In this document: positions 1-64,000 of the stretch, piece by piece
Layout of the letters: the number at the start of each line of letters is the position of its first letter
Numbering within the stretch: the first letter of the stretch is position 1
From: Candidatus Nomurabacteria bacterium
GTDB taxonomy: Bacteria; Patescibacteriota; Minisyncoccia; Phycocordibacterales; UBA9973
DNA: 64,000 nt
Assembly (NCBI GenBank): GCA_943350875.1
Contig: CALRAL010000002.1
Coordinates: forward strand, 68,221-132,220
Direction of reading: 5' to 3'
Translations under genes and position numbers: made by a program
The notes under the pieces: model-generated
The model's database searches: none
What the model was told of the DNA's origin: nothing
What the model saw: the letters and a program-made list of their open reading frames with translations, nothing else

Positions 1-2
1 AA

Positions 3-1886
3 GGTGAAGGAGCAGCAATACAACTCGTTGTGGCTCCGGCGGGGAATGAATTTGTGGATGCATTTCACTTTATCATGGACGAAATAAAAGACGGGGTGTC
101 AGTCAAACATGCTGGGCATTCTTTTTTTAGGATAAAAGAAGATTTCCTAAAAGCTTCAAAAGAAATATTTTTTGGAGTGAAGAAAGATACAGGAGAAAAA
201 AAAGAAAAATATATTAAGGGCAGACGAGCTGTGGATGAAGGTGCGACTGAAAAGATAGGGAACAAGTTAAAGAGTACCATTATGAAAGCCAATATTCGAG
301 TTATCACTTCTGGGGAAACGAAAGAAAGAGCAGAAGCTATCCTGACCGAAGTTGAATCTTCCTTCAATCAATTTACGGAAAATGCAAGCAATAGCTTTGT
401 GTTTGAGAGGTGTTCTGGAAGTGATCTAAAACAGCTTTTCCATGATTTTTCTTTTCGCACTTTTTCAGAGGACAATGTGATGCCACTTAATCTAAAAGAG
501 CTTGCTTCGGTGTTTCATTTCCCTGTAGGTATCGGTAGTCAACCTCAACTAAAAGAGGCAAAGTCTGGTATGGCACCTGCTCCTATTGAGATGAGCAAAG
601 AGGGAATTATTTTAGGAATAAATAGTTATAGGGGCAAAGACACACCGATCCATATGAAGCGCGAGGACAGGATGCGACACTTTTATGTGATAGGCCAGAC
701 GGGTACAGGTAAGACGAACATTATGCTTAATATGATTACTCAAGATATTAGGAATGGTGATGGGTGTTGCTATATTGATCCGCACGGAACTGATATTCAG
801 ACTATTCTTTCTCGTATTCCAAAAGAGAGAATGGATGATGTCATTTATTTTGATCCAGCATATACTCCGCGCCCGATGGGGCTCAACATGCTTGAATATG
901 ATTCTAAATATCCAGAGCAGAAAACTTTTGTGGTAAATGAATTAATGGGAATCTTCAACAAACTTTTTGATATGAAGATAGGTGGTGGAGCGATGTTTGA
1001 GCAATATTTTAGGAACAGTGCATTCCTAGTGATGGAGGATCCAGAGTCTGGTTCGACTTTGCTTGAGATAACACGTGTCTTAGCAGATAAAGAATTCAGA
1101 GATATGAAGCTAGAAAGGTGCAAGAATCCTATCATCAAGCAATTCTGGGTGTCGGCTGAGCAGACTACAGGGGACCAATCGCTTGCAAACTTTGTGCCGT
1201 ATATTTCTTCAAAGTTTGATAACTTTATCTCAAACGACATCATGCGCCCTGTGGTTCTTCAACAGAATTCTGTATTTAACTTTAGAAAGATAATGGATGA
1301 GAAGAAAATTCTTTTGGTTAATCTCTCAAAGGGTAGATTAGGTGATATAAATGCAAATTTGATCGGTTTGGTGCTGGTGGGTAAAATCCAAATGGCTGCA
1401 CTTTCTCGCGTAGATATGTTTGGAAAGTCAATGAATGACTTTTATTTGTATATCGATGAATTCCAAAATGTGACGACAGACTCTATTTCTTCTATCTTGT
1501 CTGAGGCTCGTAAATATAGGCTTTCTCTAAATATTGCTCATCAATACGTCTCTCAGATTGACGAAAAGATAAAGAATGCTGTTTTTGGCAACGTGGGTTC
1601 TATGGCAGTGTTCCGTGTTAGTCCCGAAGATGCAGCTGTTTTTGAGCCAAAGTTCAAACCGATATTTACCGCCCAAGATATCACTAAGCTAGATAATTAC
1701 AATGCGTATATGAGTATGCTTGTAAACGGCCAGCCAGTAAAACCTTTTAATATTCATACCCTCCCCCCTGAAGCAGGGAATATGGAAATAGTGGATGATT
1801 TGAAAGAACTTTCATATTTAAAATACGGCCGTGACCGCGCCGAAGTGGAAGCAGAAATCATGGGGAGGTATAAAACGATGGAATAA
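3..1886 (+). CDS. VirD4/TraG/TraD-like AAA+ ATPase (type IV secretion / DNA translocation coupling-protein family), 5' partial
   Basis: Reading frame is open to the window edge (GTG at 30 is internal). Walker A GQTGTGKTN, Walker B LYIDEFQNV, C-terminal ARKYRLSLNIAHQ motif typical of TraG/TraD/VirD4. Confidence 0.5.
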   Translation, partial: GEGAAIQLVVAPAGNEFVDAFHFIMDEIKDGVSVKHAGHSFFRIKEDFLKASKEIFFGVKKDTGEKKEKYIKGRRAVDEGATEKIGNKLKSTIMKANIRVITSGETKERAEAILTEVESSFNQFTENASNSFVFERCSGSDLKQLFHDFSFRTFSEDNVMPLNLKELASVFHFPVGIGSQPQLKEAKSGMAPAPIEMSKEGIILGINSYRGKDTPIHMKREDRMRHFYVIGQTGTGKTNIMLNMITQDIRNGDGCCYIDPHGTDIQTILSRIPKERMDDVIYFDPAYTPRPMGLNMLEYDSKYPEQKTFVVNELMGIFNKLFDMKIGGGAMFEQYFRNSAFLVMEDPESGSTLLEITRVLADKEFRDMKLERCKNPIIKQFWVSAEQTTGDQSLANFVPYISSKFDNFISNDIMRPVVLQQNSVFNFRKIMDEKKILLVNLSKGRLGDINANLIGLVLVGKIQMAALSRVDMFGKSMNDFYLYIDEFQNVTTDSISSILSEARKYRLSLNIAHQYVSQIDEKIKNAVFGNVGSMAVFRVSPEDAAVFEPKFKPIFTAQDITKLDNYNAYMSMLVNGQPVKPFNIHTLPPEAGNMEIVDDLKELSYLKYGRDRAEVEAEIMGRYKTME

Positions 1887-1890
1887 ATTT

Positions 1891-2835
1891 ATGTTTGAAA
1901 GTTTTAGTAAAAAAAATAATATAGAGAAGAAAGAAATATTTCCAAACAAAGAAAATTTTTTAAAGAATTTTGATGTTTTTAAAAAACTGGTCAAAGTTAT
2001 TGGACTATCGATGATATTTTGGTTTGGGAATGGCCAAACGAAAGCTCTAGCAGATACAAAAGAAGAGACAATGAAAGCTTCAGAGCAGCAAAAGGAATGG
2101 CTTTTAGATTATATAGATTCAGACAAATACAAGGAAAGATTAATGAAAGAATTTGGCAGGTATAGAAAATTGGGTTTTCCACAATCGTACGAATCATTTA
2201 TGGCTAGTTCTAATTTCCAAAAAACAATGGAACTTTCAGACAAAAAGCCTTATGAGATACTGGATATGGTTTTACCAATAGATGAAAATAAAGACCTCTC
2301 TGAAAAGGATGAAAAAACTGTGGATGGAGAAATTTCTGGACGAAGGAAATCTGTAGGAGGTATTGATTTTAAAGTTTCAGATTCTATCCCCGGTGGACTT
2401 TATGGTGTCACCAATATACAAAATGAAGTAGATATACTTGATTTTGGTAAACAAACAAAAGATACCACTTCTTTTACAACTCCTGTGCATGAATTTACTC
2501 ATGCTTCTACAGAAGGCAATCAAAATATTTTTAATGAATCTTTTTGGGTTGTAAAGAATAAACAAGCAGAAAAAGGTTTCTTTGACCCGACAGAAGTGAT
2601 GGCTCGAATGAATCAGCTACGTTTTTTAATGGAAAAATATGGTATTTCAGATCAAAAAAATAGTGATTTTACTGGAATAGATTATGAAAAAGTTTTAAGC
2701 ACTCCGGAAATTATGAATGATTTTGGAGTTCATCAGTTAATGGAGTGGCTAGATAAAGATTCACTTATTTGGTTGATGAACAATGTTGCTGATGCTTTAT
2801 CGTCTCCTGTTAATAGTCTTGAAACAAAAGCTTAA
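1891..2835 (+). CDS. secreted/membrane-anchored hypothetical protein with HExxH (HEFTH) zinc-metalloprotease-like motif
   Basis: ATG at 1891 just after the upstream stop; N-terminal hydrophobic segment; PVHEFTHAST motif. Confidence 0.4.
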   Translation: MFESFSKKNNIEKKEIFPNKENFLKNFDVFKKLVKVIGLSMIFWFGNGQTKALADTKEETMKASEQQKEWLLDYIDSDKYKERLMKEFGRYRKLGFPQSYESFMASSNFQKTMELSDKKPYEILDMVLPIDENKDLSEKDEKTVDGEISGRRKSVGGIDFKVSDSIPGGLYGVTNIQNEVDILDFGKQTKDTTSFTTPVHEFTHASTEGNQNIFNESFWVVKNKQAEKGFFDPTEVMARMNQLRFLMEKYGISDQKNSDFTGIDYEKVLSTPEIMNDFGVHQLMEWLDKDSLIWLMNNVADALSSPVNSLETKA

Positions 2836-3206
2836 TTTTTTTTGCAAAAAGTATTTTTTTATGATATAGTACTGAAAGTATGAATACAATAACTGTTGGA
2901 AAAGTAAATAATCAAATTAAGGCTCTTGTTTCAAGCGCAGTTTTTGATGTTTTTAATGATCCTGATTTTGGACTTGATTTAAGTAATAAAGCCAAGAGAA
3001 GGCTATCTGTTTCTTCTAAAAAAAGTAAAAATATTTCCCTTAGTCAAATTAAGAAAAAATATTTATAAAATACCTAAGATTTTCGCGACTATTTTAAACT
3101 TAGGGTTGGGGATTGGCGTTTATTCTACCAGGTTGATTGGTCTAATAATATTATTACGATAAAATACATAGACCACTGCAGTAAAGCTTATAAAAATAAA
3201 TAGTTT

Positions 3207-3776
3207 ATGGAAGAATTTGAAATAAAATTTTTAGAGGTTGATGTGCCGAGTCTTGAGAAAAAGTTGGTTGAAATCGGTGCTAAAAAGGTGCTGGACATTA
3301 CTTATCGTAGGAGGGTATTTGATTTCCCAGATTTAAGATTAGCCAATAATCATTCTTGGCTACGTTTGCGTGACGAGGGAGACAAAGTGACTTTCACATA
3401 CAAAAAGCGTTTAGGTACCAAAAAAAATCAATTAAAAGATGATAGTATGCACGAGATAGAAGTGATTGTCAGTGATTTTGAAAAGACTGCAGATTTGATT
3501 AAATCAACAGGAATGATTGAAAAATTCTATGAAGAAAATAAGAGAATTAAATACGAGTTAGATGAAGTTGAATTTTGTTTAGATGAGTGGCCCTTAATCC
3601 CACCATATCTTGAAATAGAAGGGAAAAGTTGGGAAAAAGTAAAAGAAGCTACATCAAAGCTTGGTTTGGACTGGGAAAAACATATTAAATGCTCGACGAT
3701 GCAGATATATAAACATTATGGTATAGAGGAGAATGATTTTTCTATTTTAACTTTTGAAAAACAAGTAAAAAAATAA
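3207..3776 (+). CDS. CYTH-domain protein (class IV adenylate cyclase / triphosphatase fold)
   Basis: N-terminal EFEIKFL (ExExK) motif and overall CYTH pattern. Confidence 0.55.
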   Translation: MEEFEIKFLEVDVPSLEKKLVEIGAKKVLDITYRRRVFDFPDLRLANNHSWLRLRDEGDKVTFTYKKRLGTKKNQLKDDSMHEIEVIVSDFEKTADLIKSTGMIEKFYEENKRIKYELDEVEFCLDEWPLIPPYLEIEGKSWEKVKEATSKLGLDWEKHIKCSTMQIYKHYGIEENDFSILTFEKQVKK

Positions 3777-3838
3777 TTTTTGCAATTTAGGTTTTTTCTG
3801 GTAAGATAAGGTTATATTATTATTTAGTATTTTTATTT

Positions 3839-4423
3839 ATGAAACATCCAAAAGAAGAGAGGACATATGTGATGATAAAGCCGGACGGTGTCAGAAAAGG
3901 CTTGACTGGGGAGATTATAAAGCGTTTTGAGCAACGTGATTTAAAGATTGTAGCTCTTGAGATGTTCCAACCTAAGCATGATCAATTAAATGATCATTAT
4001 CCAAAAAGTGAAGAATGGATTACGAGACTAGGCCATAAAACTCTTTCCACTTATCAAAAGTATGGCTATGATGCAATGTTAGATTTTGGAACTTTAGAAC
4101 CAGAAAAAATAGGCCCTGAGATTCGTAAATGGCTTATTGATTATATGAAAACAGCTCCATTAGTAAAAATGGTAGTACAAGGAGTACATGCGGTGGATGT
4201 TGTGCGTAAAATTGCTGGACAGACTATGCCATATGTAGCTGAGATGGGAACAATTCGAGGAGATTTCTCTATAGATAGTCCTGCACTAGCTAACAAAGAA
4301 AAAAGAGCTGTGATGAATATTGTGCACTGTTCAGAAACTCCAGAAGAAGCAGAACATGAGATAAAACACTGGTTTGGAGCAACTAAATTACATGAATATA
4401 AACGTTTTGGAGTGGATGAATAA
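3839..4423 (+). CDS. ndk: nucleoside diphosphate kinase with ~40-aa insertion
   Basis: ERTYVMIKPDGV, TIRGDF, NIVHCSETPEEAEHEI motifs. Confidence 0.8.
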   Translation: MKHPKEERTYVMIKPDGVRKGLTGEIIKRFEQRDLKIVALEMFQPKHDQLNDHYPKSEEWITRLGHKTLSTYQKYGYDAMLDFGTLEPEKIGPEIRKWLIDYMKTAPLVKMVVQGVHAVDVVRKIAGQTMPYVAEMGTIRGDFSIDSPALANKEKRAVMNIVHCSETPEEAEHEIKHWFGATKLHEYKRFGVDE

Positions 4424-4442
4424 AAAATTTGTATTCAGAAAC

Positions 4443-4482
4443 AAAAAAGGAGTCTCGTCTAGTTGCGGGACTTTTTGTTTTT
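4443..4482 (+). terminator. rho-independent terminator after ndk
   Basis: GGAGTCTCG..CGGGACT hairpin with one G-U pair, followed by a T-run. Confidence 0.45.
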
Positions 4483-4685
4483 GTTAGAATTTAAGTAGGG
4501 TTATTTCCGATTATTACCTAGAACAATATTTTAAGGGAGTCTCGATCACTTTTAACCTTGGTTAAAAATGTCTGACACCCACCTAAGCGTGAGCTATGGT
4601 AATATATCTGAAATAGTCCTAAGAAGAGATTCGCCATTAAATTTTTCAGGCGGATTTTTTCTTTTAAATAAGGTATAATTACAAA

Positions 4686-5120
4686 ATGGATAGGAGAAAG
4701 CTTCTAAAGCATCTGACATACCTTATATTTTTTATTTTTATCATAAATACTTTAGCCTTGAAGCTGTATTGGTATTCTCTGATCTGGTGGTTTGATATGC
4801 CGATGCATTTTATGGGTGGATTCTTTATAGGGCTTTTATGGATGTTTGTTTTTCCACCCAAAGATCTTAGTTTCAAATCCATTTTGAAAATAATTTTAGG
4901 AGTTTTATTTATAGGAATTTTATGGGAAGTTTTTGAAGTATTTTTAAACAATTATACTGTCCAAAATCCATTTGATATGATTGACACTCTCTCAGATATT
5001 TTTTTTGACTTCGTGGGAGGTATTTTTTCTTTCTTTTATTTTTCAAAAAGAATTATAAATATTAAAGCCTCGCCCGTAGGTCAAGAGCCTACTGGCTATG
5101 GCCGAGGGAAAAATGTATAA
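4686..5120 (+). CDS. polytopic membrane protein, function unknown
   Basis: Multiple hydrophobic helices; a TATAAT lies 11 nt upstream. Confidence 0.4.
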   Translation: MDRRKLLKHLTYLIFFIFIINTLALKLYWYSLIWWFDMPMHFMGGFFIGLLWMFVFPPKDLSFKSILKIILGVLFIGILWEVFEVFLNNYTVQNPFDMIDTLSDIFFDFVGGIFSFFYFSKRIINIKASPVGQEPTGYGRGKNV

Positions 5121-5136
5121 TCAAATTATGGCAAGC

Positions 5137-6492
5137 ATGGTAAAAATATCTTTTTTTGGAGGTACAGGCTCGGTGACTGGGGCGAATTTTTTATTGGAAG
5201 CTGAAGGCAAAAAGATCTTGGTTGACTGTGGGCTGACTCAAGGGATGAAATTAGCGGATGATATAAACTGGGATCCTTTTCCTTATGATCCAAAAACTAT
5301 AGATATGCTTTTTATTTCTCATGCGCATGTGGACCATATAGGTAGGATTCCAAAAATAATAAATGACGGTTTTCGAGGTAAAATCTATTCTACTAAACCA
5401 ACGAAATCTCTAGCTAGCCCGATGCTTGAAGATACGATGGGAATATTATCTAAAAATACAGAATTTGGTTTGGATAAAATATACACCGAAGAAAACATCA
5501 GATTAGCTCTCGCAAATTGGTTGTCATATGATTATCATGAAAAAATAAAAATCACAGATAACTTCGAAGTTTCTTTTAGAGATGCAGGACACATATTGGG
5601 TTCAGCGATGTTTGAATTTATTTTGAATGGTAAGAAAATTCTTTTTACAGGAGACTTGGGTAATAGCCCTTCACCACTTCTACCAGATACAGAAAAGGTG
5701 ACAGATGTTGATTATTTAATAATGGAATCTGTGTACGGGGATAGGAACCATGAATCTAGAGAGGATCGTAGGAAATTCTTAGAAGAAACAATAGAAGATA
5801 ATTACAAAAGAAAGGGAACTCTCATCATCCCTACTTTTTCTTTGGAGCGTTCGCAAGAACTTCTTTTTGAATTAAATACTTTAGTTGAGGGGAATCGTAT
5901 TCCTGTGATGCCTGTGTTTTTAGACTCCCCTTTGGCTATACATTTGACAGAGGTTTTTAAACAATACAAGGATTATTTTAATAAAACTGCGCAAAAAGCA
6001 TTATCTAAAGATAAATACTTATTCGATTTTCCCGGACTTCACTCCACTCTTCGTTCAGAAGAATCAAAAGTTATTGGTACAGTGCCAAATCCTAAAATAA
6101 TTATCGCTGGTTCTGGTATGTCCTCAGGTGGTAGAGTGGTGCATCACGAGAGACATTATCTACCAGATCCGAATAATACTCTTCTTCTGACGGGTTACCA
6201 ATCTGTAGGTACCCCTGGACGTTTAATCCAAGAAGGGGCAAAAACTGTACATATCACAGGCGAGGATGTCCCAGTGCGTGCGCATGTCGTGACTATTTCT
6301 GGATATTCAGGACATAAAGATTCTGATCATTTACTTTCTTTCGTAGAAGATATGGAAGACACAGTGAAGAAAGTTTTTGTGGTTATGGGTGAACCAAAAT
6401 CTTCTATGTTTCTAGTACAGAAATTAAAAGATAATTTGGGCATAGAAGCTTATGCTCCAGAATATGGCGACAGTGTTTCATTTATCTGTTAG
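5137..6492 (+). CDS. MBL-fold beta-CASP RNA-metabolising metallo-hydrolase (RNase J/CPSF-like)
   Basis: ISHAHVDHIG metallo-beta-lactamase motif and a beta-CASP-like C-terminus. Start chosen at MVKISFFGG; ATGs at 5113 and 5128 are also possible. Confidence 0.6.
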   Translation: MVKISFFGGTGSVTGANFLLEAEGKKILVDCGLTQGMKLADDINWDPFPYDPKTIDMLFISHAHVDHIGRIPKIINDGFRGKIYSTKPTKSLASPMLEDTMGILSKNTEFGLDKIYTEENIRLALANWLSYDYHEKIKITDNFEVSFRDAGHILGSAMFEFILNGKKILFTGDLGNSPSPLLPDTEKVTDVDYLIMESVYGDRNHESREDRRKFLEETIEDNYKRKGTLIIPTFSLERSQELLFELNTLVEGNRIPVMPVFLDSPLAIHLTEVFKQYKDYFNKTAQKALSKDKYLFDFPGLHSTLRSEESKVIGTVPNPKIIIAGSGMSSGGRVVHHERHYLPDPNNTLLLTGYQSVGTPGRLIQEGAKTVHITGEDVPVRAHVVTISGYSGHKDSDHLLSFVEDMEDTVKKVFVVMGEPKSSMFLVQKLKDNLGIEAYAPEYGDSVSFIC

Positions 6493-6517
6493 ACTTTATA
6501 TGCTATAATCACTATCT

Positions 6518-7117
6518 ATGGATGTAAATTCTTCAAATATTTATAATAAGCATGGACATCAGCAGATCAAGATCTGTGTTTCAGGAGCAGCTGACACTGG
6601 GCACTGTGGCATTGGAGCGCTTGAAAAGGCAAAGGAGCTTGGGCGAGAGATAGCTCGCCAGGGGGCAGTACTTGTCACAGGAGCTACTACAGGCTTTCCA
6701 CTCTGGGCAGCAATGGGCGCCAAAGAAGTAGGGGGTATCTCTGTTGGTTTTTCTCCTGCTGCTTCTGAAAAAGAGCATGTGGAAGTGTACAAATTGCCAT
6801 TGGATTATATGGATTTGATTATTTATACCGGTTTTGGATATCCGGGGAGAGATTTGCTTCTGACTCGTTCGTCTGATGCTGTGGTATGTGGCTGTGGACG
6901 GATTGGTACTATTCATGAATTCACTATTGCCTTTGAAGATGACAAAGTTATCGGTATTTTCGAAGGTCCTTGGGAAATGGGGAAGGAATTAGAAGAAATA
7001 TTGGCAAAAGGCCATCGTCCAAATAATAAAATTACTATAAATTCTGACCCTAAAAAGATGGTTTCAGACATTATCGAATTAGTCAGAAAAAATAAAGTGA
7101 ATGAATATAAAGTTTAA
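6518..7117 (+). CDS. LOG/TIGR00725-family Rossmann-fold nucleotide-binding protein
   Basis: VSGAADTGHCG N-terminal motif and GCGRIGTIHEF (GGxGTxxE-like) motif. Confidence 0.5.
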   Translation: MDVNSSNIYNKHGHQQIKICVSGAADTGHCGIGALEKAKELGREIARQGAVLVTGATTGFPLWAAMGAKEVGGISVGFSPAASEKEHVEVYKLPLDYMDLIIYTGFGYPGRDLLLTRSSDAVVCGCGRIGTIHEFTIAFEDDKVIGIFEGPWEMGKELEEILAKGHRPNNKITINSDPKKMVSDIIELVRKNKVNEYKV

Positions 7118-8676
7118 AGTGCTTTACTTATTTCTTCGATTCCTTTTTTGGGATTTTCTATATCATAGTGTATTGTTTTCAGGTTTGGGCAATTTTTAAA
7201 ATCAATATCATCTATAAATATTTTTCTATTGTCGGTGAAAATTATTTCTCCTTGCCTGTTTTTATCACAGATCTTTTCTATGACATTCTTTTTACTTTCT
7301 GGTACTATGTGGATTTCACAAAATAGTTGTGATATATTACTCCTTTTTATTTTATCTTTTTGAAAATCTTTATCACCATTTGTCACCATATAACAATTTG
7401 TTTTTCCCATTTTTTTCACAATCTCAAGCAGTTCTGTATTTGTAAAATTTTTACACTCTTTCATTATTTTCTGGTACAAATCTTTTTCTAGTTTTTTACT
7501 AAACTTTTTTTGTTTAATAAAAAGCTTAGATATGAATTTTTTTAATGAAAATGGAAACTGGTCTTTTCTTACTTTTTTATAATAATTTAAGGCTGTAGGT
7601 AATGGCACCCCAGCTTCTTCTATAGAAGAAAACATGTGTTTCTTAAACTGTTTTGTGTTGTTAAACAATACGTCATCAAAATCAAAAATAAACTTTGCAT
7701 GATTTTGTATTATATTGTTTATGCAATTCGCTATTTTAGAAGAATCGTGTATTATAAAACTTCGGATATTTTGTAAAACGTCTCCATTGTTGTGTGCAAA
7801 AATAGAGTGTGATATAAGTGGAGTACGTATGATACGTTTATCATTTAAATCATCTTTTATTAAAACATTATTTCCTTCTTTTAATTTATAACGTTCCACT
7901 TGTTCTTTTGATGGTGCTTCATTATTGATTAAAATAATGTCTATATCTTTTCCAAGATACATTTCAATATTTTTTACATAATCACTTACTTTCCAATTTT
8001 TTGTATGCCCTTGTTTGTTGGTCAAGTTTACCGGTAGTATTATTTTTGCCTTACTTTTAGTTAATGTTTCTTTAAAACCTTCCACTAGAATGTTTGGAAT
8101 TATAGAACAATAATAATCTCCTGGACCTATGATAATAAAGTCTGCTTTTAATATTGCGTTTCTCGCGTCTTTATTTATTTTTACACTTTTTTTATAAAAG
8201 ATTTTTTTTATACCAATATTATATAGATTAGCCTTTGTTATATTAACTTGTCCTTCGATTAAAGTACGATTTTTTAATATCACAGACAATTCTGCCTTAT
8301 TTTTTGTTATCGGCACGACACTACCTTTTACTTTTAGAATTTCTGAAGCTATCTCTACTCCTTGAGCAAAATTCCCTGTCACTTTTTCAAGCGCTGCTAA
8401 AAAAATATTACCAAAGCTATGACCTGAGAGTTTACCTTCATTAAATCTATAACTCATTAATTTTCTAACAATATCAGTATGCTCACTTAGCGCTACTAGG
8501 CATTGTCTGACATCACCTGGGGGAAGTACCCCTAATTCATCACGCAATATTCCTGTTGAACCACCATTATCTGCCATAGATACAAGCGCAGTCAAAGAAA
8601 CATCTGGGATATTTTTCAACCCCGAGAGGATAGTATAGCTACCAGTACCTCCTCCTATAGTTACTATCTTTTTCAT
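7114..8676 (-). CDS. YvcK/CofD-family (UPF0052) protein fused to a C-terminal HAD-like hydrolase domain
   Basis: N-terminal IVTIGGGTGSYTILSGL is the UPF0052 signature; C-terminal FIFDFDDVLF (HAD motif I), MVTNGD and FIDDIDF motifs. Confidence 0.55.
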   Translation of the reverse strand: MKKIVTIGGGTGSYTILSGLKNIPDVSLTALVSMADNGGSTGILRDELGVLPPGDVRQCLVALSEHTDIVRKLMSYRFNEGKLSGHSFGNIFLAALEKVTGNFAQGVEIASEILKVKGSVVPITKNKAELSVILKNRTLIEGQVNITKANLYNIGIKKIFYKKSVKINKDARNAILKADFIIIGPGDYYCSIIPNILVEGFKETLTKSKAKIILPVNLTNKQGHTKNWKVSDYVKNIEMYLGKDIDIILINNEAPSKEQVERYKLKEGNNVLIKDDLNDKRIIRTPLISHSIFAHNNGDVLQNIRSFIIHDSSKIANCINNIIQNHAKFIFDFDDVLFNNTKQFKKHMFSSIEEAGVPLPTALNYYKKVRKDQFPFSLKKFISKLFIKQKKFSKKLEKDLYQKIMKECKNFTNTELLEIVKKMGKTNCYMVTNGDKDFQKDKIKRSNISQLFCEIHIVPESKKNVIEKICDKNRQGEIIFTDNRKIFIDDIDFKNCPNLKTIHYDIENPKKGIEEISKAL

Positions 8677-8689
8677 GGAAAAGATTTAT

Positions 8690-9034
8690 CTATTTTACAG
8701 CTTCCAATACTTTGGCAAAAGTTTTAGGATTGTTCTCAGCTAAATCAGCGAGTATCTTGCGATCAAGCATTATATTCTTTGCCTTTAACGCGCCGATGAG
8801 TTTTGAATAGGACATGCCTAGCTCACGGCTACCAGCATTTATCTTTATATTCCAAAGTTTCCTGTTATGAGATTTTTTATCTTTTCTATGTGCAAAGGCA
8901 TAGTTCCCAGCATGAAGGAGAGCTTCTTTTGCTTGGCGTTCCTTCGTGCTCCTGCCGTGACGCATTCCTTTAGTTTGCTTTAAGACACTTCTCTTTCTCT
9001 TTAACGCATGTACTCCCTTTTTTACTCTTGTCAT
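8690..9034 (-). CDS. rplT: 50S ribosomal protein L20
   Basis: MTRVKKGVHALKRKRSVLKQTKG and AFAHRKDKK signature. Confidence 0.9.
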   Translation of the reverse strand: MTRVKKGVHALKRKRSVLKQTKGMRHGRSTKERQAKEALLHAGNYAFAHRKDKKSHNRKLWNIKINAGSRELGMSYSKLIGALKAKNIMLDRKILADLAENNPKTFAKVLEAVK

Positions 9035-9042
9035 TTTTAGAT

Positions 9043-9237
9043 TTAATTAAATGGTAATAAGTGACTCTTTGGCTTGTTCTTAATTACAAAATCATTACCT
9101 TTTCGGCCGGCCAATTGTTTAGTCCTCTTTTGTTTTGCATTGAAATGATTAAAGCCTGCTTTCCTAGAAAGCACCTTGCCATTCTTGGTAAGTTTTAATC
9201 TTTTGCTAAACGATTTGTTTGTTTTCATTCCTTTCAT
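9043..9237 (-). CDS. rpmI: 50S ribosomal protein L35
   Basis: MKTNKSFSKRLKLTKNGKV... basic small protein in the infC-rpmI-rplT context. Confidence 0.85.
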   Translation of the reverse strand: MKGMKTNKSFSKRLKLTKNGKVLSRKAGFNHFNAKQKRTKQLAGRKGNDFVIKNKPKSHLLPFN

Positions 9238-9310
9238 CCCAGTACTAAAATTTTAACTAATAATCTTTATCATTATGTCCCGTAATCAAAAATTTAGTAC
9301 GGGACAGGTA

Positions 9311-9874
9311 TTATTTATTTCTTTCTATTGTTATGGCTAAACCTTTTGGACCTCTTTTGTATGAATCTGATATTTTATAATTCTCTGTGATAAAGTGAAG
9401 CACTCTGTCCAACCTCTCTCTTAAAAACTTTTCTTCCATATACTTTGCACGACCAGCGAGGAAGAGTTCTATTTTCACTCTATGTCCTTCTTTGAGCCAT
9501 TTTGAAACAGTTTTTGCTTTTAATTCCAGATCGTGTTCACTTGTACCTATCTTTATCTGGATTGATTTTGTCTCTGTGGTCTTGGCGCCAGCTTTCGCTT
9601 TTTTTAATTTTTTGCTGACTTCGTATTGGTATTTCCCAAAATCCATGATCTTCGCTACTGGGGGATTGGCGTTTGGCGATATCTCTATCAAGTCCAAATC
9701 TTTGCTTTGGGCTAGTTCCAAAGCATCTTTGATGCTTAAAACACCCAAATTCTGATTCTCGCTGTCTATGACCCGAAGTTCTTTTGCCCGTATTTGGTTG
9801 TTTATTCTTTCACGCAATTGATATTTAAAAGCTTTAACCTGAATCAGTGTAGCGTATTTAGAGTCTAAAGTCAA
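9311..9874 (-). CDS. infC: translation initiation factor IF-3
   Basis: LRVIDSENQNLGVLSIKDALELAQSKDLDLIEISPNANPPVAKIMDFGKYQYE. The ORF-track start is TTG at 9874; an in-frame AUU at 9844 is an alternative start. Confidence 0.85.
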   Translation of the reverse strand: MTLDSKYATLIQVKAFKYQLRERINNQIRAKELRVIDSENQNLGVLSIKDALELAQSKDLDLIEISPNANPPVAKIMDFGKYQYEVSKKLKKAKAGAKTTETKSIQIKIGTSEHDLELKAKTVSKWLKEGHRVKIELFLAGRAKYMEEKFLRERLDRVLHFITENYKISDSYKRGPKGLAITIERNK

Positions 9875-9918
9875 ATTATATCAATAGTCCTTATATTTAA
9901 GGGTATTTTGCCAAATCC

Positions 9919-9948
9919 TTGACTTTTAAACCTCTTTGTGCTATACTG
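9919..9948 (+). promoter_or_regulatory. sigma70-like promoter (TTGACT-18-TATACT)
   Basis: Near-consensus -35/-10 hexamers on the plus strand upstream of the 10085 ORF. Confidence 0.4.
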
Positions 9949-10084
9949 TATTGGTAAGTTAGTTCTTTGAAAAATCATAGTTTTTGAAGGTTAATAATAG
10001 GTTGCAATATGTTTCTGAGCGGATTTATTTCTTTTTGGATGCATATTCACAATCTATCTATTAACTTAAAAAAATTTTAAAACT

Positions 10085-10507
10085 ATGAAAAATCTATCTT
10101 TATATCTTCAAAAAAATTGTGGGATTATATTAATCCTGCTTTCTGCAATGACTTTTGGTTTTTGGTCAATATTATGTACTGAAAGCTCAATAGTTGATCA
10201 AATCAGTGCTATATTTTATGGTGATGAGGGGAACAATACTTTATTGTCGTTCTTTCTTGTAGCGATGATGATAAGTGTTGGTTTGCTAACAATTTCACAT
10301 AAAATTTCTACTGTTCGTATAATTAGTGCAACTATCATTTATACTGCACTATATTTATTCGGAATTGTTGTCGGATATCGTTATGTAGCTATATCACACA
10401 AAGATATTTATTTAATGATTGCTATAAGTTCCTTATTCTTGGGTTTGTTTTTAGTTTGGGTATCTAAAAAAACTCAGGCTGACATTATACAATACCAAAA
10501 ATCATAG
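10085..10507 (+). CDS. small polytopic membrane protein, unknown function
   Basis: Four hydrophobic helices. Confidence 0.4.
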   Translation: MKNLSLYLQKNCGIILILLSAMTFGFWSILCTESSIVDQISAIFYGDEGNNTLLSFFLVAMMISVGLLTISHKISTVRIISATIIYTALYLFGIVVGYRYVAISHKDIYLMIAISSLFLGLFLVWVSKKTQADIIQYQKS

Positions 10508-10635
10508 CTCTCAAATGAGCTACAAAAACCACATTTCTGAAATACGAGATGTGGTTTTTTTTTATTTATACTACAAAACAATACGGTCGTCTTGTTTCAT
10601 AGTATACACAGGCAACGCCTGTGTATTTAATTTTG

Positions 10636-11033
10636 TGGAGATGCGGGGAATCGAACCCCGGTGCAGAAGGTTTTTACAAAGAAATCTACATACCTAGCGC
10701 ACTTTTTGGTTTAAATTGAAAAATTCTTAAGCGAGCCAAATATTTTTCAATCGATTCCTTTTGTTTCGAAAAAAAGTCAGGAAATTCTTTTCTCTATCCC
10801 GATTATATTATGCCTGCCCTCATATATCGGAAGTCTATGAGAGAGACACAAGCTTACGCTAAAGCGGAAACTTGAGCAAAAGCAAAGTCCTTCATACCGA
10901 AGTATGGAGAAGCGATTGCTTTTACTTTAGAAGCTAATTTTGCAATTAACATTTGAGCGAATTTTTATGAGATTACGCCCATGCTCAGTATGCATCAATG
11001 GTAAAAAGCCAACTGTCTATGCCTTGCATCCCC
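10636..11033 (-). ncRNA. ssrA: tmRNA (SsrA)
   Basis: 5' end GGGGAUGCAAGGCAUAGACAG... pairs with the 3' acceptor strand ...CAUCUCC-A and includes a G3:U70 wobble (alanine identity). A T-arm CGGGGTTCGATTCCCCG sits immediately 5' of the acceptor. An internal open frame ends ...FAFAQVSALA-TAA (stop at plus 10854-10856). smpB is immediately upstream on the same strand. Confidence 0.8.
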
Positions 11034-11046
11034 ATGAATTTTATTT

Positions 11047-11505
11047 TCAACGATCTTTAAAATCTCTCCTTAGCTCTCTATCTGTCTCCCGTTTTTTAAT
11101 AGTCTCGCGTTTATCATGCTTTTTCTTGCCTTTTACGAGGGCTATATCTATCTTTATCTTCCTACCTTTATTATACACTGACATAGGCACAATCGTCAAG
11201 TTTGTTTTTTCATTTTTTGCTAATTCTCCTATTTCTTCTCTAGTTAACAATATTCTCCTATTGCGTAATGGGTCATAATTCTTCGGTGCATTTTTGGGTT
11301 GATATGGAGGAATGTTGGCATTTATTAAAAAGATTTCTCCTCCACGCACAACAATAAAGGCTCCTTCGAGTGACATCTGTCCATTACGAACTGATTTAAC
11401 TTCACTGCCAAGTAGCTCAATACCCGCTTCGTATTTTTCCAAAATTTCATAATCAAACCTCGCTTTTCTGTTTTCTACATAATTAGACATATTTAATCTT
11501 AACAC
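11047..11505 (-). CDS. smpB: SsrA-binding protein SmpB
   Basis: NRKARFDYEILEKYEAGIELLGSEVKSVR and IPPYQ motifs. Confidence 0.9.
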   Translation of the reverse strand: MLRLNMSNYVENRKARFDYEILEKYEAGIELLGSEVKSVRNGQMSLEGAFIVVRGGEIFLINANIPPYQPKNAPKNYDPLRNRRILLTREEIGELAKNEKTNLTIVPMSVYNKGRKIKIDIALVKGKKKHDKRETIKKRETDRELRRDFKDR

Positions 11506-11552
11506 AATTTCTTTGGCTTTTCTTTAGTATTTTTTTGTGCTATCTTTTAATT

Positions 11553-13463
11553 ATGGATATTAATTTTTTGAATAAAAAGACTGAACAGAACAAGGGTAAA
11601 AAAGGGAAAGAGCCAAAGTTTGGCAGAAGCCTTGCTTTGGCACTTTTTTTCTTTATGCTCATCACGGCATTTTATTTGGCGGTTTCTGATACATCAAAAA
11701 ATACTCCTGAGATTTCTATTTCTGATTTAGCAAAAAGTGTCTCGGCTGGAGAGGTCAAGAATATATTAGTAGAAGGAGAGAAACTCACTATCACATATAA
11801 GAATGATGAAATAAAAAGTACTAAAAAAGAAATTGAATCTTCTCTTTCACAAACACTTTTTAATTATGGAGTAAAACCAGATGCGCTTTCTAAGACAAAT
11901 GTGGAGATAAAAAATGAAAGTGGCTTTGGTTTTTGGTTGATGAATATGTTGCCATTTTTCTTGCCAGTTATTTTTATCGTGCTTTTCTTTTGGTATCTTT
12001 CTCGCCAAGTCAAAGGTGCAGGCATGCAAGCATTTTCTTTTGGTCAATCAAAGGCGCGTATCACAGATCCGAATGACAAAAACAACAAAGTGACTTTCAA
12101 AGATGTGGCTGGATGCAAAGAAGCGAAAGAAGAATTGAAAGAAATTGTAGATTTCTTAAAAAGTCCTAAAAAGTTCTTGGATATTGGAGCAAGGATTCCT
12201 AAAGGAGTCATTTTGACTGGTGCTCCGGGTACAGGGAAGACATTACTTGCCAGAGCTGTCGCAGGCGAATCCAGTGTACCGTTCTTTCATTTATCAGGAA
12301 GTGAGTTCGTAGAAATGTTTGTGGGCGTTGGAGCTTCACGAGTGCGTGATTTGTTTAAAATGGCCAAAAAAGCTGCCCCAGCCATCATATTCGTAGATGA
12401 AATAGATGCAATAGGACGAACTCGTGGGGGAGGATTTGGTGGGGGGAATGATGAAAGAGAGCAGACATTAAACCAGATATTGGTGGAAATGGATGGTTTT
12501 GAGCCAAATGACAAGGTGATAGTGATGGCGGCGACGAACAGGCCTGACGTTTTGGATCCAGCTCTTGTCCGCCCAGGACGTTTCGATAGAAAAGTCATTC
12601 TTGATTTACCAGATCGTGCAGACAGAGAAGCAATATTAAAAATCCATGCAGAGAAAAAGCCACTAGCTGAGGATATTAATCTAAAATTAATTGCCGAACG
12701 TACTCCTGGGTTCTCTGGTGCAGATCTGTATTCACTCATGAACGAAGGGGCAATCTTGGCAGCGAGAGAAAACAGAAAAAAAGTTTTCCAATTTGATTTG
12801 ATTCGCGCTATTGAAAAAGTAATGCTTGGACCGGAGCGTAAAAGTCATTTACTTTCTAAAAAAGAAAAAGAAATCACTGCGTATCATGAAGCTGGGCATG
12901 CTCTCGTGGCTTCGGTGTTACCTTATGCTGATCCAGTACATAAAGTCTCTATTATTGCTCGTGGCAATGCTGGGGGATACACACTCAAGCTCCCACTGGA
13001 AGAAAAACGTTTACAATATAAAAAAGAATTTATTGATGACATAGCGATGTCGCTTGGTGGATATGTGGCAGAGAAAATGATTTTCGGAGACATCACTACT
13101 GGGCCGTCGAGTGATCTCCAAGGGGCGACGAACCTCGCCCGGGCGATGATTACACGTTTTGGAATGTCAGATGTCATCGGTCCAGTAGCTCTCGCGCCGA
13201 ATGGGGGCCGGTCTTTGAATGGGGAAGTTTTTGAGCGAGATTATTCGGAAAGTGTTTCCACTAAGATAGATTCTGAAGTTTCAAAAATAATAGACAATGG
13301 CATAAAGTCAGCAGAGAAAGTGCTGACTGAACACAGGAAAGCACTCGATGCCATCGCAAACAAGCTTATAGAGGTAGAGACCCTAGAGCAAGAAGAATAT
13401 GAGAAAATCATAGTGGCACATGGTATAACTCCAAAGAAAAAGGACATAGAAAAGATTGGTTAA
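11553..13463 (+). CDS. ftsH: ATP-dependent zinc metalloprotease FtsH
   Basis: N-terminal TM helices, AAA Walker [18 protein letters not shown], second region of homology, HEAGHAL zinc site. Confidence 0.9.
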
Positions 13464-13523
13464 TCCATGTTTTTTGTGTTATTCTAGCAAATATTCCACC
13501 CTTAGCTCAGTTTCCGCCAGAGG

Positions 13524-13552
13524 CGAACCAGCCTATGGCTGGGGTTAGCTTT
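13524..13552 (+). terminator. putative terminator hairpin after ftsH
   Basis: CCAGCC-TAT-GGCTGG stem followed by a T-rich tract. Confidence 0.35.
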
Positions 13553-13559
13553 ATTGTTT

Positions 13560-13805
13560 ATGTTTAGAATATATGTGTTAAAAAGTTTAAAAAATGGAAA
13601 GAGATATGTTGGTTATACGAGTAAAATGTCTGAAAAAAGACTAATCGAACACAATTCAGGATCTAATGCTTTTACAAGACAAAATAGGCCTTTTGTGCTA
13701 ATCTATACCGAGGAATATAGTACAAAAACTGAAGCAATAAAAAGAGAAATTTTTTTGAAATCGGGACAAGGAAGAAAATTTTTAGATAAAATTATCCGCG
13801 TGTAG
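13560..13805 (+). CDS. small GIY-YIG nuclease-family protein
   Basis: IYVLKSLKNGKRYVGYT (GIY...YIG) motif; the stop codon overlaps the first bases of the downstream tRNA. Confidence 0.6.
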   Translation: MFRIYVLKSLKNGKRYVGYTSKMSEKRLIEHNSGSNAFTRQNRPFVLIYTEEYSTKTEAIKREIFLKSGQGRKFLDKIIRV

Positions 13806-13868
13806 CTCAGTTGGTAGAGCAATCCGCTTATACCGGATCGGTCCCACGTTCGAGTCGTGGCACGCGGA
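13796..13868 (+). tRNA. tRNA with anticodon UAU (Ile-like, reads AUA)
   Basis: Manual cloverleaf. Acceptor CCGCGTG/CACGCGG, D-arm TAGCTCAGTTGGTAGAGC, anticodon stem ATCCG/CGGAT with loop CTTATAC, T-arm CCACG-TTCGAGT-CGTGG, discriminator A, no encoded CCA. Confidence 0.7.
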
Positions 13869-13918
13869 CTTGACAGAAAAGTGCATTAGGTGTATACTAT
13901 GTATACATTTATAATTAA

Positions 13919-15082
13919 TTGATATATAATAATTGTATGAGTTTTCTAAATAATTACGAAAGTAAACAAAAGGGTGGTAAAACTAATCAAGCTCCTGAAG
14001 GTATGACTATGGCTGAGATTCTAGCCAATAAGTCAGATAGTATTAATTTTGGTTTGTATCTAAAAACAGAAAGAACGGATCCAGCTTTAACAGAAAGACT
14101 TATTTCTGGAACTTTAAAAGATGGTGATATTAATGAATTAGAAGGGTTAAGATCAGTTTTTGCTAAAAAGATTGAAAAAGCGAGAGAACTTTCAGACTAT
14201 ATAAATGAAGAAAATGTTGTTTCATTGGCTGGTAAATCTCCTGGGGTTCAGAAGATTTTAAACCTAATGGTTCCAGCAAAAGCGGTAACTGTATTTAAGA
14301 ATATGTTTGAAAAGATGTCTATTACAGATGGAGCTACTTTTAGTACTATATCAAGTGCTATTACAACGCTAGAAGATTACAAAAATGGTAAATTGAAAGA
14401 TGTAGAAGATGGTGTTCAGTGCTTGATAGAGAAATATAGAATTAAAGATGAAGAAGCTTTGACCGAAGCTTTGCAAATAAAGAATAAAGCTAGTAGGGAA
14501 GAAGCCTTAGCAAAGATTGTGAAAGATGGACACGGCAAGATCAGGAAACTTTTTGACTGGATGACCGATGGTAATAGTGGATTCTTCAGAGATCCTTCCT
14601 TAATAGCAAAGGTGTCTGAATTAAATAAGAAAAAAGGTCAGATTGAAAAGGCTATTTTAGAAGTTAATAAGAAAATGAAATCTGTCGGGGAGGTTTTGGC
14701 TAGTTCTGTAAATAACAATCCAGATCTGTTGAATGCTTTTTCAAAAGAATTGATTGGTAAAAAGGTAGATAAAGATGGTAACAATAGTGCTTTCAAAGAT
14801 TTATATTCTGTCCCAGAAACAGAAAAGACTGAAGAAGAAATAATAAAAGAGATGCAAGTTAGTTTGGATAAAAAAATAAAAGATATGGGTGCTACTTGGA
14901 CAGCTAAAACTAAAAAAGAAAAAGATGATTATGTGAATACAGCGTTCAAGAATGACTATAAAGATGATTCCAAAAAAGAATACAAGAAAAAAAGCGGTTT
15001 TTGGAGTTTCTTCTTTAGTATGTTATTTGATAGTTTCGATAAAAAAGTTGATAGTATTGATAAAACTAAATTCAAATATTAA
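13919..15082 (+). CDS. Lys/Glu-rich hypothetical protein
   Basis: Long ORF with no recognisable motifs; start uncertain (several in-frame ATGs). Confidence 0.35.
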   Translation: MIYNNCMSFLNNYESKQKGGKTNQAPEGMTMAEILANKSDSINFGLYLKTERTDPALTERLISGTLKDGDINELEGLRSVFAKKIEKARELSDYINEENVVSLAGKSPGVQKILNLMVPAKAVTVFKNMFEKMSITDGATFSTISSAITTLEDYKNGKLKDVEDGVQCLIEKYRIKDEEALTEALQIKNKASREEALAKIVKDGHGKIRKLFDWMTDGNSGFFRDPSLIAKVSELNKKKGQIEKAILEVNKKMKSVGEVLASSVNNNPDLLNAFSKELIGKKVDKDGNNSAFKDLYSVPETEKTEEEIIKEMQVSLDKKIKDMGATWTAKTKKEKDDYVNTAFKNDYKDDSKKEYKKKSGFWSFFFSMLFDSFDKKVDSIDKTKFKY

Positions 15083-15099
15083 TATATAATACCTTTTAT

Positions 15100-15399
15100 A
15101 TGAATCAAACAATAAATAAAGAACTCTTAGAAAATTTATCTCTCATCTTAAAAGAGGGAGATATTGCAAAAACAAAGAATTTCTTAATTGAGAATTTCAA
15201 ATCTTTTCCTGAGTCAGTTCAGGACGAAATAACTATGGCATTTATGTCTGAAGCCATTATTGATGAGGCTAATAGGATAGATGCGGTGACAGAAATGCAA
15301 AAACAAGGCTTAGAAATGATGGCAAGTCTAGAAAAAATAAAATCTTCTTTAGAAGATGAACTCAAAGCTATAGACCTCACTCAAGGATTAAAGAAATAA
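15100..15399 (+). CDS. small acidic hypothetical protein
   Basis: ORF followed by a GGATAG..CTATCC hairpin plus T-run terminator at 15475-15498. Confidence 0.3.
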   Translation: MNQTINKELLENLSLILKEGDIAKTKNFLIENFKSFPESVQDEITMAFMSEAIIDEANRIDAVTEMQKQGLEMMASLEKIKSSLEDELKAIDLTQGLKK

Positions 15400-15522
15400 T
15401 TTTGTTTTCTATTTTTTCGCTTTAAACCACTCGAAAATACTGTTTGCAAGAGGTAAAAAAATCATAATTTTAAGGATAGTTTAGCCTATCCTTTTTTATG
15501 TTCATTTTTACGAGTTATCCAC

Positions 15523-15553
15523 TTTACACCGGGGGACTGTTCTCCTGTATAAT
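15523..15553 (+). promoter_or_regulatory. putative promoter (TTTACA-19-TATAAT) for the membrane protein-nrdJ-adenosyltransferase unit
   Basis: Hexamers located 20-50 nt upstream of the ATG at 15574. Confidence 0.3.
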
Positions 15554-15573
15554 GATCTAACGATTAAAAAATT

Positions 15574-16110
15574 ATGAAAAATTGGCTAAAATTTGTCATC
15601 GGTTTTGGGTGTTGTCTTTTGCTCCGGCTTGTGCCTTTTCGTGCGCCAAATATCGAGCCAATATTAGCGACTCAGATGCCTTTCAGTAAAGTTTACGGAG
15701 CTATCTTCGGATTTATTTTTGGATTTTTCAGTATTATTATTTATGATTTAATAACAGTTCATTTTGGCTTATGGTCTTTAATAACCGGAATGATTTATGG
15801 GCTACTTGGAATAATAGCCACTTCTTATTTTAGAAAAAAAGAAAACCCCAGTAGATGGGATTATGCTTTGTTTGCGGTGTTTGGGACTTTACTCTATGAT
15901 GCACTGACTGGTCTCACTATCGGTCCGCTATTTTTCCACCAATCTTTCATAAATGCACTTACTGGACAAATACCATTCACCTTTCTCCATCTATTAGGTA
16001 ACGTTTCGTTCTCTGTGATTTTAAGCCCAGCAATTTATAATTTTATTTCAAGAAATAAAAAGTTAGAAGCAGAATCCATTATTAATATTTTTAGTCCTAA
16101 AACAATTTAA
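15574..16110 (+). CDS. polytopic membrane protein, ECF-transporter S-component-like (putative vitamin/cobalamin uptake by context)
   Basis: About 6 TM helices, ~180 aa. Appears co-transcribed with the AdoCbl-dependent RNR and the cobalamin adenosyltransferase. The function call is inferred from context only. Confidence 0.3.
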   Translation: MKNWLKFVIGFGCCLLLRLVPFRAPNIEPILATQMPFSKVYGAIFGFIFGFFSIIIYDLITVHFGLWSLITGMIYGLLGIIATSYFRKKENPSRWDYALFAVFGTLLYDALTGLTIGPLFFHQSFINALTGQIPFTFLHLLGNVSFSVILSPAIYNFISRNKKLEAESIINIFSPKTI

Positions 16111-16114
16111 CTCT

Positions 16115-18409
16115 ATGAAAAAGATAGAAAAAATTCCAAAAGCTGAATTATCAAAAATAAAATCAATCAGAAAAAGAAGTGGAGAAGTCATCCCTTTTGA
16201 TTTAGAAGTTGTGGTGAGGGCTGTTTCCAAAGCTTTTGAAGTTTCAGGGGAAGGTGGGGAAGATGAGTCTAGAATTGTGGCAAATAATGTTTTCAAAAGT
16301 CTTTTCAAATTACGTTCTGATTTATTGAAAGATAGAAAAGGTGTGCAGTTCTTGCCGACTGTCGAAGTGATGCAGGACTTGGTGGAGAAGGAATTAATGA
16401 ATGCTGGTTTTACTGATACTGCCAAGAAATATATTTTATATAGAAGCAAACGTTCCGAACTCAGAGCTACTTTTGGCCCTGTGCCAGAGGAAATAAAAAA
16501 AGCAGTGGAAGAATCCAGTAAATATTTCTACAGTCCATATTCAGAATATATTTTCTATCAATTTTATTCACGATGGGTACCAGAGTTAGGACGCAGAGAA
16601 ACTTGGATAGAAACCATAGACAGATATATGGCCTATATGAAGGAAAATATGGGTAATAAATTAACCGAGAAAGAGTACGAAGATGTAAGGCAAGCTATCA
16701 TAAATCAGGATATTTGCCCTTCTATGCGACTTTTATGGTCTTCGGGCAAGGCATGTCGTAATTCAAATGTCTGGGCTTATAATTGCTCATATATCGCTCC
16801 TACTTGTTTTCAAGATTTAGGGGAAATTATGTATATTTTGATGTGTGGAGCAGGACTAGGATTTGCCGTGGAGTGGGAAAATGTCCAACAATTTCCTCAG
16901 ATCAAAAAACAAGTAAAAGAAAAATCATCTATTCATCTCGTAGAAGACAGTAAAGAAGGCTGGGCTAATGCATTTGTTTTGGGACTCAAGACTTGGTTTG
17001 ATGGTAAGGATATGAAGTTCGATTATTCTATGATTCGTCCTGCAGGTGCGCGTCTTGAGACAGCTGGAGGTAGAGCTTCTGGACCACAACCGTTGATGGA
17101 TTTAATGGAATTTGCAAGAACAAAGATTTTATCTAAACAAGGTCGTCGTCTTTCAAATATGGATATGCATGATGTGATATGTCAGATAGGGATGATCGTG
17201 GTAGCAGGGGGAGTCAGACGTAGCGCCCTCATCTCTCTGTCTGAACTTGAAGATACAGAAATGCGTGATTCGAAGAAAGGACAATTCTATGTAAATGAGC
17301 CACAACGTTCGATGGCAAATAATTCTGCGGTTTATAGCGCCAAGCCTTCAGCCGAAGAATTCTTGGAAGAATGGACTGCCTTGGTAAAGTCTGGTTCTGG
17401 TGAACGTGGAATATTTAACAGAGGAGGATTAGAAAAACAATTGCCAGCTCGCAGATGGGAAGCTGTAAAAGATGAAAGGCAATTAGGGCTTAACCCTTGT
17501 GGAGAAATTTATCTACGTTCAAAACAATTTTGTAATTTGACGAGTATTGTTATCCGTCCAAAAGATACGATAGTCACCTTAAAAAGGAAAATGGAGTTAG
17601 CAACATTGCTCGGTACTTATCAATCCACTTTGACAAACTTTGGTTATTTATCAAAGAAATGGAAAGAGAATTGTGAAGAGGAGAGGTTGCTCGGAGTATC
17701 ACTCACTGGATATTATGACAATCCGATTATTCGTAATGACAAAGTGCTAGATATTTTGAGAACTGATGCTATTGAGACAAATAAAAAATATGCAAAGCGT
17801 TTTGGGATAAATGCTTCGACAGCTATCACTTGCGTAAAACCACATGGGAATTCCGGTCAACTTTTAGGGGTAGGTTCCGGTATGCACCCTTGGTTTGCCC
17901 CATATTTTATCCGCAGAGTTCGTATTTCTCATACTGATACTTTGCTTCAAATGGCTCGTGACCAAGGAGTACCTTGTTTGCCAGAAGTTGGACAATCTGC
18001 GGAATCTGCGACAACTTTCGTATTAGAATTCCCGGTCAAAGCACCAGAAGGGGCAATATTCAAAGATGAAGTTTCTGCCCTTGATTTGATGAAAGAATGG
18101 AAAAGACTCAAGGAACATTTTGTGGAGCATAATCCTTCGGCTACGATATATGTCGGTCCTGAAGAATGGCTCGCAGTAGGGAATTTTGTTTATGAGAATT
18201 GGGATGTAGTTGGAGGGCTTTCTTTCCTACCACGATCTGAGCATGTATATCAACTTGCTCCTTATGAAGCTATTACTAAAGAAGAATATGAAAAACGTTC
18301 CAAGGCTATTGGTAAAATAGATTTCTCTAAACTTTCTCATTATGAAGCTATCGACAATACGACTGGGGCAAAAGAATTCGCTTGTGTGTCTGGCGTTTGC
18401 GAAATATAA
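16115..18409 (+). CDS. nrdJ: class II adenosylcobalamin-dependent ribonucleotide reductase (monomeric), with N-terminal ATP-cone
   Basis: ATP-cone (RKRSGEVIPFDLEVVVRAV), NPCGEIYL catalytic-cysteine motif, C-terminal Cys pair. No NrdB/NrdF partner is nearby, and a cobalamin adenosyltransferase is adjacent. Confidence 0.75.
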   Translation: MKKIEKIPKAELSKIKSIRKRSGEVIPFDLEVVVRAVSKAFEVSGEGGEDESRIVANNVFKSLFKLRSDLLKDRKGVQFLPTVEVMQDLVEKELMNAGFTDTAKKYILYRSKRSELRATFGPVPEEIKKAVEESSKYFYSPYSEYIFYQFYSRWVPELGRRETWIETIDRYMAYMKENMGNKLTEKEYEDVRQAIINQDICPSMRLLWSSGKACRNSNVWAYNCSYIAPTCFQDLGEIMYILMCGAGLGFAVEWENVQQFPQIKKQVKEKSSIHLVEDSKEGWANAFVLGLKTWFDGKDMKFDYSMIRPAGARLETAGGRASGPQPLMDLMEFARTKILSKQGRRLSNMDMHDVICQIGMIVVAGGVRRSALISLSELEDTEMRDSKKGQFYVNEPQRSMANNSAVYSAKPSAEEFLEEWTALVKSGSGERGIFNRGGLEKQLPARRWEAVKDERQLGLNPCGEIYLRSKQFCNLTSIVIRPKDTIVTLKRKMELATLLGTYQSTLTNFGYLSKKWKENCEEERLLGVSLTGYYDNPIIRNDKVLDILRTDAIETNKKYAKRFGINASTAITCVKPHGNSGQLLGVGSGMHPWFAPYFIRRVRISHTDTLLQMARDQGVPCLPEVGQSAESATTFVLEFPVKAPEGAIFKDEVSALDLMKEWKRLKEHFVEHNPSATIYVGPEEWLAVGNFVYENWDVVGGLSFLPRSEHVYQLAPYEAITKEEYEKRSKAIGKIDFSKLSHYEAIDNTTGAKEFACVSGVCEI

Positions 18410-18418
18410 TTATAAATT

Positions 18419-18976
18419 ATGTTATATACAAGGAAAGGTGATGGTGGTACAACTAAAACCTTTGGGTGCGATCAGAGAGTTTCAAAGAGCTCTAATATCG
18501 CTGAAGCCTTGGGTTCTCTTGATGAGATCAATTCTTTTCTTGGTTTGCTAAAAGTCAAATCTGGAAATATGTCTTTAGACTTGCCTTCGGGAACAGTTTT
18601 GTTTTCCGCAAATATTGATCGAATTCAACAAGATCTGTTTATAGTTCAGGCCGAACTTGCCGGTGCAGATAAAAAAATCTCTCCAGAAAAAGTTGTCTGG
18701 CTTGAAGGAATAATCGATGGTATAGAAAAGATGCTTCCACCTATTAAAACTTTCTTTGTTTCCGGGGGCACAGAACTTGCGACTTTGTCTGACATTGCGC
18801 GTACCATTTGTCGTCGAGCTGAGAGGCGAGTGGTGGGAGTGACAGAAGAAGGTAAAATAACAATTAGTAAAGAAACTTTGGCTTATTTGAATCGTCTTTC
18901 CAGTGTTTTATATGCTTTTGCTCGTATTTTTAACCATATGGGAGGAATCAAAGAAGAAGCTCCAAAATATGATTAA
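18419..18976 (+). CDS. PduO-type ATP:cob(I)alamin adenosyltransferase
   Basis: YTRKGDGGTT N-terminal signature and ~185 aa size. Confidence 0.8.
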   Translation: MLYTRKGDGGTTKTFGCDQRVSKSSNIAEALGSLDEINSFLGLLKVKSGNMSLDLPSGTVLFSANIDRIQQDLFIVQAELAGADKKISPEKVVWLEGIIDGIEKMLPPIKTFFVSGGTELATLSDIARTICRRAERRVVGVTEEGKITISKETLAYLNRLSSVLYAFARIFNHMGGIKEEAPKYD

Positions 18977-19034
18977 GTTATCCACATTGAGATTTTGTAA
19001 TGTAGATGTATGATGTAGAAGTGTTTAACAAATA

Positions 19035-19200
19035 AATAGGTTCATATTGGGGAAGTGAGGTGAAAGTCCTCCACAGTGCCGCTACGGTAAGTCCGATTTT
19101 GATTGGACAAGTCCGAATACCAATATGATATGTAGTCCCGAGCAGGAATTTAAATACTTAACGTATTTTTAGCCAAATGACTCCTCGGAAGGAGTTTTTT
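19035..19200 (+). promoter_or_regulatory. cobalamin (B12) riboswitch with terminator/SD-sequestering expression platform
   Basis: GGGGAAGTGAGGTGAAAGTCCTCCACAGTGCCGCTACGGTAAGTCCG matches the conserved GGGAA..GGTGAAAnTCC...CCGCTAC.GTAAG core. A downstream AGTCCCGAGCAGGAA B12-box-like segment follows. Hairpin GACTCCTCGGAAGGAGT plus T8 includes the AAGGAG SD, 10 nt before the ATG at 19206. Confidence 0.7.
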
Positions 19201-19205
19201 TATTT

Positions 19206-19634
19206 ATGAAAACAGAAAAATACAAAATTATATTTATAACCGTCGTCTTCATTTTAGTGTTGGTTTTATTATATTCATATAAAAATATCTCTGTTTCTGT
19301 TGAAAATAAAGGCATGAAGAATGTAGATTCTTCTACAGGATCTAAAAAAGAAAATATTTCTGCAACTTTGATTGTTGGGGGAAAAAAAATACTTTTAACA
19401 TCCCAAATAAATTCATCTTTATATGATGTTCTTTTAGAAGCAAAGAAAAATAATCAGATAAATTTTACTGGTAAAGTTTACCCTTTGCTTGGTTTTTTTG
19501 TAGATAGTATTGATAATTTGAAAAATAAAGATGGAAAGTATTTGTTTTATTATATAAACGGTAAAGAGGCATCTGTCGGTGTTTCTAATTATATACTCAA
19601 AGACGGGGACGTGATTGAGTGGAAATTAAAATGA
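19206..19634 (+). CDS. membrane-anchored DUF4430-domain protein (transcobalamin/intrinsic-factor beta-domain-like; putative B12-binding)
   Basis: N-terminal TM anchor, then LFYYINGKEASVGVSNYILKDGDVIEWKL, characteristic of DUF4430. Lies downstream of the B12 riboswitch, with an ATGA overlap to the next gene. Confidence 0.6.
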   Translation: MKTEKYKIIFITVVFILVLVLLYSYKNISVSVENKGMKNVDSSTGSKKENISATLIVGGKKILLTSQINSSLYDVLLEAKKNNQINFTGKVYPLLGFFVDSIDNLKNKDGKYLFYYINGKEASVGVSNYILKDGDVIEWKLK

Positions 19635-21460
19635 AAAAGATATTTTTAGGATTTAGTATTTTTATGAGCTTATTTGTGTTTAATTTTACTTATGCGGAAG
19701 ATGTGGTTCCAGATCCAGTTCTTACTAGCAGTATTACTATCCGTGATGGAGGCAATGTAATTTTTACAGGTGTTATTCCAATCAATTCAGATAGTACTGT
19801 TTTGTCTTTATTAAATGATGCTGACACTTTGAGCCCTGATTTTAATGTTTCTAATATACAGAATTTTTCTTTTGGGGCTTACTTAAAATGCATAACAGAT
19901 ATAAACGGAGAAAGATGTGATAATTGGCAGTATGCAGTTAACAATCTTTATACTTTTTCAAGTATAGATCAATATAAATTAAATGGGGGAGAAAACGTTT
20001 ATATATATTTTGGACCACAAAACAAAGTTATCCTTAGCTCAAATAATATAAATACTAACAATATTTTGACTGTTATAGCGCAAAAATATAATTATCAAAA
20101 TAATACCTGGGAGATAAGGACTGATGTAACTGTTGGTTTAACACAACCAGATTTACAACCCAACCCAAATAACAATTGGTTACCACCATTAGAAATAAAA
20201 ACTAATTTAGTTGATGAAAATGGTCAAGTTACTTTTTCGTCAATATCTGTTGGTTCTTATGATGTTGGAGTTCAGGAAGATGGGTATTTCCCTACCGAAA
20301 AACTAGATGTTATTTCTGCTCCTGTGATAGAGCATCATAGCTCTGGCGGTGGTAGAGCTTATATACTACCGCCAAAGCCAGTTTTTTCTACGCAAAACGC
20401 GATTAATTATTTAAAAAGTTTACAAGTAAATGATGGATCTTTTGGTGGATCTGATATGTACACTGATTGGGTGGGGATTGCTTTGTCTGCCGGAGGGGTA
20501 GCAGATAGTTCTACTAATAGTATAATTTCATATTTTAGTTTACATCCTCTAAAAAGTTCACTTTTGACTGATATTGAACGTAGGGCAATGACACTTCTAG
20601 CCTTGGGGCAGGATCCATACTCATTTAATAATACAGATTATATTTTTTTAATTTTGAAGAATTTTGACGGAATACAATTTGGTGATAAAGATCTAGTGAA
20701 TGATGATATTTTTGCTCTCATTCCACTTAGCGCTTCAGGATATAAAATAGATGATGAGGTTATTTCAAAAGATATCAATTTTATTCTTTCGAAACAAAAG
20801 ACAGATGGTTCTTGGGAAGAAAGTGTAGATGTGACTTCCGCCTCGATCCAAGCATTATCTTTATTTAACTCTTTGCCTACTGTTTCAGACGCGCTTTCAA
20901 AAGCTAGCCTTTATGTTATGAATTCACAAAAGGATGATGGTGGTTGGGGGAACGTTTATTCTACTAGTTGGGCGGTGCAAGCAGGGAATGCCTTAAATAT
21001 TATTTATACCAAGAATGGACATACAGGACTTGATTATTTTGCAAATAATCAGATAAGTGATGGGGGAGTTTTGTCACTAAATGAAACTTTAGAAAATAGA
21101 GTTTGGGCCACGAGCTATGTTATCCCTGCTATGCTTAGCAAAACTTGGAATAGTATTTTTCATCAAGTTCTTAAACCAGTAAAAGTAGATACTAAAGATG
21201 TCGTTTCTAAGATAGTAGAAAATAAATTAAAAGAAAAAGTTGTAGATAAAAAGATAGATAATATAATAAGTATTATAAAAAAAGTTAAAAAAGAGATTGT
21301 TGTTAGTCCTGAAACAGAGAAAATAGAAACAAAAAATATGCTTACAGCTTCAGCCATAGAAAGCCAGACGCGTGTTACTCAAAATGAAACTCCTTCGTTT
21401 TGGCATGAACTTTTTGCAGGAGTAGGGGATATCTTGAGAGTTCTGCATCTTCTTCGATAA
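19631..21460 (+). CDS. secreted protein: N-terminal DUF4430-like domain plus alpha/alpha-toroid (prenyltransferase/terpene-cyclase-like repeat) domain; putative cobalamin-capture protein
   Basis: Signal peptide (MKKIFLGFSIFMSLFVFNFTYA). A second DUF4430-like pattern (NWQYAVNNLYTF...YKLNGGENVYIYFG). Repeated DGSW/DDGGW/DGGV motifs typical of alpha6/alpha6 toroid repeats. Translationally coupled to the upstream DUF4430 gene. Confidence 0.5.
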   Translation: MKKIFLGFSIFMSLFVFNFTYAEDVVPDPVLTSSITIRDGGNVIFTGVIPINSDSTVLSLLNDADTLSPDFNVSNIQNFSFGAYLKCITDINGERCDNWQYAVNNLYTFSSIDQYKLNGGENVYIYFGPQNKVILSSNNINTNNILTVIAQKYNYQNNTWEIRTDVTVGLTQPDLQPNPNNNWLPPLEIKTNLVDENGQVTFSSISVGSYDVGVQEDGYFPTEKLDVISAPVIEHHSSGGGRAYILPPKPVFSTQNAINYLKSLQVNDGSFGGSDMYTDWVGIALSAGGVADSSTNSIISYFSLHPLKSSLLTDIERRAMTLLALGQDPYSFNNTDYIFLILKNFDGIQFGDKDLVNDDIFALIPLSASGYKIDDEVISKDINFILSKQKTDGSWEESVDVTSASIQALSLFNSLPTVSDALSKASLYVMNSQKDDGGWGNVYSTSWAVQAGNALNIIYTKNGHTGLDYFANNQISDGGVLSLNETLENRVWATSYVIPAMLSKTWNSIFHQVLKPVKVDTKDVVSKIVENKLKEKVVDKKIDNIISIIKKVKKEIVVSPETEKIETKNMLTASAIESQTRVTQNETPSFWHELFAGVGDILRVLHLLR

Positions 21461-23675
21461 GGCGTACTGCTTCTGTACGAGCTGCTTCTACCATTTTTAA
21501 GTTTTTAATAGCTTCCATTCCTAGGTCTGTAATGCCCCATTGTTTGGTGCCAGAGAGTTCTCCTGCGCCACGAAGGGTGAGATCAAGTTCTGCTAATTCA
21601 AATCCATTTTTTGCATTTTTTAGAGCTTTTAATCTTTCTATTGTTTTTTCACTTTTGGCTTCAGCAAATACATAGCAATATGCTTGATATGAACTTCTGA
21701 TAACTCTCCCGCGAAGTTGATGGAGTTGAGCAAGTCCAAACCTCTCAGCACCTTCTATTATTATTATCGTGGCATTTGGTACATTTACTCCGACTTCGAC
21801 GACTGAGGTAGCACATAGGATATTTATTTTTCCATCTGTAAAATCTTGCATCACTTCTTCCTTTTTTATTTTCGTCATTTTACTATGCAAGACTCCTATT
21901 TCATATTCTCTAAAAATTTCCTTTTTTAATCTTTTGGCTTCTGAAGTGACTGCTTTCATTTCAAGCTTCGCTCCAGCAGAATATTCCTTTACAGGGTCGC
22001 TGTCTCGGCTTGCTAGCCGAGCGCTCACTCTCGGGCCGTCGCCCTGCGAGAGACCCTGCAAAGGAAAATCTGCTTCTGCTTCAAATATTCTTGGACAAAT
22101 CACGTAGAGTTGTCTACCATTTTTTAGCTCAGTCCTTACTTTTTCATACGTTTCTTCTCTTTTATCTGGAGTCACTATTTCAGTAATTATTTGCTTTCGT
22201 CCTTTTGGCATCTCATCCAGAAGAGATAAATCCAAATCCCCGTATATAGTGAGGGCGAGAGTACGGGGGATAGGGGTGGCAGTCATAGAAAGCAAATGAG
22301 GCACAATATCACCTTTTTTGGCTAATTGTTTTCTTTGATTCAAACCGAATCGATGTTGTTCGTCTATCACTATCAAGGCTAAATTTTTAAATTTAACTGT
22401 TTTTTGAATTAGGGCATGTGTACCTATTAAGATGCTTATTTCTCCACTAGCTACCCACTTTAAAAGTTGTGATCTAGAAATATCTGTCCAACCGTCTGGG
22501 TTTACTTTCGAAGGGAATTTCCTACAACCACTTCCAGTGATGAGCCCGATGTTTATTGGTAGGTGCTTAAAGTATATTATGAAAGATTCAAAATGTTGAG
22601 TGGCTAGTATTTCTGTCGGAGCCATATAAGCTGTTTGTAAATGTCCAAAGTTTTGGGCATTACCTTTTACATCATTTGGTCTTTGTTTGATGGTGGCGTA
22701 GGCGACAGTCGCGGCTACTGCAGTCTTGCCAGAACCCACATCTCCCTCGAGCAAGCGAGACATTGGGAAACTTCTTTCCATATCTGAAAATATCGTATTT
22801 ATAGATTTAACTTGTGATTTTGTAGCTTCAAATGGGAAGCATTTCAAAAACTCTTCAATATCTTTTTTATCTATATTTACTTTAAAAGATTTATTTTTCT
22901 TATATTCATATTTGTCATGCTGGCATTCAAGTTGGATGCAGAAAACTTCTTCAAAGGCGAAACGTTTACGTGCCATCTCCGCATCCTTTTTATTCTTTGG
23001 GGTATGGATCCAGACGAGGGCTGTTTTTAAAGTTGGCAAACTATATTTTTTTAAAATATCAGGTGGAATATAATCTTCTAAAGTATCTAAAAGTCGAGTT
23101 TCTTTTCCGCCCAAGGCGGATCCGCCTTGGGCGGAGAAAATCTTTTGAATAGCGTGATAAAACCATTTTGAAGTTATTCCTTTTGTCTCGCGATAAACAG
23201 GGTAGGAAAGGCCTTTGTCTATTTCATCTTTTTTGTTAAATAAATTGTTGTGCGAATCTATCGGCAATGCACCTATCTTCTCAAATTCTGGGTTGGCTAG
23301 GTACGTACCACTTTTACTGGCTGTTACTTTGCCGGTGAGTTTGACATTATCGCCTTCGTGAATCATCTTGGCCAGATACGCCTGGTGATACCAAATGATT
23401 TTTATTTTCCCAGACAAGTCTGCTATCTCACCTTCTCCCATCGGTATCTTTGAACGAAACCCCTTTTTAGTTTTCAAATTTGAGACTTTTCCATAGACTG
23501 TAGCTACTTCCCCTGGCACTAATTCAGAAATCTTTTTTATTTCACTTATGTCACTGTACCTGACAGGGAAGTAAAACAACAAATCTACCACAGAAAAAAG
23601 ATTCAGGCTACGTAATGCCTTCTTTTGTTTCTCATCTAAACGAAATTTTACTTCAAGTCTATCCTTTAATTCCAT
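21375..23675 (-). CDS. recG: ATP-dependent DNA helicase RecG (with two GC-rich palindromic in-frame insertions)
   Basis: Wedge/OB N-terminus, Walker A DVGSGKTAVA, DEQH box, helicase C motifs. Confidence 0.85.
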   Translation of the reverse strand: MELKDRLEVKFRLDEKQKKALRSLNLFSVVDLLFYFPVRYSDISEIKKISELVPGEVATVYGKVSNLKTKKGFRSKIPMGEGEIADLSGKIKIIWYHQAYLAKMIHEGDNVKLTGKVTASKSGTYLANPEFEKIGALPIDSHNNLFNKKDEIDKGLSYPVYRETKGITSKWFYHAIQKIFSAQGGSALGGKETRLLDTLEDYIPPDILKKYSLPTLKTALVWIHTPKNKKDAEMARKRFAFEEVFCIQLECQHDKYEYKKNKSFKVNIDKKDIEEFLKCFPFEATKSQVKSINTIFSDMERSFPMSRLLEGDVGSGKTAVAATVAYATIKQRPNDVKGNAQNFGHLQTAYMAPTEILATQHFESFIIYFKHLPINIGLITGSGCRKFPSKVNPDGWTDISRSQLLKWVASGEISILIGTHALIQKTVKFKNLALIVIDEQHRFGLNQRKQLAKKGDIVPHLLSMTATPIPRTLALTIYGDLDLSLLDEMPKGRKQIITEIVTPDKREETYEKVRTELKNGRQLYVICPRIFEAEADFPLQGLSQGDGPRVSARLASRDSDPVKEYSAGAKLEMKAVTSEAKRLKKEIFREYEIGVLHSKMTKIKKEEVMQDFTDGKINILCATSVVEVGVNVPNATIIIIEGAERFGLAQLHQLRGRVIRSSYQAYCYVFAEAKSEKTIERLKALKNAKNGFELAELDLTLRGAGELSGTKQWGITDLGMEAIKNLKMVEAARTEAVRLIEEDAELSRYPLLLQKVHAKTKEFHFE

Positions 23676-24050
23676 TTATTGTCCGATGACTTCTTTGATC
23701 CTTTGTACGAGCTCATCTAGAGTGAAATTGGACTTTACCATGAATCCACTGATGCCAAGTTTGTTTGCTTGCTCCATATCTTTTTCCTCGGATAGATTAG
23801 AAAATACTATTACAGGTAGATTTTTTAATTCCTTATCATCTCTGATTTTCTTTAATATTTCAAAGCCACTAGATTCTGGGAGTAATAAATCTAGTAATAC
23901 CAAACTCACTTCATTTTTTGAGCCCATCATTTTAAAAGCTTCTGTACTGTTTGAAGCAGTCAAAACCTCATAATTCTCCTTTTTTAATTTTGTGGCTTCA
24001 AGTCCTTGCAAGAAATTGTCGTCTTCTATTATAAGTATTGTTTTATTCAT
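23676..24050 (-). CDS. single-domain response regulator (REC only)
   Basis: ILIIEDD...LLDLLLP...K pattern of CheY-like receivers. Confidence 0.7.
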   Translation of the reverse strand: MNKTILIIEDDNFLQGLEATKLKKENYEVLTASNSTEAFKMMGSKNEVSLVLLDLLLPESSGFEILKKIRDDKELKNLPVIVFSNLSEEKDMEQANKLGISGFMVKSNFTLDELVQRIKEVIGQ

Positions 24051-24102
24051 GGTGTATATTATAGCTATTTATCATATTGGATGCAAATGTCTGCCAAATG
24101 GC

Positions 24103-24858
24103 TTATTTAGATATTGGAATACTAAAGAAAAAGGTTGTGCCGGTGTCTTTTTCACTTTCAAACCACATTTTTCCCCCATGTTCTTCTATTATTTTCTTTG
24201 CATTGAAAAGTCCTATTCCCGAACCGATAACATCTTTCTTCCTGGCTTCAGGATCGCGGTAAAACTTTTCAAAAATCCTACTCTTATTTTCATCCGGTAC
24301 ACATATCCCTATATCTTTAATAGAAAATTCTATTATTTTATCTTTTTCTCTGAGGGCCATAAATATTTTGCCATGCCCGTTGCTATATTTTATGGCATTC
24401 TCGAGCAAGTTTTGGAAAACAACTCTTAACTTTTCTTTGTCGCCATGCACTAGAGAAAGTCTTATTTCTGGTTTTAGAAAAATCATCTGGATGCCTTTAG
24501 CATTTGCTTCACCAGAAAAATCAAAGATTGAATTATCTATCAATTCTGTCAAATCAACTTCTGAGAAAATATATTTCTTTTCGGCAATGTCTTCTGTTTT
24601 GTTTGCTAGGAGTAATTCACTTACAATACCTATGGCTCGGTCATTGCTGTCGTACGCTTTGCTTATCAAATTTTCTTGTTCAGCTGTGAGTTTACCCAAG
24701 TCGCCATCGAGGAACATTTTGATAATCCATTTGAGTCCTGATAGGGCAGTGCGTATCTGATGCGCGCTCATAGAGACGATGTCCGCTTTGACTGCGCACA
24801 GCTCTGCCATCTTTTTATTTTCTTCCATCAACTTTTTTATTTCTGTCTCTTTGTCCAT
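24103..24858 (-). CDS. cytoplasmic sensor histidine kinase (HisKA + HATPase_c)
   Basis: H-box MSAHQIRTALSGL; N, G1 (DIGICV), G2 (GSGIGL) boxes; no TM segments. Confidence 0.7.
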   Translation of the reverse strand: MDKETEIKKLMEENKKMAELCAVKADIVSMSAHQIRTALSGLKWIIKMFLDGDLGKLTAEQENLISKAYDSNDRAIGIVSELLLANKTEDIAEKKYIFSEVDLTELIDNSIFDFSGEANAKGIQMIFLKPEIRLSLVHGDKEKLRVVFQNLLENAIKYSNGHGKIFMALREKDKIIEFSIKDIGICVPDENKSRIFEKFYRDPEARKKDVIGSGIGLFNAKKIIEEHGGKMWFESEKDTGTTFFFSIPISK

Positions 24859-24882
24859 GGGGATATTATAGCATTAATTCTG

Positions 24883-24969
24883 CGGATGAGGTGAGATTCG
24901 AACTCACGGTCCTTTTAAGGGGACGGCGGTTTAGTAAACCGCTGGCTTAAACCACTTGCCTACTCATCC
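24883..24969 (-). tRNA. type II (long variable arm) tRNA, Ser-like, apparent anticodon ACU
   Basis: Manual fold of the minus strand. Acceptor GGATGAG/CTCATCC, discriminator G, anticodon stem GCGGT/ACCGC with loop TTACTAA, long variable arm, T-arm GTGAG-TTCGAAT-CTCAC. Confidence 0.6.
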
Positions 24970-25018
24970 TAAAATCTATAGATTATACATTATTCTATTA
25001 TTGATGTATAATGGATAT

Positions 25019-26056
25019 ATGTCTGAGTTGTTTACATATAATAGATTAAAATTTAATAAAAAGAAAGCACAGAGAAACTTTATTTTGAAAGCAGAAAAGA
25101 TTTTAAATTTAACAGATTTGGAGTTATCTAATAAATTGGGTATAAGTCGTAGAACAATTTATGAATGGAAAAATGAAAGGATTACTATTTCCCAAATAGC
25201 TGCAATAAAAATATCTAAATGGTCTAATATATCTATACCTAAAAATCACCAAATTATTGATTGGCGATTACATTTTCAAAAAGCTGGAAAAATAGGAGGA
25301 AGAAATAGATTTAATATATATGGAAATGTTGCTATGGATGAAAATTATAGAAAAGAAAAATGGAGGCAATGGTGGAATATGATTGGGCAACATAAAAAAG
25401 TAGCTCCAGGTTTTCAGTCGCTTATTAAAATAAAAATACCAAGAAAAAACCAATTACTTGCTGAATTTGTCGGTATCATGCTTGGTGATGGGGGAATAAG
25501 TAAATATCACACTACTATTACTTTATATAGTAAAGAAAAACAGTATATTTCATTTGTGAGTAAAGTAATAAATAAACTGTTTAATCTTAAACCAAAAATA
25601 TATAAACTTAAATATGCAAATGCGGTAGATATTGTTGTAAACAGAAAAAAACTAGTAGATTTCTGCCAGACTATAGGTCTTGTAATAGGAAATAAAATTA
25701 AACAACAAATAGATATCCCACTATGGATTAAAAAGAATAAAGGATTTTCTAGAGCTTGTATAAAAGGTTTAATAGATACAGATGGATGTTTTTATAATAA
25801 TTCTTATTATGTAAACGGTAAAAAATACTCTTATTTAAAAATTGCTTTTACAAGTGCTTCTTTGCCATTAGTAAACTCTGTGGCTCAAACTTTGATAAAT
25901 ATTGGAATAAATGCAAGAATAAGTAAAGATCAACGAGATGTTCGTATAGAAAATAGTAAATATGTGTTTAAGTATATAAAGGAGATAGGAACACATAATC
26001 ATAAGCATTTAGAGAAGATAAAAAAATGGAAAAATAGAGAGAATGTGTTAGAGTAA
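25019..26056 (+). CDS. free-standing double-motif LAGLIDADG homing-endonuclease-like protein with N-terminal HTH
   Basis: VGIMLGDGGIS and IKGLIDTDGCFY motifs; HTH LGISRRTIYEW; a TATAAT lies 7 nt upstream of the ATG (leaderless-like). Confidence 0.65.
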   Translation: MSELFTYNRLKFNKKKAQRNFILKAEKILNLTDLELSNKLGISRRTIYEWKNERITISQIAAIKISKWSNISIPKNHQIIDWRLHFQKAGKIGGRNRFNIYGNVAMDENYRKEKWRQWWNMIGQHKKVAPGFQSLIKIKIPRKNQLLAEFVGIMLGDGGISKYHTTITLYSKEKQYISFVSKVINKLFNLKPKIYKLKYANAVDIVVNRKKLVDFCQTIGLVIGNKIKQQIDIPLWIKKNKGFSRACIKGLIDTDGCFYNNSYYVNGKKYSYLKIAFTSASLPLVNSVAQTLINIGINARISKDQRDVRIENSKYVFKYIKEIGTHNHKHLEKIKKWKNRENVLE

Positions 26057-26069
26057 TAAAGTTCGACAA

Positions 26070-26156
26070 GGAGCCGTGGGAGAGCGGTCTAATCTACATC
26101 TTTGCTAAAGATGCAGGGGTTAAACCCCCTCGAGGGTTCGAATCCCTCCGGCTCCG
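26070..26156 (+). tRNA. tRNA-Ser (GCU)
   Basis: Acceptor GGAGCCG/CGGCTCC, discriminator G, anticodon stem CATCT/AGATG with loop TTGCTAA, long variable arm, T-arm AGGG-TTCGAAT-CCCT. Confidence 0.8.
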
Positions 26157-26176
26157 CTAGATTTAATATATTGTTT

Positions 26177-26452
26177 ATGGAACTGAAAGAAATTGAAAAT
26201 GAAATAAAAAGGATAAAAGAACGCAACACTAGAGTTGAGGTGGATAAAGCATGGGAGGTGAGTAGAACGAGGAGCTTTATTTTAACAACTTCGACGTATC
26301 TTTTGGTGGTAATCTTGCTTTTCATAATAAAAAATGAGAGGCCATTTATAAATGCGTTAATTCCTACCTTTGGATATTTTATCTCTTTTCAATCTCTACC
26401 TTTCTTTAAAAGACTTTGGTTAAAAAATAAAAAGCCTAATGCGCCACGGTAA
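26177..26452 (+). CDS. small hypothetical membrane protein
   Basis: ORF with one hydrophobic stretch; its 3' end overlaps the convergent comFC. Weak call. Confidence 0.2.
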   Translation: MELKEIENEIKRIKERNTRVEVDKAWEVSRTRSFILTTSTYLLVVILLFIIKNERPFINALIPTFGYFISFQSLPFFKRLWLKNKKPNAPR

Positions 26453-27086
26453 ATGCGATAACTTTTTTGGCGCCATGCAGCTTGAGAGTTTTACGGGCTT
26501 CAGATAGAGTGGCGCCGGTGGTGATGACATCATCTATTAAGATTATATTTCTACCTTTTATAAGTTCGGGATTTTTTACAGAAAAAGAGCCGATGATGTT
26601 TAAGAGTCTTTTTCTGCGGTCTTCTATTCTTGCTTGATGTTCGCTATCTTTTGGTTTTATTAAAACATTTTTTTCTAAAATAAAATTTTGGTTTTTATCT
26701 AATGCAATCAAATTATTGCAAATAAGTTCTGACTGATTAAATCCCCTTTCTCTTTGCCTCTTGGCTGAGAGGGGGATAGGGATCAAAATCGGGTTTCGAA
26801 AATTCTCCATCAAACTTAACTCTGAAAGTTCTTCTATAATCCTGCCATACATACATTCAGCAAAGATCTTAGCCAAGCCTCTTTTGCCATTATATTTCAA
26901 AAGCCAAATGGCCTTTTTTATGGCGGGGTGTCTATAATCATATATTGGGAATATCCATTTTACACTTTCGCGTTCGGATGGAGGAGAGCCTGCTAGACAC
27001 TTTTCACACAATAATACGCCACTTTTATTGCAAGATATGCATCTAACAGGGAAAATCAAGTCCAATATAGTGTTTAAAAATTGCAT
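26436..27086 (-). CDS. comFC: ComF family protein (ComFC-like phosphoribosyltransferase-domain competence protein)
   Basis: N-terminal Cys4 zinc finger (CISCN...CEKC) and PRTase motif IILIDDVITTGATL. Confidence 0.75.
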   Translation of the reverse strand: MQFLNTILDLIFPVRCISCNKSGVLLCEKCLAGSPPSERESVKWIFPIYDYRHPAIKKAIWLLKYNGKRGLAKIFAECMYGRIIEELSELSLMENFRNPILIPIPLSAKRQRERGFNQSELICNNLIALDKNQNFILEKNVLIKPKDSEHQARIEDRRKRLLNIIGSFSVKNPELIKGRNIILIDDVITTGATLSEARKTLKLHGAKKVIAFTVAH

Positions 27087-27087
27087 A

Positions 27088-27096
27088 TGGTATAAT
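27088..27096 (+). promoter_or_regulatory. extended -10 element (TGGTATAAT) upstream of pilM
   Basis: TGnTATAAT located 25 nt upstream of the pilM ATG. Confidence 0.3.
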
Positions 27097-27120
27097 TATT
27101 AAGCATTCTAGCACAATATC

Positions 27121-28251
27121 ATGGATAATCCTTTTAATAAAATTTTTAGCTCCGTTTCTGGTATCTTTAGTGGGGGCTCGAGCGATAGCGCAGTCGGCAT
27201 TGATATAGGTTCTTCAGCTATTAAAATAGTAGAGGTAAAGAACAAAAAAGGTAAAGCTATGCTCGAGACTTATGGTTCTATCGCTTTGGGTCCTTATGGG
27301 GAAGAAGACATCGGGCGAGTGACGAATCTTCCAGCGGAAAAAGTAATAGAAGCTATAAAAGAAGTTCTAAAAGATTCAGGAGTAGCGACGTCTTCGGTTG
27401 CTTTATCTATTCCTATTCAATCTAGCCTAATTTTTCCGATAGAACTTCCAGCCCAAGTCAAAGAAAGCGAGATGAGTTCTATCGTTCCTACAGAAGCTCG
27501 CAAATATATTCCACTTCCTATTTCCGAAGTATCGCTTGATTATTTCGTTTTGCCGAAGAAAGAATCTTCTTTTGAAGAATCAAATAATCCAGACTTACCA
27601 AAAGCTCCCGAGATAAAAACAGAAGTTCTTGTTGTTGCTATCCAAAATGATGTGATTTCTAAATATCGCTCTGTTGTTTCTCAATGCAATCTAGACGCTG
27701 GATTTTTTGAAATCGAGATTTTTGCTTCAGTTCGATCAAATTTCAACCATGAATTATCTCCTGTAATGTTGCTGGATTTCGGAGCATCACGTACTAAGCT
27801 CTCATTAGTAGAATTTGGCATGGTTAAAAACTATCATACTATCAATCGAGGTGGAGCTGACATAACAGATGCGATTTCTAAATCTTTAAGTATTCCTTTT
27901 TCAAAAGCAGAAGAAATGAAGAAAGAATTTGGTCTTTTGGAAAATGAAAAGGAAAAAAGCTTGTCTGATATCATAAAAGTTCACATTGACTATATCTTTT
28001 CAGAAACAAATAATGTACTATTAGGGTATGAGAAGAAATATGACCGTACTATAAGCAAAGTGATAATAACTGGTGGCGGATCCCTCCTTAAAGGATTGAA
28101 AGAAATGGCGGCAAATAACTTCCATGCAGAGATAGAAATAGGGCGTCCATTCAGCAAAATCGGTGCTCCTGAGTTTTTAGAAAAGGTCTTGGATGCTACT
28201 GGTCCAGAATTCGCAGTTGCTATCGGTCTCGCTTTACGTAAATTACAATAA
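27121..28251 (+). CDS. pilM: type IV pilus assembly ATPase-fold protein PilM
   Basis: Actin-like fold signature AVGIDIGSSAIKIVEV; operon position. Confidence 0.8.
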   Translation: MDNPFNKIFSSVSGIFSGGSSDSAVGIDIGSSAIKIVEVKNKKGKAMLETYGSIALGPYGEEDIGRVTNLPAEKVIEAIKEVLKDSGVATSSVALSIPIQSSLIFPIELPAQVKESEMSSIVPTEARKYIPLPISEVSLDYFVLPKKESSFEESNNPDLPKAPEIKTEVLVVAIQNDVISKYRSVVSQCNLDAGFFEIEIFASVRSNFNHELSPVMLLDFGASRTKLSLVEFGMVKNYHTINRGGADITDAISKSLSIPFSKAEEMKKEFGLLENEKEKSLSDIIKVHIDYIFSETNNVLLGYEKKYDRTISKVIITGGGSLLKGLKEMAANNFHAEIEIGRPFSKIGAPEFLEKVLDATGPEFAVAIGLALRKLQ

Positions 28252-28268
28252 GTGAGATAATTAGGTAG

Positions 28269-28901
28269 TTGAAAGTTATCAAGTTTATAAAATCTATGGA
28301 ACAGAATTTTCAAACATCATTCATACCCAAAAAGCCAATAGTAGAGAGCCGAAGCACTCCTTCAAAGCCTATTAGTTTTTCTTTAGTTATCTCTATTTTT
28401 GCTTTATTCGCTATGATCCTTTCTTCAGGTGGTCTTTATTTTTATAAAGATATTTTGAATAAAAACATTGTTCAGATGAAAAAAGATTTGGATATTGCCA
28501 AGAACCGTTTTGAACCATCAAAGATAAACCAGCTCCAAGACTTAGACAAACGTCTCAATGCTTCAAAAAATATTTTATCGAACCACATTGCTATTTCTCC
28601 TGTTTTTAAAGCTTTGCAAGATGTGACGATGAAAACTGTTCGTTATACAAAGTTTAGTTATAGTTTTGGTAGCGATAAAGATATGAAAGTCACAGTAAAG
28701 ATGAGTGGAGTTGCTCTAGGCTACAAGTCTATCGCTCTCCAATCAGATCTTTTTACGGAAGATAAATATCTGATTGATCCTGTCTTTTCTAATCTCACTC
28801 TAGACGACAAAGGCAATGTTCTTTTTGATCTTAGTTTTGGAGTGAGTCCTGATTTTATAGATTATAATAAAGTGCTCTCTACAGCAGAGCCTGCGAATTA
28901 A
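28269..28901 (+). CDS. pilN: PilN-like pilus assembly protein (single N-terminal TM)
   Basis: Bitopic topology; position after pilM. Confidence 0.5.
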   Translation: MKVIKFIKSMEQNFQTSFIPKKPIVESRSTPSKPISFSLVISIFALFAMILSSGGLYFYKDILNKNIVQMKKDLDIAKNRFEPSKINQLQDLDKRLNASKNILSNHIAISPVFKALQDVTMKTVRYTKFSYSFGSDKDMKVTVKMSGVALGYKSIALQSDLFTEDKYLIDPVFSNLTLDDKGNVLFDLSFGVSPDFIDYNKVLSTAEPAN

Positions 28902-28903
28902 TT

Positions 28904-29515
28904 ATGTTTAGATTTATTATACCAGCCATTTTAATAGGAGTTGCAATTGCTGGTTTTTTTATGTTTGCTAAACCTTTTTACGCTGATATAACTAATTTGA
29001 AAAATCAGGTGATTTCTTACAATGAAGCGCTTAATAATTCAAAAGCTCTTGAGAATGCCCGAGATGAATTGACCAAAAAATACAATTCTATCGACCCAGA
29101 GAATTTAGCCAAGATAGTCAAATTCTTACCGGACAACGTTGACAACGTGAGGCTCATTCTTGAAATACAAAATATAGCTTCACCATACGGCATGTTGATA
29201 AAAGATATAAAATATGACACAGCTGACAAAAATAATACTCAGAAATTAACTCCACTACAGTTGTCACAACAAGCCGACATAAAACAATCCTCCAAAGATT
29301 ATGGGACATGGAATCTAGAATTCTCTACAGAAGGTACTTATACCAACTTTTTAAATTTTATAAAAGACTTAGAGAAGAATCTACGAATTGTCGATGTATC
29401 TTCTATCGAGTTTTCTTCTGATCTAGATACAAGTAAAGGTAAGGGTGCTAGCCCTGCATCATCCGATTCTTACAAATATGCTTTTAAAATTAAAACTTAT
29501 TGGTTAAAAAATTAG
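28904..29515 (+). CDS. pilO: PilO-like pilus assembly protein
   Basis: N-terminal TM plus coiled coil; gene order. Confidence 0.45.
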   Translation: MFRFIIPAILIGVAIAGFFMFAKPFYADITNLKNQVISYNEALNNSKALENARDELTKKYNSIDPENLAKIVKFLPDNVDNVRLILEIQNIASPYGMLIKDIKYDTADKNNTQKLTPLQLSQQADIKQSSKDYGTWNLEFSTEGTYTNFLNFIKDLEKNLRIVDVSSIEFSSDLDTSKGKGASPASSDSYKYAFKIKTYWLKN

Positions 29516-29516
29516 C

Positions 29517-29984
29517 ATGGCAAAAAGTATAAAAAATATAATAATATCAGTAGTTATTGTAGCTATTTTAGTGGCGAGTTATATTTTCTTTATTAAAAAA
29601 GCTCCAGAACAAGCATCTCTCATTTCTTCCTCTGGTTCCATTTTACCTGGGGCAAATTCTACAACTACTTCCCCACAAGGTGTTCAAACGCAGGATTTTC
29701 TTTCTGTATTACTCAATGTTAAAAGTATAAAGTTGGACGATGCTATATTTTCTAAACCAGCTTTTCTTGCTTTACATGATTCTAGTATTTTACTCGTGCC
29801 TGATCAAAGTGCTGGCAGACCTAATCCTTTTGCTCCAATAGGTACTGACCCCGTTGTACCGCCCGTAGTACCTGTAGTCTCAGAAATTATTCCAGAAGCT
29901 CCTGTAGTCACCACTCCGATAAAATGCAAATTGCCAAAAGTAATAGATACCGAAACCAATACTTGTGTCAACCCAAAGCCTTAA
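29517..29984 (+). CDS. PilP-like/hypothetical pilus assembly protein (TM, Pro/Val-rich C-terminus with Cys pair)
   Basis: Gene order only. Confidence 0.3.
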   Translation: MAKSIKNIIISVVIVAILVASYIFFIKKAPEQASLISSSGSILPGANSTTTSPQGVQTQDFLSVLLNVKSIKLDDAIFSKPAFLALHDSSILLVPDQSAGRPNPFAPIGTDPVVPPVVPVVSEIIPEAPVVTTPIKCKLPKVIDTETNTCVNPKP

Positions 29985-29992
29985 TAAAGATA

Positions 29993-31746
29993 TGAGTTTT
30001 TTAGAAGAATTAGCTAAAAATGGCGTAATCGAAGAAAGCCAAATAGGAGAAGTAAAAAATCTTGCCAAGGAAAAGCACGAGGGTGATATTAATGATGCAC
30101 TTTTAGAGATGGGTATTGCTGAAGAAGTATTACTCTCCCAAAGAGGTGATTTTTTCAAAATACCAACTAGGAAAGTAGATGCCAAGAAGATATCTTTTGA
30201 TGCATTGAAATACATCTCAGAAGACTCAGCCACATATTATCATTTTGCGCCTTTTGGTTTGAAAGATGGAGTACTTGAGATAGGGGTGACGGATCCAGAA
30301 AATATCGGAGCTATGGATGCACTCCAATTTATCTCTGCTCAGATAGGTATTCCATTTAAGATTTTTCTTATATCAAAGACAGATTACAAAAATATCATGG
30401 AGAGTTATAAAGGCATATCAAATCAAATTGGTAGTGCTTTAGACGAGATAAATCAAGATACTAATGGAGACAGTAAAAGTTTAAACGATACCACGGATTT
30501 GAGTAAAGAAATCAAAGATGTAAAGCCAGGTGAAGAATCCAAAATAGTAGAAGATGCTCCAGTGATAAAAATTGTGGCGGTGGTGTTGAGGAATGCTATT
30601 GAAGGAAATGCTTCGGATATCCATATAGAAAATACTGGTGAAAAAGTAAAAGTGCGCTACCGTGTGGATGGGGTGCTTCATACTACGATAGTTTTACCTA
30701 CGAATGTTTACAGTGGAGTAGTGGCTCGTATTAAGATATTGTCCAAGCTTCGTCTAGATGAAAAGCGTAAGCCTCAAGACGGGTCTTTTTCTGCAAACAT
30801 CGATGGTAGGAAGATTGATTTTCGTGTTTCCACTATGCCTGCGTATTATGGTGAAAAAGTTGTAATGCGTATTTTGGATTCTGAAAAGGGAGTCAAACCA
30901 CTTGAAGAACTTGGTCTGTCAAAAAGGAATTTAAATTTAATCAAAGAGGCTCTAGCCAAACCTTACGGTCTGATTCTCATCACAGGGCCTACGGGTTCTG
31001 GTAAATCAACCACACTGTATTCTATGATGAATGGGCTCAATAAAGAAGAAAGCAACATCGTATCCCTCGAAGACCCAGTTGAATATCATATGCCAGATAT
31101 CAATCAATCTCAAATGATGCCGGAAATAGGTTATACTTTTGCTTCTGGACTCCGTTCGATACTCCGTCAAGACCCAGATGTGATCATGGTGGGGGAGATT
31201 CGTGATAAAGAGACGGCTCAGCTCGCCATCCAAGCTGCTTTGACTGGTCACCTAGTGTTTTCTACTCTCCATACAAACGATGCCATCGGAGCTATTCCTC
31301 GTCTGATAGACATGGGGGTGGATCCATACCTGATTGCTCCGACTTTGATTTTATCTGTGGCTCAACGTTTGGCCAAGATGACTTGTGCTTCATCAAAAAA
31401 GCTCGTGCCGATGGACGACAGCATTAAAATGCAATTAAAAGACCAGTTTAAAGACCTGCCAGAGGAATATAAGAAAGACATTATAGTTAAAAATGAAATG
31501 TATGAAACTGTGCCTTCTATGGAGTGTCCTTCTGGTACTCGTGGGCGTATCGCTGTCTATGAGATGTTTAAAATAGATAAAGAAATGCAAGCAGTTATCC
31601 TTAAAAACCCAATCAATTCCGAGATATACAAGACTGCGCGCAAGAGCGGTATGCTTATGATGAAAGAAGATGCTATACTTAAAGCAGTGGATGGAATTAT
31701 CCCATTTACCGAAGTTTATAATTTTAGTAGTAGTGAAACTGATTAA
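29993..31746 (+). CDS. pilB: type IV pilus assembly ATPase PilB (GspE family)
   Basis: N-terminal GSPII_E_N-like domain, Walker A ITGPTGSGKSTTLYS, Asp/His boxes, tetracysteine motif. Confidence 0.85.
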
Positions 31747-31798
31747 AATATTAACAATATTTTAATCAAAATAGTTTTATTATATAATAAAAAAATAT

Positions 31799-32206
31799 AT
31801 GGAAGGACAAAAAAAGAAAATTTTAATAGTAGACGATGATAGTTTTTTACTTGACATGTATGCTTTCAAGTTCAGTCAGAATGGATTTGAAGTTTACACG
31901 GCGCTCGATGGTTTGAAGTGTGTAGATAAATTAAAAGACGGATTGTCTCCCGACATCATCTTGATGGATTTGATTATGCCAGAGATGGATGGCTTTGAGA
32001 TGTTGGAGACAATAAACAAAGAGAATCTTTCTCCGAATTCTGTAAAGATAGTCTTGTCAAACAAGAGCCAACAGTCAGACATCGATCGTGGTAATGAGCT
32101 CGGAGTGTCTGGATATATAGTCAAGGCGAATTCCACTCCAGCCGAAGTTATCAGTCAGGTGGTAGATGTTTTGGCAAAGAAACTTGTAAACGGAGCTAAT
32201 AAATAA
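31799..32206 (+). CDS. single-domain response regulator (PilH-like REC)
   Basis: ILIVDDD...DLIMP...K receiver pattern. Confidence 0.7.
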   Translation: MEGQKKKILIVDDDSFLLDMYAFKFSQNGFEVYTALDGLKCVDKLKDGLSPDIILMDLIMPEMDGFEMLETINKENLSPNSVKIVLSNKSQQSDIDRGNELGVSGYIVKANSTPAEVISQVVDVLAKKLVNGANK

Positions 32207-32216
32207 TTATTTTAAT

Positions 32217-33275
32217 ATGGATTATAAGCAAAAATTGGAAGAGTTTATTTTAAGTGTTATTCACGAAAGTGGGTCTGATTTGCATTTGGGTGTAAGTAGA
32301 GTACCAGCTATCCGAGTGTCAGGAGAATTGATTTTTCTATTGAAAAATGAAGTTTTGACCAAAGAAGACATGCTGGGTTTCTTGTCCCAAGTCTTGGACA
32401 AGAAAAAAATAGATAAATTTATGGAAGATCAAGAGATTGATTTCTCTTACGATTTCCAAGGAGAGACGCGACTTCGGGGTAATGCATTTTTCTCCAAAGG
32501 TTTGATCAATATGGCTTTGCGTTTAGTACCAAAGGTGAAGACTTTAGACGAGCTTCATTTACCTCCGATTATTGCCGATATGACTCGCAAGAAGCAAGGT
32601 TTTTTCTTAGTCGTCGGTCCTGTTGGACAAGGTAAATCCACTACTTTATCTGCAATGGTGAATTTGATAAATAATGAACAAGCTAGGAACGTCGTGACGA
32701 TCGAAGATCCAATAGAATATGTTTATGTACCAAATAAATCCATTATTAGTCAGCGAGAAGTTGGTATTGATACAAAGGATTTCAATTCTGCTTTAAAATC
32801 TGTTTTTCGTCAAGATGTCAATGTTATAATGATAGGCGAAATGCGTACTCCAGAGAACATTGCTACAGCGGTGACGGCTGCCGAGACTGGACATTTGGTT
32901 CTTTCCACTTTACATACCAACAACGCTGCTCAAACTATAGACAGGATTATTGATGCTTTCCCGGGCAATCAGCAAGACCAGATCCGTTCTCAACTGGCCT
33001 CATCTTTGATCGGTGTTTTCTCTCAAAGATTGATTCCAAGGGTTGCAGGTGGACTTATTCCAGCCTATGAACTACTACTCAATAATAATGCAGTTTCCAA
33101 CCTTATTCGCGAGAAACGTACCCATGAGATAAATGTGGTGATAGAGACAGGTACTGAGTCTGGGATGGTGGACCTTAATCATTCACTTCTAGAGCTTGTG
33201 CGAACAGGAGAGATATCACTCGAGAGTGCTTACCAATATTCTATGAATCCCCAAGCTCTCCAAAAAATGTTGTAA
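32217..33275 (+). CDS. pilT: twitching-motility/retraction ATPase PilT
   Basis: Walker A VVGPVGQGKSTTLSAM; PilT-size (352 aa); AIRNLIRE-like motif NLIREKRTHEI. Confidence 0.8.
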   Translation: MDYKQKLEEFILSVIHESGSDLHLGVSRVPAIRVSGELIFLLKNEVLTKEDMLGFLSQVLDKKKIDKFMEDQEIDFSYDFQGETRLRGNAFFSKGLINMALRLVPKVKTLDELHLPPIIADMTRKKQGFFLVVGPVGQGKSTTLSAMVNLINNEQARNVVTIEDPIEYVYVPNKSIISQREVGIDTKDFNSALKSVFRQDVNVIMIGEMRTPENIATAVTAAETGHLVLSTLHTNNAAQTIDRIIDAFPGNQQDQIRSQLASSLIGVFSQRLIPRVAGGLIPAYELLLNNNAVSNLIREKRTHEINVVIETGTESGMVDLNHSLLELVRTGEISLESAYQYSMNPQALQKML

Positions 33276-33394
33276 TCCCGTACGAAGTCATTCAGTTAGT
33301 TAAAGTAGTAATAAGTGGTATAATGATTTATGTTTTATAGTCGTTATTAATAAAATTAATTATGGAAATCTACTGATTTCCTACTTCGTTCGGG

Positions 33395-34603
33395 ATGCTA
33401 TTTTCATACAAATCCGTAGATGACAAAGGAATAAAAAAGGAGGGAGAGATAGATGCTCCAAATAAAGACAGTGCCATCAGCGCTATCCAGAGGCGTGGGC
33501 TCATCATCACCTCTATTAAAGATATGGGAGATAATAAATCCATCTTCAGCATGTCTTTTTTTAATAAAGTAAAGATGAAAGAAGTGGTTATTCTCTCTAG
33601 GCAGATTTCTACCTTGTTTGAAGCGCAAGTTTCTGCTTTGAAAACTTTCACCATGCTTGCTTCTAGTTCTACGAACCCGCTTTTGCGTTATAAATTAAAC
33701 CAAGTTAGCGATGATTTGCAAGCAGGGCTATCCATCTCTGAAGCTCTTTCCAAGCATCCAGATGTATTTTCAGATTTTTATATCAATATGGTCAGGGTTG
33801 GGGAAGAGACTGGTAAATTGAATCAGACTTTTGCTCATTTGGCAGATTACCTCAATCGCCAATATGAACTTACCTCCAAGACTAAAAATGCTCTCATTTA
33901 TCCTATATTCGTCATTGTCACCTTTTTTGTAGTGATGGGACTGATGTTTGTAGTAGTTATTCCAAAGCTTTCTGCTATTATTCTAGATTCTGGACAAAAA
34001 CCGCCTGTTTATACCCAAGTCGTCATCGCTTTGTCTAGTTTCTTTGTGCATTACGGCTTCATTTTTATCATTTTCCTTATCCTTTTAGGTTTTTGGGTTT
34101 GGAGACTCTCTGCCACAGAGAAAGGCAAGATATATTTAGATAGGTTGAGTTTGTCTATCCCAGCTGTGGGTAGCCTTTACAAGAGACTATATCTTTCCCG
34201 TATTGCGGACAATATGAATACAATGTTAACCTCGGGTATTCAGATAGTGCGTGCGATAGAGATAACAGGGGCGGTAGTAGGTAGTAAAGTATATACAGAA
34301 ATTTTGAAAAATGCAGAAGACGGAGTCAAAGCCGGCTTGGCTTTTTCTACAACCCTAGAAAAGTACCCCGAAGAGATGCCGGGCATTATGGTGCAGATGG
34401 TAAAGGTGGGTGAGGAGACAGGGTCCCTGGGAGCAATTTTGAAGACTCTAGCAGAATTCTACAAACGTGAGGTGGATGACGCGATAGATACTTTAATAGG
34501 GCTTATTGAGCCGGTGATGATCATCGTGCTCGGTCTTGGCGTGGGTATTCTCCTAGTCTCAGTGCTGATGCCTATTTACAATATGGCAGGGAACATAAGT
34601 TAA
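33395..34603 (+). CDS. pilC: type IV pilus platform protein PilC (GspF family)
   Basis: Two T2SSF repeats, 3 TM segments, ~400 aa. Confidence 0.8.
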   Translation: MLFSYKSVDDKGIKKEGEIDAPNKDSAISAIQRRGLIITSIKDMGDNKSIFSMSFFNKVKMKEVVILSRQISTLFEAQVSALKTFTMLASSSTNPLLRYKLNQVSDDLQAGLSISEALSKHPDVFSDFYINMVRVGEETGKLNQTFAHLADYLNRQYELTSKTKNALIYPIFVIVTFFVVMGLMFVVVIPKLSAIILDSGQKPPVYTQVVIALSSFFVHYGFIFIIFLILLGFWVWRLSATEKGKIYLDRLSLSIPAVGSLYKRLYLSRIADNMNTMLTSGIQIVRAIEITGAVVGSKVYTEILKNAEDGVKAGLAFSTTLEKYPEEMPGIMVQMVKVGEETGSLGAILKTLAEFYKREVDDAIDTLIGLIEPVMIIVLGLGVGILLVSVLMPIYNMAGNIS

Positions 34604-34711
34604 AAAATTCAAACCCCTCCTGACCTCCCCTTGTCAGGGGAGGAAAAATATAAAAGTCCCCCTGACAAGGGGGATATAGGGGGTTGTATTCTAAATCTGT
34701 GCATAACTTTC

Positions 34712-34739
34712 TTGCCCTTATTTTTATTATGTTATAATT
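34712..34739 (+). promoter_or_regulatory. promoter TTGCCC-16-TATAAT upstream of pilA
   Basis: Sequence match to -35/-10 with 16-nt spacer. Confidence 0.35.
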
Positions 34740-34851
34740 ATCACATTAGAAAAGTATTTCAGCCAAAGGCTGATCCGCCTCGGGCGGAAAAAATTAAGTC
34801 GAAAAAATTATTATTAGCTTCCGCCATACGCGGATAAATTATAAATAAATT

Positions 34852-35295
34852 ATGAAGAATTTTAAAAAAGGTTTTACGTTAATCGAACTCTTGGTCGTTA
34901 TCGCTATCATTGGTATATTGGCTTCAGTTGTGTTGTCTTCCTTAAGCTCAGCTAGGAGTAAAGGTTATGATGCAAAGGTAAAAGCCCAACTTTCTGGAGT
35001 TAGAGCTGCTGCCGAAAATTATTACTCAACTGGTAATACTTATACTGCTTCAACAATGGCCGCACCAGCACTTCCTTGTACCGGTACAATGTTTATTGAT
35101 GCAGCTTCGGGAATGAGTGGGTATACAGGAACTGCAGCAGCATGGCCTACAGGTACATTGCTTAGTTGTCAAGCTACAGCTTCTGCTTATGCTGTAAGTG
35201 GTTCTCTTTCTTCAGGATTCTGGTGTGTTGACAGTGCGGGTAATTCAAAAAGTGAAGCTTCCAACTTGGGTTCTGGAGTGGTAGCTTGCCCATAA
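34852..35295 (+). CDS. pilA: type IV major pilin (prepilin)
   Basis: Class III leader KKGFTLIELLVVIAIIGILA (G/F cleavage site, E+5), C-terminal Cys pair. Confidence 0.85.
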   Translation: MKNFKKGFTLIELLVVIAIIGILASVVLSSLSSARSKGYDAKVKAQLSGVRAAAENYYSTGNTYTASTMAAPALPCTGTMFIDAASGMSGYTGTAAAWPTGTLLSCQATASAYAVSGSLSSGFWCVDSAGNSKSEASNLGSGVVACP

Positions 35296-35321
35296 TTTCC
35301 GTAAATATTCTTGTGAACACA

Positions 35322-35348
35322 AAAAACACCTCGAAAAGGTGTTTTTTG
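35322..35348 (+). terminator. rho-independent terminator after pilA
   Basis: AACACCTCGAAAAGGTGTT hairpin plus T-run. Confidence 0.55.
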
Positions 35349-35397
35349 TGTTATACTGTACAAGTAGTCTATATTATTAATATTAGAAAAATAAATT

Positions 35398-35604
35398 ATG
35401 AAGAATTTTAAAAAAGGTTTTACGTTAATCGAACTCTTGGTCGTTATCGCTATCATTGGTATATTGGCTTCAGTAATTCTTGCTATATCTAGTTCTTCTA
35501 GGAGTAAAGGTAATGATGCAAAGGTAATAACTCAAATAGTACAAATGGCCAGTCAAAGTTTTTTATTTAGTGGAACAACAGGGACTTCTTATGTATCAGT
35601 ATAG
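35398..35604 (+). pseudogene. truncated second pilin copy (first 26 aa identical to pilA, then diverges and stops at a REP element)
   Basis: MKNFKKGFTLIELLVVIAIIGILASV identical to the pilA N-terminus; the ORF ends exactly where the REP array begins. Confidence 0.5.
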
Positions 35605-35940
35605 CAAGAACCGTTCTTGCTACAGGAAGAAGTCATCCAAAAGATGGCTTTTTCTTTTTCCCCACGATAGCAAGAACCGTTCTTGCTACAAGAGTATAGC
35701 AAGAACCGTTCTAGTATAGCAAGAACCGTTCTTGCTACAGGAAGAAGTCATCCAAAAGAAGTATAGTATAGCAAGAACCGTTCTTGCTACAATCAAGAAA
35801 TCACCCCTCAAAGGGTGGTTTTTTGTATTGGGTGGGTTTTAGTATAGCAAGAACCGTTCTTGCTACAAGAAGAAGTCATCCAAAAGATGGCTTTTTCTTT
35901 TTCTACACGATAGCAAGAACCGTTCTTGCTACAAGTAATT
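35604..35940. repeat. array of ~8 REP-like palindromic units (TAGCAAGAACCGTTCTTGCTA) with repeated spacers (BIME-like)
   Basis: Palindromic 21-23-nt units at ~35605, 35667, 35694, 35713, 35767, 35847, 35918. Repeated inter-unit segment GGAAGAAGTCATCCAAAAGATGGCTTTTTCTTTTTC. Confidence 0.8.
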
Positions 35941-35960
35941 AAACTTGATATACTTTAACC

Positions 35961-36641
35961 ATGTTGCGCAAAGATCCATTTATAACAGGCGAGTATTATC
36001 ATCTATATAATAGAGGCATAGACAAAAGAGTAATTTTTAAATCAAAAAATGACTATGAAAGGTTCATTATGCTTTTGTATGTCGCGAATTCTAACAACAA
36101 ACAGCCTCTTCGTTTGGATAATTTAATTAATCATTCTCATAAGAATTTTAATGAGATTATGCTTTTAGATAAAGGTGAACCACTTGTTTCTATTGGAGCT
36201 TGGTGTCTGATGACTAACCATTTTCATTTATTAGTTCGACAAGAGGTTGATGGGGGAATTACAAAATTTATGAAAAAACTGGGTACTGGATATTCCATGT
36301 TTTTTAATATTAAATATCAAAGAAGTGGAGCTCTTTTTGGTGGTTTATTTAAATCAAAGTTGATTGGGAATGATGATAATTACATAAGACACTTACTGGG
36401 CTATATTCATCTAAATCCACTTGATATTAAATTCTCTGGTTGGGAAAAAATTATTGAGGAAGCATATTCAAAAGAATGGAAGGATTTTCTAGAGAATTAT
36501 CTATATTCAAGCTATAAGGATTATATTGGTGAAGATAGGGTGGAGAAGAATATTTTAGATATTAAGAATTTCCCTGATTATTTTAATGAAGAAAATTTGT
36601 TTGAAGATTTTATAGATAATTACTTAATGGAAACATTATAG
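35961..36641 (+). CDS. REP-associated tyrosine transposase (RAYT; IS200/IS605-like Y1 HUH transposase)
   Basis: HUH motif NHFHLLV and catalytic-Tyr motif GYIHLNPL; REP palindromes flank it on both sides (variant copy at 36644-36668). Confidence 0.7.
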   Translation: MLRKDPFITGEYYHLYNRGIDKRVIFKSKNDYERFIMLLYVANSNNKQPLRLDNLINHSHKNFNEIMLLDKGEPLVSIGAWCLMTNHFHLLVRQEVDGGITKFMKKLGTGYSMFFNIKYQRSGALFGGLFKSKLIGNDDNYIRHLLGYIHLNPLDIKFSGWEKIIEEAYSKEWKDFLENYLYSSYKDYIGEDRVEKNILDIKNFPDYFNEENLFEDFIDNYLMETL

Positions 36642-37102
36642 CACTATAGCAAGGACCGTCCTTGCTACAATCAAAGGTGTTTTTGTATTGGGTGCGTTTT
36701 GTGTTTTGTGGTATAATTAAATTATGTTAAATTCACTTATAAACCTAGAAGCTTTAGGAGAAATAAGTAAAGATTTAGGTCAGATTTTTTTCGCTTCAGT
36801 TTTTCTTACTAGTTTAATGGGGAATGTGATAGATTATTCCACTATCTTTACAGGACTGATTTTATCATTAGTTTTTTGGTCGTTTTATGTTATATCTAGG
36901 AAAAATATTAATAATTAATTCATGAATATAAATGTTATGATAAATATATATATACTCGGGGCTTTATTAGCTATTGCAATTATACTTTTAGCTATTTTTG
37001 CAAAAAAAAGATAATCGCTAGTTTCCAATGAAAAGGGATATTTTCTGATTGTTTTTGGATATGTTATAATATACCAGATTATTATTTAAACAATTTACAA
37101 AA

Positions 37103-37888
37103 ATGATCCCCATGCTCACTATCATCTTTTTCATTCTAGGGCTTATTATAGGTAGTTTTTTGAATGTCGTTATTTTAAGATACAACACTGGCAAATCTTT
37201 CCGCGGGCGTAGTGGATGTATGACTTGCAGGAATTTGCTTTCTTGGTATGAACTCATCCCACTTATTAGTTTTGTGGCTCTCGGTGGGAAATGTAAGAAT
37301 TGCAAAACTAAGATCTCTTTCCAATATCCTCTTGTGGAGCTCTCGATGGGGCTCATCTTTATGGGGCTCTTTCTGAAGTTCCAAGATCTTTTTTATTTTG
37401 ACACTTTGGCTTTCAGTTTTACTTATGGGTATTATGCAGTGATGTTTTCACTCCTGATGATCATCGCAGTGTATGACCTGAAGCATAAGATAATTCCTGA
37501 TTTACTTTCTTTCATCTTTGGCGCTTTGGCCTTTGTGGGGATGTTCTTCTTCAGTAGTAACGGCTATTATACACATATTCCAAATCTTTCTGATTTTTTA
37601 TCGGGGCTGGCTGTGGCTGTGCCTTTTTCACTATTTTGGTTCTTATCCAAAGGGGCTTGGATGGGCTTAGGGGATGCAAAGCTCTCTCTAGGGCTTGGTT
37701 GGTTCCTAGGGCTTTCTATGATGCTTTCAGGTGTAGTGGTAGCATTTTGGTCTGGAGCTATCATAGGCTTGGTGCTTATTTCTTTTTCAAAGATGCATGG
37801 CATGAAGAGTGAGATTCCTTTTGCTCCGTTTTTAGTTTTTGGTACAGTGATAGCTTTTCTTTTCGAACTGCATCTTTTCCCTTTTTAA
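37103..37888 (+). CDS. pilD: prepilin peptidase (A24 family) PilD
   Basis: N-terminal CxxC...CxxC zinc motif (CMTCRN...CKNCKT), two Asp catalytic regions, polytopic. Confidence 0.8.
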   Translation: MIPMLTIIFFILGLIIGSFLNVVILRYNTGKSFRGRSGCMTCRNLLSWYELIPLISFVALGGKCKNCKTKISFQYPLVELSMGLIFMGLFLKFQDLFYFDTLAFSFTYGYYAVMFSLLMIIAVYDLKHKIIPDLLSFIFGALAFVGMFFFSSNGYYTHIPNLSDFLSGLAVAVPFSLFWFLSKGAWMGLGDAKLSLGLGWFLGLSMMLSGVVVAFWSGAIIGLVLISFSKMHGMKSEIPFAPFLVFGTVIAFLFELHLFPF

Positions 37889-37891
37889 CTT

Positions 37892-38512
37892 ATGTTTGAA
37901 TTTGTGAAAAAAAAGAAAAAAAATGGTGGCATGACATATGTGGAGCTCATTGTAGTTCTCTCTATTTTTGGCATTATGAGTTCGATTGTGATGTTTAATT
38001 ACAATGATTTCCAAGCCAAAGTAGATATCAAGAATTTGGCGAACGACATCGCTCTTGAGATAGTCAAAGCCCAAAAGTCCGCCATGGGAGGTAAATTGCC
38101 ACCACAGGCACAGGTACAATATCTTCTTGCTAACAATCCAGATTGGAAACCATCCTATGGAGTTTATTTTGATACGTCATCTAGCGGTCAAAAAAGTTTT
38201 GATTATTTTGTTGATTTAGATGGTGATAAAGCACTAAATGATTTTTCTTGTTCTGGTAATAATGAATGTTTAGCTAAAATAGATATAACAAAAGGAAATT
38301 TTGTATCTAAAATTGAAGCTGTACCTTTTGCTCATATAGATAGATTAAGCATAATCTTCACAAGACCAGATTCAGGAGCAGTTTTTACAAAGTATGAAAG
38401 TGAAAATACAGTATTATCTAGTTCTTCTGTTCAAATTATTATTTCTTCCAAAGATGGATCAGCCAAGGCAAAAATAAATGTATATAGTTCTGGCAGAATT
38501 CAAATAAATTAA
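37892..38512 (+). CDS. minor pilin/pseudopilin (prepilin-type N-terminus)
   Basis: GGMTYVELIVVLSIFGIM leader-like hydrophobic N-terminus with E+5. Confidence 0.55.
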   Translation: MFEFVKKKKKNGGMTYVELIVVLSIFGIMSSIVMFNYNDFQAKVDIKNLANDIALEIVKAQKSAMGGKLPPQAQVQYLLANNPDWKPSYGVYFDTSSSGQKSFDYFVDLDGDKALNDFSCSGNNECLAKIDITKGNFVSKIEAVPFAHIDRLSIIFTRPDSGAVFTKYESENTVLSSSSVQIIISSKDGSAKAKINVYSSGRIQIN

Positions 38513-38515
38513 TTT

Positions 38516-39112
38516 ATGCAAAAAAAGTTTTTAAAAAATAAAAAGGATGGCTATACAATCATAGAAACTATGGTGGCTATTTCTGTATTTTTAATTGTTA
38601 TTACCATAGGTATGGGAGCACTTTTGAACACGAGTTCCTTGCATAATAAATCTAGCAATATGCGTTCTATTATGGATAGTTTGAGTTTCATGATGGATGA
38701 TATGTCGAAGAATTTAAGGACTGGATATAATTACCATTGCGGTAATGTGAGCGGTCCAAATTATCTTGCTCTAAATTGTAAAGATGGTAAAATGATTGTT
38801 TTTGAGTCTTCTAGCGGTAATCCAACAGATTCTACTGATCAATGGCTTTATTATATGATCAGTGGAAAAATATTAAAATCAACCAAAATAAGTGATCCTG
38901 ATACTTGGGTACAGTTAAATCCTAATGAAATAATTATTGATCTTGATAAATCTGGTTTTTTTGTCTTTGGTGCAGATGAATCACAGAGTGATGGTAAGCA
39001 ACCATTTGTAGTAATTCGATTATCCGGTACCATAAATTATAAAGGTGTTGGTACTCCTTTTTCTTTACAAACTTCAGTTTCACAGAGACAAAGAGATGTT
39101 TCTACCCCATAA
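38516..39112 (+). CDS. minor pilin (prepilin-type N-terminus)
   Basis: KDGYTIIETMVAISVFLIV N-terminus. Confidence 0.55.
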   Translation: MQKKFLKNKKDGYTIIETMVAISVFLIVITIGMGALLNTSSLHNKSSNMRSIMDSLSFMMDDMSKNLRTGYNYHCGNVSGPNYLALNCKDGKMIVFESSSGNPTDSTDQWLYYMISGKILKSTKISDPDTWVQLNPNEIIIDLDKSGFFVFGADESQSDGKQPFVVIRLSGTINYKGVGTPFSLQTSVSQRQRDVSTP

Positions 39113-39116
39113 AAAT

Positions 39117-39722
39117 ATGATTAAATTTGTTAAAAATAAAAAAGACTGGCAAGTCCTGAATTTATCTAAAGGATTTACTTTAATAGAGACACTTGTAGCT
39201 ATTTCTATTTTTTCTATTTCTATTTTGTCTATGATGTCTGTTTTATCCAGTGGTATTTCAAATACTGATTATGCCAAGAAGAAAATGATAGCCACCTATC
39301 TAGCTCAAGAGGGGATAGAATATATAAGAAATATGCGTGATACTTATGTGCTTTCTAGAACTACTAGCCAACAAGGCTGGATTGGTTTTCAATCCAAAAT
39401 TGATTTATCTTGCAAAAACAGTAATTTTTGTTATTTTGATGATGCTAAGTTTTTAACTTCAGGATTAATTTCAGATACAGATATATATAATTGTAATATC
39501 TTACCTGGTGGTCTGTGCATAAATTTATTTTATAATACTACTACAGGTCAATACGGTTATGATCAGATTAATGGAGTGGATTCTGGTTTTACTCGCTCAA
39601 TCAATGTAACTTTTCCTCTTGATGATAATGAAATAAAAGTTTATTCAAAAGTTTCATGGACCCAAGGTTCTGGTCCTCACAGCATCACTTTGACTGAGGA
39701 TTTATTTAATTGGGTAGAATAG
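39117..39722 (+). CDS. minor pilin (prepilin-type N-terminus)
   Basis: SKGFTLIETLVAISIFSISIL N-terminus; start taken at MIKFVKNKK. Confidence 0.55.
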   Translation: MIKFVKNKKDWQVLNLSKGFTLIETLVAISIFSISILSMMSVLSSGISNTDYAKKKMIATYLAQEGIEYIRNMRDTYVLSRTTSQQGWIGFQSKIDLSCKNSNFCYFDDAKFLTSGLISDTDIYNCNILPGGLCINLFYNTTTGQYGYDQINGVDSGFTRSINVTFPLDDNEIKVYSKVSWTQGSGPHSITLTEDLFNWVE

Positions 39723-39723
39723 A

Positions 39724-40215
39724 ATGATAAAAATTAAAAAACAAAAAAATAGAGCATTCGTGATACTTTTTGCTATGATGATTTCGAGTATCATTTTAAT
39801 GATAGCTTTGGGTATTACGAATATTGCAACCAAAGAAATAAAATTCAGTTCTTCGGCTAAAGACACAAATGATGCCTTTTTTGCTGCTGATACAGGTGCT
39901 GAATGTGCTTTGAGGAATGATAGGACAGATAATCCACTTGTTTCTTTTACTGAGGAAGGAATATATGTAAATTGTCTAGGAAATAATACTATTAATACTA
40001 CTTTTAATAATAATCCCAAGCCAAATTGGAATTTTACTGTTTCCGGATTAAGTTTTAATGAACGATGGTGTGCTAATGTAAAAGTGATTAAAGATAATAC
40101 TAATCCAAACAATATAATTACTACAATTGTTTCAAAAGGATATAACACTGGTGACCCTAGTGCTTGTGTTCAGACAGAAAATAGCGTAGAAAGACAGATT
40201 GAATTAAATTACTGA
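39724..40215 (+). CDS. PilX-like pilus-associated protein
   Basis: Single N-terminal TM; position at the end of the minor-pilin block. Confidence 0.35.
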   Translation: MIKIKKQKNRAFVILFAMMISSIILMIALGITNIATKEIKFSSSAKDTNDAFFAADTGAECALRNDRTDNPLVSFTEEGIYVNCLGNNTINTTFNNNPKPNWNFTVSGLSFNERWCANVKVIKDNTNPNNIITTIVSKGYNTGDPSACVQTENSVERQIELNY

Positions 40216-42363
<2,148 letters not shown>

Positions 42364-42369
42364 ATTTTA

Positions 42370-42708
42370 TTAAGGAGTATAGTCTTTATTGAACAATTGT
42401 TCGTATAACCTCATCCATCTTACTCTTTTTTCTTCATTATGTTCACTCACTGCTTCCCCGCTTTTTGATTTAATATAATCATGTATTTCTTTTTCTGTTT
42501 TTAAAGTTTTTTCTATTTCTTTCACTTTCTCCATTATCCATAAAAAGATCTCTTTGTCTTTTGAAGCGTTTTGGTAAGAAAAAAAATTTTCTATATTCTG
42601 TTTTATTTCTTTCTCTGTATAATCTATTTTGTCTTGAATTCTTTTTATTGCGTCTGTCCAATCAAAAAATTTCTCGATATTTTTCTTTTGTTCTTCAAAA
42701 TTTCCCAT
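42370..42708 (-). CDS. hypothetical charged/coiled-coil protein
   Basis: ORF only. Confidence 0.3.
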   Translation of the reverse strand: MGNFEEQKKNIEKFFDWTDAIKRIQDKIDYTEKEIKQNIENFFSYQNASKDKEIFLWIMEKVKEIEKTLKTEKEIHDYIKSKSGEAVSEHNEEKRVRWMRLYEQLFNKDYTP

Positions 42709-42766
42709 ATAACTTTATTTTAGCATGATTTTCTTTTTATCCAAAATAATGTAGATTTATAGATAG

Positions 42767-42853
42767 GGAACCGTCGCATAGTGGTCTAGTGCACCACCTT
42801 GGAAAGGTGGCAGGCTCGAAAGGGTCTCGAGAGTTCAAATCTCTCCGGTTCCG
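42767..42853 (+). tRNA. tRNA-Ser (GGA)
   Basis: Acceptor GGAACCG/CGGTTCC, discriminator G, anticodon stem CCACC/GGTGG with loop TTGGAAA, long variable arm, T-arm AGAG-TTCAAAT-CTCT. Confidence 0.8.
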
Positions 42854-42924
42854 CAGAGTGAAGAAAATCATCTTTTATGATATAATAGGAACTGTCGTAT
42901 TTATAATAGTGAAATTATAAAAAA

Positions 42925-43512
42925 ATGAGTAAAAAATCAATTTGGATAATTATAATTGTGTTAATAGCCGGATTTTATGTTTATTTCTCTACTATAGCAG
43001 TACCAAAATCTCCTATACTCGGAGTAGGATTACCACCAATAGAACCAGTGTCAGGTACATTAACAACAAAAAAGACCATCTATGATGAAAAATTGGGTTA
43101 TAGTTTTGAGCAACCAAATGGCTGGGAATCAAATACTGCAGAAAGTGGATTCGCAGATAAAAACATTAAGAAAGTTGTTTCATTCACAAAAAATATATTA
43201 AAAAATGGATCACAGGTCTCAACTGATATAGAATTCAGGGTAAAATCAGCTAAAAATTTACAAGAAGTTAAAGATGGGATTAAAAAAGAAATAATAGGTT
43301 CTGGGTTATCTATTTCAAATGAAGTTGTACTTCTTAAAAATAAAATAAATGGATTTGATATTTTTTCAGGAACATCTGACTGGAAAATAAGATATGTAGC
43401 TTTCTTTTCAAATAAAATGGCTTACATATTTAAATATTCATCACAATATGAATTATATAAGACGAATGAAGAGACCTTTAACCAAATAAAAAATTCGCTC
43501 ACTATAAAATAG
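42925..43512 (+). CDS. secreted/membrane-anchored hypothetical protein
   Basis: N-terminal TM/signal anchor. Confidence 0.35.
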   Translation: MSKKSIWIIIIVLIAGFYVYFSTIAVPKSPILGVGLPPIEPVSGTLTTKKTIYDEKLGYSFEQPNGWESNTAESGFADKNIKKVVSFTKNILKNGSQVSTDIEFRVKSAKNLQEVKDGIKKEIIGSGLSISNEVVLLKNKINGFDIFSGTSDWKIRYVAFFSNKMAYIFKYSSQYELYKTNEETFNQIKNSLTIK

Positions 43513-43555
43513 ATTAAAACACATTTTATTTTAGGCTTTATGATAAAATATCATT

Positions 43556-46543
43556 ATGTCTAAAATGACTAAATTTGAGGAAGAATATGGGAAATTAAAC
43601 AATGCCCAGAAGGAGGCTGTGGAGGCCTTAGAGGGGCCTGTAATGGTCATAGCAGGGCCTGGGACCGGGAAAACACAAGTTTTAGCAGTTAGAATAGGCA
43701 ATATCTTGAATAAAACTGATACTCCTCCAGATGGCATTTTGTGTCTTACTTTTACGAATTCTGGAGTGAGCGAGATGCGAAAAAGATTACATAAGTATAT
43801 AGAAAGCACGGCTTCAAAAGTAAACATTTTTACTTTTCATAGTTTTGGGATGAAGATAATTGAAGAATTTTATGGGGTGCTTGATTTGGATGAGGCGCCA
43901 GTCTTGATGGATGATACTGATTCAGCGTTGCTTTGTGATGATATACTAGAGAATAATGATTGGAAATATATACGACCACATTCTGATTCTACAAAATATT
44001 TTAGAGATTTAAAGTCTTTGATATCTCTATTGAAAAGGGAAGGTCTAACTCCACAGGATTTCTTATCTGCCATAGAAAAAGATATTAAGAATTTAAGACA
44101 GTCTGAAGACAGCATTTCTACTAGGGGTGCGACAAAGGGTGAATTGAAAAAGGAAGTCGTGCAAAAAATTGATGGCTTGGAGAAGAGTAAGGAGGTGGTG
44201 AACTTCTTTGATCTTTACGAAAAAATAAAAAAAGAAAAGAGTGTCATTGATTATGACGATGTATTAGAGCTTGCTTTAAAAATAGCAGAAGAAGGCGAAG
44301 AAGCTTTGGCAAGTATCAGAGAGAAATATTTATATGTTCTCATAGACGAACATCAAGATTCAAATGGAGTGCAAAATGAATTTTTGAAAAAAGTCTGGAG
44401 TGATGTGGAGAAGCCAAACATTTTTGTGGTGGGAGATGACAGGCAACTCATCTATGGTTTCGGTGGGGCTTCACTTTCTTATTTTGAAGGATTTAAACAT
44501 GCTTTTGGTAAAGCAAAACTAATCACTCTTGTAGAGAATTATCGTTCTACTCAGAACATATTAGATTCATCACATTTACTTTTACAAAGTAAAATGAGCG
44601 AAGAGAAATTGATCAGTCACAGCAAAGAATCTCATCCTATGAGATTAGTTGAATGTGATTATCCCAGAGATGAGATACTAGCTTGCGCTCTAAATATAAA
44701 AGAAAAAATCAAGAAAAAAACTTTAGATATAAATGATTGTGCGATCCTTGTGCCTAAAAATAAACAAGTCAGAAGTACTATTGCGATACTGCATGACATG
44801 GGGCTACCAGTATCTTCGTATGGGACTTTGAGACTCTTCGATTTGCCTGAAACAGAATCTTTTTTAAGAGTTTTAAGAATAATAAATAATCCTAGCGACA
44901 GTGTTCTTTTGGCAGAATCTTTGTTCGATAAGTTATCAGGTATTAGCCCTATAGATGGGCACAAATTTATAGTAAACAATGGTGCAAAAGATTTCTCCCT
45001 TTTATCTTTGACTGGAAATAAGAAACCAGAATTATTTGAAGATAAAAATCCTGTGCAAATTTGGATAAATAAATTATGTATTTGGCTTGAAGAATCAAAG
45101 AATCTGAATGTTTATTCTTTAGTACAACTTATCGGAGAAGAGTTTTTATTAAATCAATCAAAAGACCACGAAGAACTTGTCTCTAATATAGAAGTTGTCC
45201 GTACGATACTACATCTATTACTTTCACAAATAGAGAAAAGCCCAAAGTTAACTCTAAAAAGATTTTTAGATTTTATTTTAAGAATGGAATCATATGATGA
45301 GAATATTTCACTCGCTACTTTTAACGCAGATGAAGGAGTAAAAGTTCTGACTTTGCATTCTTCAAAGGGGCTTGAATTTGATTTTGTGTGGATGGCACAT
45401 ATGGATGAGAAATCATTAATGTCTGGCAAAAGACAAGGTTTTACACTACCTTCAAATATTGAAATGCTTGTAGAAGAAAAAGATGAAGAGGTGGTCAAAA
45501 GGCAACTATACGTGGCTATTACTCGTGCTAAAAGGTTCTCTACTATTTCATATGCAAGTCATTCATACACTGGGAGAGAACAAGAACTGGCACATATCAT
45601 CTCAGATCTACCTGAAGAAATATTTGAAAAACAAACTTTATCCGAAACAGAAAAGATAATCTTAAAAAATAATCCAAAAACATACATCACAAGTGTAGCG
45701 TCAGAGAAAAATAGTGTTGATTTGAAAGAACTTGTAAAAATAGTCGCCAAAGAATATGAGAAAAGGAATGTATCTGTATCACTTCTAAATAACTTTTTTG
45801 AATGTCCTTGGAAATGGTATTTTAGGAATTTATTACGTTTACCAGAAGCCAAGACTGAGAGTCTGGAGTTTGGAAATGCTGTGCATGGATCTGTAGATAA
45901 AATTTTAAAAATGAATAAAGTTCCAAATGTTAAAGAACTTGAGAAAATAGTCTTAGAAGAAACAAGAAAGAGGAATTATGGTGATGAGAAAAAACAGGAC
46001 AAGATGTATAGGGAAGTTTTTGGGATGGTCTTACATTGGGTGGAGGATCGTTTACCTGATATATCAAAAGATAGAGAAAATGAAAAAAGTATTTCGGTTA
46101 AAGATGATAGATTTCCACATTTAAATATTTACGGGAAAATAGACCTCATTGAGATGCTTGATGCTAAAAATGTACGAGTGACTGATTTTAAAACTGGCAG
46201 TGTGAGAAAAAAGAGTGACATAGAAAAGATAAATGAAGAGGGTAGAATGAGCGATTATATGCGTCAGCTCTCCATGTATTCATATTTGTTAGGAGAGAAT
46301 TCAAAATGGAAAAAGGAGGTGGTAGAATCCCAGTTGGAATTCTTAGAAGCAAAAGATAAAAAAGAAGCTTTTTATAGGACTTTTATAAACAAAGAACATA
46401 TAGATTTACTTTTGAAAGATATCGCTGATTATGATAGTTTGGTAAAAGAAGGTAGGTGGATAGATAGACCTTGCAATTTCAAGTCTTTTGGCAAACAAAA
46501 TGCCATCTGTGAATATTGTAAAATGGCAGAGATTTACAAATGA
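43556..46543 (+). CDS. UvrD/PcrA-like SF1 helicase fused to C-terminal PD-(D/E)xK nuclease with Cas4/AddB-type Fe-S cysteines
   Basis: Walker A AGPGTGKTQVL, DEHQD, UvrD motifs. C-terminal nuclease core (GKIDLIE...DFKTG) with Cys at CPWKW and CNFKSFGKQNAICEYC. Confidence 0.65.
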   Translation: MSKMTKFEEEYGKLNNAQKEAVEALEGPVMVIAGPGTGKTQVLAVRIGNILNKTDTPPDGILCLTFTNSGVSEMRKRLHKYIESTASKVNIFTFHSFGMKIIEEFYGVLDLDEAPVLMDDTDSALLCDDILENNDWKYIRPHSDSTKYFRDLKSLISLLKREGLTPQDFLSAIEKDIKNLRQSEDSISTRGATKGELKKEVVQKIDGLEKSKEVVNFFDLYEKIKKEKSVIDYDDVLELALKIAEEGEEALASIREKYLYVLIDEHQDSNGVQNEFLKKVWSDVEKPNIFVVGDDRQLIYGFGGASLSYFEGFKHAFGKAKLITLVENYRSTQNILDSSHLLLQSKMSEEKLISHSKESHPMRLVECDYPRDEILACALNIKEKIKKKTLDINDCAILVPKNKQVRSTIAILHDMGLPVSSYGTLRLFDLPETESFLRVLRIINNPSDSVLLAESLFDKLSGISPIDGHKFIVNNGAKDFSLLSLTGNKKPELFEDKNPVQIWINKLCIWLEESKNLNVYSLVQLIGEEFLLNQSKDHEELVSNIEVVRTILHLLLSQIEKSPKLTLKRFLDFILRMESYDENISLATFNADEGVKVLTLHSSKGLEFDFVWMAHMDEKSLMSGKRQGFTLPSNIEMLVEEKDEEVVKRQLYVAITRAKRFSTISYASHSYTGREQELAHIISDLPEEIFEKQTLSETEKIILKNNPKTYITSVASEKNSVDLKELVKIVAKEYEKRNVSVSLLNNFFECPWKWYFRNLLRLPEAKTESLEFGNAVHGSVDKILKMNKVPNVKELEKIVLEETRKRNYGDEKKQDKMYREVFGMVLHWVEDRLPDISKDRENEKSISVKDDRFPHLNIYGKIDLIEMLDAKNVRVTDFKTGSVRKKSDIEKINEEGRMSDYMRQLSMYSYLLGENSKWKKEVVESQLEFLEAKDKKEAFYRTFINKEHIDLLLKDIADYDSLVKEGRWIDRPCNFKSFGKQNAICEYCKMAEIYK

Positions 46544-46731
46544 TTTTGAATATGCTATATTGGAAATATGTTAATTGAGCGAAAAATCAATAGTTCTCCG
46601 GTACCTCCATCCAAAGGTTGGGTGGTTGGTTTTTGCGCTTAAAAAATTCTCTTTATAAATATTAAAAGCAAACACAAGCCACTCAAAAAGTGGTTTTTTA
46701 TTTATTAATAATGTTTTACAAAGAATAATTT

Positions 46732-47511
46732 ATGAAGAATAATAAGAAAATGCGTTTAGTTATAAAAATAGGTACCCAAGTAATTTCTGGTAAAAATGGG
46801 TTGAATAAAAAAAGAATTAGACAAATTATTATAGAAGTTGCTGAGTTTTTTAAGCTCGGGTATGAGGTTATACTTGTAAGTTCAGGTGCTATTGCAACAG
46901 GTTTACCATTTATACACTTCAAAAGTAAGTTTCATAAGAAAATTGCCGCCGCTGTAGGTCAGCCTCTTTTGATGCATGCTTATACAAATGAAGCTAAAAA
47001 ACATAAAATTATTATTGGGCAAGTTCTCATATTGAGTGATGATTTTACTAATCGTAAAAACTTTAAGAATTTAATTCTGAATATAAATGATATGCTTTCT
47101 CATAAAGTTTTGCCAATTATTAATGAAAATGATGTTATGAAAAGGCAAGATTTGAGAATTAATGATAATGACACTTTGGGAGCCATGGTTGCTGTTGGTG
47201 TATCAGCAGATAAATTAATAATTCTCACTAATAAGGATGGACTCTATACAAAAAATCCTGATCATGATAAAGAAGCTGTGTTAATAAAAGAAGTTTCAAA
47301 AATAAATTCTGAAACCATGGCATTATGTGCTACTGGTAAGTCTGCTTTGGGAGTGGGTGGAATGTTGGCTAAAATCAAGGCAGCTAAGTATGCTACACAA
47401 AAAGGAGTGGAAACATTTATCGGTAATGGAAAGAAAAAAGGTATAATTATTGGAGCCTTGAATGAAAATTTTTCTGGTACAAGGTTTTTGGCAAAAAATA
47501 ATAACAAATAA
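46732..47511 (+). CDS. proB: glutamate 5-kinase (no PUA domain)
   Basis: Amino-acid-kinase fold N-terminus LVIKIGTQVIS...VILVSSGAIATG. Confidence 0.75.
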   Translation: MKNNKKMRLVIKIGTQVISGKNGLNKKRIRQIIIEVAEFFKLGYEVILVSSGAIATGLPFIHFKSKFHKKIAAAVGQPLLMHAYTNEAKKHKIIIGQVLILSDDFTNRKNFKNLILNINDMLSHKVLPIINENDVMKRQDLRINDNDTLGAMVAVGVSADKLIILTNKDGLYTKNPDHDKEAVLIKEVSKINSETMALCATGKSALGVGGMLAKIKAAKYATQKGVETFIGNGKKKGIIIGALNENFSGTRFLAKNNNK

Positions 47512-47512
47512 T

Positions 47513-48271
47513 ATGAAAACACAAATTACAATCATTGGTTTTGGTATAATGGGTAAAGCCATTGCTCAATCCCTATTAAGCTATAACAGTATAATTAAGA
47601 TTTTTATAGTTGATAGAAATAATTCAAATTTTGATATTACACAAAAGAATATTGAAAAATCTGATTTTATTATACTTGCTGTTAAGCCACAAGATGCAAA
47701 GGAGGCGATTCAAAAATTTAAGTTCTATTTTAAAAAACACACTATATTAATTTCAATCATGGCTGGTGTATCAATTAAAAAAATAGCTTTTCTTTCAGGC
47801 CATAAAAAAATATTAAGAATGATGCCTAATTTGGGACTCACAATTGGCGAGGGAATAGCCGCTTGGAAAGGATCAGGGTTATCCAAAGTAGAGATTAAAA
47901 AATCTAAAGATTTGATTAATAAAATCACTGATAATTTTGAAGTTAAAAATGAAGATGAGATAAATAAAATAACTGCTATCTCTGGGAGTGGACCCGCATA
48001 CTTTTTTTTGTTAGCAGATTCTTTAATAAAGGTATGTGAAAGTTTTGGATTTACTAAAGCTGAAAGTCTTAAACTTGTAGAAAAAACTTTCTCCGCTTCA
48101 GCTATTCTAGGGAAAGAAGATAACTATTCTGCTCTCATAAAAAAAGTTGCTTCTAAAAAAGGAACAACTGAAGCTGCTTTGAAAGTTTTTAAAAAAGAAA
48201 ATTTTAACAAAATTATATTAAAGGCCGTTCATGCAGCATATAAAAGAGCAAATGAAATAAACAATGAATAA
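47513..48271 (+). CDS. proC: pyrroline-5-carboxylate reductase
   Basis: Rossmann ITIIGFGIMGKAIAQ and P5CR C-terminal dimerisation region. Confidence 0.75.
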   Translation: MKTQITIIGFGIMGKAIAQSLLSYNSIIKIFIVDRNNSNFDITQKNIEKSDFIILAVKPQDAKEAIQKFKFYFKKHTILISIMAGVSIKKIAFLSGHKKILRMMPNLGLTIGEGIAAWKGSGLSKVEIKKSKDLINKITDNFEVKNEDEINKITAISGSGPAYFFLLADSLIKVCESFGFTKAESLKLVEKTFSASAILGKEDNYSALIKKVASKKGTTEAALKVFKKENFNKIILKAVHAAYKRANEINNE

Positions 48272-49520
48272 AAATATATTAAAACAATTAAATAAAGCAA
48301 AAGAATCTTCAATATCCTTGGGTGTTTTATCGCATTCTAAAAGGATTTTAGTTTTAAAAAATATAATAAAAGGATTGGAAGCCAATAAAAAACAAATTAT
48401 TAGAGCTAATGCTAGAGATTTAAAGAACTTTTCAATAAACGATCCAATGCGTGATCGTGTTGTTTTAAATGATGTCCGTATTTCTAATATGGTAGAAGAA
48501 ATTAAAAATATAATAAAAATGCCGGACCCAATCGGCGAGATTTTTGATTGTCGGGATAGATTCGGATTAAAAATTTGTCGTAAAAGGGTACCGATAGGTG
48601 TCGTAGGTATTATTTATGAATCACGACCCAATGTGACGACAGATGTGACTTGTATATGTATAAAATCTGGTAATGCTGTAATACTCAAGGGTGGTAAAGA
48701 AGCCAGAGAGAGTTATATTATTCTTCATAAGATTATAAAGAATGCTTTTTTACTATCTGGTGTAAATTCTGAAGCAGTGCAATTTATTGATCCAAAAATA
48801 AAAGATTCTGTTTTGGATGTTATTACTGCTAATGGTTTAGTTGATGTAATTATTCCACGTGGAAGTTCACGTCTTATAAATTTTGTTAGAGAAAATGCCA
48901 CTGTACCAGTAATTGAAACTGGGGCTGGTGTTTGTCATATATTTATTGATGATTCTGCAAAGATAAATCTCTCGGCTGAAGTTATTTTCAATGCTAAAAC
49001 TCAAAGACCTAGTGTTTGTAATTCATTAGATACTTTGCTTATACATAGTAAAATAGCAGAAAAATTTCTTCCAATAGTTGCTGGACTTTTAGTCCAAAAA
49101 CAAGTGGAAATCTTTGCTGATTTAAAAAGTTTTCAAGTATTAAAAAATTTATATCCATTAAGTCTTTTGAAAAAAGTTAAAGCGACTGATTTTGGTCGAG
49201 AATTTTTAAGTCAGAAAATATCTATTAAAATTGTTTCTAATGTCAATGAAGCCATGAAACATATTAATAAGTATTCTTCAAAACATTCTGAAGCAATTCT
49301 TTCAGAAAATAAACAAAATTGTAAAAAGTTTTTAAGTGAAGTTGACTCTGCTGTAGTTTACGTAAATACTTCAACTCGTTTTTCTGATGGCGCTGTGTTT
49401 GGGTTAGGATCAGAGATTGGTGTTTCTACTTCCAAGTTACATGCTAGAGGTCCTATGGGTCCCAAAGAAATGACTACTTATAAATGGATAGTAACTGGTC
49501 AATACTCTATAAGGAGTTAA
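48264..49520 (+). CDS. proA: gamma-glutamyl phosphate reductase (glutamate-5-semialdehyde dehydrogenase)
   Basis: ALDH-fold with catalytic-Cys region (VCNSLDTLLIH). Confidence 0.75.
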   Translation: MNKNILKQLNKAKESSISLGVLSHSKRILVLKNIIKGLEANKKQIIRANARDLKNFSINDPMRDRVVLNDVRISNMVEEIKNIIKMPDPIGEIFDCRDRFGLKICRKRVPIGVVGIIYESRPNVTTDVTCICIKSGNAVILKGGKEARESYIILHKIIKNAFLLSGVNSEAVQFIDPKIKDSVLDVITANGLVDVIIPRGSSRLINFVRENATVPVIETGAGVCHIFIDDSAKINLSAEVIFNAKTQRPSVCNSLDTLLIHSKIAEKFLPIVAGLLVQKQVEIFADLKSFQVLKNLYPLSLLKKVKATDFGREFLSQKISIKIVSNVNEAMKHINKYSSKHSEAILSENKQNCKKFLSEVDSAVVYVNTSTRFSDGAVFGLGSEIGVSTSKLHARGPMGPKEMTTYKWIVTGQYSIRS

Positions 49521-49580
49521 ATATTTACTAGAATTATTCCACTCCTTGTAATTTTGTCTTTTTGTAGTTAATATGGATTT

Positions 49581-50540
49581 ATGGAAAATAGCGATTACAA
49601 AATAATACTTTTTTATAAATACATACACATAGATGACCCAGAAGAAGTAGCCAAGAAAGAGAGAGAAGTCTGCATACGTTTAGGGTTGAAAGGCAGGTGC
49701 ATCATAGCCTCTGAGGGGATAAATGCTACTTATGAGGGGACAGAAGAAAATATAAAAGAGTATGTAAAAAAACTAGAAAAAGATAAAAGATTCTTAAACA
49801 TTCATTTCAAATTAAGTGATGGCACAGGGAATGCTTTTCCGCGACTGTGTGTAAAAACAAGAAAAGAAATAGTGTCGCTACATCTTGGCACATGCGACAT
49901 AGATCCAAATCAAGTGACGGGGATACATCTGAAACCAGAAGAATTACATAGTTGGATAAAAGAAGACAGAGAATTTTATATAGTTGATATGCGTAATGCG
50001 TATGAGCACAAAGTCGGACATTTTGAGAATTCTATTTTGCCTCCGATTGAGAATTTTAGAGATTTGCCAAAAGTAGTGGAGCAGATTGCTCATTTGAAAA
50101 ATAAAACAGTGCTGACTGTGTGTACCGGAGGAGTGCGTTGCGAGAAGGCTTCTGGGTTTTTGATAACTCAAGACTTTACGGATGTGTATCAGCTTGATGG
50201 TGGGATAGTTTCTTATATGGAAAAATATCCGAATGAAGATTTCAATGGTAAGCTGTATGTTTTCGATGGACGAGTGACCATGGGCTTTTATACAGATGAT
50301 AAAAAGCATGTGATAGTAGGTGTTTGTGATTTTTGTAGGGAGCAATCAGAGAATTATGTAAATTGTGATAATCCCGTATGTCATAGGCACTTTATTGCTT
50401 GCGAGAATTGTGTTAAGAAAGATGGAGGAAAAATTTTTTGTAAAAATGGTTGTATATTATCAAGGCATGGGAGGCCTGTCCGCCAACCCGCTAGCGGGGG
50501 CGGAAAGATTAGCCCAGTTGAAGCGGATTTGATACAATAA
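49581..50540 (+). CDS. trhO: rhodanese-domain protein TrhO/YceA family (tRNA U34 hydroxylase-like), with Cys-rich C-terminal extension
   Basis: ILFYKYIHIDDPEE N-terminus, rhodanese CTGGVRCEKAS active-site loop. Confidence 0.65.
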   Translation: MENSDYKIILFYKYIHIDDPEEVAKKEREVCIRLGLKGRCIIASEGINATYEGTEENIKEYVKKLEKDKRFLNIHFKLSDGTGNAFPRLCVKTRKEIVSLHLGTCDIDPNQVTGIHLKPEELHSWIKEDREFYIVDMRNAYEHKVGHFENSILPPIENFRDLPKVVEQIAHLKNKTVLTVCTGGVRCEKASGFLITQDFTDVYQLDGGIVSYMEKYPNEDFNGKLYVFDGRVTMGFYTDDKKHVIVGVCDFCREQSENYVNCDNPVCHRHFIACENCVKKDGGKIFCKNGCILSRHGRPVRQPASGGGKISPVEADLIQ

Positions 50541-50544
50541 AAAT

Positions 50545-51327
50545 ATGAGTGAAGAAATAAAAAAAGGAACACCTGCCCGAAATGCTACGCATAACGTTGC
50601 AGGCGGGGAACATCCACTTTCATTACTAGCAGACCAAGCTTATGGTGTTTTTTCGGAGCTTGGGTTTGAAATAGTCACAGGCCCAGAACTTGAAAGTGAA
50701 TGGTACAACTTTGATGCACTCAATGTTTCTAAGGATCATCCAGCTCGTGACATGCAAGATACTTTTTACACAAAAAATGAGAAGCCTGCCCGCAATGCTT
50801 CCAGCATAACTGATGCAGGCGGGGAAAAAGTCTTACGCACACATACTACCAATGTTACAGCTAGGGCGTTAGAAAAAGCTCAGAAAGAAAATCGTTTGCC
50901 TTCTGCTTTTATTTCAATTGGTAAAGTTTTTAGAAATGAATCTACAGATGCTACACATGAAATGCAATTTTTCCAGATTGATGGAGCTATGGTTGGAGAA
51001 AATATTTCTATCGCTGATTTAAAAGGTGTGCTTACTTATTTTTATAAAAAAGTATTGGGTAAAGATACTGAAATAGAATTCAGACCTAGCTTCTTTCCTT
51101 TTACCGAACCGTCTATCGAAGTGTGGGCCAAATTTAATAACAAATGGCTGGAAATGATGGGTGCCGGCATGCTTCACCCGAATGTTTTACACAATCTTGG
51201 CCTTGATCCTAAAAAGGTGCAGGGTTTTGCTTTCGGTGGCGGACTTGATCGTATTGCCATGATTAAATGGAATATTCCAGACGTTCGCCTTTTTTATCAG
51301 GGTGATTTGAGGCTCAATCAGTTTTAA
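50545..51327 (+). CDS. pheS: phenylalanine--tRNA ligase alpha subunit, short form (no N-terminal domain), with two palindromic in-frame insertions
   Basis: HPARDMQDTFY, LRTHTTNV, FRNESTDATHEMQFFQIDG (motif 2), GFAFGGGLDRIAMIK (motif 3). Confidence 0.85.
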   Translation: MSEEIKKGTPARNATHNVAGGEHPLSLLADQAYGVFSELGFEIVTGPELESEWYNFDALNVSKDHPARDMQDTFYTKNEKPARNASSITDAGGEKVLRTHTTNVTARALEKAQKENRLPSAFISIGKVFRNESTDATHEMQFFQIDGAMVGENISIADLKGVLTYFYKKVLGKDTEIEFRPSFFPFTEPSIEVWAKFNNKWLEMMGAGMLHPNVLHNLGLDPKKVQGFAFGGGLDRIAMIKWNIPDVRLFYQGDLRLNQF

Positions 51328-51330
51328 GAA

Positions 51331-51364
51331 GTTATAAAGTTTATAAAGTCAAAAGTTATAAAGT
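51331..51364 (+). repeat. three direct repeats GTTATAAAGT (candidate operator/promoter for the inserted gene pair)
   Basis: Copies at 51331, 51341 and 51355, immediately after the pheS stop. Confidence 0.5.
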
Positions 51365-51380
51365 AAATATAAATATAAAT

Positions 51381-51830
51381 ATGAAACTCACTGAATTTAT
51401 AATTAAAGCCAAGAAAAATACTTATGCTTCCGATGGAGAAGGAGGTGAAAAATCTTTAGGAGATAATTCAAAAGAATTTCTTTTTAAAAATAAATCTTTT
51501 TTGTATAGAGACAGATATTTCAATAGTAAGGGTAAATTTATAGGTGAAGAAATTGTTTTTAAATCTAAAAAACCAATTTGGGGTATGAACTATTATGGTA
51601 AAATTTTAGTAAATTCAATTAGCAATAAGAAAGTTTATTCATTTCTTAAAAAAGCAATATTGAAAGTGGAAAAAGATAGACCATTTAGGGGGCCAAGAAA
51701 GTTTTTGGAAGGTAATTTTTTATATTTTGATAAAAGTATAGGAACTTATGAAAACTTTTATGGTAAAGAAGAAATATACTTAAATAGAAAAAAAATTTAT
51801 GAATTAAAATATCACGGGGGAATTTTATGA
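51381..51830 (+). CDS. hypothetical protein (possible partner of the MazF-like toxin)
   Basis: ORF immediately upstream of the MazF-like gene; no recognisable motifs. Confidence 0.35.
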   Translation: MKLTEFIIKAKKNTYASDGEGGEKSLGDNSKEFLFKNKSFLYRDRYFNSKGKFIGEEIVFKSKKPIWGMNYYGKILVNSISNKKVYSFLKKAILKVEKDRPFRGPRKFLEGNFLYFDKSIGTYENFYGKEEIYLNRKKIYELKYHGGIL

Positions 51831-51845
51831 AAAATTCTTACAATT

Positions 51846-52238
51846 ATGGAATATAAAAAAGATTTTGATACTTGGAATAAAAAGAAAAAAGAAATTGACA
51901 GTAAAAATGTTTCTAATGATCATTTTGTTAATGAACGAGAAATTTGGTGGGGGTCGCTTGGTTTAAATATAGGGTTTGAACAAGATGGGAAGAATGATAA
52001 TTTTGAAAGGCCATTATTGGTCATAAAGAAGTTTAATAAGGAAATTGTTTGGGTAATTCCATTAACGACAGTCGCAAAAAACAATAAGTTTCATTATAAG
52101 TTGAAATCTAGTGGTTCTTTTGTCATACTTTCACAAATCAGATTGGTTAGTACAAAGAGGTTTATTAGGCGAGCTGAAAGAATAGCCGAATCAGAATTTG
52201 CAAAAATTATAAGTAAAATTAAGGAATTATTCCCATAA
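51846..52238 (+). CDS. MazF/PemK-family endoribonuclease-like toxin
   Basis: REIWWGSLGLNIGFEQDGKNDNFERPLLVI...VIPLTT parallels MazF GDLIWVDFDPTKGSEQAGHRPAVVLS...CVPCTT. Confidence 0.55.
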   Translation: MEYKKDFDTWNKKKKEIDSKNVSNDHFVNEREIWWGSLGLNIGFEQDGKNDNFERPLLVIKKFNKEIVWVIPLTTVAKNNKFHYKLKSSGSFVILSQIRLVSTKRFIRRAERIAESEFAKIISKIKELFP

Positions 52239-52337
52239 AAGCGAAACCCCGCTTTCGCGGGGAATCTCGGGGGACTAACGTCCATTTACAATAAGAAGTA
52301 TATATCCAATAAAAAATAATGTCAAGTAAATAATTTT

Positions 52338-54158
52338 ATGAAAATTTCTTACAATTGGTTAAAGTGGTATGTGCCAGAAGTTCCTGAGGTAGATAAACTT
52401 GCTGATGTTTTTACGTATCATCTTTGCGAAGTAGAATCTTTAACTCCCCTCCTTGGGGAGGAGGGGGCTGGAGATGGTGATTATATTTTCGATTTAAATA
52501 TTTTACCAAACAGAGCGCATGATTTACTTTCTCATCAAGGGATAGCTCGAGAGCTTGCTGGACAGCTTGGAATAAAATTCAATGATCCAACTCCTAAATA
52601 TAAAATTCCTGAGAGCAAACCTACTAATTTAAAAATAAATGTAGAATCTGCACGCAGGTATATGGGGCGTATTGTGCGAGATATAAAAGTGGGTCCTAGC
52701 CCAGAATGGGTAAAGATGCATTTAGAATCAATAGGGGCTAGGAGCATAAACAACATTGTAGATGCTACAAATATCACGATGTTTGATTGTGGTCAGCCTT
52801 GTCATGCTTTTGACTTGGATAAAATAAAAGGAAATATTTCTGTGCGCAATGCTACAGATGGAGAAAAGATAACGACGCTAGACAACAAGGATTTAGTTCT
52901 AAATGCTACAGATGTGGTCATCGCTGATGATGAAGGGGTGCTTGCTCTCGCAGGTGTAAAGGGTGGCAAAAAAGCAGAAGTGGATGCGAACACAAAGAAT
53001 ATCATGCTTGAAGTTGCAAACTTTTTTCCAATATCTACTCGAAAGACCGCGCGTAGGCTCGGTATATTTACAGATGCATTAAAAAGATTTGAAAATGATC
53101 TTTCACCGATGCTTTGTGATTTTGCAATGCTAGAGTTGTCTGCTTTATTGGTTGAATTTGGTTTTAATAATTTTGAAAATGTTGTAGATATTTATCCTAA
53201 AAAACTTCCAGAGAAGAAACTTTCTTTTTCAGTTGCAAAAGTATCTAAGATATTAGGTATTAATGTATCTATGGCAGAAGTGGAGGATATTTTGAAGAGG
53301 TATAGTTTTATATATAGAAACAATGGTGATCTGTTTGAAATAAATGTTCCTTCAATGCGTTTTGATTTAGAGATAGAAGAAGACATGGCAGAAGAAGTGA
53401 GTAGGATTTTAGGGTATGACAAAGTAGAGCCAAAAATGCCAAAAATAAGTTTCAAACCAAAGCAAAATGAAGTTTTTGCGAAGATTAGTTATACCAGAAA
53501 TAAACTTTTAAGCGAAGGATATTCTGAGGTAATGACCTATACTTTTTGCGATAAAGGGGAAGTGTCTGTTTTGGCCTCCGCTTCAGATAAGAAGTTCTTG
53601 CGTACAAATATTACTGATGGACTAAAAGAGAGTATAAAATTAAATCAATTAAATGCGCCATTTTTGGGAATAAAAGAGATAAAAGTTTTTGAGATTGGAA
53701 CAGTGTTTAAAAAAGGAGGTGAAGAAATGCATGTGGCATACGGAGATAAAAAAGAAGTAAAAGAAATGACACTGAATGAATTTACAAAATCGGCAGAGTC
53801 GTTTTTGAATGGTCTGGCTGGGGTAGGGGACCCAGGGAACCGAGGACCTGAAAAAATGACTCTGCCGATGACGTTCAAGATGTGGTCCCTATATCCATTC
53901 ATCGTGCGTGATATCGCTTTCTGGGCTGATGGGGAAATAAATATTGAAGAAATAAAAAATTTAATTAAAGAAAATGCAGGGGAATTAGTTGTAAAAGGTC
54001 CAGAACTTTTTGATACGTTCAGTAAAGATGGTAAAACTTCTTATGCTTTTCGAATTATCTTTCAATCTTTTGATCGCACTTTGACTGATGAAGAAGTAAA
54101 TACTTTTACTTCAAAAATCTCTCAAGTTTTAACTCAAAAAGGTTTTACACTTCGATAG
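52338..54158 (+). CDS. pheT: phenylalanine--tRNA ligase beta subunit (short form), with one palindromic insertion
   Basis: MKISYNWLKWYVPEV N-terminus; B3/4 and B5 regions; C-terminal FDxA anticodon-binding-like domain. Confidence 0.8.
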   Translation: MKISYNWLKWYVPEVPEVDKLADVFTYHLCEVESLTPLLGEEGAGDGDYIFDLNILPNRAHDLLSHQGIARELAGQLGIKFNDPTPKYKIPESKPTNLKINVESARRYMGRIVRDIKVGPSPEWVKMHLESIGARSINNIVDATNITMFDCGQPCHAFDLDKIKGNISVRNATDGEKITTLDNKDLVLNATDVVIADDEGVLALAGVKGGKKAEVDANTKNIMLEVANFFPISTRKTARRLGIFTDALKRFENDLSPMLCDFAMLELSALLVEFGFNNFENVVDIYPKKLPEKKLSFSVAKVSKILGINVSMAEVEDILKRYSFIYRNNGDLFEINVPSMRFDLEIEEDMAEEVSRILGYDKVEPKMPKISFKPKQNEVFAKISYTRNKLLSEGYSEVMTYTFCDKGEVSVLASASDKKFLRTNITDGLKESIKLNQLNAPFLGIKEIKVFEIGTVFKKGGEEMHVAYGDKKEVKEMTLNEFTKSAESFLNGLAGVGDPGNRGPEKMTLPMTFKMWSLYPFIVRDIAFWADGEINIEEIKNLIKENAGELVVKGPELFDTFSKDGKTSYAFRIIFQSFDRTLTDEEVNTFTSKISQVLTQKGFTLR

Positions 54159-54269
54159 TTGCTTTTTACTTAATTTATGTAATAATGATTTTTATCAGTT
54201 TAAACTGATATTAGTTCTTTTTTTAGTAATGATGTTCAGCCATCATACTGACATTACTAAAATAAACAA

Positions 54270-54545
54270 TTGAATAAAATTTATTTTTTTATGGTTGAAA
54301 CATTAAATAAAAATAATCTTATTATAGCCCCTAAGGGTTGTAATATAACAGGATTTAATTATTTTCCAAAAACAGGTATAATATTTTCTTATAATTGTAC
54401 TTGTGCAATTGGAGAACATCCAGATGAAAATGGTGCAATAGCTTTTGGTAAGGAAGTGAAGAAAGTTCTTATTCCACCTGAAACTTTTACACCTTATTTA
54501 TTATCAAGGCATAAAAGGCAATCGAGGCAACATTTACATTTTTAG
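54270..54545 (+). CDS. small hypothetical protein
   Basis: ORF followed by a strong 13-bp hairpin AAGCCATTTGATT/AATCAAATGGCTT at 54565-54595. Confidence 0.25.
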   Translation: MNKIYFFMVETLNKNNLIIAPKGCNITGFNYFPKTGIIFSYNCTCAIGEHPDENGAIAFGKEVKKVLIPPETFTPYLLSRHKRQSRQHLHF

Positions 54546-54619
54546 TTCGAATTTCTTATATAAGCCATTTGATTTTTAATCAAATGGCTTAGTTTATTTC
54601 TATCTAAAATTTTCACTAG

Positions 54620-56710
<2,091 letters not shown>

Positions 56711-56741
56711 TTTAACGGAATCATGCTGGGCATAAATTTTT

Positions 56742-57287
56742 ATGAAACCAAAACTTTTAATCGTCACAGGGAGCCCTTTCAAGTTTCAGGACTTGTCTTC
56801 TAGACTCAATGAGTTTTTTGAATGTGAGCAGAGGGATTTTAAAGAGCCTGAAATACAAGGTGACCCAGAAGAGATAATAAAACATAAATTAAAAACTGTT
56901 TATGATATTTTCAAACGGCCCGTTTTGGTGGATGATGTGTCTGTAAACATTGAGGCATTGAATGGTTTCCCTGGACCTTATATGAAAGATTTTTGGAAAT
57001 GTTTTACTCCGGAGGAAATGGGAAAGAAATTTGAAGGCTCTAGGATAAGCGCTACGTGCAGATTGGGACTTTGCAGAGGAGAGGATGATGTGGTAATAAC
57101 TGAAGGTACATTTTATGGTAAAATAATTGCTCCTAAAAATAATGACCATAAGGGCAGATTCTTTGAATTGTTTGTCCAATTAGATGATACAGATAGACCA
57201 ATGATAGAACTTTCTCCAGAAGAGCGGAACAAATTCTCGCATCGTGGGGGTGCTTTAGATAGTCTTGTTGAGATGTTAAAAAAATAG
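56742..57287 (+). CDS. Ham1/RdgB-family non-canonical purine NTP pyrophosphatase
   Basis: LLIVTGSPFKFQD, LNGFPGPYMKDF, and C-terminal ERNKFSHRG motifs. Confidence 0.6.
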   Translation: MKPKLLIVTGSPFKFQDLSSRLNEFFECEQRDFKEPEIQGDPEEIIKHKLKTVYDIFKRPVLVDDVSVNIEALNGFPGPYMKDFWKCFTPEEMGKKFEGSRISATCRLGLCRGEDDVVITEGTFYGKIIAPKNNDHKGRFFELFVQLDDTDRPMIELSPEERNKFSHRGGALDSLVEMLKK

Positions 57288-57298
57288 GATATATAGAA

Positions 57299-57724
57299 AT
57301 GAAAATAGTTTTTATTTGCCGAAGAAATAGATTTAGAAGCCAAATTGCTGAAGGTATTTTTAATCATCTTGCCAAAGATGGCTCATATGCTGTTTCTGGT
57401 GGTATGGATACTTTACCAGAAGAATACGGTGTGTTTTTTAGTGAATACAAAAATGAGAAAGTAAAAAATACTGTAGAAGCGATGAAAAGCCATGGGATTG
57501 ATATTTCTAAAAAGTATGCAAAGAAAATAATCCCTGAAATGCTAGCAGGTGTAGATAAAATTATTTTTTTGATTGATGACAAAGAAAAGATACCAGAATG
57601 GCTAAATAAATATTCATACGATCATTGGAAAATTGAAAATTTTCCCGGTGCTCCTACTTTAGAAAAATCCGAGGAAATCATACAGACATTAAAAGATAAA
57701 ATAAGAAGTATGCTGACTAATTAA
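57299..57724 (+). CDS. low-molecular-weight phosphotyrosine phosphatase / ArsC-like family protein
   Basis: IVFICRRNRFRSQIAEG C-X5-R P-loop. Confidence 0.55.
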   Translation: MKIVFICRRNRFRSQIAEGIFNHLAKDGSYAVSGGMDTLPEEYGVFFSEYKNEKVKNTVEAMKSHGIDISKKYAKKIIPEMLAGVDKIIFLIDDKEKIPEWLNKYSYDHWKIENFPGAPTLEKSEEIIQTLKDKIRSMLTN

Positions 57725-57799
57725 CAATTTATTACTTTTTCAGACAATTTTTTAGTATATCATATATGATAGTCTAAGGAACTTTGAGTTCTTAATGTA

Positions 57800-58198
57800 T
57801 TATTGATATAAAAATTTCCATCTACCTCTGCCAGCACGAGGAGGTAGTCCTGCTTTTAAAATTTTCTCTAAAATCATCCAGATATCTTTGTTCTCATTCC
57901 TAATTGCTTTTAAAAGAGAAGAATATTTACCGATATCATATTTGAGTAACATTCTAAAAATAGTTGCTGGACTCATACAAAGAGCTTCAGCAATATAGGA
58001 AGCTGGAATATCTTTTGACAGAAGATAAATAACGGCAAATCTTTTTGCTAGCATTATTTTCTCTGTATGTGTCAAAAAGTCATTTAAGAAGATCTTTACC
58101 CAAGACTTCTTGGCTGATTTTTCAAGAGCAAGATTAAACTCATTATAGAGTTTTTGCAGATATTTCTTTTTAAGTTTTTTTGATGATATGTGTGGCAT
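57800..58198 (-). CDS. TrpR/YerC-YecD-like small DNA-binding protein
   Basis: C-terminal HTH (ASYIAEALCMSPATIFRML); flanked by identical 21-nt palindromic motifs. Confidence 0.45.
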   Translation of the reverse strand: MPHISSKKLKKKYLQKLYNEFNLALEKSAKKSWVKIFLNDFLTHTEKIMLAKRFAVIYLLSKDIPASYIAEALCMSPATIFRMLLKYDIGKYSSLLKAIRNENKDIWMILEKILKAGLPPRAGRGRWKFLYQ

Positions 58199-58259
58199 GG
58201 TCTATTATTAGTATATCATATATGATAGATTAATAAAATGTTGATCATTTTTTTATCTT

Positions 58260-59252
58260 TTAGTGTTTAATTATCTCTAACTTTGTGCAATTATTTTTGA
58301 CACTTAATTTACATGTTCCACCAATAGGAAAAGTAATGAGGGGGTTTGTGTGGCCAAAATCTACATTTGCAATTATGGCGATATTTTTTAGCTTTTCTTT
58401 CGTGTTGATTATATATTTTAATTTCTCTATATTCATCTCTGCCTTTTTCTGGAATCTACCAATAACCAAACCCTTTACTTTTTCAAAGTTTGGTTGGTCT
58501 ATCAATGATTGTAGATTCCTTTCGAATTCTACATCAAAACCAGACCCAGGCATATCATCATCTTCAATAAATAATATTGAGTTTGAAATATCGGGCATGA
58601 ATTCTGTACCCTGAAGTAGATTTAATGTACACAAATTTCCTCCTAGAATAATTCCTTCAACTTCTCCCTCATTCAATATCCAAAAATCCTCATTTTGTAT
58701 AATATTCCTATTATTTTGGTCTAAATACCATGCATCGTCTGTCCAAGTTTTCGATGATAGTACTTCAAATTTGTTTTCTGAAATTAAACATTTTTTAAAA
58801 TATTCCAGATTGTAATCAAATTCTTTTTGCATGGCGAAAGTTGAGAAGTGAAGCCCGGAATAGGTGACCAGCCCTGTTTTAGCTGTGATTGCATTAGCGA
58901 GAGCTGTAATGTCTGAATATCCACACAAAATCTTAGGATTATTTTTAATTAAATCATAATCCAAATGTTTTAAAATCTGGTTTGAATTAAATCCCCCAAT
59001 AACTGTAAATATGGCTTTTACATTTTTGTCTCTAAATGCTTCATGTATATCTTCTACTCTTGATTGTATAGAGGAAGAATTGAACATATCTATTTCTCTA
59101 CAGTTTTTAGAAAATGTAATTTTAAAACCTTGTTTTTCAAAGTTTTCTTTTGCTAATTCTATAAATTCTTCTTTAAGTAAAGCTAAGCTTCTTGCAGGAG
59201 CGATTATTCTTATTTCATCTCCTACTTTTAATTTTTCTGGAATTATGGACAT
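58260..59252 (-). CDS. LD-carboxypeptidase (peptidase S66 family)
   Basis: N-terminal LKVGDEIRIIAPARSL and S66 Ser/His/Glu region pattern. Confidence 0.65.
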   Translation of the reverse strand: MSIIPEKLKVGDEIRIIAPARSLALLKEEFIELAKENFEKQGFKITFSKNCREIDMFNSSSIQSRVEDIHEAFRDKNVKAIFTVIGGFNSNQILKHLDYDLIKNNPKILCGYSDITALANAITAKTGLVTYSGLHFSTFAMQKEFDYNLEYFKKCLISENKFEVLSSKTWTDDAWYLDQNNRNIIQNEDFWILNEGEVEGIILGGNLCTLNLLQGTEFMPDISNSILFIEDDDMPGSGFDVEFERNLQSLIDQPNFEKVKGLVIGRFQKKAEMNIEKLKYIINTKEKLKNIAIIANVDFGHTNPLITFPIGGTCKLSVKNNCTKLEIIKH

Positions 59253-59264
59253 TAAAATTTATTT

Positions 59265-59304
59265 CCCGCCTGCAAAAGCTATGCTTTAGCATTGCGGGCA
59301 GGCT
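59265..59304 (-). repeat. CCTGCCCGCAATGCT...GCAGGCGGG mini-element forming the thrS C-terminus and stop
   Basis: Same ~40-nt element at 62317-62354 (end of nusB-nudix), 50572-50618 and 50785-50824 (inside pheS). The gene-end copies both encode KPARNAKA-stop. Confidence 0.7.
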
Positions 59305-61054
59305 TATTCTTAATCTCCTCTAAAAGTTTTGCGAGGAGTTCTTCACTTGTCATCTGGCCGAGCGGGCCAGAGTCACGGGATTCGAGAGTGGTTTTGTTTG
59401 CCTCTATTTCTTTATCACCGATAACTATCCAATAAGGTACTTTATTATTTTTAGCATCGCGGACTTTTGTACCTAGATTTGTATCAGTATCATCAAATTC
59501 TACACGGATATTATTCTCATTTAACAATTTGTAAATTTTTTTTGCATATTTATTATGATTCTCTCGTACAGGAATCATTTTTACTTGCACAGGTGAAAGC
59601 CAGAGAGGGAAGTTGCCGGCGGTGTGTTCTATAAGGATAGACAAAAATCTATCAATAGAACCCATAATAGCTGCATGGATCATTACGATTCTTTCTTTCT
59701 CTCCTTTTTCATTTACACAAGTAAGGTCAAAACGCTCGGGTTGATTCATATCTAGCTGAATAGTAGCTACTTGCCATTGCCTGCCTAGTGAATCTGTGGC
59801 CATAAAATCTAATTTTGGTCCGTAAAAAGCAGCTTCACCGACACCTTCGAAGAATTCAGTTTTGCGTTCTTGAGCTAATTCTCTTAAAGTAGCTTCAGCT
59901 TGTTTCCAGCTTTCTTTGTTGCCTAGATATTTTTCTGGGTGAACAGGGTCATGTAAGGACAATCGAAGTTTTAAATTAAATCCAAAAGATTTGTAAAATG
60001 GTTCAACCACCTTGTCCCAAATTGTACCCAATTCTTCTTTCACTTGTATCATTCTGCAAAATACATGTGCATCGTCCTGAGTAAAACTACGGACTCTGGA
60101 AAGCCCTGAAAGCTCACCTGTCTGTTCATCTCTATAACAAGTAGTAGAATTTGCATATCTTTGAGGAAGTTCTTTGTAGCTCCATTGTTTGCGATCAAAT
60201 ATCTGTATATGATGAGGGCAGTTCATCGGCTTCATGGCGAACTCATGCCCTTCACGTGTAGTGATTCTAAATAATTCAGTTTTAAATTTATCCCAATGTC
60301 CACTTTTCTCGTATAATTCTTTTTTGGTGATATGAGGAATTTCTACTTTCATATAGCCATATGCTTTACGTAATTCCCATACGAAATCATCTAGAAGATT
60401 TCTCAAAACAGTTCCTTTAGGGGTCCAGAGGGGTAGTCCGCTTCCTACTAATTCAGAAAATACAAAAAGATCCAATTCTTTTCCAAGTTTCTTATGATCT
60501 CTCTTTTCTGCTTTTTCGCGCTGTTTTAGATAAGCTTCAAGTTCTGTCTTTGTATTAAATGCGAGTCCGTAGATACGGGTGAGCATTTTATTCTTTTCAT
60601 CTCCACGCCAATACGCTCCTGCTACACGGTCGAGCTTGAAAGATTCTGGATCAATATCTTTGCTTGGATATTCTAAATGTCCTCCACGACACAGGTCAGT
60701 GAACCCTCCGCAAGTATATGTAGTGATCTTTTCTCCACGTTCTACTATTTCATTTATGAGTTCTGTTTTATACTCGTTATTTTTGAAAAATGCCAATGCT
60801 TCGTCTTTTGATATTTCTTTGTGTTCCCATTCTGTCCATTTTGGTAATTTCTTCTTCATTGTGTCTTCTATCTTTTTCAAGTCGCTGTCAGCTACTTTTT
60901 CTCCACAGAAATCAATATCGTAATAGAAACCGTTGTCTATGGCAGGCCCAAGGGTGAGCTTTACTTTGTCGAATTTGTAAATGTTGCCTACAGCCGATGC
61001 CAGCAGGTGAGCAAGGGTGTGCCTTAATTTAGCTATTTTTTCATCTTTTTCCAT
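59279..61054 (-). CDS. thrS: threonine--tRNA ligase (no N-terminal TGS domain); last 8 codons plus stop supplied by a palindromic element
   Basis: Class II motifs (FRYE..., HRD..., GSIERF), zinc-binding CxxxH, anticodon-binding C-terminus. Confidence 0.85.
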   Translation of the reverse strand: MEKDEKIAKLRHTLAHLLASAVGNIYKFDKVKLTLGPAIDNGFYYDIDFCGEKVADSDLKKIEDTMKKKLPKWTEWEHKEISKDEALAFFKNNEYKTELINEIVERGEKITTYTCGGFTDLCRGGHLEYPSKDIDPESFKLDRVAGAYWRGDEKNKMLTRIYGLAFNTKTELEAYLKQREKAEKRDHKKLGKELDLFVFSELVGSGLPLWTPKGTVLRNLLDDFVWELRKAYGYMKVEIPHITKKELYEKSGHWDKFKTELFRITTREGHEFAMKPMNCPHHIQIFDRKQWSYKELPQRYANSTTCYRDEQTGELSGLSRVRSFTQDDAHVFCRMIQVKEELGTIWDKVVEPFYKSFGFNLKLRLSLHDPVHPEKYLGNKESWKQAEATLRELAQERKTEFFEGVGEAAFYGPKLDFMATDSLGRQWQVATIQLDMNQPERFDLTCVNEKGEKERIVMIHAAIMGSIDRFLSILIEHTAGNFPLWLSPVQVKMIPVRENHNKYAKKIYKLLNENNIRVEFDDTDTNLGTKVRDAKNNKVPYWIVIGDKEIEANKTTLESRDSGPLGQMTSEELLAKLLEEIKNKPARNAKA

Positions 61055-61163
61055 ATTCTTATACTACCATAATATTATTATTTTAAAACCCCCTGATAAG
61101 GGGGATTTAGGGGGTTGTGTTTTATTTTGCAATTTATATTTAATATGCTAATATAGACTCATT

Positions 61164-61394
61164 ATGGTAGTACGAATGAGAAGCACAAAATCGCATACAG
61201 GCAACAGGCGTTCACACCACGCTTTGAAAAGTGTGGGCTTTGTGAAGTGTGAAAATTGCAAGGTATTAAAGAAAGGACACACAGTCTGCTCTTCTTGCGG
61301 TTTTTATCGCGGAATGAAAGTATTAGATTTAGTTAAAAAGTTGGAAAAGAAACAAAAGAAAGCAAAGGCAAAGAAAGCAGAATCGGGTAAGTAA
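61164..61394 (+). CDS. rpmF: 50S ribosomal protein L32 with Lys-rich C-terminal extension
   Basis: RSTKSHTGNRRSHHAL...CENCKVLKKGHTVCSSCGFYRG zinc-ribbon. Confidence 0.75.
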   Translation: MVVRMRSTKSHTGNRRSHHALKSVGFVKCENCKVLKKGHTVCSSCGFYRGMKVLDLVKKLEKKQKKAKAKKAESGK

Positions 61395-61419
61395 AAGTTT
61401 TGCCTTCGCTCATTAATTT

Positions 61420-62340
61420 ATGGCAAATAGGCACCTTTCAAGATCAATAGTTCTCCAGACTCTTTTTGAGTTTGATTTTAATGGCTTTAAAGAAGTCGAT
61501 GTAAAAGAAAGGGTAAAACACAATATAGAAGAATTCGCCCCAGGGCTCGAAGATGATGTTTTTGTCTTTTCTCTCGTAAATGAAATATTAAAGAAGCACA
61601 AAGTTATTGATGAGATAATAGAAAAAGCTGCGCCCGAGTGGCCGATAAATAAAATATCTTTTGTGGATAGGAACATCTTGAGGATTGGTTTGACAGAGTT
61701 ACTCTTTGGTGACAGGACTCAAGTCCCTCCCAAGGTGGCTATCAATGAGGCAATAGAACTTGCCAAAACTTTCGGCGGAGAGAATTCTAGTAAATTCGTA
61801 AATGGAGTCCTCGGTGCTGTGTATAAAGAGATAGGTGAGCCAGGCAAAGAAGAAACTAGTAAGAAAAAGAAAAAAGAAAATGAACCTGTTGATCCAAAAA
61901 AGTTGGCAATGGAGAATTTTGTCGGAGCTCTAATATATGCGAGGAAGGGAACTGATTTATTTTTAGTGTTTGTGCATGATGTATTTGGATATTGGACTTT
62001 ATCAAAGGGGCATATAAATGAAGGAGAGAATGTAGAAGAAGCGACAATAAAAAGAATTAAAGAAGAAATTGGTTTGGATATAATAATAAAGGAAAATCTT
62101 GGGGACAAAGAATACGTGGCTTCGCATCCAGAAAAGGGAAAAATTCTAAAACATGTGACATATTTCCTTGCCGAAAGTGAATACAAAGATATTGTATTAG
62201 AGAAGTCTGGTGGGCTTGATAATGCAAGATGGTTTATGTTAAAAGAAATTCCAGAACTCCATATCTACAATGATATCATTCCACTTATTTCAAAAGCGAT
62301 AGAAATAATTAGTAAACCTGCCCGCAATGCTAAAGCATAG
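61420..62340 (+). CDS. nusB: NusB antitermination factor fused to C-terminal Nudix hydrolase domain
   Basis: NusB region ([14 protein letters not shown]...[12 protein letters not shown]...[10 protein letters not shown]), K-rich linker, Nudix box [23 protein letters not shown]. Confidence 0.7.
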
Positions 62341-62343
62341 CTT

Positions 62344-63060
62344 TTGCAAGCGAGAAATAATTTTATGGTAAATTTTTCAGATTTTGAGAAAAAAACAAAA
62401 ATAACTTTTAAGGATAAAAAACTGCTTACTCAGGCATTTATTCACCGTTCATATATAAATGAGAATCCTAGCACTGGACTCTCTCACAATGAACGTCTTG
62501 AATTCTTGGGGGATGCGGTACTAGAGCTTATTGTGACAGACTTTCTTTATAAAAAATATTCATCTTATGCAGAAGGGGAATTGACTGCTCTCCGATCAGC
62601 TCTCGTGAATGCTGTTATAATTTCTGAGATTGCTTCTCATATTGGGATGAATGATTTTCTACTTTTATCTAAGGGTGAAGCAAAAGATATGGGCAAAGCT
62701 AGGCAATACATTCTCGCCAATACTTACGAAGCATACGTCGGGGCTGTGTATTTAGATCAAGGATATGATGTAGTAGATAAATTTGTCATTAAAACTCTTT
62801 TACCAAAGACGGAGGAAATAGTAAACAAGAAACTCTGGCGAGATGCAAAAAGTTTAGTGCAAGAAAAAGCGCAAGAATTCGTAAATGTAACTCCTTCATA
62901 CAAAGTCACGCATGAGTCAGGCCCAGACCATGACAAACATTTTACTGTTGGTATTTATTTTGATAAAGCGCTCATTGCAGAAGGCAAAGGCAAATCAAAA
63001 CAAGAAGCTGAACAAAAAGCTGCCGAAAATGCATTAAAATTGAAGAATTGGCTCGACTAA
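62344..63060 (+). CDS. rnc: ribonuclease III
   Basis: ERLEFLGDAVLELIV catalytic signature plus C-terminal dsRBD. Confidence 0.9.
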   Translation: MQARNNFMVNFSDFEKKTKITFKDKKLLTQAFIHRSYINENPSTGLSHNERLEFLGDAVLELIVTDFLYKKYSSYAEGELTALRSALVNAVIISEIASHIGMNDFLLLSKGEAKDMGKARQYILANTYEAYVGAVYLDQGYDVVDKFVIKTLLPKTEEIVNKKLWRDAKSLVQEKAQEFVNVTPSYKVTHESGPDHDKHFTVGIYFDKALIAEGKGKSKQEAEQKAAENALKLKNWLD

Positions 63061-63068
63061 ATACTGAT

Positions 63069-64000
63069 ATGCGTCTCCTAAATATTGAAATAAATGGTTT
63101 CAAATCTTTTTCACAGAAAACTGTCTTGGATTTCGTGAGTCCTGTTGTGTGTATTGTGGGGCCAAATGGTTCTGGTAAATCAAACGTGGTGGAAGCCCTT
63201 CGCTTCGTTCTTGGTGAGCAATCAATGAAGTCTATGCGCGGTAAAGCAGGTTCTGATCTTATATTTAAGGGTTCTAAAGAATTACCCAAAGGTTCTCGTG
63301 CATCTGTAGTGATATATTTTGATAATGCTGATAGAGTTTTTAAAATCCCAAACGAAATGGGAGAAAATATAAATTTAAATTTTGATGTCGTGTCTATCAG
63401 CCGAGAAGTATATCCTGATGGTTTAAATAAATATATTTTGAATGGTTCGGAAGTGCGTTTGAAGGATATAAATAACCTTTTGGCTTCGGTAAATGTCGGA
63501 GCTTCTGGACACCATATCATTTCTCAAGGTGAAGCAGATAGGATCTTGAATGCGAGCTCAAAAGACAGACGAGAGATGATAGAGGATGCGCTCGGGCTCA
63601 AAATATATCAATACAAGATAAAAGAATCTGAGAGGAAGCTAGAACGTACAGAGAATAATATGAAAGAAGTTTCGCTACTTCGTAGGGAAAATGCACCGCA
63701 TTTAAACTTCTTAAAGAAACAAGTAGAGAAATTTGAAAAAGCAAAAGAATTGCAACTTGAACTTTCTTCTTTATATAAAGAATATCTAAAAAAAGAAAGT
63801 ATTTATTTGGAACAAGAAAAACATGTACTGAAAGTAGAGAAAGATAAAATATTGCATGAACTGAATGTCATTACTCCAAAGATTTCTGACTCTGGGGTTG
63901 AGAATAATGTAAACAGTGAGAAGAATAGAGAATTAAGAGATTTTGAACACAGGTTAAATGAAATTCGTGGGCTAAAAGGTGAGTTAGACAGGAAGCTCGG
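63069..64000 (+). CDS. smc: chromosome segregation protein SMC, N-terminal part (runs off window)
   Basis: MRLLNIEINGFKSF...IVGPNGSGKSNVVEALRFVLGEQS Walker A head, then coiled coil; no stop before the window end. Confidence 0.8.
   Translation, partial: MRLLNIEINGFKSFSQKTVLDFVSPVVCIVGPNGSGKSNVVEALRFVLGEQSMKSMRGKAGSDLIFKGSKELPKGSRASVVIYFDNADRVFKIPNEMGENINLNFDVVSISREVYPDGLNKYILNGSEVRLKDINNLLASVNVGASGHHIISQGEADRILNASSKDRREMIEDALGLKIYQYKIKESERKLERTENNMKEVSLLRRENAPHLNFLKKQVEKFEKAKELQLELSSLYKEYLKKESIYLEQEKHVLKVEKDKILHELNVITPKISDSGVENNVNSEKNRELRDFEHRLNEIRGLKGELDRKL

Follow-up and report, generated by a model that had tools for sequence, protein, structure and literature searches.

To our knowledge, work on REP/RAYT systems has been confined almost entirely to Proteobacteria, in which there are hundreds of REPs per genome and the REPs differ between genera; no report of such a system in the Candidate Phyla Radiation was found in the searchable literature. 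The best-described enzyme, E. coli TnpA_REP (RayT/YafM; PDB code 4er8), belongs to subclass 2.2 (PMC6006769) and to RAYT group 2 (PMC5581495), displays the ‘Y---NP’ signature of class-2 TnpA_Y1 proteins (PMC6006769) and contains W-Q residues that have been tied to recognition of the GTAG guide (PMC6006769). Its gene forms a REPtron, in which a single gene has hairpin repeats on both flanks. Subclass 2.1, or RAYT group 1, comprises class-2 proteins that are long, have an extended C-terminus and carry a serine motif past the catalytic Tyr (PMC6006769, PMC5581495), and no REP-like sequences have been found next to their genes (PMC6006769). The IS200/IS605 TnpA proteins (IS608, ISDra2) combine the HUH/Y1 fold with subterminal hairpins at both gene ends. 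The locus described here, in Candidatus Nomurabacteria, contains a REP/RAYT system of this already known kind, although the lineage-wide, very conserved version that it represents has apparently not been described before.

The window, which is the whole stretch of 64,000 nucleotides analysed, contains the following features at the pilin/pilD junction.

34852-35295, plus strand: pilA, full-length type IV pilin of 147 aa with the conserved C-terminal WCVDSxGxSK...CP
35316-35352, plus strand: terminator-like hairpin of pilA (intrinsic type), a perfect inverted repeat of 16 bp with a T run after it
35389-35474, plus strand: 86-nt tract, 100% identical to pilA 34843-34928
35398-35604, plus strand: pilin 2, putative 5' remnant (68 aa) of a second, divergent pilin, without the globular C-terminal half
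35602-35622, plus strand: REP1, TAGCAAGAACCGTTCTTGCTA, 21 nt
35623-35667, plus strand: spacer A, copy 1, terminator-like hairpin GAAGAAGTCATC-CAAAA-GATGGCTTTTTCTT
35668-35688, plus strand: REP2, exact copy
35693-35732, plus strand: perfect 20-nt tandem duplication, AGTATAGCAAGAACCGTTCT twice
35717-35737, plus strand: REP4, exact copy
35738-35768, plus strand: spacer A', truncated, its first 22 nt equal to spacer A
35769-35789, plus strand: REP5, exact copy
35790-35844, plus strand: spacer B, terminator-like hairpin CACCCCTCAAAGGGTG plus a T run, related to the sequence 3' of REP8
35845-35865, plus strand: REP6, exact copy
35866-35910, plus strand: spacer A, copy 2
35911-35931, plus strand: REP7, RAYT-proximal exact REP, whose 3' arm TTGCTA (35926-35931) is the predicted -35 hexamer
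35949-35954, plus strand: predicted RAYT -10 box TATACT, preceded by TG, 17 nt from the -35 and 6 nt from the ATG
35961-36641, plus strand: RAYT-like HUH/Y1 protein of 226 aa, with H87-F-H89, Y148-IHL-N152-P153 and a C-terminal extension with Y180, S183 and S184
36647-36667, plus strand: REP8, compensatory variant TAGCAAGGACCGTCCTTGCTA, of the same type as at this locus in relative L095
36668-36723, plus strand: spacer B', a deletion variant of spacer B, then a promoter-like box TGGTATAAT for orf64
36724-37014, plus strand: orf64 (two predicted TM helices) and orf30
37103-37888, plus strand: pilD, prepilin peptidase

These coordinates bear out the initial annotation in placing a REP/RAYT unit between pilA and pilD, and in describing a second pilin ORF that shares its first 26 codons with pilA (the identical nucleotide tract is of 86 nt) and ends at the first REP. 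The variant REP said to close the unit exists, but at 36647-36667 and not at 36644-36668. The ‘about eight’ palindromes proposed resolve into six exact copies, one 16-nt partial copy and one compensatory variant, seven of them upstream and one downstream of RAYT. The repeated spacer is likewise real, since a 100-nt REP-spacer-REP unit is present in two copies (95% identity) and a truncated third.

The reading of the 226-aa ORF as a Y1 transposase with a HUH motif also withstood closer analysis. HFHLLV (H87, H89) and YIHLNP (Y148, N152, P153) are both present, and over an alignment of 62 diverse homologues H87, H89, Y148 and N152 are nearly invariant (at least 90% conserved). The tyrosine motif is of the class-2 Y---NP type and not of the IS200 type. 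RAYT narrowly passes the Pfam Y1_Tnp gathering cut-off (25.6 versus 23 bits), the family named for this comparison in the initial annotation, and misses by far the NCBIfam REP_Tyr_transpos equivalog cut-off (28.4 versus 80 bits). A phmmer search of PDB sequences revealed nothing relevant and a profile was needed; the profile search of the PDB with the RAYT family matched only ISDra2 TnpA and TnpA_REP 4er8, the sequence similarity to E. coli TnpA_REP being marginal (E of about 0.03). In a Foldseek search with the AF2 model of RAYT (pLDDT 95), the best match was 4er8 (E of 5.4e-6, TM of 0.63 on the target), followed by IS608 and ISDra2 TnpA. A tblastn search against plasmids returned ‘transposase’ matches at 25-35% identity only. 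Taken together, motifs and predicted fold identify the ORF as a REP-associated-transposase-like HUH/Y1 protein with the palindromes as its putative REP-like partners, and the protein is probably domesticated.

RAYT thus shares with E. coli TnpA_REP, its best structural match, the HUH and Y---NP motifs and a single gene flanked by hairpin repeats. Identity in the structural alignment is, however, about 12%, the RAYT described here has a C-terminal extension of roughly 75 aa with conserved Y180, S183 and S184, and LF-G-FKSK takes the place of the W-Q residues. The C-terminal extension with its serine motif, the low abundance of flanking repeats and the wide taxonomic spread recall subclass 2.1/RAYT group 1. 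The pattern YHVxxRG...HxHLL...LFQGRxKS...YIHLNP, which we take to be typical of subclass 2.1, appears to fit this protein. In contrast to subclass 2.1, 58 of 76 RAYT loci have a REP no more than 60 nt upstream (and 54 of 80 have one no more than 60 nt downstream), and no DnaA_C/HTH domain was identified in RAYT by Pfam.

No further copies of the palindrome were found in the 64 kb, where none are expected (100 shuffles). The perfect 20-nt duplication creates the partial REP (35697-35712, 16 nt) just ahead of REP4, and the local REP-45 nt-REP units are in direct orientation. With seven REPs, the upstream array compares with 0-3 REPs within 600 nt upstream in some 95 other loci. The spacers take the form of terminator-like hairpins, contain no pilin sequence, and in the case of A and B have no counterparts in any of the relatives' loci searched; a dispersed, REPIN-like mobile REP-spacer A-REP doublet was ruled out on this ground. 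Also rejected were a CRISPR-like array (two spacers have the same sequence, spacing is irregular at 8-55 nt and cas genes are absent), a known RNA family (Rfam is empty over 34.6-37.1 kb) and a DNA uptake sequence (the copies are far too few). The precise succession and count of the units in the array derive from one assembly, and other short-read assemblies, made independently from these samples, are interrupted within the REP array and within the tract identical between pilA and pilin 2; the repeats themselves are real despite these breaks.

Dispersal of the REP was counted in relatives and, for this organism, within the 64-kb window. Exact matches to the 21-mer are present in 83 stretches from at least 55 species genomes of Patescibacteria (Paceibacteria), at 1-7 copies each, and about 70 of the 83 do not adjoin a RAYT. 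These dispersed copies are mostly singlets and mostly extragenic, only 19 of 100 REPs falling inside long ORFs although such ORFs cover 88% of bases. Like E. coli REP/BIME elements, the repeats in relatives are therefore dispersed and extragenic, with a hairpin stem that appears to be under structural selection: across 68 distinct RAYT-proximal REPs, 90% of stem cells are paired, and double-sided stem changes number 115 versus 40 in shuffles, with 0 of 500 shuffles reaching 115. Symmetric covariation of this kind could in principle also arise where a dimer binds a duplex operator. The 68 REPs share the invariant core GCAAGnAC-N-GTnCTTGC. In comparison with E. coli REPs, the unit is a 21-nt near-perfect palindrome with neither a bulge nor a conserved GT[AG]G foot; the positions flanking TAGCAAG...CTTGCTA are variable over 118 instances, and the minus strand reads TGTAGC solely in this genome and in relative L025. 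Because the REP is a near-perfect palindrome, REPIN-type inverted doublets are unrecognisable, orientation being set only by its free central base. Further differences from classical REPs are the low copy number in relatives, which is not in the hundreds, and a core sequence kept across dozens of species.

The REP proximal to RAYT is also predicted to contribute to its promoter, since the -35 box lies within REP7. The arrangement of -35, 17 nt, -10, 6 nt and ATG recurs in 14 of 16 and in 60 of 76 RAYT loci, as compared with 16 of 159 control REP sides. The prediction is based on this cross-species geometry and not on a regional promoter scan, in which the total of promoter-like sites in the region was not above chance. 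Because the RAYT-proximal REP overlaps the -35 box, binding of RAYT or extrusion of the hairpin at this site may throttle RAYT's own transcription. On the other side of the gene, the orf64/orf30 segment has no counterpart in any relative's pil locus examined.

At least four other species (L025/L097, L095/L101, L171 and L128/L133) likewise have RAYT after the last pilin and before pilD. Weaker cases are L172, L176 and L170, in which, as in L128 and L133, RAYT follows a pilin, precedes PilD, or both. Detailed examination of three (L025/L097, L095/L101 and L171) revealed intact pilins (121-174 aa) in the order pilC-pilin(s)-RAYT-pilD, and RAYT identity among the syntenic species is 78-81%. Since the order pilin-RAYT-pilD with full-length pilins (142-174 aa) recurs in several species, the position of RAYT at this junction is most readily explained as old and ancestral. 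Some relatives have pilC-pilins-pilD without RAYT, and in some of these PilD identity is 71-72%, versus 62% in RAYT-bearing L025; an ancestral position therefore requires losses or, alternatively, repeated hits at the same site. What appears specific to this genome is the expansion of the REP array, the loss of the 3' half of pilin 2 and the 86-nt pilA tract. The comparison of related pil loci suggested by the initial annotation thus did reveal intact pilins, yet with RAYT already in place beside them. Together with the lack of a pilin 3' remnant downstream, this speaks against its proposal that a REP/RAYT insertion disrupted the second pilin.

A related explanation is that REP-RAYT-REP constitutes an autonomous IS200/IS605-like insertion sequence, which moved as a unit into the pil operon, possibly repeatedly with one pilin-terminator hairpin as its target, and disrupted pilin 2 as it arrived. 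The hairpins do bracket RAYT tightly at both ends, resembling the left and right ends of such elements, RAYT homologues occur in unrelated contexts (L003, L004 and L096), and some relatives whose PilD is closer than that of L025 have no RAYT. However, unlike in IS200/IS605 elements, the Y motif is of class 2, both ends have the same hairpin, which also occurs dispersed without the gene, and RAYT has no identical copies, being single in the window, with one homologue per multi-REP genome among its REP stretches examined. The closest homologue in the collection beyond its own cluster has 79% identity, giving no sign of recent spread. The shared gene order with intact pilins, at the RAYT identities given above, favours inheritance over fresh insertion, and the far side of the element has no pilin 3' half. 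Overall, we consider an autonomous insertion sequence unlikely.

The structure of pilin 2 is informative on the event itself. Its 86-nt tract starts 9 nt 5' of the ATG and spans 25 codons plus two bases of codon 26. Because these 86 nt are identical to pilA and the surrounding sequence is mosaic and divergent from it, we infer gene conversion from pilA; no REP lies at the borders of the tract. The stop codon (35602-35604) is formed by the first three bases (TAG) of REP1. The prepilin leader, a class III signal peptide with GFTLIE, is intact by N-terminal motif search, whereas the WCVDSxGxSK...CP half, present in 8 of 8 full-length relatives in the alignment, is absent. Pilin 2 therefore has the leader and α1-helix of a functional type IV pilin and lacks the C-terminal globular domain with its disulfide. 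Since no C-terminal pilin remnant was found downstream, the truncation would be a deletion or replacement and not a simple insertion. A pilin-2-specific 27-mer gave 0 matches in JGI metagenomes, in which an intact same-species allele was sought, and a lookup of the exact pilA product returned no record. In keeping the N-terminal methylation motif and α1-helix while losing the globular domain, pilin 2 resembles truncated type IV pilin paralogues of multi-pilin operons; it differs from them in that it is cut off exactly at a mobile palindrome and its 5' end appears overwritten by the neighbouring pilA.

The intact leader and uninterrupted ORF, and the occurrence of other short pilin-like ORFs on long contigs (P0392, P0406 and P0422), would also suit a functional short pilin consisting of the α1-helix only (cf. 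Geobacter PilA-N), for which the REP is just the terminator. Conservation argues otherwise: the homologue search retrieved no close or length-conserved short homologues, the closest match (P0391, 70% identity) runs beyond the truncation point, and the pilins that occupy the corresponding place in syntenic relatives measure 144-171 aa. In addition, the stop codon belongs to the repeat, and pilA, which has the -10-like box TATAAA at -12 to -7 where pilin 2 has GAAAAA, is closed by a strong terminator. The chance that the 68-aa ORF is a working short pilin is accordingly slim, and its homologues point to a truncated pilin or pseudogene and not a conserved short pilin, the case that had been named as telling against a disrupted allele.

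The presence of 1 to 3 pilin genes between pilC and pilD among relatives, the gene-conversion tract that links pilA and pilin 2, and the location of one RAYT clade exactly at the pilin/pilD junction raise the question of whether the repeats form a pilin-variation system, in which REP/RAYT recombination shuffles or replaces pilins. This would agree with the pilin cassette rearrangement initially proposed, but no silent cassettes or pilin fragments were found among the repeats or elsewhere in the window. The spacers are, as noted above, hairpins found nowhere else, and the REP-free borders of the conversion tract point in the same direction. Moreover, only 6-7 of 80 RAYT loci are in pil operons, about 90% being elsewhere. 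A dedicated variation system is thus hardly credible.

The explanation that we favour, and consider probable, is that a REPtron, i.e. a single RAYT gene bracketed by its cognate hairpin-forming palindromes, occupies an old, inherited position in the pil locus, and that its array expanded here and a REP-associated deletion truncated pilin 2. The upstream array, which usually has 1-3 copies, would have grown to 7 through local duplications of REP-terminator-REP units together with the 20-nt slippage duplication. The deletion would have taken away the 3' half of pilin 2, so that a remnant of 68 aa closed by the TAG of REP1 is left. Separately, gene conversion may have homogenised the 5' end of this remnant with pilA. 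On the model of its homologues E. coli TnpA_REP and IS608 TnpA, RAYT is expected to bind the REP hairpin in single-stranded DNA, for example on the lagging-strand template, to cut beside it through Tyr148 with the aid of an HUH-bound metal, and to rejoin the DNA, such that REPs could be copied or moved in trans into extragenic sites. Repeated REPs would then provide substrates for recombination or slippage.

Patescibacteria, whose genomes are typically of about 1 Mb, are thought to use type IV pili for host attachment and DNA uptake. A bolder proposal, which we regard as improbable, is that the pil-junction RAYT, acting via adjacent REP hairpins, recurrently remodels pilins (truncation, duplication, loss and gene conversion) in a subclade of Paceibacteria, the REP-embedded -35 coupling the rate to RAYT occupancy; if true, such remodelling would constitute a built-in variation of the major surface filament in episymbiotic, pilus-dependent bacteria. 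At a practical level, the palindromes fragment short-read assemblies, which bears on the quality of metagenome-assembled genomes. The locus suggests that a gene adjoining a REP array, in this case a pilin, can be eroded by it. It also reveals that a system related to proteobacterial REP/RAYT persists in small genomes with a handful of copies, its 17-nt hairpin core unchanged over dozens of species. Stem covariation and fixed promoter placement together make it a compact comparative-genomics model of how a domesticated HUH enzyme may co-evolve with its hairpin and of how such an enzyme may be restrained.

The locus is set in a type IV pilus operon with the order pilB, response regulator, pilT, pilC, pilA, ..., pilD, minor pilins and ligA. 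A perfect 16-bp terminator hairpin lies 3' of pilA and is followed by a second pilin ORF (pilin 2), an array of hairpin-forming palindromes (REPs) and a gene encoding a REP-associated tyrosine transposase-like protein (RAYT).

Features of the pil locus (window coordinates)
32217-33275, pilT
33395-34603, pilC
34852-35295, pilA
35398-35604, pilin 2 ORF, 68 aa
Starts at 35602, 35668, 35717, 35769, 35845 and 35911, exact 21-nt REP copies
35697-35712, partial REP of 16 nt, product of a perfect 20-nt tandem duplication
35961-36641, plus strand, RAYT ORF, 226 aa, between REP7 and REP8
36647-36667, variant REP8 with a compensatory double change, GGACCGTCC
36669-37102, 430-nt segment between REP8 and pilD, with orf64 (64 aa) and orf30 (30 aa)
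37103-37888, pilD

The REP consensus in the window is the 21-mer palindrome TAGCAAGAACCGTTCTTGCTA. Six exact copies, one partial and one variant were identified, and the initial annotation of REP-like units, a Y1 transposase and a truncated pilin is confirmed; no further copies are present elsewhere in the 64 kb, and none occurred in 100 shuffles. The central base on the plus strand is identical in all window copies. Two kinds of spacer (A and B), each containing a terminator-like hairpin, separate the REPs. The 100-nt REP-spacerA-REP unit is present in two copies of 95% identity and one truncated copy, while REP-spacerB recurs in shortened form 3' of the downstream REP. The array folds far better than its shuffled counterparts (z = -14). 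In short-read data of the same samples, unitigs break off within the array and within the tract shared by pilA and pilin 2; the number and order of REP units are provisional and need long-read confirmation. Downstream of the array, orf64 encodes two hydrophobic helices, with TGGTATAAT 6 nt 5' of its ATG, and nothing equivalent to the orf64/orf30 segment was found in the pil loci of relatives or in any fetched locus. A G+C-rich inverted repeat pair, CCCCTTGTCAGGGG ... CCCCTGACAAGGGG, lies 3' of pilC (34612-34690); its 14-nt arms, 100% complementary and 18 nt apart, contrast with their AT-rich surroundings, are unrelated to the REP and may represent a terminator acting in both directions or a further family of small repeats.

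RAYT narrowly passes the Pfam Y1_Tnp threshold (25.6 bits against 23) and scores far below the cut-off of the NCBIfam REP_Tyr_transpos equivalog (28.4 against 80). The family is very large, comprising 14,819 clusters at 50% identity (E ≤ 1e-3). The best 120 homologues in a 90%-clustered collection are 70-79% identical, and the named ones among them belong to Parcubacteria-group lineages such as Nomurabacteria and Zambryskibacteria. Across 62 diverse members, residues conserved in at least 90% include Y13, H14, R18, G19, H87, H89, Y148, N152, Y180, S183 and S184, the last being invariant. Both the HUH motif and the tyrosine motif "Y---NP" are thereby covered, the latter being the hallmark of class 2, to which TnpA_REP belongs (Quentin et al., PMC6006769). 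In a PDB search the alignment profile matched, weakly (E about 0.03), nothing beyond ISDra2 TnpA and the E. coli protein TnpA_REP. AlphaFold models the protein with high confidence (pLDDT 95, pTM 0.92). Against this model Foldseek ranks first the complex of TnpA_REP with a REP hairpin (PDB code 4er8; E 5.4e-6), ahead of the IS608 and ISDra2 transposases. The HUH and tyrosine motifs ascribed to this ORF thus withstand careful alignment.

Pilin 2 shares with pilA an 86-nt tract of 100% identity (35389-35474 and 34843-34928, respectively), outside which the pair is mosaic and much more divergent. The ORF can be aligned to full-length pilins until about residue 65, and its TAG stop codon is formed by the opening three bases of REP1. 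It lacks the conserved C-terminal WCVDSxGxSK...CP half, which is also absent downstream. Its closest homologue, the pilin P0391 (70% identity), has the QIxQMxSQxFLFSG stretch in common and extends past it. No family of 68-aa pilins was found, and the short ORF is thus not a conserved small minor pilin.

In relatives whose PilD is 71-72% identical, pilC is followed by 1-3 full-length pilins (152-179 aa) and then pilD; RAYT, REP and orf64 are all absent from these pil loci. The closest RAYT homologues occupy exactly the position of the window RAYT, and several further metagenomic loci present RAYT in the same pilin/pilD context.

Gene order at loci with the closest RAYT homologues (percentage, RAYT identity)
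L025/L097 (one species), 78%: pilins of 121 and 144 aa, REP, RAYT, REP, pilD
L095/L101, 78%: pilins of 142 and 171 aa, two REPs, RAYT, REP, pilD
L171, 81%: single 174-aa pilin and a C-terminally truncated RAYT

The same position beside full-length pilins argues against a recent arrival of RAYT, and the intact neighbours indicate that its presence alone is harmless to an adjacent pilin. The initial proposal, that a REP/RAYT insertion broke a second pilin or that the repeats rearrange pilin cassettes, is partly supported: RAYT/REP identity and pilin truncation hold, whereas disruption by RAYT insertion and cassette rearrangement find no support. The window is unique in its seven upstream REPs (0-3 in the others), its truncated pilin and the extra orf64/orf30 segment. 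The L171 homologue (L171:2942-3529), the closest found, has 195 aa, missing about 30 C-terminal residues, with no match to the REP pattern within 60 nt 3' of its stop; it is possibly a decaying copy. L025 carries a tandem duplication of 254-nt period (L025:5040-6051) comprising REP, promoter and the first 66 RAYT codons, which leaves a 68-aa RAYT fragment whose stop, as in pilin 2, is the TAG of the next REP. REP-bounded rearrangements therefore recur. Between the pilin stop and the full REP, L025 also displays a series of incomplete left arms (TGTAGCAGA, TGTAGCAAGGA, TGTAGGA, TGTAGCAAGA).

The best explanation, and one we hold to be quite probable, is an ancestral REPtron (a RAYT gene with its cognate REPs) in which lineage-specific REP expansion truncated a pilin. 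The most economical sequence of events, whose step order we infer, would begin with a full-length divergent second pilin followed by the REPtron. Local REP multiplication would have ensued, with unit duplications and a slippage duplication as its visible traces; a deletion bounded on one side by a REP would then have taken away the pilin 3' half, and the pilin 2 5' end would have been overwritten from pilA.

Survey of 16 RAYT loci from genomes and 76 from metagenomes revealed a shared promoter architecture. In most, the REP centre lies 40±1 nt 5' of the RAYT ATG. A TAnnnT box, mostly TATAAT or TATACT, stands 16-18 nt (usually 17) beyond TTGCTA, the REP 3' arm, and 6 nt separate the box from the ATG. 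The same layout was observed in 14/16 genome and 60/76 metagenome loci, against 16/159 sides of dispersed REPs. The window RAYT reads TTGCTA-17-TATACT-6-ATG, with TG preceding the -10 box. Of 80 loci, 54 have a second REP 0-42 nt 3' of the RAYT stop codon, which is often that REP's own TAG. Homology and geometry lead us to infer catalysis, mobilisation and autoregulation by RAYT; the promoter-proximal REP, when occupied or extruded, would limit RAYT transcription.

Shine-Dalgarno-like motifs precede only 4 of 57 gene starts in the window, and -10 boxes directly 5' of start codons are frequent in its genome. TATAAT ends 6-8 nt before several operon-first genes (e.g. 4686, 6518, 23676, 24103 and 36724). 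This pattern suggests widespread leaderless or very-short-leader mRNAs, and a RAYT transcript starting without a leader would match this habit of the genome. The window also contains a tmRNA gene (10633-11033; tag peptide ASPYFGMKDFAFAQVSALA), a match to the AdoCbl-II (cobalamin) riboswitch at 19032-19129, 5' of the ORF at 19206, that only just exceeds the threshold (38.5 bits, gathering score 36.5), and two ARAGORN-predicted tRNAs with unusual anticodons, tRNA-Ile (TAT, 13796-13869) and tRNA-Ser (ACT, 24882-24969).

Among species-representative genomes, the exact 21-mer occurs in 83 stretches, all but one contig being Patescibacteria, mostly Paceibacteria lineages. The exception, L024 (CAZCHJ010000062.1, 4.7 kb), labelled as a gammaproteobacterial MAG, may reflect contamination during binning and not a genuine case from beyond the phylum. 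Many other matches are labelled "uncultured Candidatus Saccharibacteria", and their gene content resembles Paceibacteria. The first 80 stretches represent 55 assemblies, each of which carries 1-7 exact copies, and many copies lie at contig ends. Only about 13 of the 83 adjoin a RAYT homologue, the remainder being dispersed. REPs are extragenic: 19/100 lie inside stop-to-stop ORFs of at least 90 aa, versus 88% of bases.

The core GCAAGnAC-N-GTnCTTGC, apart from its free central base, does not vary across 68 distinct REPs proximal to a RAYT, while stem pairs 11-17, 5-23, 4-24 and 3-25 alternate among A-T, G-C, T-A and C-G. Overall, 90% of stem cells are paired, whereas slid controls all fall to 34-46%; double-sided changes number 115 versus 40 in shuffles (0/500 as high). 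The outer flanks of dispersed REPs also pair in excess of chance, in 74%, 54% and 47% of cases versus 29%. Such covariation is the signature of a selected hairpin and would fit the substrate of an HUH enzyme; a duplex operator bound by a dimer, as the source of the symmetry, is the weaker alternative to this hairpin. Full REPs are often bordered by partial copies of their own arms and variable outer flank (e.g. L029:3625-3690, L007:6160-6220, L080, L084 and window 35693-35737), as in tcgtTAGCAAGAAC-tcgtTAGCAAGAACCGTTCTTGCTAacga-CTTGCTAacga. These duplications are symmetric and preserve the palindrome; insertion of one REP into another, fold-back synthesis and slippage are candidate origins.

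By most of its features the element can be classed as a REPtron, and it would function as one (PMC6006769; PMC5581495). In contrast with known REPtrons, its REP lacks the GT[AG]G foot, is a short, near-perfect palindrome instead of a bulged hairpin, has very low copy number and is conserved in sequence across species, and its RAYT misses the equivalog threshold. The RAYT C-terminal extension with its Ser motif recalls subclass 2.1, for which no associated REPs are reported (PMC6006769). No description of REP/RAYT in CPR was found within the literature searched. Although ordinary in kind, the element is an unusually clean example from Patescibacteria, where it has apparently not been described before.

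What the first reader, a model, noticed from the sequence alone, without database searches (positions are those of the whole stretch)
51328..52285. MazF-like toxin pair inserted between pheS and pheT, with triplicated upstream motif and a pseudoknot-type palindrome downstream
pheS and pheT are normally adjacent. Here two extra ORFs intervene. The second (51846-52238) has the MazF/PemK signature (EIWW..LG...G.EQ.G......RPLLVI...VIPLTT versus E. coli MazF DLIWVDFDPTKGSEQAGHRPAVVLS...CVPCTT). The first (51381-51830, 149 aa) has no recognisable DNA-binding antitoxin features. Upstream are three direct GTTATAAAGT repeats (51331-51364). Downstream is a GCGAAA-CCCCGC-TTTCGC-GGGG element (52241-52275) with the same x-y-x'-y' block order as the other palindromic families.
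Basis: partly seen in the sequence, partly recalled or inferred. Interest (0 to 1): 0.5.

Follow-up and report, generated by a model that had tools for sequence, protein, structure and literature searches.

The report
MazF-like toxin with conserved antisense sRNA
Between the two phenylalanyl-tRNA synthetase genes of this tiny-genome (Patescibacteria/CPR) bacterium sits a MazF-type RNA-cutting toxin gene whose constant partner is not the neighbouring protein gene but a previously undescribed ~53-base small RNA gene on the opposite strand, probably an RNA antitoxin.

Summary
The two extra ORFs between pheS and pheT are real. ORF2 (51846-52238) is a genuine MazF/PemK-family protein by Pfam match, predicted fold and conserved E/R/T residues. 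ORF1 (51381-51830) is DUF5680, and it is not the partner. It lies within 5 kb of this PemK clade in only 3 of about 140 loci, and elsewhere it sits alone in accessory islands.

The "pseudoknot palindrome" downstream is the terminator hairpin of a small RNA gene convergent with PemK:
- promoter TTGACA-17-TATACT at 52325-52297 on the minus strand
- transcript about 52289 to 52237, made of a 5' tail, hairpin P1, a YCCGA linker, and hairpin P2 with a U-tract overlapping the PemK stop codon

A covariance model finds this element abutting the PemK 3' end in about 77 of 81 genome loci from many Patescibacteria classes and nowhere else in 719 kb. Covariation is strong, and Rfam has no match. Searching from the RNA side, 60 of 72 elements abut a PemK. 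A few are orphans or sit beside a decayed PemK.

No conserved protein antitoxin exists. PemK plus sRNA is a long-term resident of pheS-pheT in this lineage, with variable cargo beside it.

Best reading: a MazF-fold toxin with an RNA antitoxin, mode unresolved. This is an inference and has not been tested.

The GTTATAAAGT repeats are real but local, and their function is unknown.

The parts
50545..51327 (+). pheS (short 260-aa form). It carries two in-frame GC-rich palindromic inserts that relatives lack.
   Evidence: TIGR00468 E 7e-82 and PF01409. Alignment with L005/L006 pheS shows the inserts.
51331..51364 (.). AT-rich direct repeats: GTTATAAAGT twice exactly plus one 9/10 copy. Local to this genome, function unknown.
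   Evidence: No sigma-70-like promoter was called here.
51381..51830 (+). DUF5680 protein (149 aa). Variable cargo gene, not part of the PemK module.
51846..52238 (+). MazF/PemK-family endoribonuclease-like protein (130 aa) with a conserved N-terminal extension (K-DFDxWNxxKK).
52237..52289 (-). Predicted small RNA (~53 nt), convergent with PemK. Layout: 5' tail GUAAAUGG, hairpin P1, linker CCCGA, hairpin P2, U-tract. Its 3' end overlaps the PemK stop codon.
   Evidence: CM R1 hit at 52233-52295, minus strand, 60 bits, E 2e-16; it is the only confident hit in the window. Fold -21.9 kcal/mol, z -3.45. Comparative support.
52272..52283 (-). P1 hairpin (GGAC-GUUA-GUCC). In most relatives it is GGC-UUCG-GCC.
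   Evidence: Covarying pairs GC/CG/AU.
52242..52269 (-). P2 terminator hairpin. The core CCCCGC-GAAA-GCGGGG is at 52247-52262 and the lower stem is CGAGA/UUUCG, followed by a UUUU tail at 52240-52237.
   Evidence: Terminator scan. 7 of 8 pairs show compensatory changes.
52297..52325 (-). Sigma-70-type promoter of the sRNA: TTGACA (52325-52320), 17 nt spacer, TATACT (52302-52297).
   Evidence: Best promoter-like site in the region, 11/12 matches. TTGAC-N16-19-TAnnnT lies at the same distance from the PemK end in 71 of 82 PemK copies.
52338..54158 (+). pheT (606 aa, short form).
   Evidence: TIGR00472 E 7e-128; B3_4, B5 and FDX-ACB domains.

Best explanation
The locus is a compact two-part module embedded in the pheS-pheT operon. 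The first part is a MazF/PemK-fold endoribonuclease gene, probably transcribed by read-through from pheS. The second is a convergent small RNA gene of about 53 nt with its own near-consensus sigma-70 promoter and an intrinsic terminator that abuts the PemK stop codon.

The sRNA is the only conserved partner of this PemK clade across Patescibacteria, so it most likely acts as the toxin's antitoxin. Two modes are possible:
- It binds the protein directly, as type III RNAs do. The near-invariant unpaired 5' tail and YCCGA linker and the rigid UUCG-capped P1 favour this.
- It pairs with the fully complementary read-through mRNA just past the PemK stop codon and triggers its cleavage, as in 3'-overlapping type I systems such as txpA/RatA.

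The DUF5680 gene and the AT-rich repeats are unrelated, variable cargo at the same site.

Shown: PemK family membership, the RNA element, its structure and covariation, its strand, and its strict linkage to PemK.

Inferred: that the sRNA is expressed, that PemK is toxic, and that the sRNA neutralises it.
For: (1) A conserved element lies downstream of PemK in nearly all 80 genome loci from Nomura-, Sacchari-, Kaiser-, Wolfe-, Peri-, Peregrini-, Gracilibacteria and others.

(2) The antisense promoter TTGAC-N17-TAnnnT, often with TGn, sits at a fixed distance in 71/82 copies. Conservation begins about 7 nt after the -10 at a purine (78/82).

(3) Structure. RNAalifold gives P1 plus P2, with compensatory changes in 9 of 11 pairs. 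On the CM alignment 96% of cells are paired, with 153 double-change cells against 35 in shuffles (0/500), and values collapse when partners are slid.

(4) Strand. GU/UG pairs 35 against AC/CA 7. The U-tract follows P2 only on the minus strand.

(5) Specificity. There are 82 CM hits in 719 kb, all beside a PemK copy, and a single hit in the 64-kb window.

(6) Reverse test. Of 72 CM-confirmed elements seeded by an 18-mer in metagenomes, 60 abut a convergent PemK, 3 have one slightly further away, 2 are cut off by a contig end, and 7 are orphans. Two orphans lie directly after rpoC. Some elements sit beside an internally deleted PemK (L091/L139). The reverse case, a PemK with no such element, is rare: the few loci without a CM hit appear on inspection to carry divergent variants. 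That asymmetry is what a toxin/antitoxin pair predicts.

(7) No protein family recurs next to PemK. Its neighbours are rpoC/dnaG, dnaK/dnaJ and pheS/pheT, with gaps too short for an antitoxin gene.

(8) The toxin looks active. The MazF fold and the E/R/T residues are conserved.

(9) Tandem multi-copy arrays (L023, L099, L148) and varied genomic sites fit TA-like behaviour.
Against: - There are no expression data. The promoter, transcription start and 3' end are all inferred from sequence.
- No toxicity or neutralisation has been measured.
- PemK is more conserved (74-87%) than the flanking pheS/pheT (50-69%) and is syntenic over long evolutionary distance. That is unusual for a selfish TA module and would also fit a domesticated regulatory RNase.
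- The sRNA shows no specific complementarity to the PemK translation-initiation region (own pairs -11.7 against cross pairs -11.5 kcal/mol, p 0.27). Any antisense action would therefore be limited to the 3' overlap.
- The 18-mer was not found in viral contigs, so there is no phage link.
- A hairpin plus promoter could partly reflect terminator or insulator roles.
Confidence: 0.6

Rival explanations
1. Type II toxin-antitoxin pair: the DUF5680 protein (ORF1) is a novel protein antitoxin for the PemK toxin (ORF2).
For: The two genes are 15 nt apart and co-oriented in the window. Both also lie between pheS and pheT in L002. A DUF5680 gene is about 300 nt from PemK in L030.
Against: - DUF5680 is absent from 77 of 80 PemK genome loci and from all metagenome loci carrying the sRNA.
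- In L002 the order is reversed and the sRNA gene lies between the two.
- Close relatives have other cargo instead: a PQ-loop protein or membrane ORFs, or nothing at all in L215.
- DUF5680 genes elsewhere have no PemK neighbour.
- The model has no DNA-binding fold and no acidic tail.
Confidence: 0.04
2. Not a TA system. The PemK-like protein is a domesticated housekeeping or regulatory RNase, or an RNA-binding protein. The sRNA would then be its substrate, cofactor or RNP partner, or the element would mainly be an operon-internal terminator/insulator plus antisense promoter that tunes expression of the surrounding essential genes.
For: - Long-term synteny inside pheS-pheT.
- Protein conservation higher than that of the flanking synthetase genes.
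- Placement within core operons such as rpoC-dnaG and dnaK-dnaJ.
- The family is large, with 1187 clusters at 50% identity at E<=1e-10.
- PemK is usually co-directional with the upstream gene and close to it.
Against: - Distribution among species is patchy.
- There are tandem arrays of 3-4 modules (L023, L099, L148).
- Orphan sRNAs and a decayed PemK next to intact sRNAs occur.
- Genomic sites differ among proteins 73-76% identical.
- The MazF catalytic residues are retained.
Confidence: 0.28
3. The conserved element is a recombination site or mobile-element end (attC-like or att-like) that moves a promoterless PemK cassette between housekeeping operons. On this reading it is not an RNA gene.
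For: The module occurs at several distinct intergenic sites and always carries the element at its 3' end. Imperfect inverted repeats are typical of attC sites.
Against: - The element has a near-consensus -35/-10 pair with a fixed 17-nt spacer of variable sequence.
- It has a U-tract terminator.
- Its GU-pair bias indicates selection at the RNA level on one strand.
- No integrase or transposase recurs nearby.
- No attC R''/R' (RYYYAAC/GTTRRRY) motifs are evident in the alignment. This was judged by inspection and is not a formal test.
Confidence: 0.04

Closest known systems
MazF/PemK/Kid type II toxins (PF02452; E. coli MazEF, plasmid R1 Kis-Kid, B. subtilis EndoA/YdcE)
   Same: The Pfam family, the SH3-like barrel fold, and the conserved E/R/T residues matching MazF E24/R29/T52.
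   Different: There is no adjacent MazE/PemI/Kis-type protein antitoxin in any of about 140 loci. The protein has a conserved ~30-residue N-terminal extension (DFDxWNxxKK). Its invariable partner is a convergent small RNA gene.
Type III toxin-antitoxin systems (ToxIN, CptIN, TenpIN)
   Same: An endoribonuclease toxin whose only conserved partner is a small structured non-coding RNA. From my own knowledge, ToxN has a Kid/MazF-like fold.
   Different: Type III antitoxins are tandem repeats (about 36 nt x several) upstream of the toxin on the same strand, and the toxin processes them. Here the RNA is a single unit, downstream, on the opposite strand, with its own promoter. The toxin matches PemK_toxin, not ToxN. 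There were no PADLOC hits.
Type I systems with 3'-overlapping convergent antisense RNAs (B. subtilis txpA/RatA, bsrG/SR4)
   Same: A convergent sRNA with its own promoter and terminator. Its 3' end overlaps the 3' end of the toxin gene, and it would be fully complementary to read-through toxin mRNA.
   Different: Type I toxins are small hydrophobic peptides, whereas this is a 130-aa MazF-fold enzyme. The overlap with the coding region is only 2 nt. The unpaired nucleotides of the sRNA are conserved across classes, which cis-antisense pairing alone does not require.
Solitary MazF of Myxococcus xanthus (MazF-mx, controlled by the unlinked regulator MrpC; mentioned in PMC2701414)
   Same: A MazF homologue with no adjacent mazE gene.
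   Different: That case has a protein antitoxin encoded elsewhere and no linked RNA. Here a linked RNA gene is essentially universal.
Rfam RNA families, including the pemK motif that I recalled from memory
   Same: Only a name-level association with pemK genes.
   Different: No Rfam 15 family matches the region, even at E<=10.

Membership tests
MazF/PemK toxin family (PF02452) | Profile match above the curated threshold | tested here: met
   45.5 bits against a cut-off of 23.1, E 9.6e-12. PHROG MazF-like, E 4e-14.
MazF/PemK toxin family (PF02452) | MazF/Kid SH3-like barrel fold | tested here: met
   The AF2 model (pLDDT 74) gives Foldseek top-50 hits that are all MazF/Kid/MoxT/YdcE, probability 1.0, TM about 0.6.
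MazF/PemK toxin family (PF02452) | Catalytic/RNA-binding residues equivalent to E. coli MazF E24, R29, T52 | tested here: met
   hhalign aligns E45, R55 and T74. E45 and R55 are invariant and T74 is at least 90% conserved in 25 homologues.
MazF/PemK toxin family (PF02452) | Sequence-specific endoribonuclease activity and growth inhibition | not testable with these tools
   Needs expression and cleavage assays.
Type II TA module (MazEF/PemIK type) | Adjacent, co-transcribed protein antitoxin gene conserved with the toxin | tested here: not met
   No protein family recurs within 1.2 kb of PemK in 80 loci. DUF5680 is nearby in 3 loci only.
Type III TA (ToxIN-like) | Antitoxin is a tandem array of short RNA repeats upstream of the toxin on the same strand | tested here: not met
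   Single-copy element, downstream and antisense. Only L041 and L070 show two copies.
Type III TA (ToxIN-like) | RNA binds and inhibits the toxin protein directly | not testable with these tools
   Only indirect hints: conserved unpaired nucleotides.
Type I TA (3'-overlapping class) | Cis-encoded convergent antisense sRNA with its own promoter and terminator overlapping the toxin transcript | tested here: met
   Met at the sequence level: promoter, terminator and overlap with the stop codon. Expression was not tested.
Type I TA (3'-overlapping class) | Toxin is a small hydrophobic membrane peptide | tested here: not met
   The toxin candidate is a 130-aa soluble MazF-fold protein.
DUF5680 (PF18931) | Profile match above threshold | tested here: met
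   113 bits against a cut-off of 25, full-length domain. 203 homologues, mostly Patescibacteria and some archaea.
Any Rfam family | Covariance-model match | tested here: not met
   No hit at gathering thresholds and none relevant at E<=10.

The most novel reading that the evidence does not exclude
A new kind of toxin-antitoxin system, widespread in Patescibacteria, in which a MazF-fold endoribonuclease is held in check by direct binding of a single, non-repetitive, structured ~53-nt sRNA. The sRNA is encoded convergently at the toxin's 3' end, a type III-like mechanism with a type I-like gene layout. The module is hard-wired into essential operons (pheST, rpoC-dnaG, dnaK-dnaJ), so that toxin synthesis is coupled to housekeeping transcription.
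Probability: 0.3. Interest if true: 0.85.

Novelty: new variant of a known kind. Interest (0 to 1): 0.7.

Why it matters
MazF toxins are the textbook type II toxins, and all characterised ones are neutralised by proteins. A large clade has no protein antitoxin: at least 1187 clusters at 50% identity, and more than 500 matches in species-representative genomes. That clade always carries a structured antisense sRNA, which would blur the type I/II/III boundaries. It would also add a new, abundant non-coding RNA family to the poorly charted RNA repertoire of CPR bacteria. And it would give a directly testable model in E. coli for how ultra-small genomes regulate an RNase embedded in essential operons.

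For annotation, genome pipelines that label these genes 'type II toxin-antitoxin system PemK/MazF family toxin' are probably mis-typing them. DUF5680 should not be inferred to be an antitoxin.

Tried and rejected
- DUF5680 as antitoxin: rejected on co-occurrence and gene order.
- Pseudoknot (x-y-x'-y') reading of 52241-52275: rejected. The MFE fold and covariation support plain hairpins. The GCGAAA/TTTCGC complementarity exists only in the closest relatives.
- Membership of a dispersed palindrome family: rejected, because there is a single CM hit in the window.
- Known RNA family: none in Rfam.
- sRNA pairing with the PemK ribosome-binding or start region: own pairs are no better than mismatched pairs. 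The CCUCC in the linker is not conserved; the window has CCCCC.
- Phage carriage: the 18-mer core has 0 hits in IMG/VR.
- Defence-system libraries: no PADLOC hit for either ORF.
- Apparent pheS-PemK fusion in L040: an artefact of masked Ns.
- 18-mer-only matches in high-GC contigs were chance coding matches and were removed by the CM.
- Upstream repeats as an operator or promoter: no conserved counterpart and no sigma-70-like site. Left as unknown.
- Literature: nothing on DUF5680 function or on a MazF+sRNA module in CPR.

Full report
**1. What is at the coordinates**

The window comes from a low-GC Patescibacteria (CPR) genome; the nearest homologues are Nomurabacteria/Paceibacterota MAGs. 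On the + strand the order is:
- a UPF0176/rhodanese gene
- pheS (50545-51327)
- ORF1 (51381-51830)
- ORF2 (51846-52238)
- pheT (52338-54158)
- gyrB

ORF2 is a MazF/PemK-family protein:
- PF02452, E 9.6e-12, above threshold.
- PHROG 'MazF-like growth inhibitor'.
- The AlphaFold model matches only MazF/Kid/MoxT/YdcE structures.
- Profile alignment puts E45, R55 and T74 on E. coli MazF E24, R29 and T52. E45 and R55 are invariant and T74 is nearly so among 25 homologues.
- The clade carries a conserved N-terminal extension (K5, F7, D8, W10, K14 invariant).

ORF1 is a full-length DUF5680 protein (PF18931, E 9.5e-33).

The insert is AT-richer (23-29% GC) than pheS/pheT.

**2.

The GTTATAAAGT motif occurs twice exactly and once with one mismatch within 51331-51364. 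These are the only exact copies in the window. It is low-complexity DNA. It has no counterpart upstream of other DUF5680 genes and no sigma-70-like promoter call. I leave it as a local AT-rich repeat of unknown function.

The downstream letters GCGAAA-CCCCGC-TTTCGC-GGGG are present.

**3. ORF1 is not the partner of ORF2**

I scanned one genome per GTDB species with an alignment of PemK homologues. This gave 512 confirmed matches, of which 80 loci were kept.
- My HMM searches of those loci found DUF5680 within 5 kb only in L030. The other two cases known are the window and its relative L002.
- In L002 (PemK 87% identical) both genes again lie between pheS and pheT, but in the opposite order.
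- Clustering all ORFs within 1.2 kb of PemK found no recurrent small protein at all. The recurrent neighbours are rpoC and dnaG, dnaK and dnaJ, and pheS and pheT, often with gaps of under 150 nt.
- DUF5680 genes looked up independently sit in accessory islands next to AAA_14/DUF4143, RhuM, Bro-N, Fic, NYN and radical-SAM genes, never next to PemK.
- The literature search found nothing on its function.

**4. The real partner: a convergent small RNA gene**

Printing the 110 nt after each PemK gene revealed a conserved element in almost every locus. Read on the strand opposite to PemK, it consists of:
- TTGAC(A/T), a 17-nt spacer of variable sequence, and TAnnnT (often preceded by TGn)
- about 6 variable nt
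- a conserved transcript: 5' tail R-Y-W-A-R-U-G-G, a 3-4 bp hairpin P1 (usually GGC-UUCG-GCC), a linker Y-C-C-G-A, and a ~10-bp GC-rich hairpin P2 followed by UUUCGnUUUU

The supporting results are:
- The promoter pattern is at the same distance from the PemK end in 71 of 82 copies.
- In the window an independent scan calls TTGACA-17-TATACT (52325-52297, minus strand; 11/12 matches) as the best promoter-like site in the region. It also calls a minus-strand terminator at 52262-52247 with a U-rich tail.
- A 64-sequence MAFFT alignment gives P1 and P2 by RNAalifold, with compensatory changes in 9 of 11 pairs.
- On the model-based alignment 96% of cells are paired. There are 153 double-change cells against 35 in shuffles (0/500), and all measures collapse when partners are slid by 1-3 columns.
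- G-U pairs outnumber A-C 35 to 7, so the folded strand is the one antisense to PemK. These sequences are phylogenetically related, so the binomial p value is only indicative.
- Conservation starts at a purine about 7 nt after the -10 box, as expected for a transcription start.
- The window sRNA (about 52289 to 52237) folds at -21.9 kcal/mol, z -3.45. Its U-tract overlaps the PemK stop codon by 2 nt.
- Rfam has no match, even at E<=10.

**5. Linkage in both directions**

From the protein side, the covariance model R1 gives one confident hit in the 64-kb window, at 52233-52295 on the minus strand (60 bits). It gives 82 hits in 719 kb of the 81 loci, every one beside a PemK copy. The few PemK loci without a hit (L025, L058, L060, L069) appear by eye to carry divergent variants of the element with the same promoter.

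From the RNA side, an 18-nt core was used to seed a metagenome scan. After removing chance matches in high-GC coding DNA with the CM, 72 elements remained:
- 60 abut a convergent PemK
- 3 have PemK slightly further away
- 2 are at contig ends
- 7 are orphans, two of them directly after rpoC, which is a usual site of the module

L091 and L139 show an internally deleted PemK next to an intact element.

Toxin-less RNA genes exist, and RNA-less toxins essentially do not. That asymmetry is what a toxin/antitoxin relationship predicts.

**6. History at pheS-pheT**

pheS is followed directly by PemK (gaps of roughly 0-17 nt) in L002, L005, L006, L211, L212-214, L215 and L216. In L215 nothing but the sRNA gene separates PemK from pheT.

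Other relatives carry different cargo after the sRNA gene: a PQ-loop/SemiSWEET protein, or 207-aa and 84-aa membrane ORFs.

Identity to the window is 58-69% for pheS and 50-62% for pheT, but 74-87% for PemK.

So PemK plus sRNA is an old, strongly constrained resident of this operon, and the space around it is a small cargo hotspot. DUF5680 is one such cargo.

In other lineages the module sits after pheT (L034, L068), between rpoC and dnaG, or next to dnaK/dnaJ. Some genomes have tandem arrays of 3-4 modules.

The protein clade is large, with 1187 clusters at 50% identity at E<=1e-10.

**7. Mechanism**

Shown by the analyses above:
- an apparently catalytically competent MazF-fold protein
- a structured RNA element with promoter and terminator signatures on the opposite strand
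- near-obligate linkage between the two
- no protein antitoxin

Inferred: the sRNA is made constitutively and neutralises PemK. Two modes remain open.

- Direct binding (type III-like). It is favoured by the near-invariant unpaired nucleotides (A11, T13, G14, G29, A30, G31) across class-level divergence. It is also favoured by a UUCG-capped P1, which is ill-suited to loop-loop kissing. Cis-antisense pairing would not require either feature.
- Antisense action on read-through mRNA. This is plausible because, in the sense direction, P2 is followed by UCUCGG rather than a U-tract, and pheT starts 12 nt after the sRNA -35 box with no promoter call of its own. The operon transcript must therefore contain the full complement of the sRNA.

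I found no specific complementarity to the PemK start region.

A non-TA reading, a domesticated RNase with an RNA partner or an operon-internal regulator, cannot be excluded and is given 0.28.

**8. Comparison and novelty**

The protein is a member of the MazF/PemK family: the profile, fold and catalytic-residue features tested were all met. The system fails the defining feature of each established type:
- type II: no protein antitoxin
- type III: no upstream repeat array, and not a ToxN protein
- type I: not a small hydrophobic peptide

It shares the convergent 3'-overlapping layout with txpA/RatA-type loci.

Literature searches found no description of it. The only solitary MazF mentioned is the Myxococcus case, which has an unlinked protein regulator.

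I rate it a new variant of a known kind (an RNA-antitoxin TA module with a MazF-fold toxin). The claim rests on comparative sequence evidence only.

Noticed in passing
window 50572-50615 and 50785-50830 (inside pheS); related copies near 62317 (+) and 59295 (-): GC-rich palindromic elements (CCTGCCCG...CAGGCGGGG, about 36-39 nt) are inserted in frame into pheS. They add PARNATHNVAGG and KPARNASSITDAGG, which the pheS of L005/L006/L002 lack. This resembles the in-frame palindromic elements of Rickettsia (RPEs). Similar GC-rich stretches seem to lie near the 3' end of the upstream UPF0176 gene (about 50470-50510) and in pheT (about 52441-52470).
   Followed up: partly
L023 (four PemK copies within 4 kb), L099 and L148 (3-4 copies), L079 (2 copies): Tandem arrays of PemK genes, most with their own antisense sRNA gene. 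The paralogous sRNAs differ in the 5' tail and linker, which hints at pair-specific recognition.
   Followed up: partly
L162 684-746 and L115 8800-8857: Orphan copies of the sRNA gene lie directly after the rpoC stop codon with no PemK gene. In L091/L139 an internally deleted PemK sits next to an intact sRNA element.
   Followed up: partly
L041 5387-5551, L070 5388-5515: Two tandem copies of the sRNA element lie downstream of one PemK gene.
   Followed up: no
L025, L060, L069 downstream of PemK: Divergent variants of the element that the covariance model misses. L025 has extra hairpins inserted, and L060/L069 lack the CCGAG linker, yet all keep the antisense promoter.
   Followed up: no
window 24882-24969 (-) and 13796-13869 (+): ARAGORN calls a tRNA-Ser with anticodon ACT and a tRNA-Ile with anticodon TAT. 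Both anticodons are unusual. A third tRNA-Ser (GCT) at 26070-26157 was not reported by Rfam at its gathering score.
   Followed up: no
window 19032-19129 (+) and 10633-11033 (-): An AdoCbl-II riboswitch aptamer (38.5 bits, just above threshold) and a tmRNA gene.
   Followed up: no
window 50545-51327 and 52338-54158: pheS (260 aa) and pheT (606 aa) are short forms that match only the C-terminal parts of the bacterial models.
   Followed up: no
[not shown]
   Followed up: partly
L004 4897-4955 (-): A weak second covariance-model hit (28.9 bits) lies just upstream of the PemK start, between rpoC and PemK. It may be a remnant of another module.
   Followed up: no

Follow-up and report, generated by a model that had tools for sequence, protein, structure and literature searches.

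A Nudix-fold domain with a degenerate catalytic box fused to the standard NusB of Paceibacteria-class bacteria

We found that the stretch of Candidatus Nomurabacteria DNA analyzed here (64,000 nucleotides with a G+C content of 34.9%, hereafter the window) encodes a 306-aa protein in which a NusB domain is joined to a Nudix-fold domain. Our preferred reading, to which we give a probability of roughly 0.55, is that this protein is the NusB standard to Paceibacteria-class (CPR) bacteria carrying a mainly non-catalytic Nudix binding module, which modulates or anchors NusB in rRNA transcription and RNase III processing. The catalytic motif is broken in the window protein and the Nudix box is not conserved in its relatives, so the Nudix domain probably acts by binding a ligand or partner and not by cleaving nucleotides. 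Few bacterial transcription factors are as conserved as NusB, which normally consists of one bare domain, and here a whole class of ultra-small, genome-reduced bacteria keeps an extra domain of 140 residues on it, beside the RNase III gene. This points to a lineage-specific elaboration of the control of rRNA transcription and processing, so far unstudied, and would provide a bacterial example of an enzyme fold turned binding module, of relevance to research on antitermination, on the Nudix family and on CPR bacteria.

The gene, which we call nusB::nudix, spans 61420..62340 on the forward strand, stop codon included. According to both the sequence and the list of open reading frames in the window, its frame is uninterrupted and its product begins with MANRHLSRS; a protein 100% identical to it (P0001) is present in public collections. 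Two Pfam profiles match well above their cut-offs and far beyond what chance would give, namely PF01029 (NusB) on aa 7-136 (E 5.5e-33, score 114.6 bits, cut-off 23.1) and PF00293 (NUDIX) on aa 168-278 (E 3.1e-12, score 47.1 bits, cut-off 21.1). A scan of the window found no second NusB or Nudix match.

In transcription antitermination, NusB acts as the partner of NusE/S10 on BoxA RNA, and canonical NusB proteins consist of a single domain of about 130-150 aa. The first 138 residues of the window protein match NusB both in equivalog score and in superposition on the NusB of a BoxA complex, and the difference lies in what follows, i.e. a GEPGK motif, a Lys-rich linker and a Nudix-fold domain of 140 aa. 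The all-helical NusB domain proper (61438..61827, forward strand, aa 7-136, the span of the PF01029 match) reaches 119.4 bits with TIGR01951, the nusB equivalog of NCBIfam (cut-off 88.35), is modeled as six helices within aa 2-138 with a pLDDT of about 90, and superposes on Aquifex NusB from the NusB-NusE-BoxA complex (3r2c/3r2d) with a TM score of 0.88 and an rmsd of 1.9 Å. Conservation was measured on a sample of 80 species-level fusions that are 54-77% identical, and 59 of the 138 columns of the NusB half are at least 95% conserved. This half is an orthologue of true NusB. A precedent for linking a NusB-fold RNA-binding domain to a partner acting on rRNA is given by RsmB/Sun, a 16S rRNA methyltransferase with a NusB-like domain fused at its N-terminus. 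An identity with RsmB/Sun itself was rejected, as the weak matches to RsmB models cover the NusB part only (NF011494, 49.8 bits against a cut-off of 319) and a methyltransferase match in Pfam is absent.

The NusB and Nudix halves are separated by a Lys-rich linker of about 20 residues (61834..61896, forward strand, aa 139-159), in which the GEPGK motif precedes a KKKKK run and which is predicted to be disordered. Positions G139, E140, P141, G142 and K143 are each at least 90% conserved in the 80 species. The structure was modeled with AlphaFold2 from an alignment of 131 sequences (mean pLDDT 87.5), superseding an earlier model built from 18 close sequences (pLDDT 73). Both domains are mostly above a pLDDT of 90, and residues 141-156 fall below 50 in both models. 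The prediction describes two well-folded domains on a flexible tether, without confident packing between them; given a pTM of 0.50 and the disordered linker, an interdomain contact cannot be claimed confidently. Among the Foldseek matches there was no PDB chain spanning both halves.

The Nudix-fold domain (61897..62313, forward strand, aa 160-298), recognized by PF00293 and with the alpha/beta/alpha fold of the superfamily, is closest to enzymes of the Ap(n)A-hydrolase type in PDB search and Foldseek. Its closest sequences in the PDB are Ndx1 (1vc8), the Aquifex Ap4A hydrolase (3i7u), CT771 and human NUDT2, with E values from 5e-7 to 4e-5. The fold comparison points the same way, with TM scores of 0.87 to 3i7u, 0.86 to Ndx1, the Ap6A hydrolase of T. 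thermophilus, and 0.78-0.80 to Chlamydia CT771; the Nudix-type regulators NrtR and AraR are also among the matches. The sequence-only reading, which had recognized a NusB of about 140 aa, a Lys-rich linker (located here at aa 145-158) and a C-terminal Nudix fold, is therefore confirmed in its main outline, with PF01029, TIGR01951 and PF00293 all exceeding their curated cut-offs and the fold comparison agreeing for both halves.

Ap(n)A hydrolases carry a signature consisting of a P-K-G-H strand before the box and a conserved Tyr after it. The fused domain retains K196, G197 and Y232, with the Pro replaced by Ser, and shares with Ndx1, 3i7u, CT771 and NUDT2 the W-x-x-x-K-G-H strand and the Tyr following the box. 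However, these four enzymes are stand-alone proteins with a strictly canonical box, whereas the fused domain is joined to NusB, has SKG in place of PKG, and does not conserve the catalytic glutamates of the REUXEE core. The Nudix half probably descends from Ap(n)A-hydrolase-type Nudix enzymes. More specific identities were tried and rejected: RppH (NF001936, 25.4 bits against a cut-off of 118; NF001934, 15.1 against 241), the NAD(+) diphosphatase NudC with its NAD-cap decapping activity (NF001299, 21.1 against 158), and the 8-oxo-dGTPase MutT (NF008044, 17.5 against 148; TIGR00586, 14.1 against 97.9).

An exhaustive search with the Nudix half alone against 1.84 billion representatives at 50% identity gave 141 matches at E <= 1e-10. 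The stand-alone relatives are proteins of about 140 aa with the motif W-x-[FL]-P-K-G-H. We analyzed the gene neighbourhoods of four of them (P0145, P0156, P0223 and P0237), and none lies near nusB or rnc; their contexts are mobile-element or phage-like, contain metabolic genes, or are on contigs too short to tell. In these four neighbourhoods there is no sign that the association of NusB with Nudix pre-dates the fusion. The closest stand-alone relative with a canonical box, P0145, is 41% identical and is encoded on contig SRR22388351_56690 (L127), where its neighbours resemble an integrase, a DNA methylase and a phage replication protein, i.e. a mobile element.

The fusion is widespread. When 5.8 billion proteins were searched, 8000 scored matches were obtained, and the best 120 of these, which were inspected, are 74-82% identical to the window protein, all about 300 aa long and all with both Pfam domains. 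Their sources are assemblies of NCBI, JGI, ENA and Logan, and those that bear a name are called "transcription antitermination factor NusB" of Paceibacterota, Minisyncoccia, Nomurabacteria or Patescibacteria. A profile made from divergent members recovered 4819 further proteins at E <= 1e-10, and among the matches listed about 118-120 clusters are all two-domain proteins of about 300 aa. Taking one genome per GTDB species, full-length relatives are present in at least 597 species-level genomes of Paceibacteria/Parcubacteria. As judged from these sequence matches, the NusB-Nudix fusion is real and ancient and is present in thousands of protein clusters, and our results show that it represents the standard NusB of Paceibacteria-class (Parcubacteria/CPR) bacteria. 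The family is already in public databases but annotated only as NusB, which makes the fusion invisible in genome annotations. We found no published description of it in the literature on NusB with Nudix, on NusB in CPR, or on CT771 and Ap4A. The sequence-only reading had considered the architecture non-standard; this holds with respect to model bacteria and to the absence of a published description found, but within a large bacterial class this is the usual form of NusB and not a one-off.

The junction is equally conserved, including the linker with its GEPGK...EPVD...KL pattern, and the frame is open across it in 79 of the 80 species loci. In the remaining one, from a metagenome-assembled genome (L024:3001-3900), a single in-frame stop replaces codon 136, between GAVYK and LGEPGK at the end of the NusB domain, and the Nudix frame downstream is intact; this stop reflects a sequencing error or else a genuine splitting of the fused gene.

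The genomic context of the fusion is also highly stable. In the window, nusB::nudix is preceded by rpmF, coding for ribosomal protein L32 (61164..61394, forward strand, an open reading frame matching Pfam Ribosomal_L32p on the identical contig), and followed by rnc, coding for RNase III (open reading frame 62344..63060, forward strand, with a likely ATG start at 62365), these being the upstream and downstream genes of the operon. The order rpmF - nusB::nudix - rnc was found in 78 of the 80 species loci, the other two ending at contig edges, and rnc lies downstream of the fusion in 80 out of 80 loci reaching that far. Divergently oriented thrS is upstream of the operon in 37 loci. As for more divergent fusions, P0214, whose box is fully degenerate, has rnc (Pfam Ribonuclease_3 plus dsrm) directly downstream, and P0238 does not have it there.

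The Nudix box of the window protein (62008..62076, forward strand, aa 197-219) is degenerate. With the consensus G-x5-E-x7-R-E-U-x-E-E-x-G-U, the REUXEE core reads KRIKEE, so that box positions 15-16 are K-R instead of R-E, and therefore the first Glu of REUXEE, a Mg ligand, is missing and replaced by Arg. The box had been taken as intact from the sequence alone, which does not stand in view of this departure from the consensus. The enzymatic couplings proposed with it (to (p)ppGpp, NAD-capped RNA or nucleotide-pool cleaning) are likewise unsupported; the Mg-binding Glu is lost, and the NudC, RppH and MutT models score far under their cut-offs.

The box is poorly conserved in the rest of the family as well. 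The core variants of the 120 nearest clusters include REIKEE (47), KRIKEE (45), RELKEE (7), ERIKEE (5) and several others. In the 80 species, the key residues of the box are conserved at 90% (E7), 86% (R15), 55% (E16), 79% (E19) and 86% (E20); all five are retained together in 30 species only, at least one being lost in the other 50, and in extreme variants such as RSVKQK and GDGNE nearly all of them are gone. Conservation stays below 95% in every one of the 23 box columns, and the E16 column stands at the 38th percentile of conservation inside the Nudix domain. However, 23 of the 139 columns of the Nudix half do reach this level, every one of them outside the box: A163, G169, V185, H186, D187, F189, G190, W192, T193, K196, G228, Y232, P237, K241, K244, V246, L250, G264, G265, L266, D267, W271 and Y283. 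As far as this alignment tells, the catalytic box is the least conserved portion of the Nudix domain across the family.

The comparison with stand-alone relatives gives a similar picture. Among the representatives at 50% identity, a canonical box is present in 9 of about 52 fused proteins versus 20 of 24 stand-alone ones, and three of the four non-canonical stand-alone proteins resemble truncated calls of fused genes. The stand-alone group has Glu at box positions 16 and 19 without exception (100%), whereas in the fused group the commonest residue at position 16 is Val (24%), not Glu, and position 19 is Glu in 51%. On a neighbour-joining tree of the NusB half, parsimony counts at least 20 state changes of E16 and at least 13 of E19, numbers that are probably inflated because the tree is short and noisy. 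These patterns show a relaxation of selection on the catalytic box after fusion, with the rest of the domain remaining strongly conserved.

What would such a domain do? In our preferred reading, it would serve mainly in binding and not as a pyrophosphatase. Its target might be a ligand of the adenine-nucleotide or polyphosphate kind, the nascent 5' end of the RNA, or another protein, and the domain would thereby modulate or anchor NusB while rRNA is transcribed and then processed with the help of RNase III. Given where they fall in the loop-helix-loop arrangement, the nearly invariant residues are predicted to line the substrate cleft, occupying the strand and loop that precede the Nudix helix as well as the loops round the cleft.

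The main alternative, that the domain is an active hydrolase tethered to NusB, appears unlikely to us, even though a number of features speak for it. NusB bound to BoxA in the rRNA leader would place the Nudix domain near the nascent 5' end, where RppH-like removal of pyrophosphate or removal of an Np4A-type cap would start turnover of the leader together with RNase III; a second possible route would be local degradation of Ap(n)A. The nearest relatives in sequence and fold are indeed Ap4A/Ap6A hydrolases, the best (weak) NCBIfam Nudix match is to RNA pyrophosphohydrolase, and the gene is conserved beside rnc. Some Nudix-family enzymes with altered boxes are active. Moreover, since 30 of 80 boxes are canonical and E7 and E20 show 86-90% conservation, some members of the family may still hydrolyze their substrates, and the window protein may have a weak residual activity of this kind. 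However, the window protein itself lacks the Mg-binding Glu, the species that miss one or more key residues, some of them nearly all, nonetheless retain the remainder of the domain and the linkage to rnc, and the stretch expected to be catalytic is the one that is least conserved. The curated RppH, NudC and MutT models also remain far under their cut-offs, and the stand-alone relatives are unlinked to nusB or rnc.

An eroded catalytic motif could also mean that the Nudix half, acquired through an accidental gene fusion, has no function and is decaying as a passenger, and the in-frame stop at the domain junction of one species in 80 would fit such a decay. We regard this as very improbable, as thousands of clusters and at least 597 species, with extremely streamlined genomes, keep the domain at full length, several of the 23 highly conserved residues of the Nudix half are specific to the fused family, and the AlphaFold model of the domain is confident. 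Finally, the linker is coded by an A-rich run (AAGAAAAAGAAAAAAGAAAA) liable to sequencing slippage, which might suggest that separate nusB and Nudix genes have been joined by a frameshift or an assembly chimera. The chance of this is negligible: the same frame and the same junction occur in independent NCBI, JGI, ENA and Logan assemblies, and the 120 nearest clusters, the at least 597 genomes and the divergent-profile matches together rule out an artefact.

A binding role for a fused Nudix domain has parallels. TRPM2 NUDT9-H, NrtR and AraR all carry a non-catalytic Nudix fold on a regulatory or effector protein, the same layout as in the NusB fusion, and retain ligand binding despite a decaying box. 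NUDT9 uses the first Glu of REUXEE to coordinate its catalytic Mg, and the RILGEE and REFGKK mutants are inactive, while the NUDT9-H domain of human TRPM2 (RILRQE) binds ADP-ribose without hydrolyzing it (PMC6461439). NUDT9-H retains only the last Glu (PMC6461439), which resembles the pattern of the NusB fusion, where E20 is kept more often than E16; by analogy, it provides a direct precedent for the conversion of a fused Nudix domain into a pseudoenzyme that binds a ligand and keeps the last Glu. The partners are different, being an ion channel in TRPM2 and a winged-helix DNA binder in NrtR and AraR, and the ligands of these systems are ADP-ribose and arabinose, whereas the ligand binding of the NusB fusion is a predicted one.

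Within the rRNA antitermination complex of E. coli, which contains NusB, SuhB is a component with an enzyme fold. It differs from the NusB-linked Nudix domain in having an inositol-monophosphatase fold and in being a separate polypeptide. We tentatively propose, as a possibility that we hold to be rather doubtful, that the pseudo-Nudix domain is a sensor or anchor in CPR rRNA antitermination, binding an alarmone or the 5' end of pre-rRNA, or acting as a SuhB-like subunit. The alarmone would then be a dinucleoside polyphosphate, and the 5' end of the nascent pre-rRNA would be bound in its triphosphate or capped form. If true, such a domain would make NusB ligand-gated or would tether the leader for processing by RNase III, a role not known from any Nus factor. 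Concerning the rRNA genes themselves, an Rfam scan found no rRNA operon in the window, which is therefore without BoxA.

The C-terminal KPARNAKA sequence pointed out by the sequence-only reading is present, but is encoded by a repeat that also terminates thrS, and is unrelated to the NusB-Nudix architecture. It results from a 38-nt palindromic insertion (62317..62354, forward strand), from which the gene takes its seven final codons (PARNAKA) and its TAG stop; an intact copy (59265..59302, reverse strand, repeat pair I1) makes the thrS product end in KPARNAKA as well. In both genes, the element (CCTGCCCGCAATGCTAAAGCATAGCTTTTGCAGGCGGG) lies between the penultimate Lys codon and a relic AAATAA (Lys-stop), which in nusB::nudix is found at 62355-62360, just past the element. 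Consistently, homologues end in IEIISK(K/N) for the fusion and in EEIKNKK for ThrRS, directly before the stop. The thrS copy folds with -21.6 kcal/mol (z -2.8), and the 3' arm of the nusB copy is decayed. Tail residues 302-306 are disordered in the structure model (pLDDT below 50).

The 38-nt element is absent from the loci of the 80 related species. Its exact 32-nt core was found in 45 metagenome contigs (L082-L126) with unrelated flanks; most of these copies are intergenic and six to seven are at gene 3' ends, and in L086, L095 and L123 the element lies about 12 nt from the 5' end of 16S rRNA. No Rfam family matched it, and its sequence was not found in searchable literature. It looks like a REP/MITE-like dispersed hairpin of Patescibacteria. 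Imperfect direct repeats flank about 10 of 39 distinct copies (14-41 aligned nt, mostly about 20 nt, locus-specific, shuffle p <= 0.01), at loci L088, L091, L100, L106, L108, L111, L113, L115 and L122; in L091, a tRNA-Ser gene follows the element, and the upstream repeat copies 22 nt from the 5' end of this gene. No significant flanking repeat was found at the window copies, where a simple target-site duplication is accordingly unsupported.

The two window copies form a 63-nt inverted repeat with 86% complementarity (59255-59317 / 62302-62364), which brackets a 3.1-kb segment containing thrS, rpmF and nusB::nudix. In Logan, an independent 3074-nt unitig (L001) has both ends exactly at the two element copies, as expected because the repeat is longer than the k-mer. 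The 3.1-kb segment may undergo inversion between the element copies.

Elsewhere in the window, three tRNAs, a tmRNA gene (10633-11033, reverse strand) and an AdoCbl-II (cobalamin) riboswitch (19032-19129, forward strand) reach Rfam gathering scores. Seven copies of a 30-nt palindromic repeat (TATAGCAAGAACCGTTCTTGCTACA...), spaced by 49-76 nt, lie between small open reading frames at 35593-36674, and an eighth copy is found 736 nt further on; the cluster is not CRISPR-like, because the intervening sequence is partly repeated too. Finally, a 34-nt inverted repeat with 82% complementarity and 430 nt between its arms (57744-57777 / 58208-58241, core TTAGTATATCATATATGATAG) is also detected as a direct repeat because its core is palindromic.
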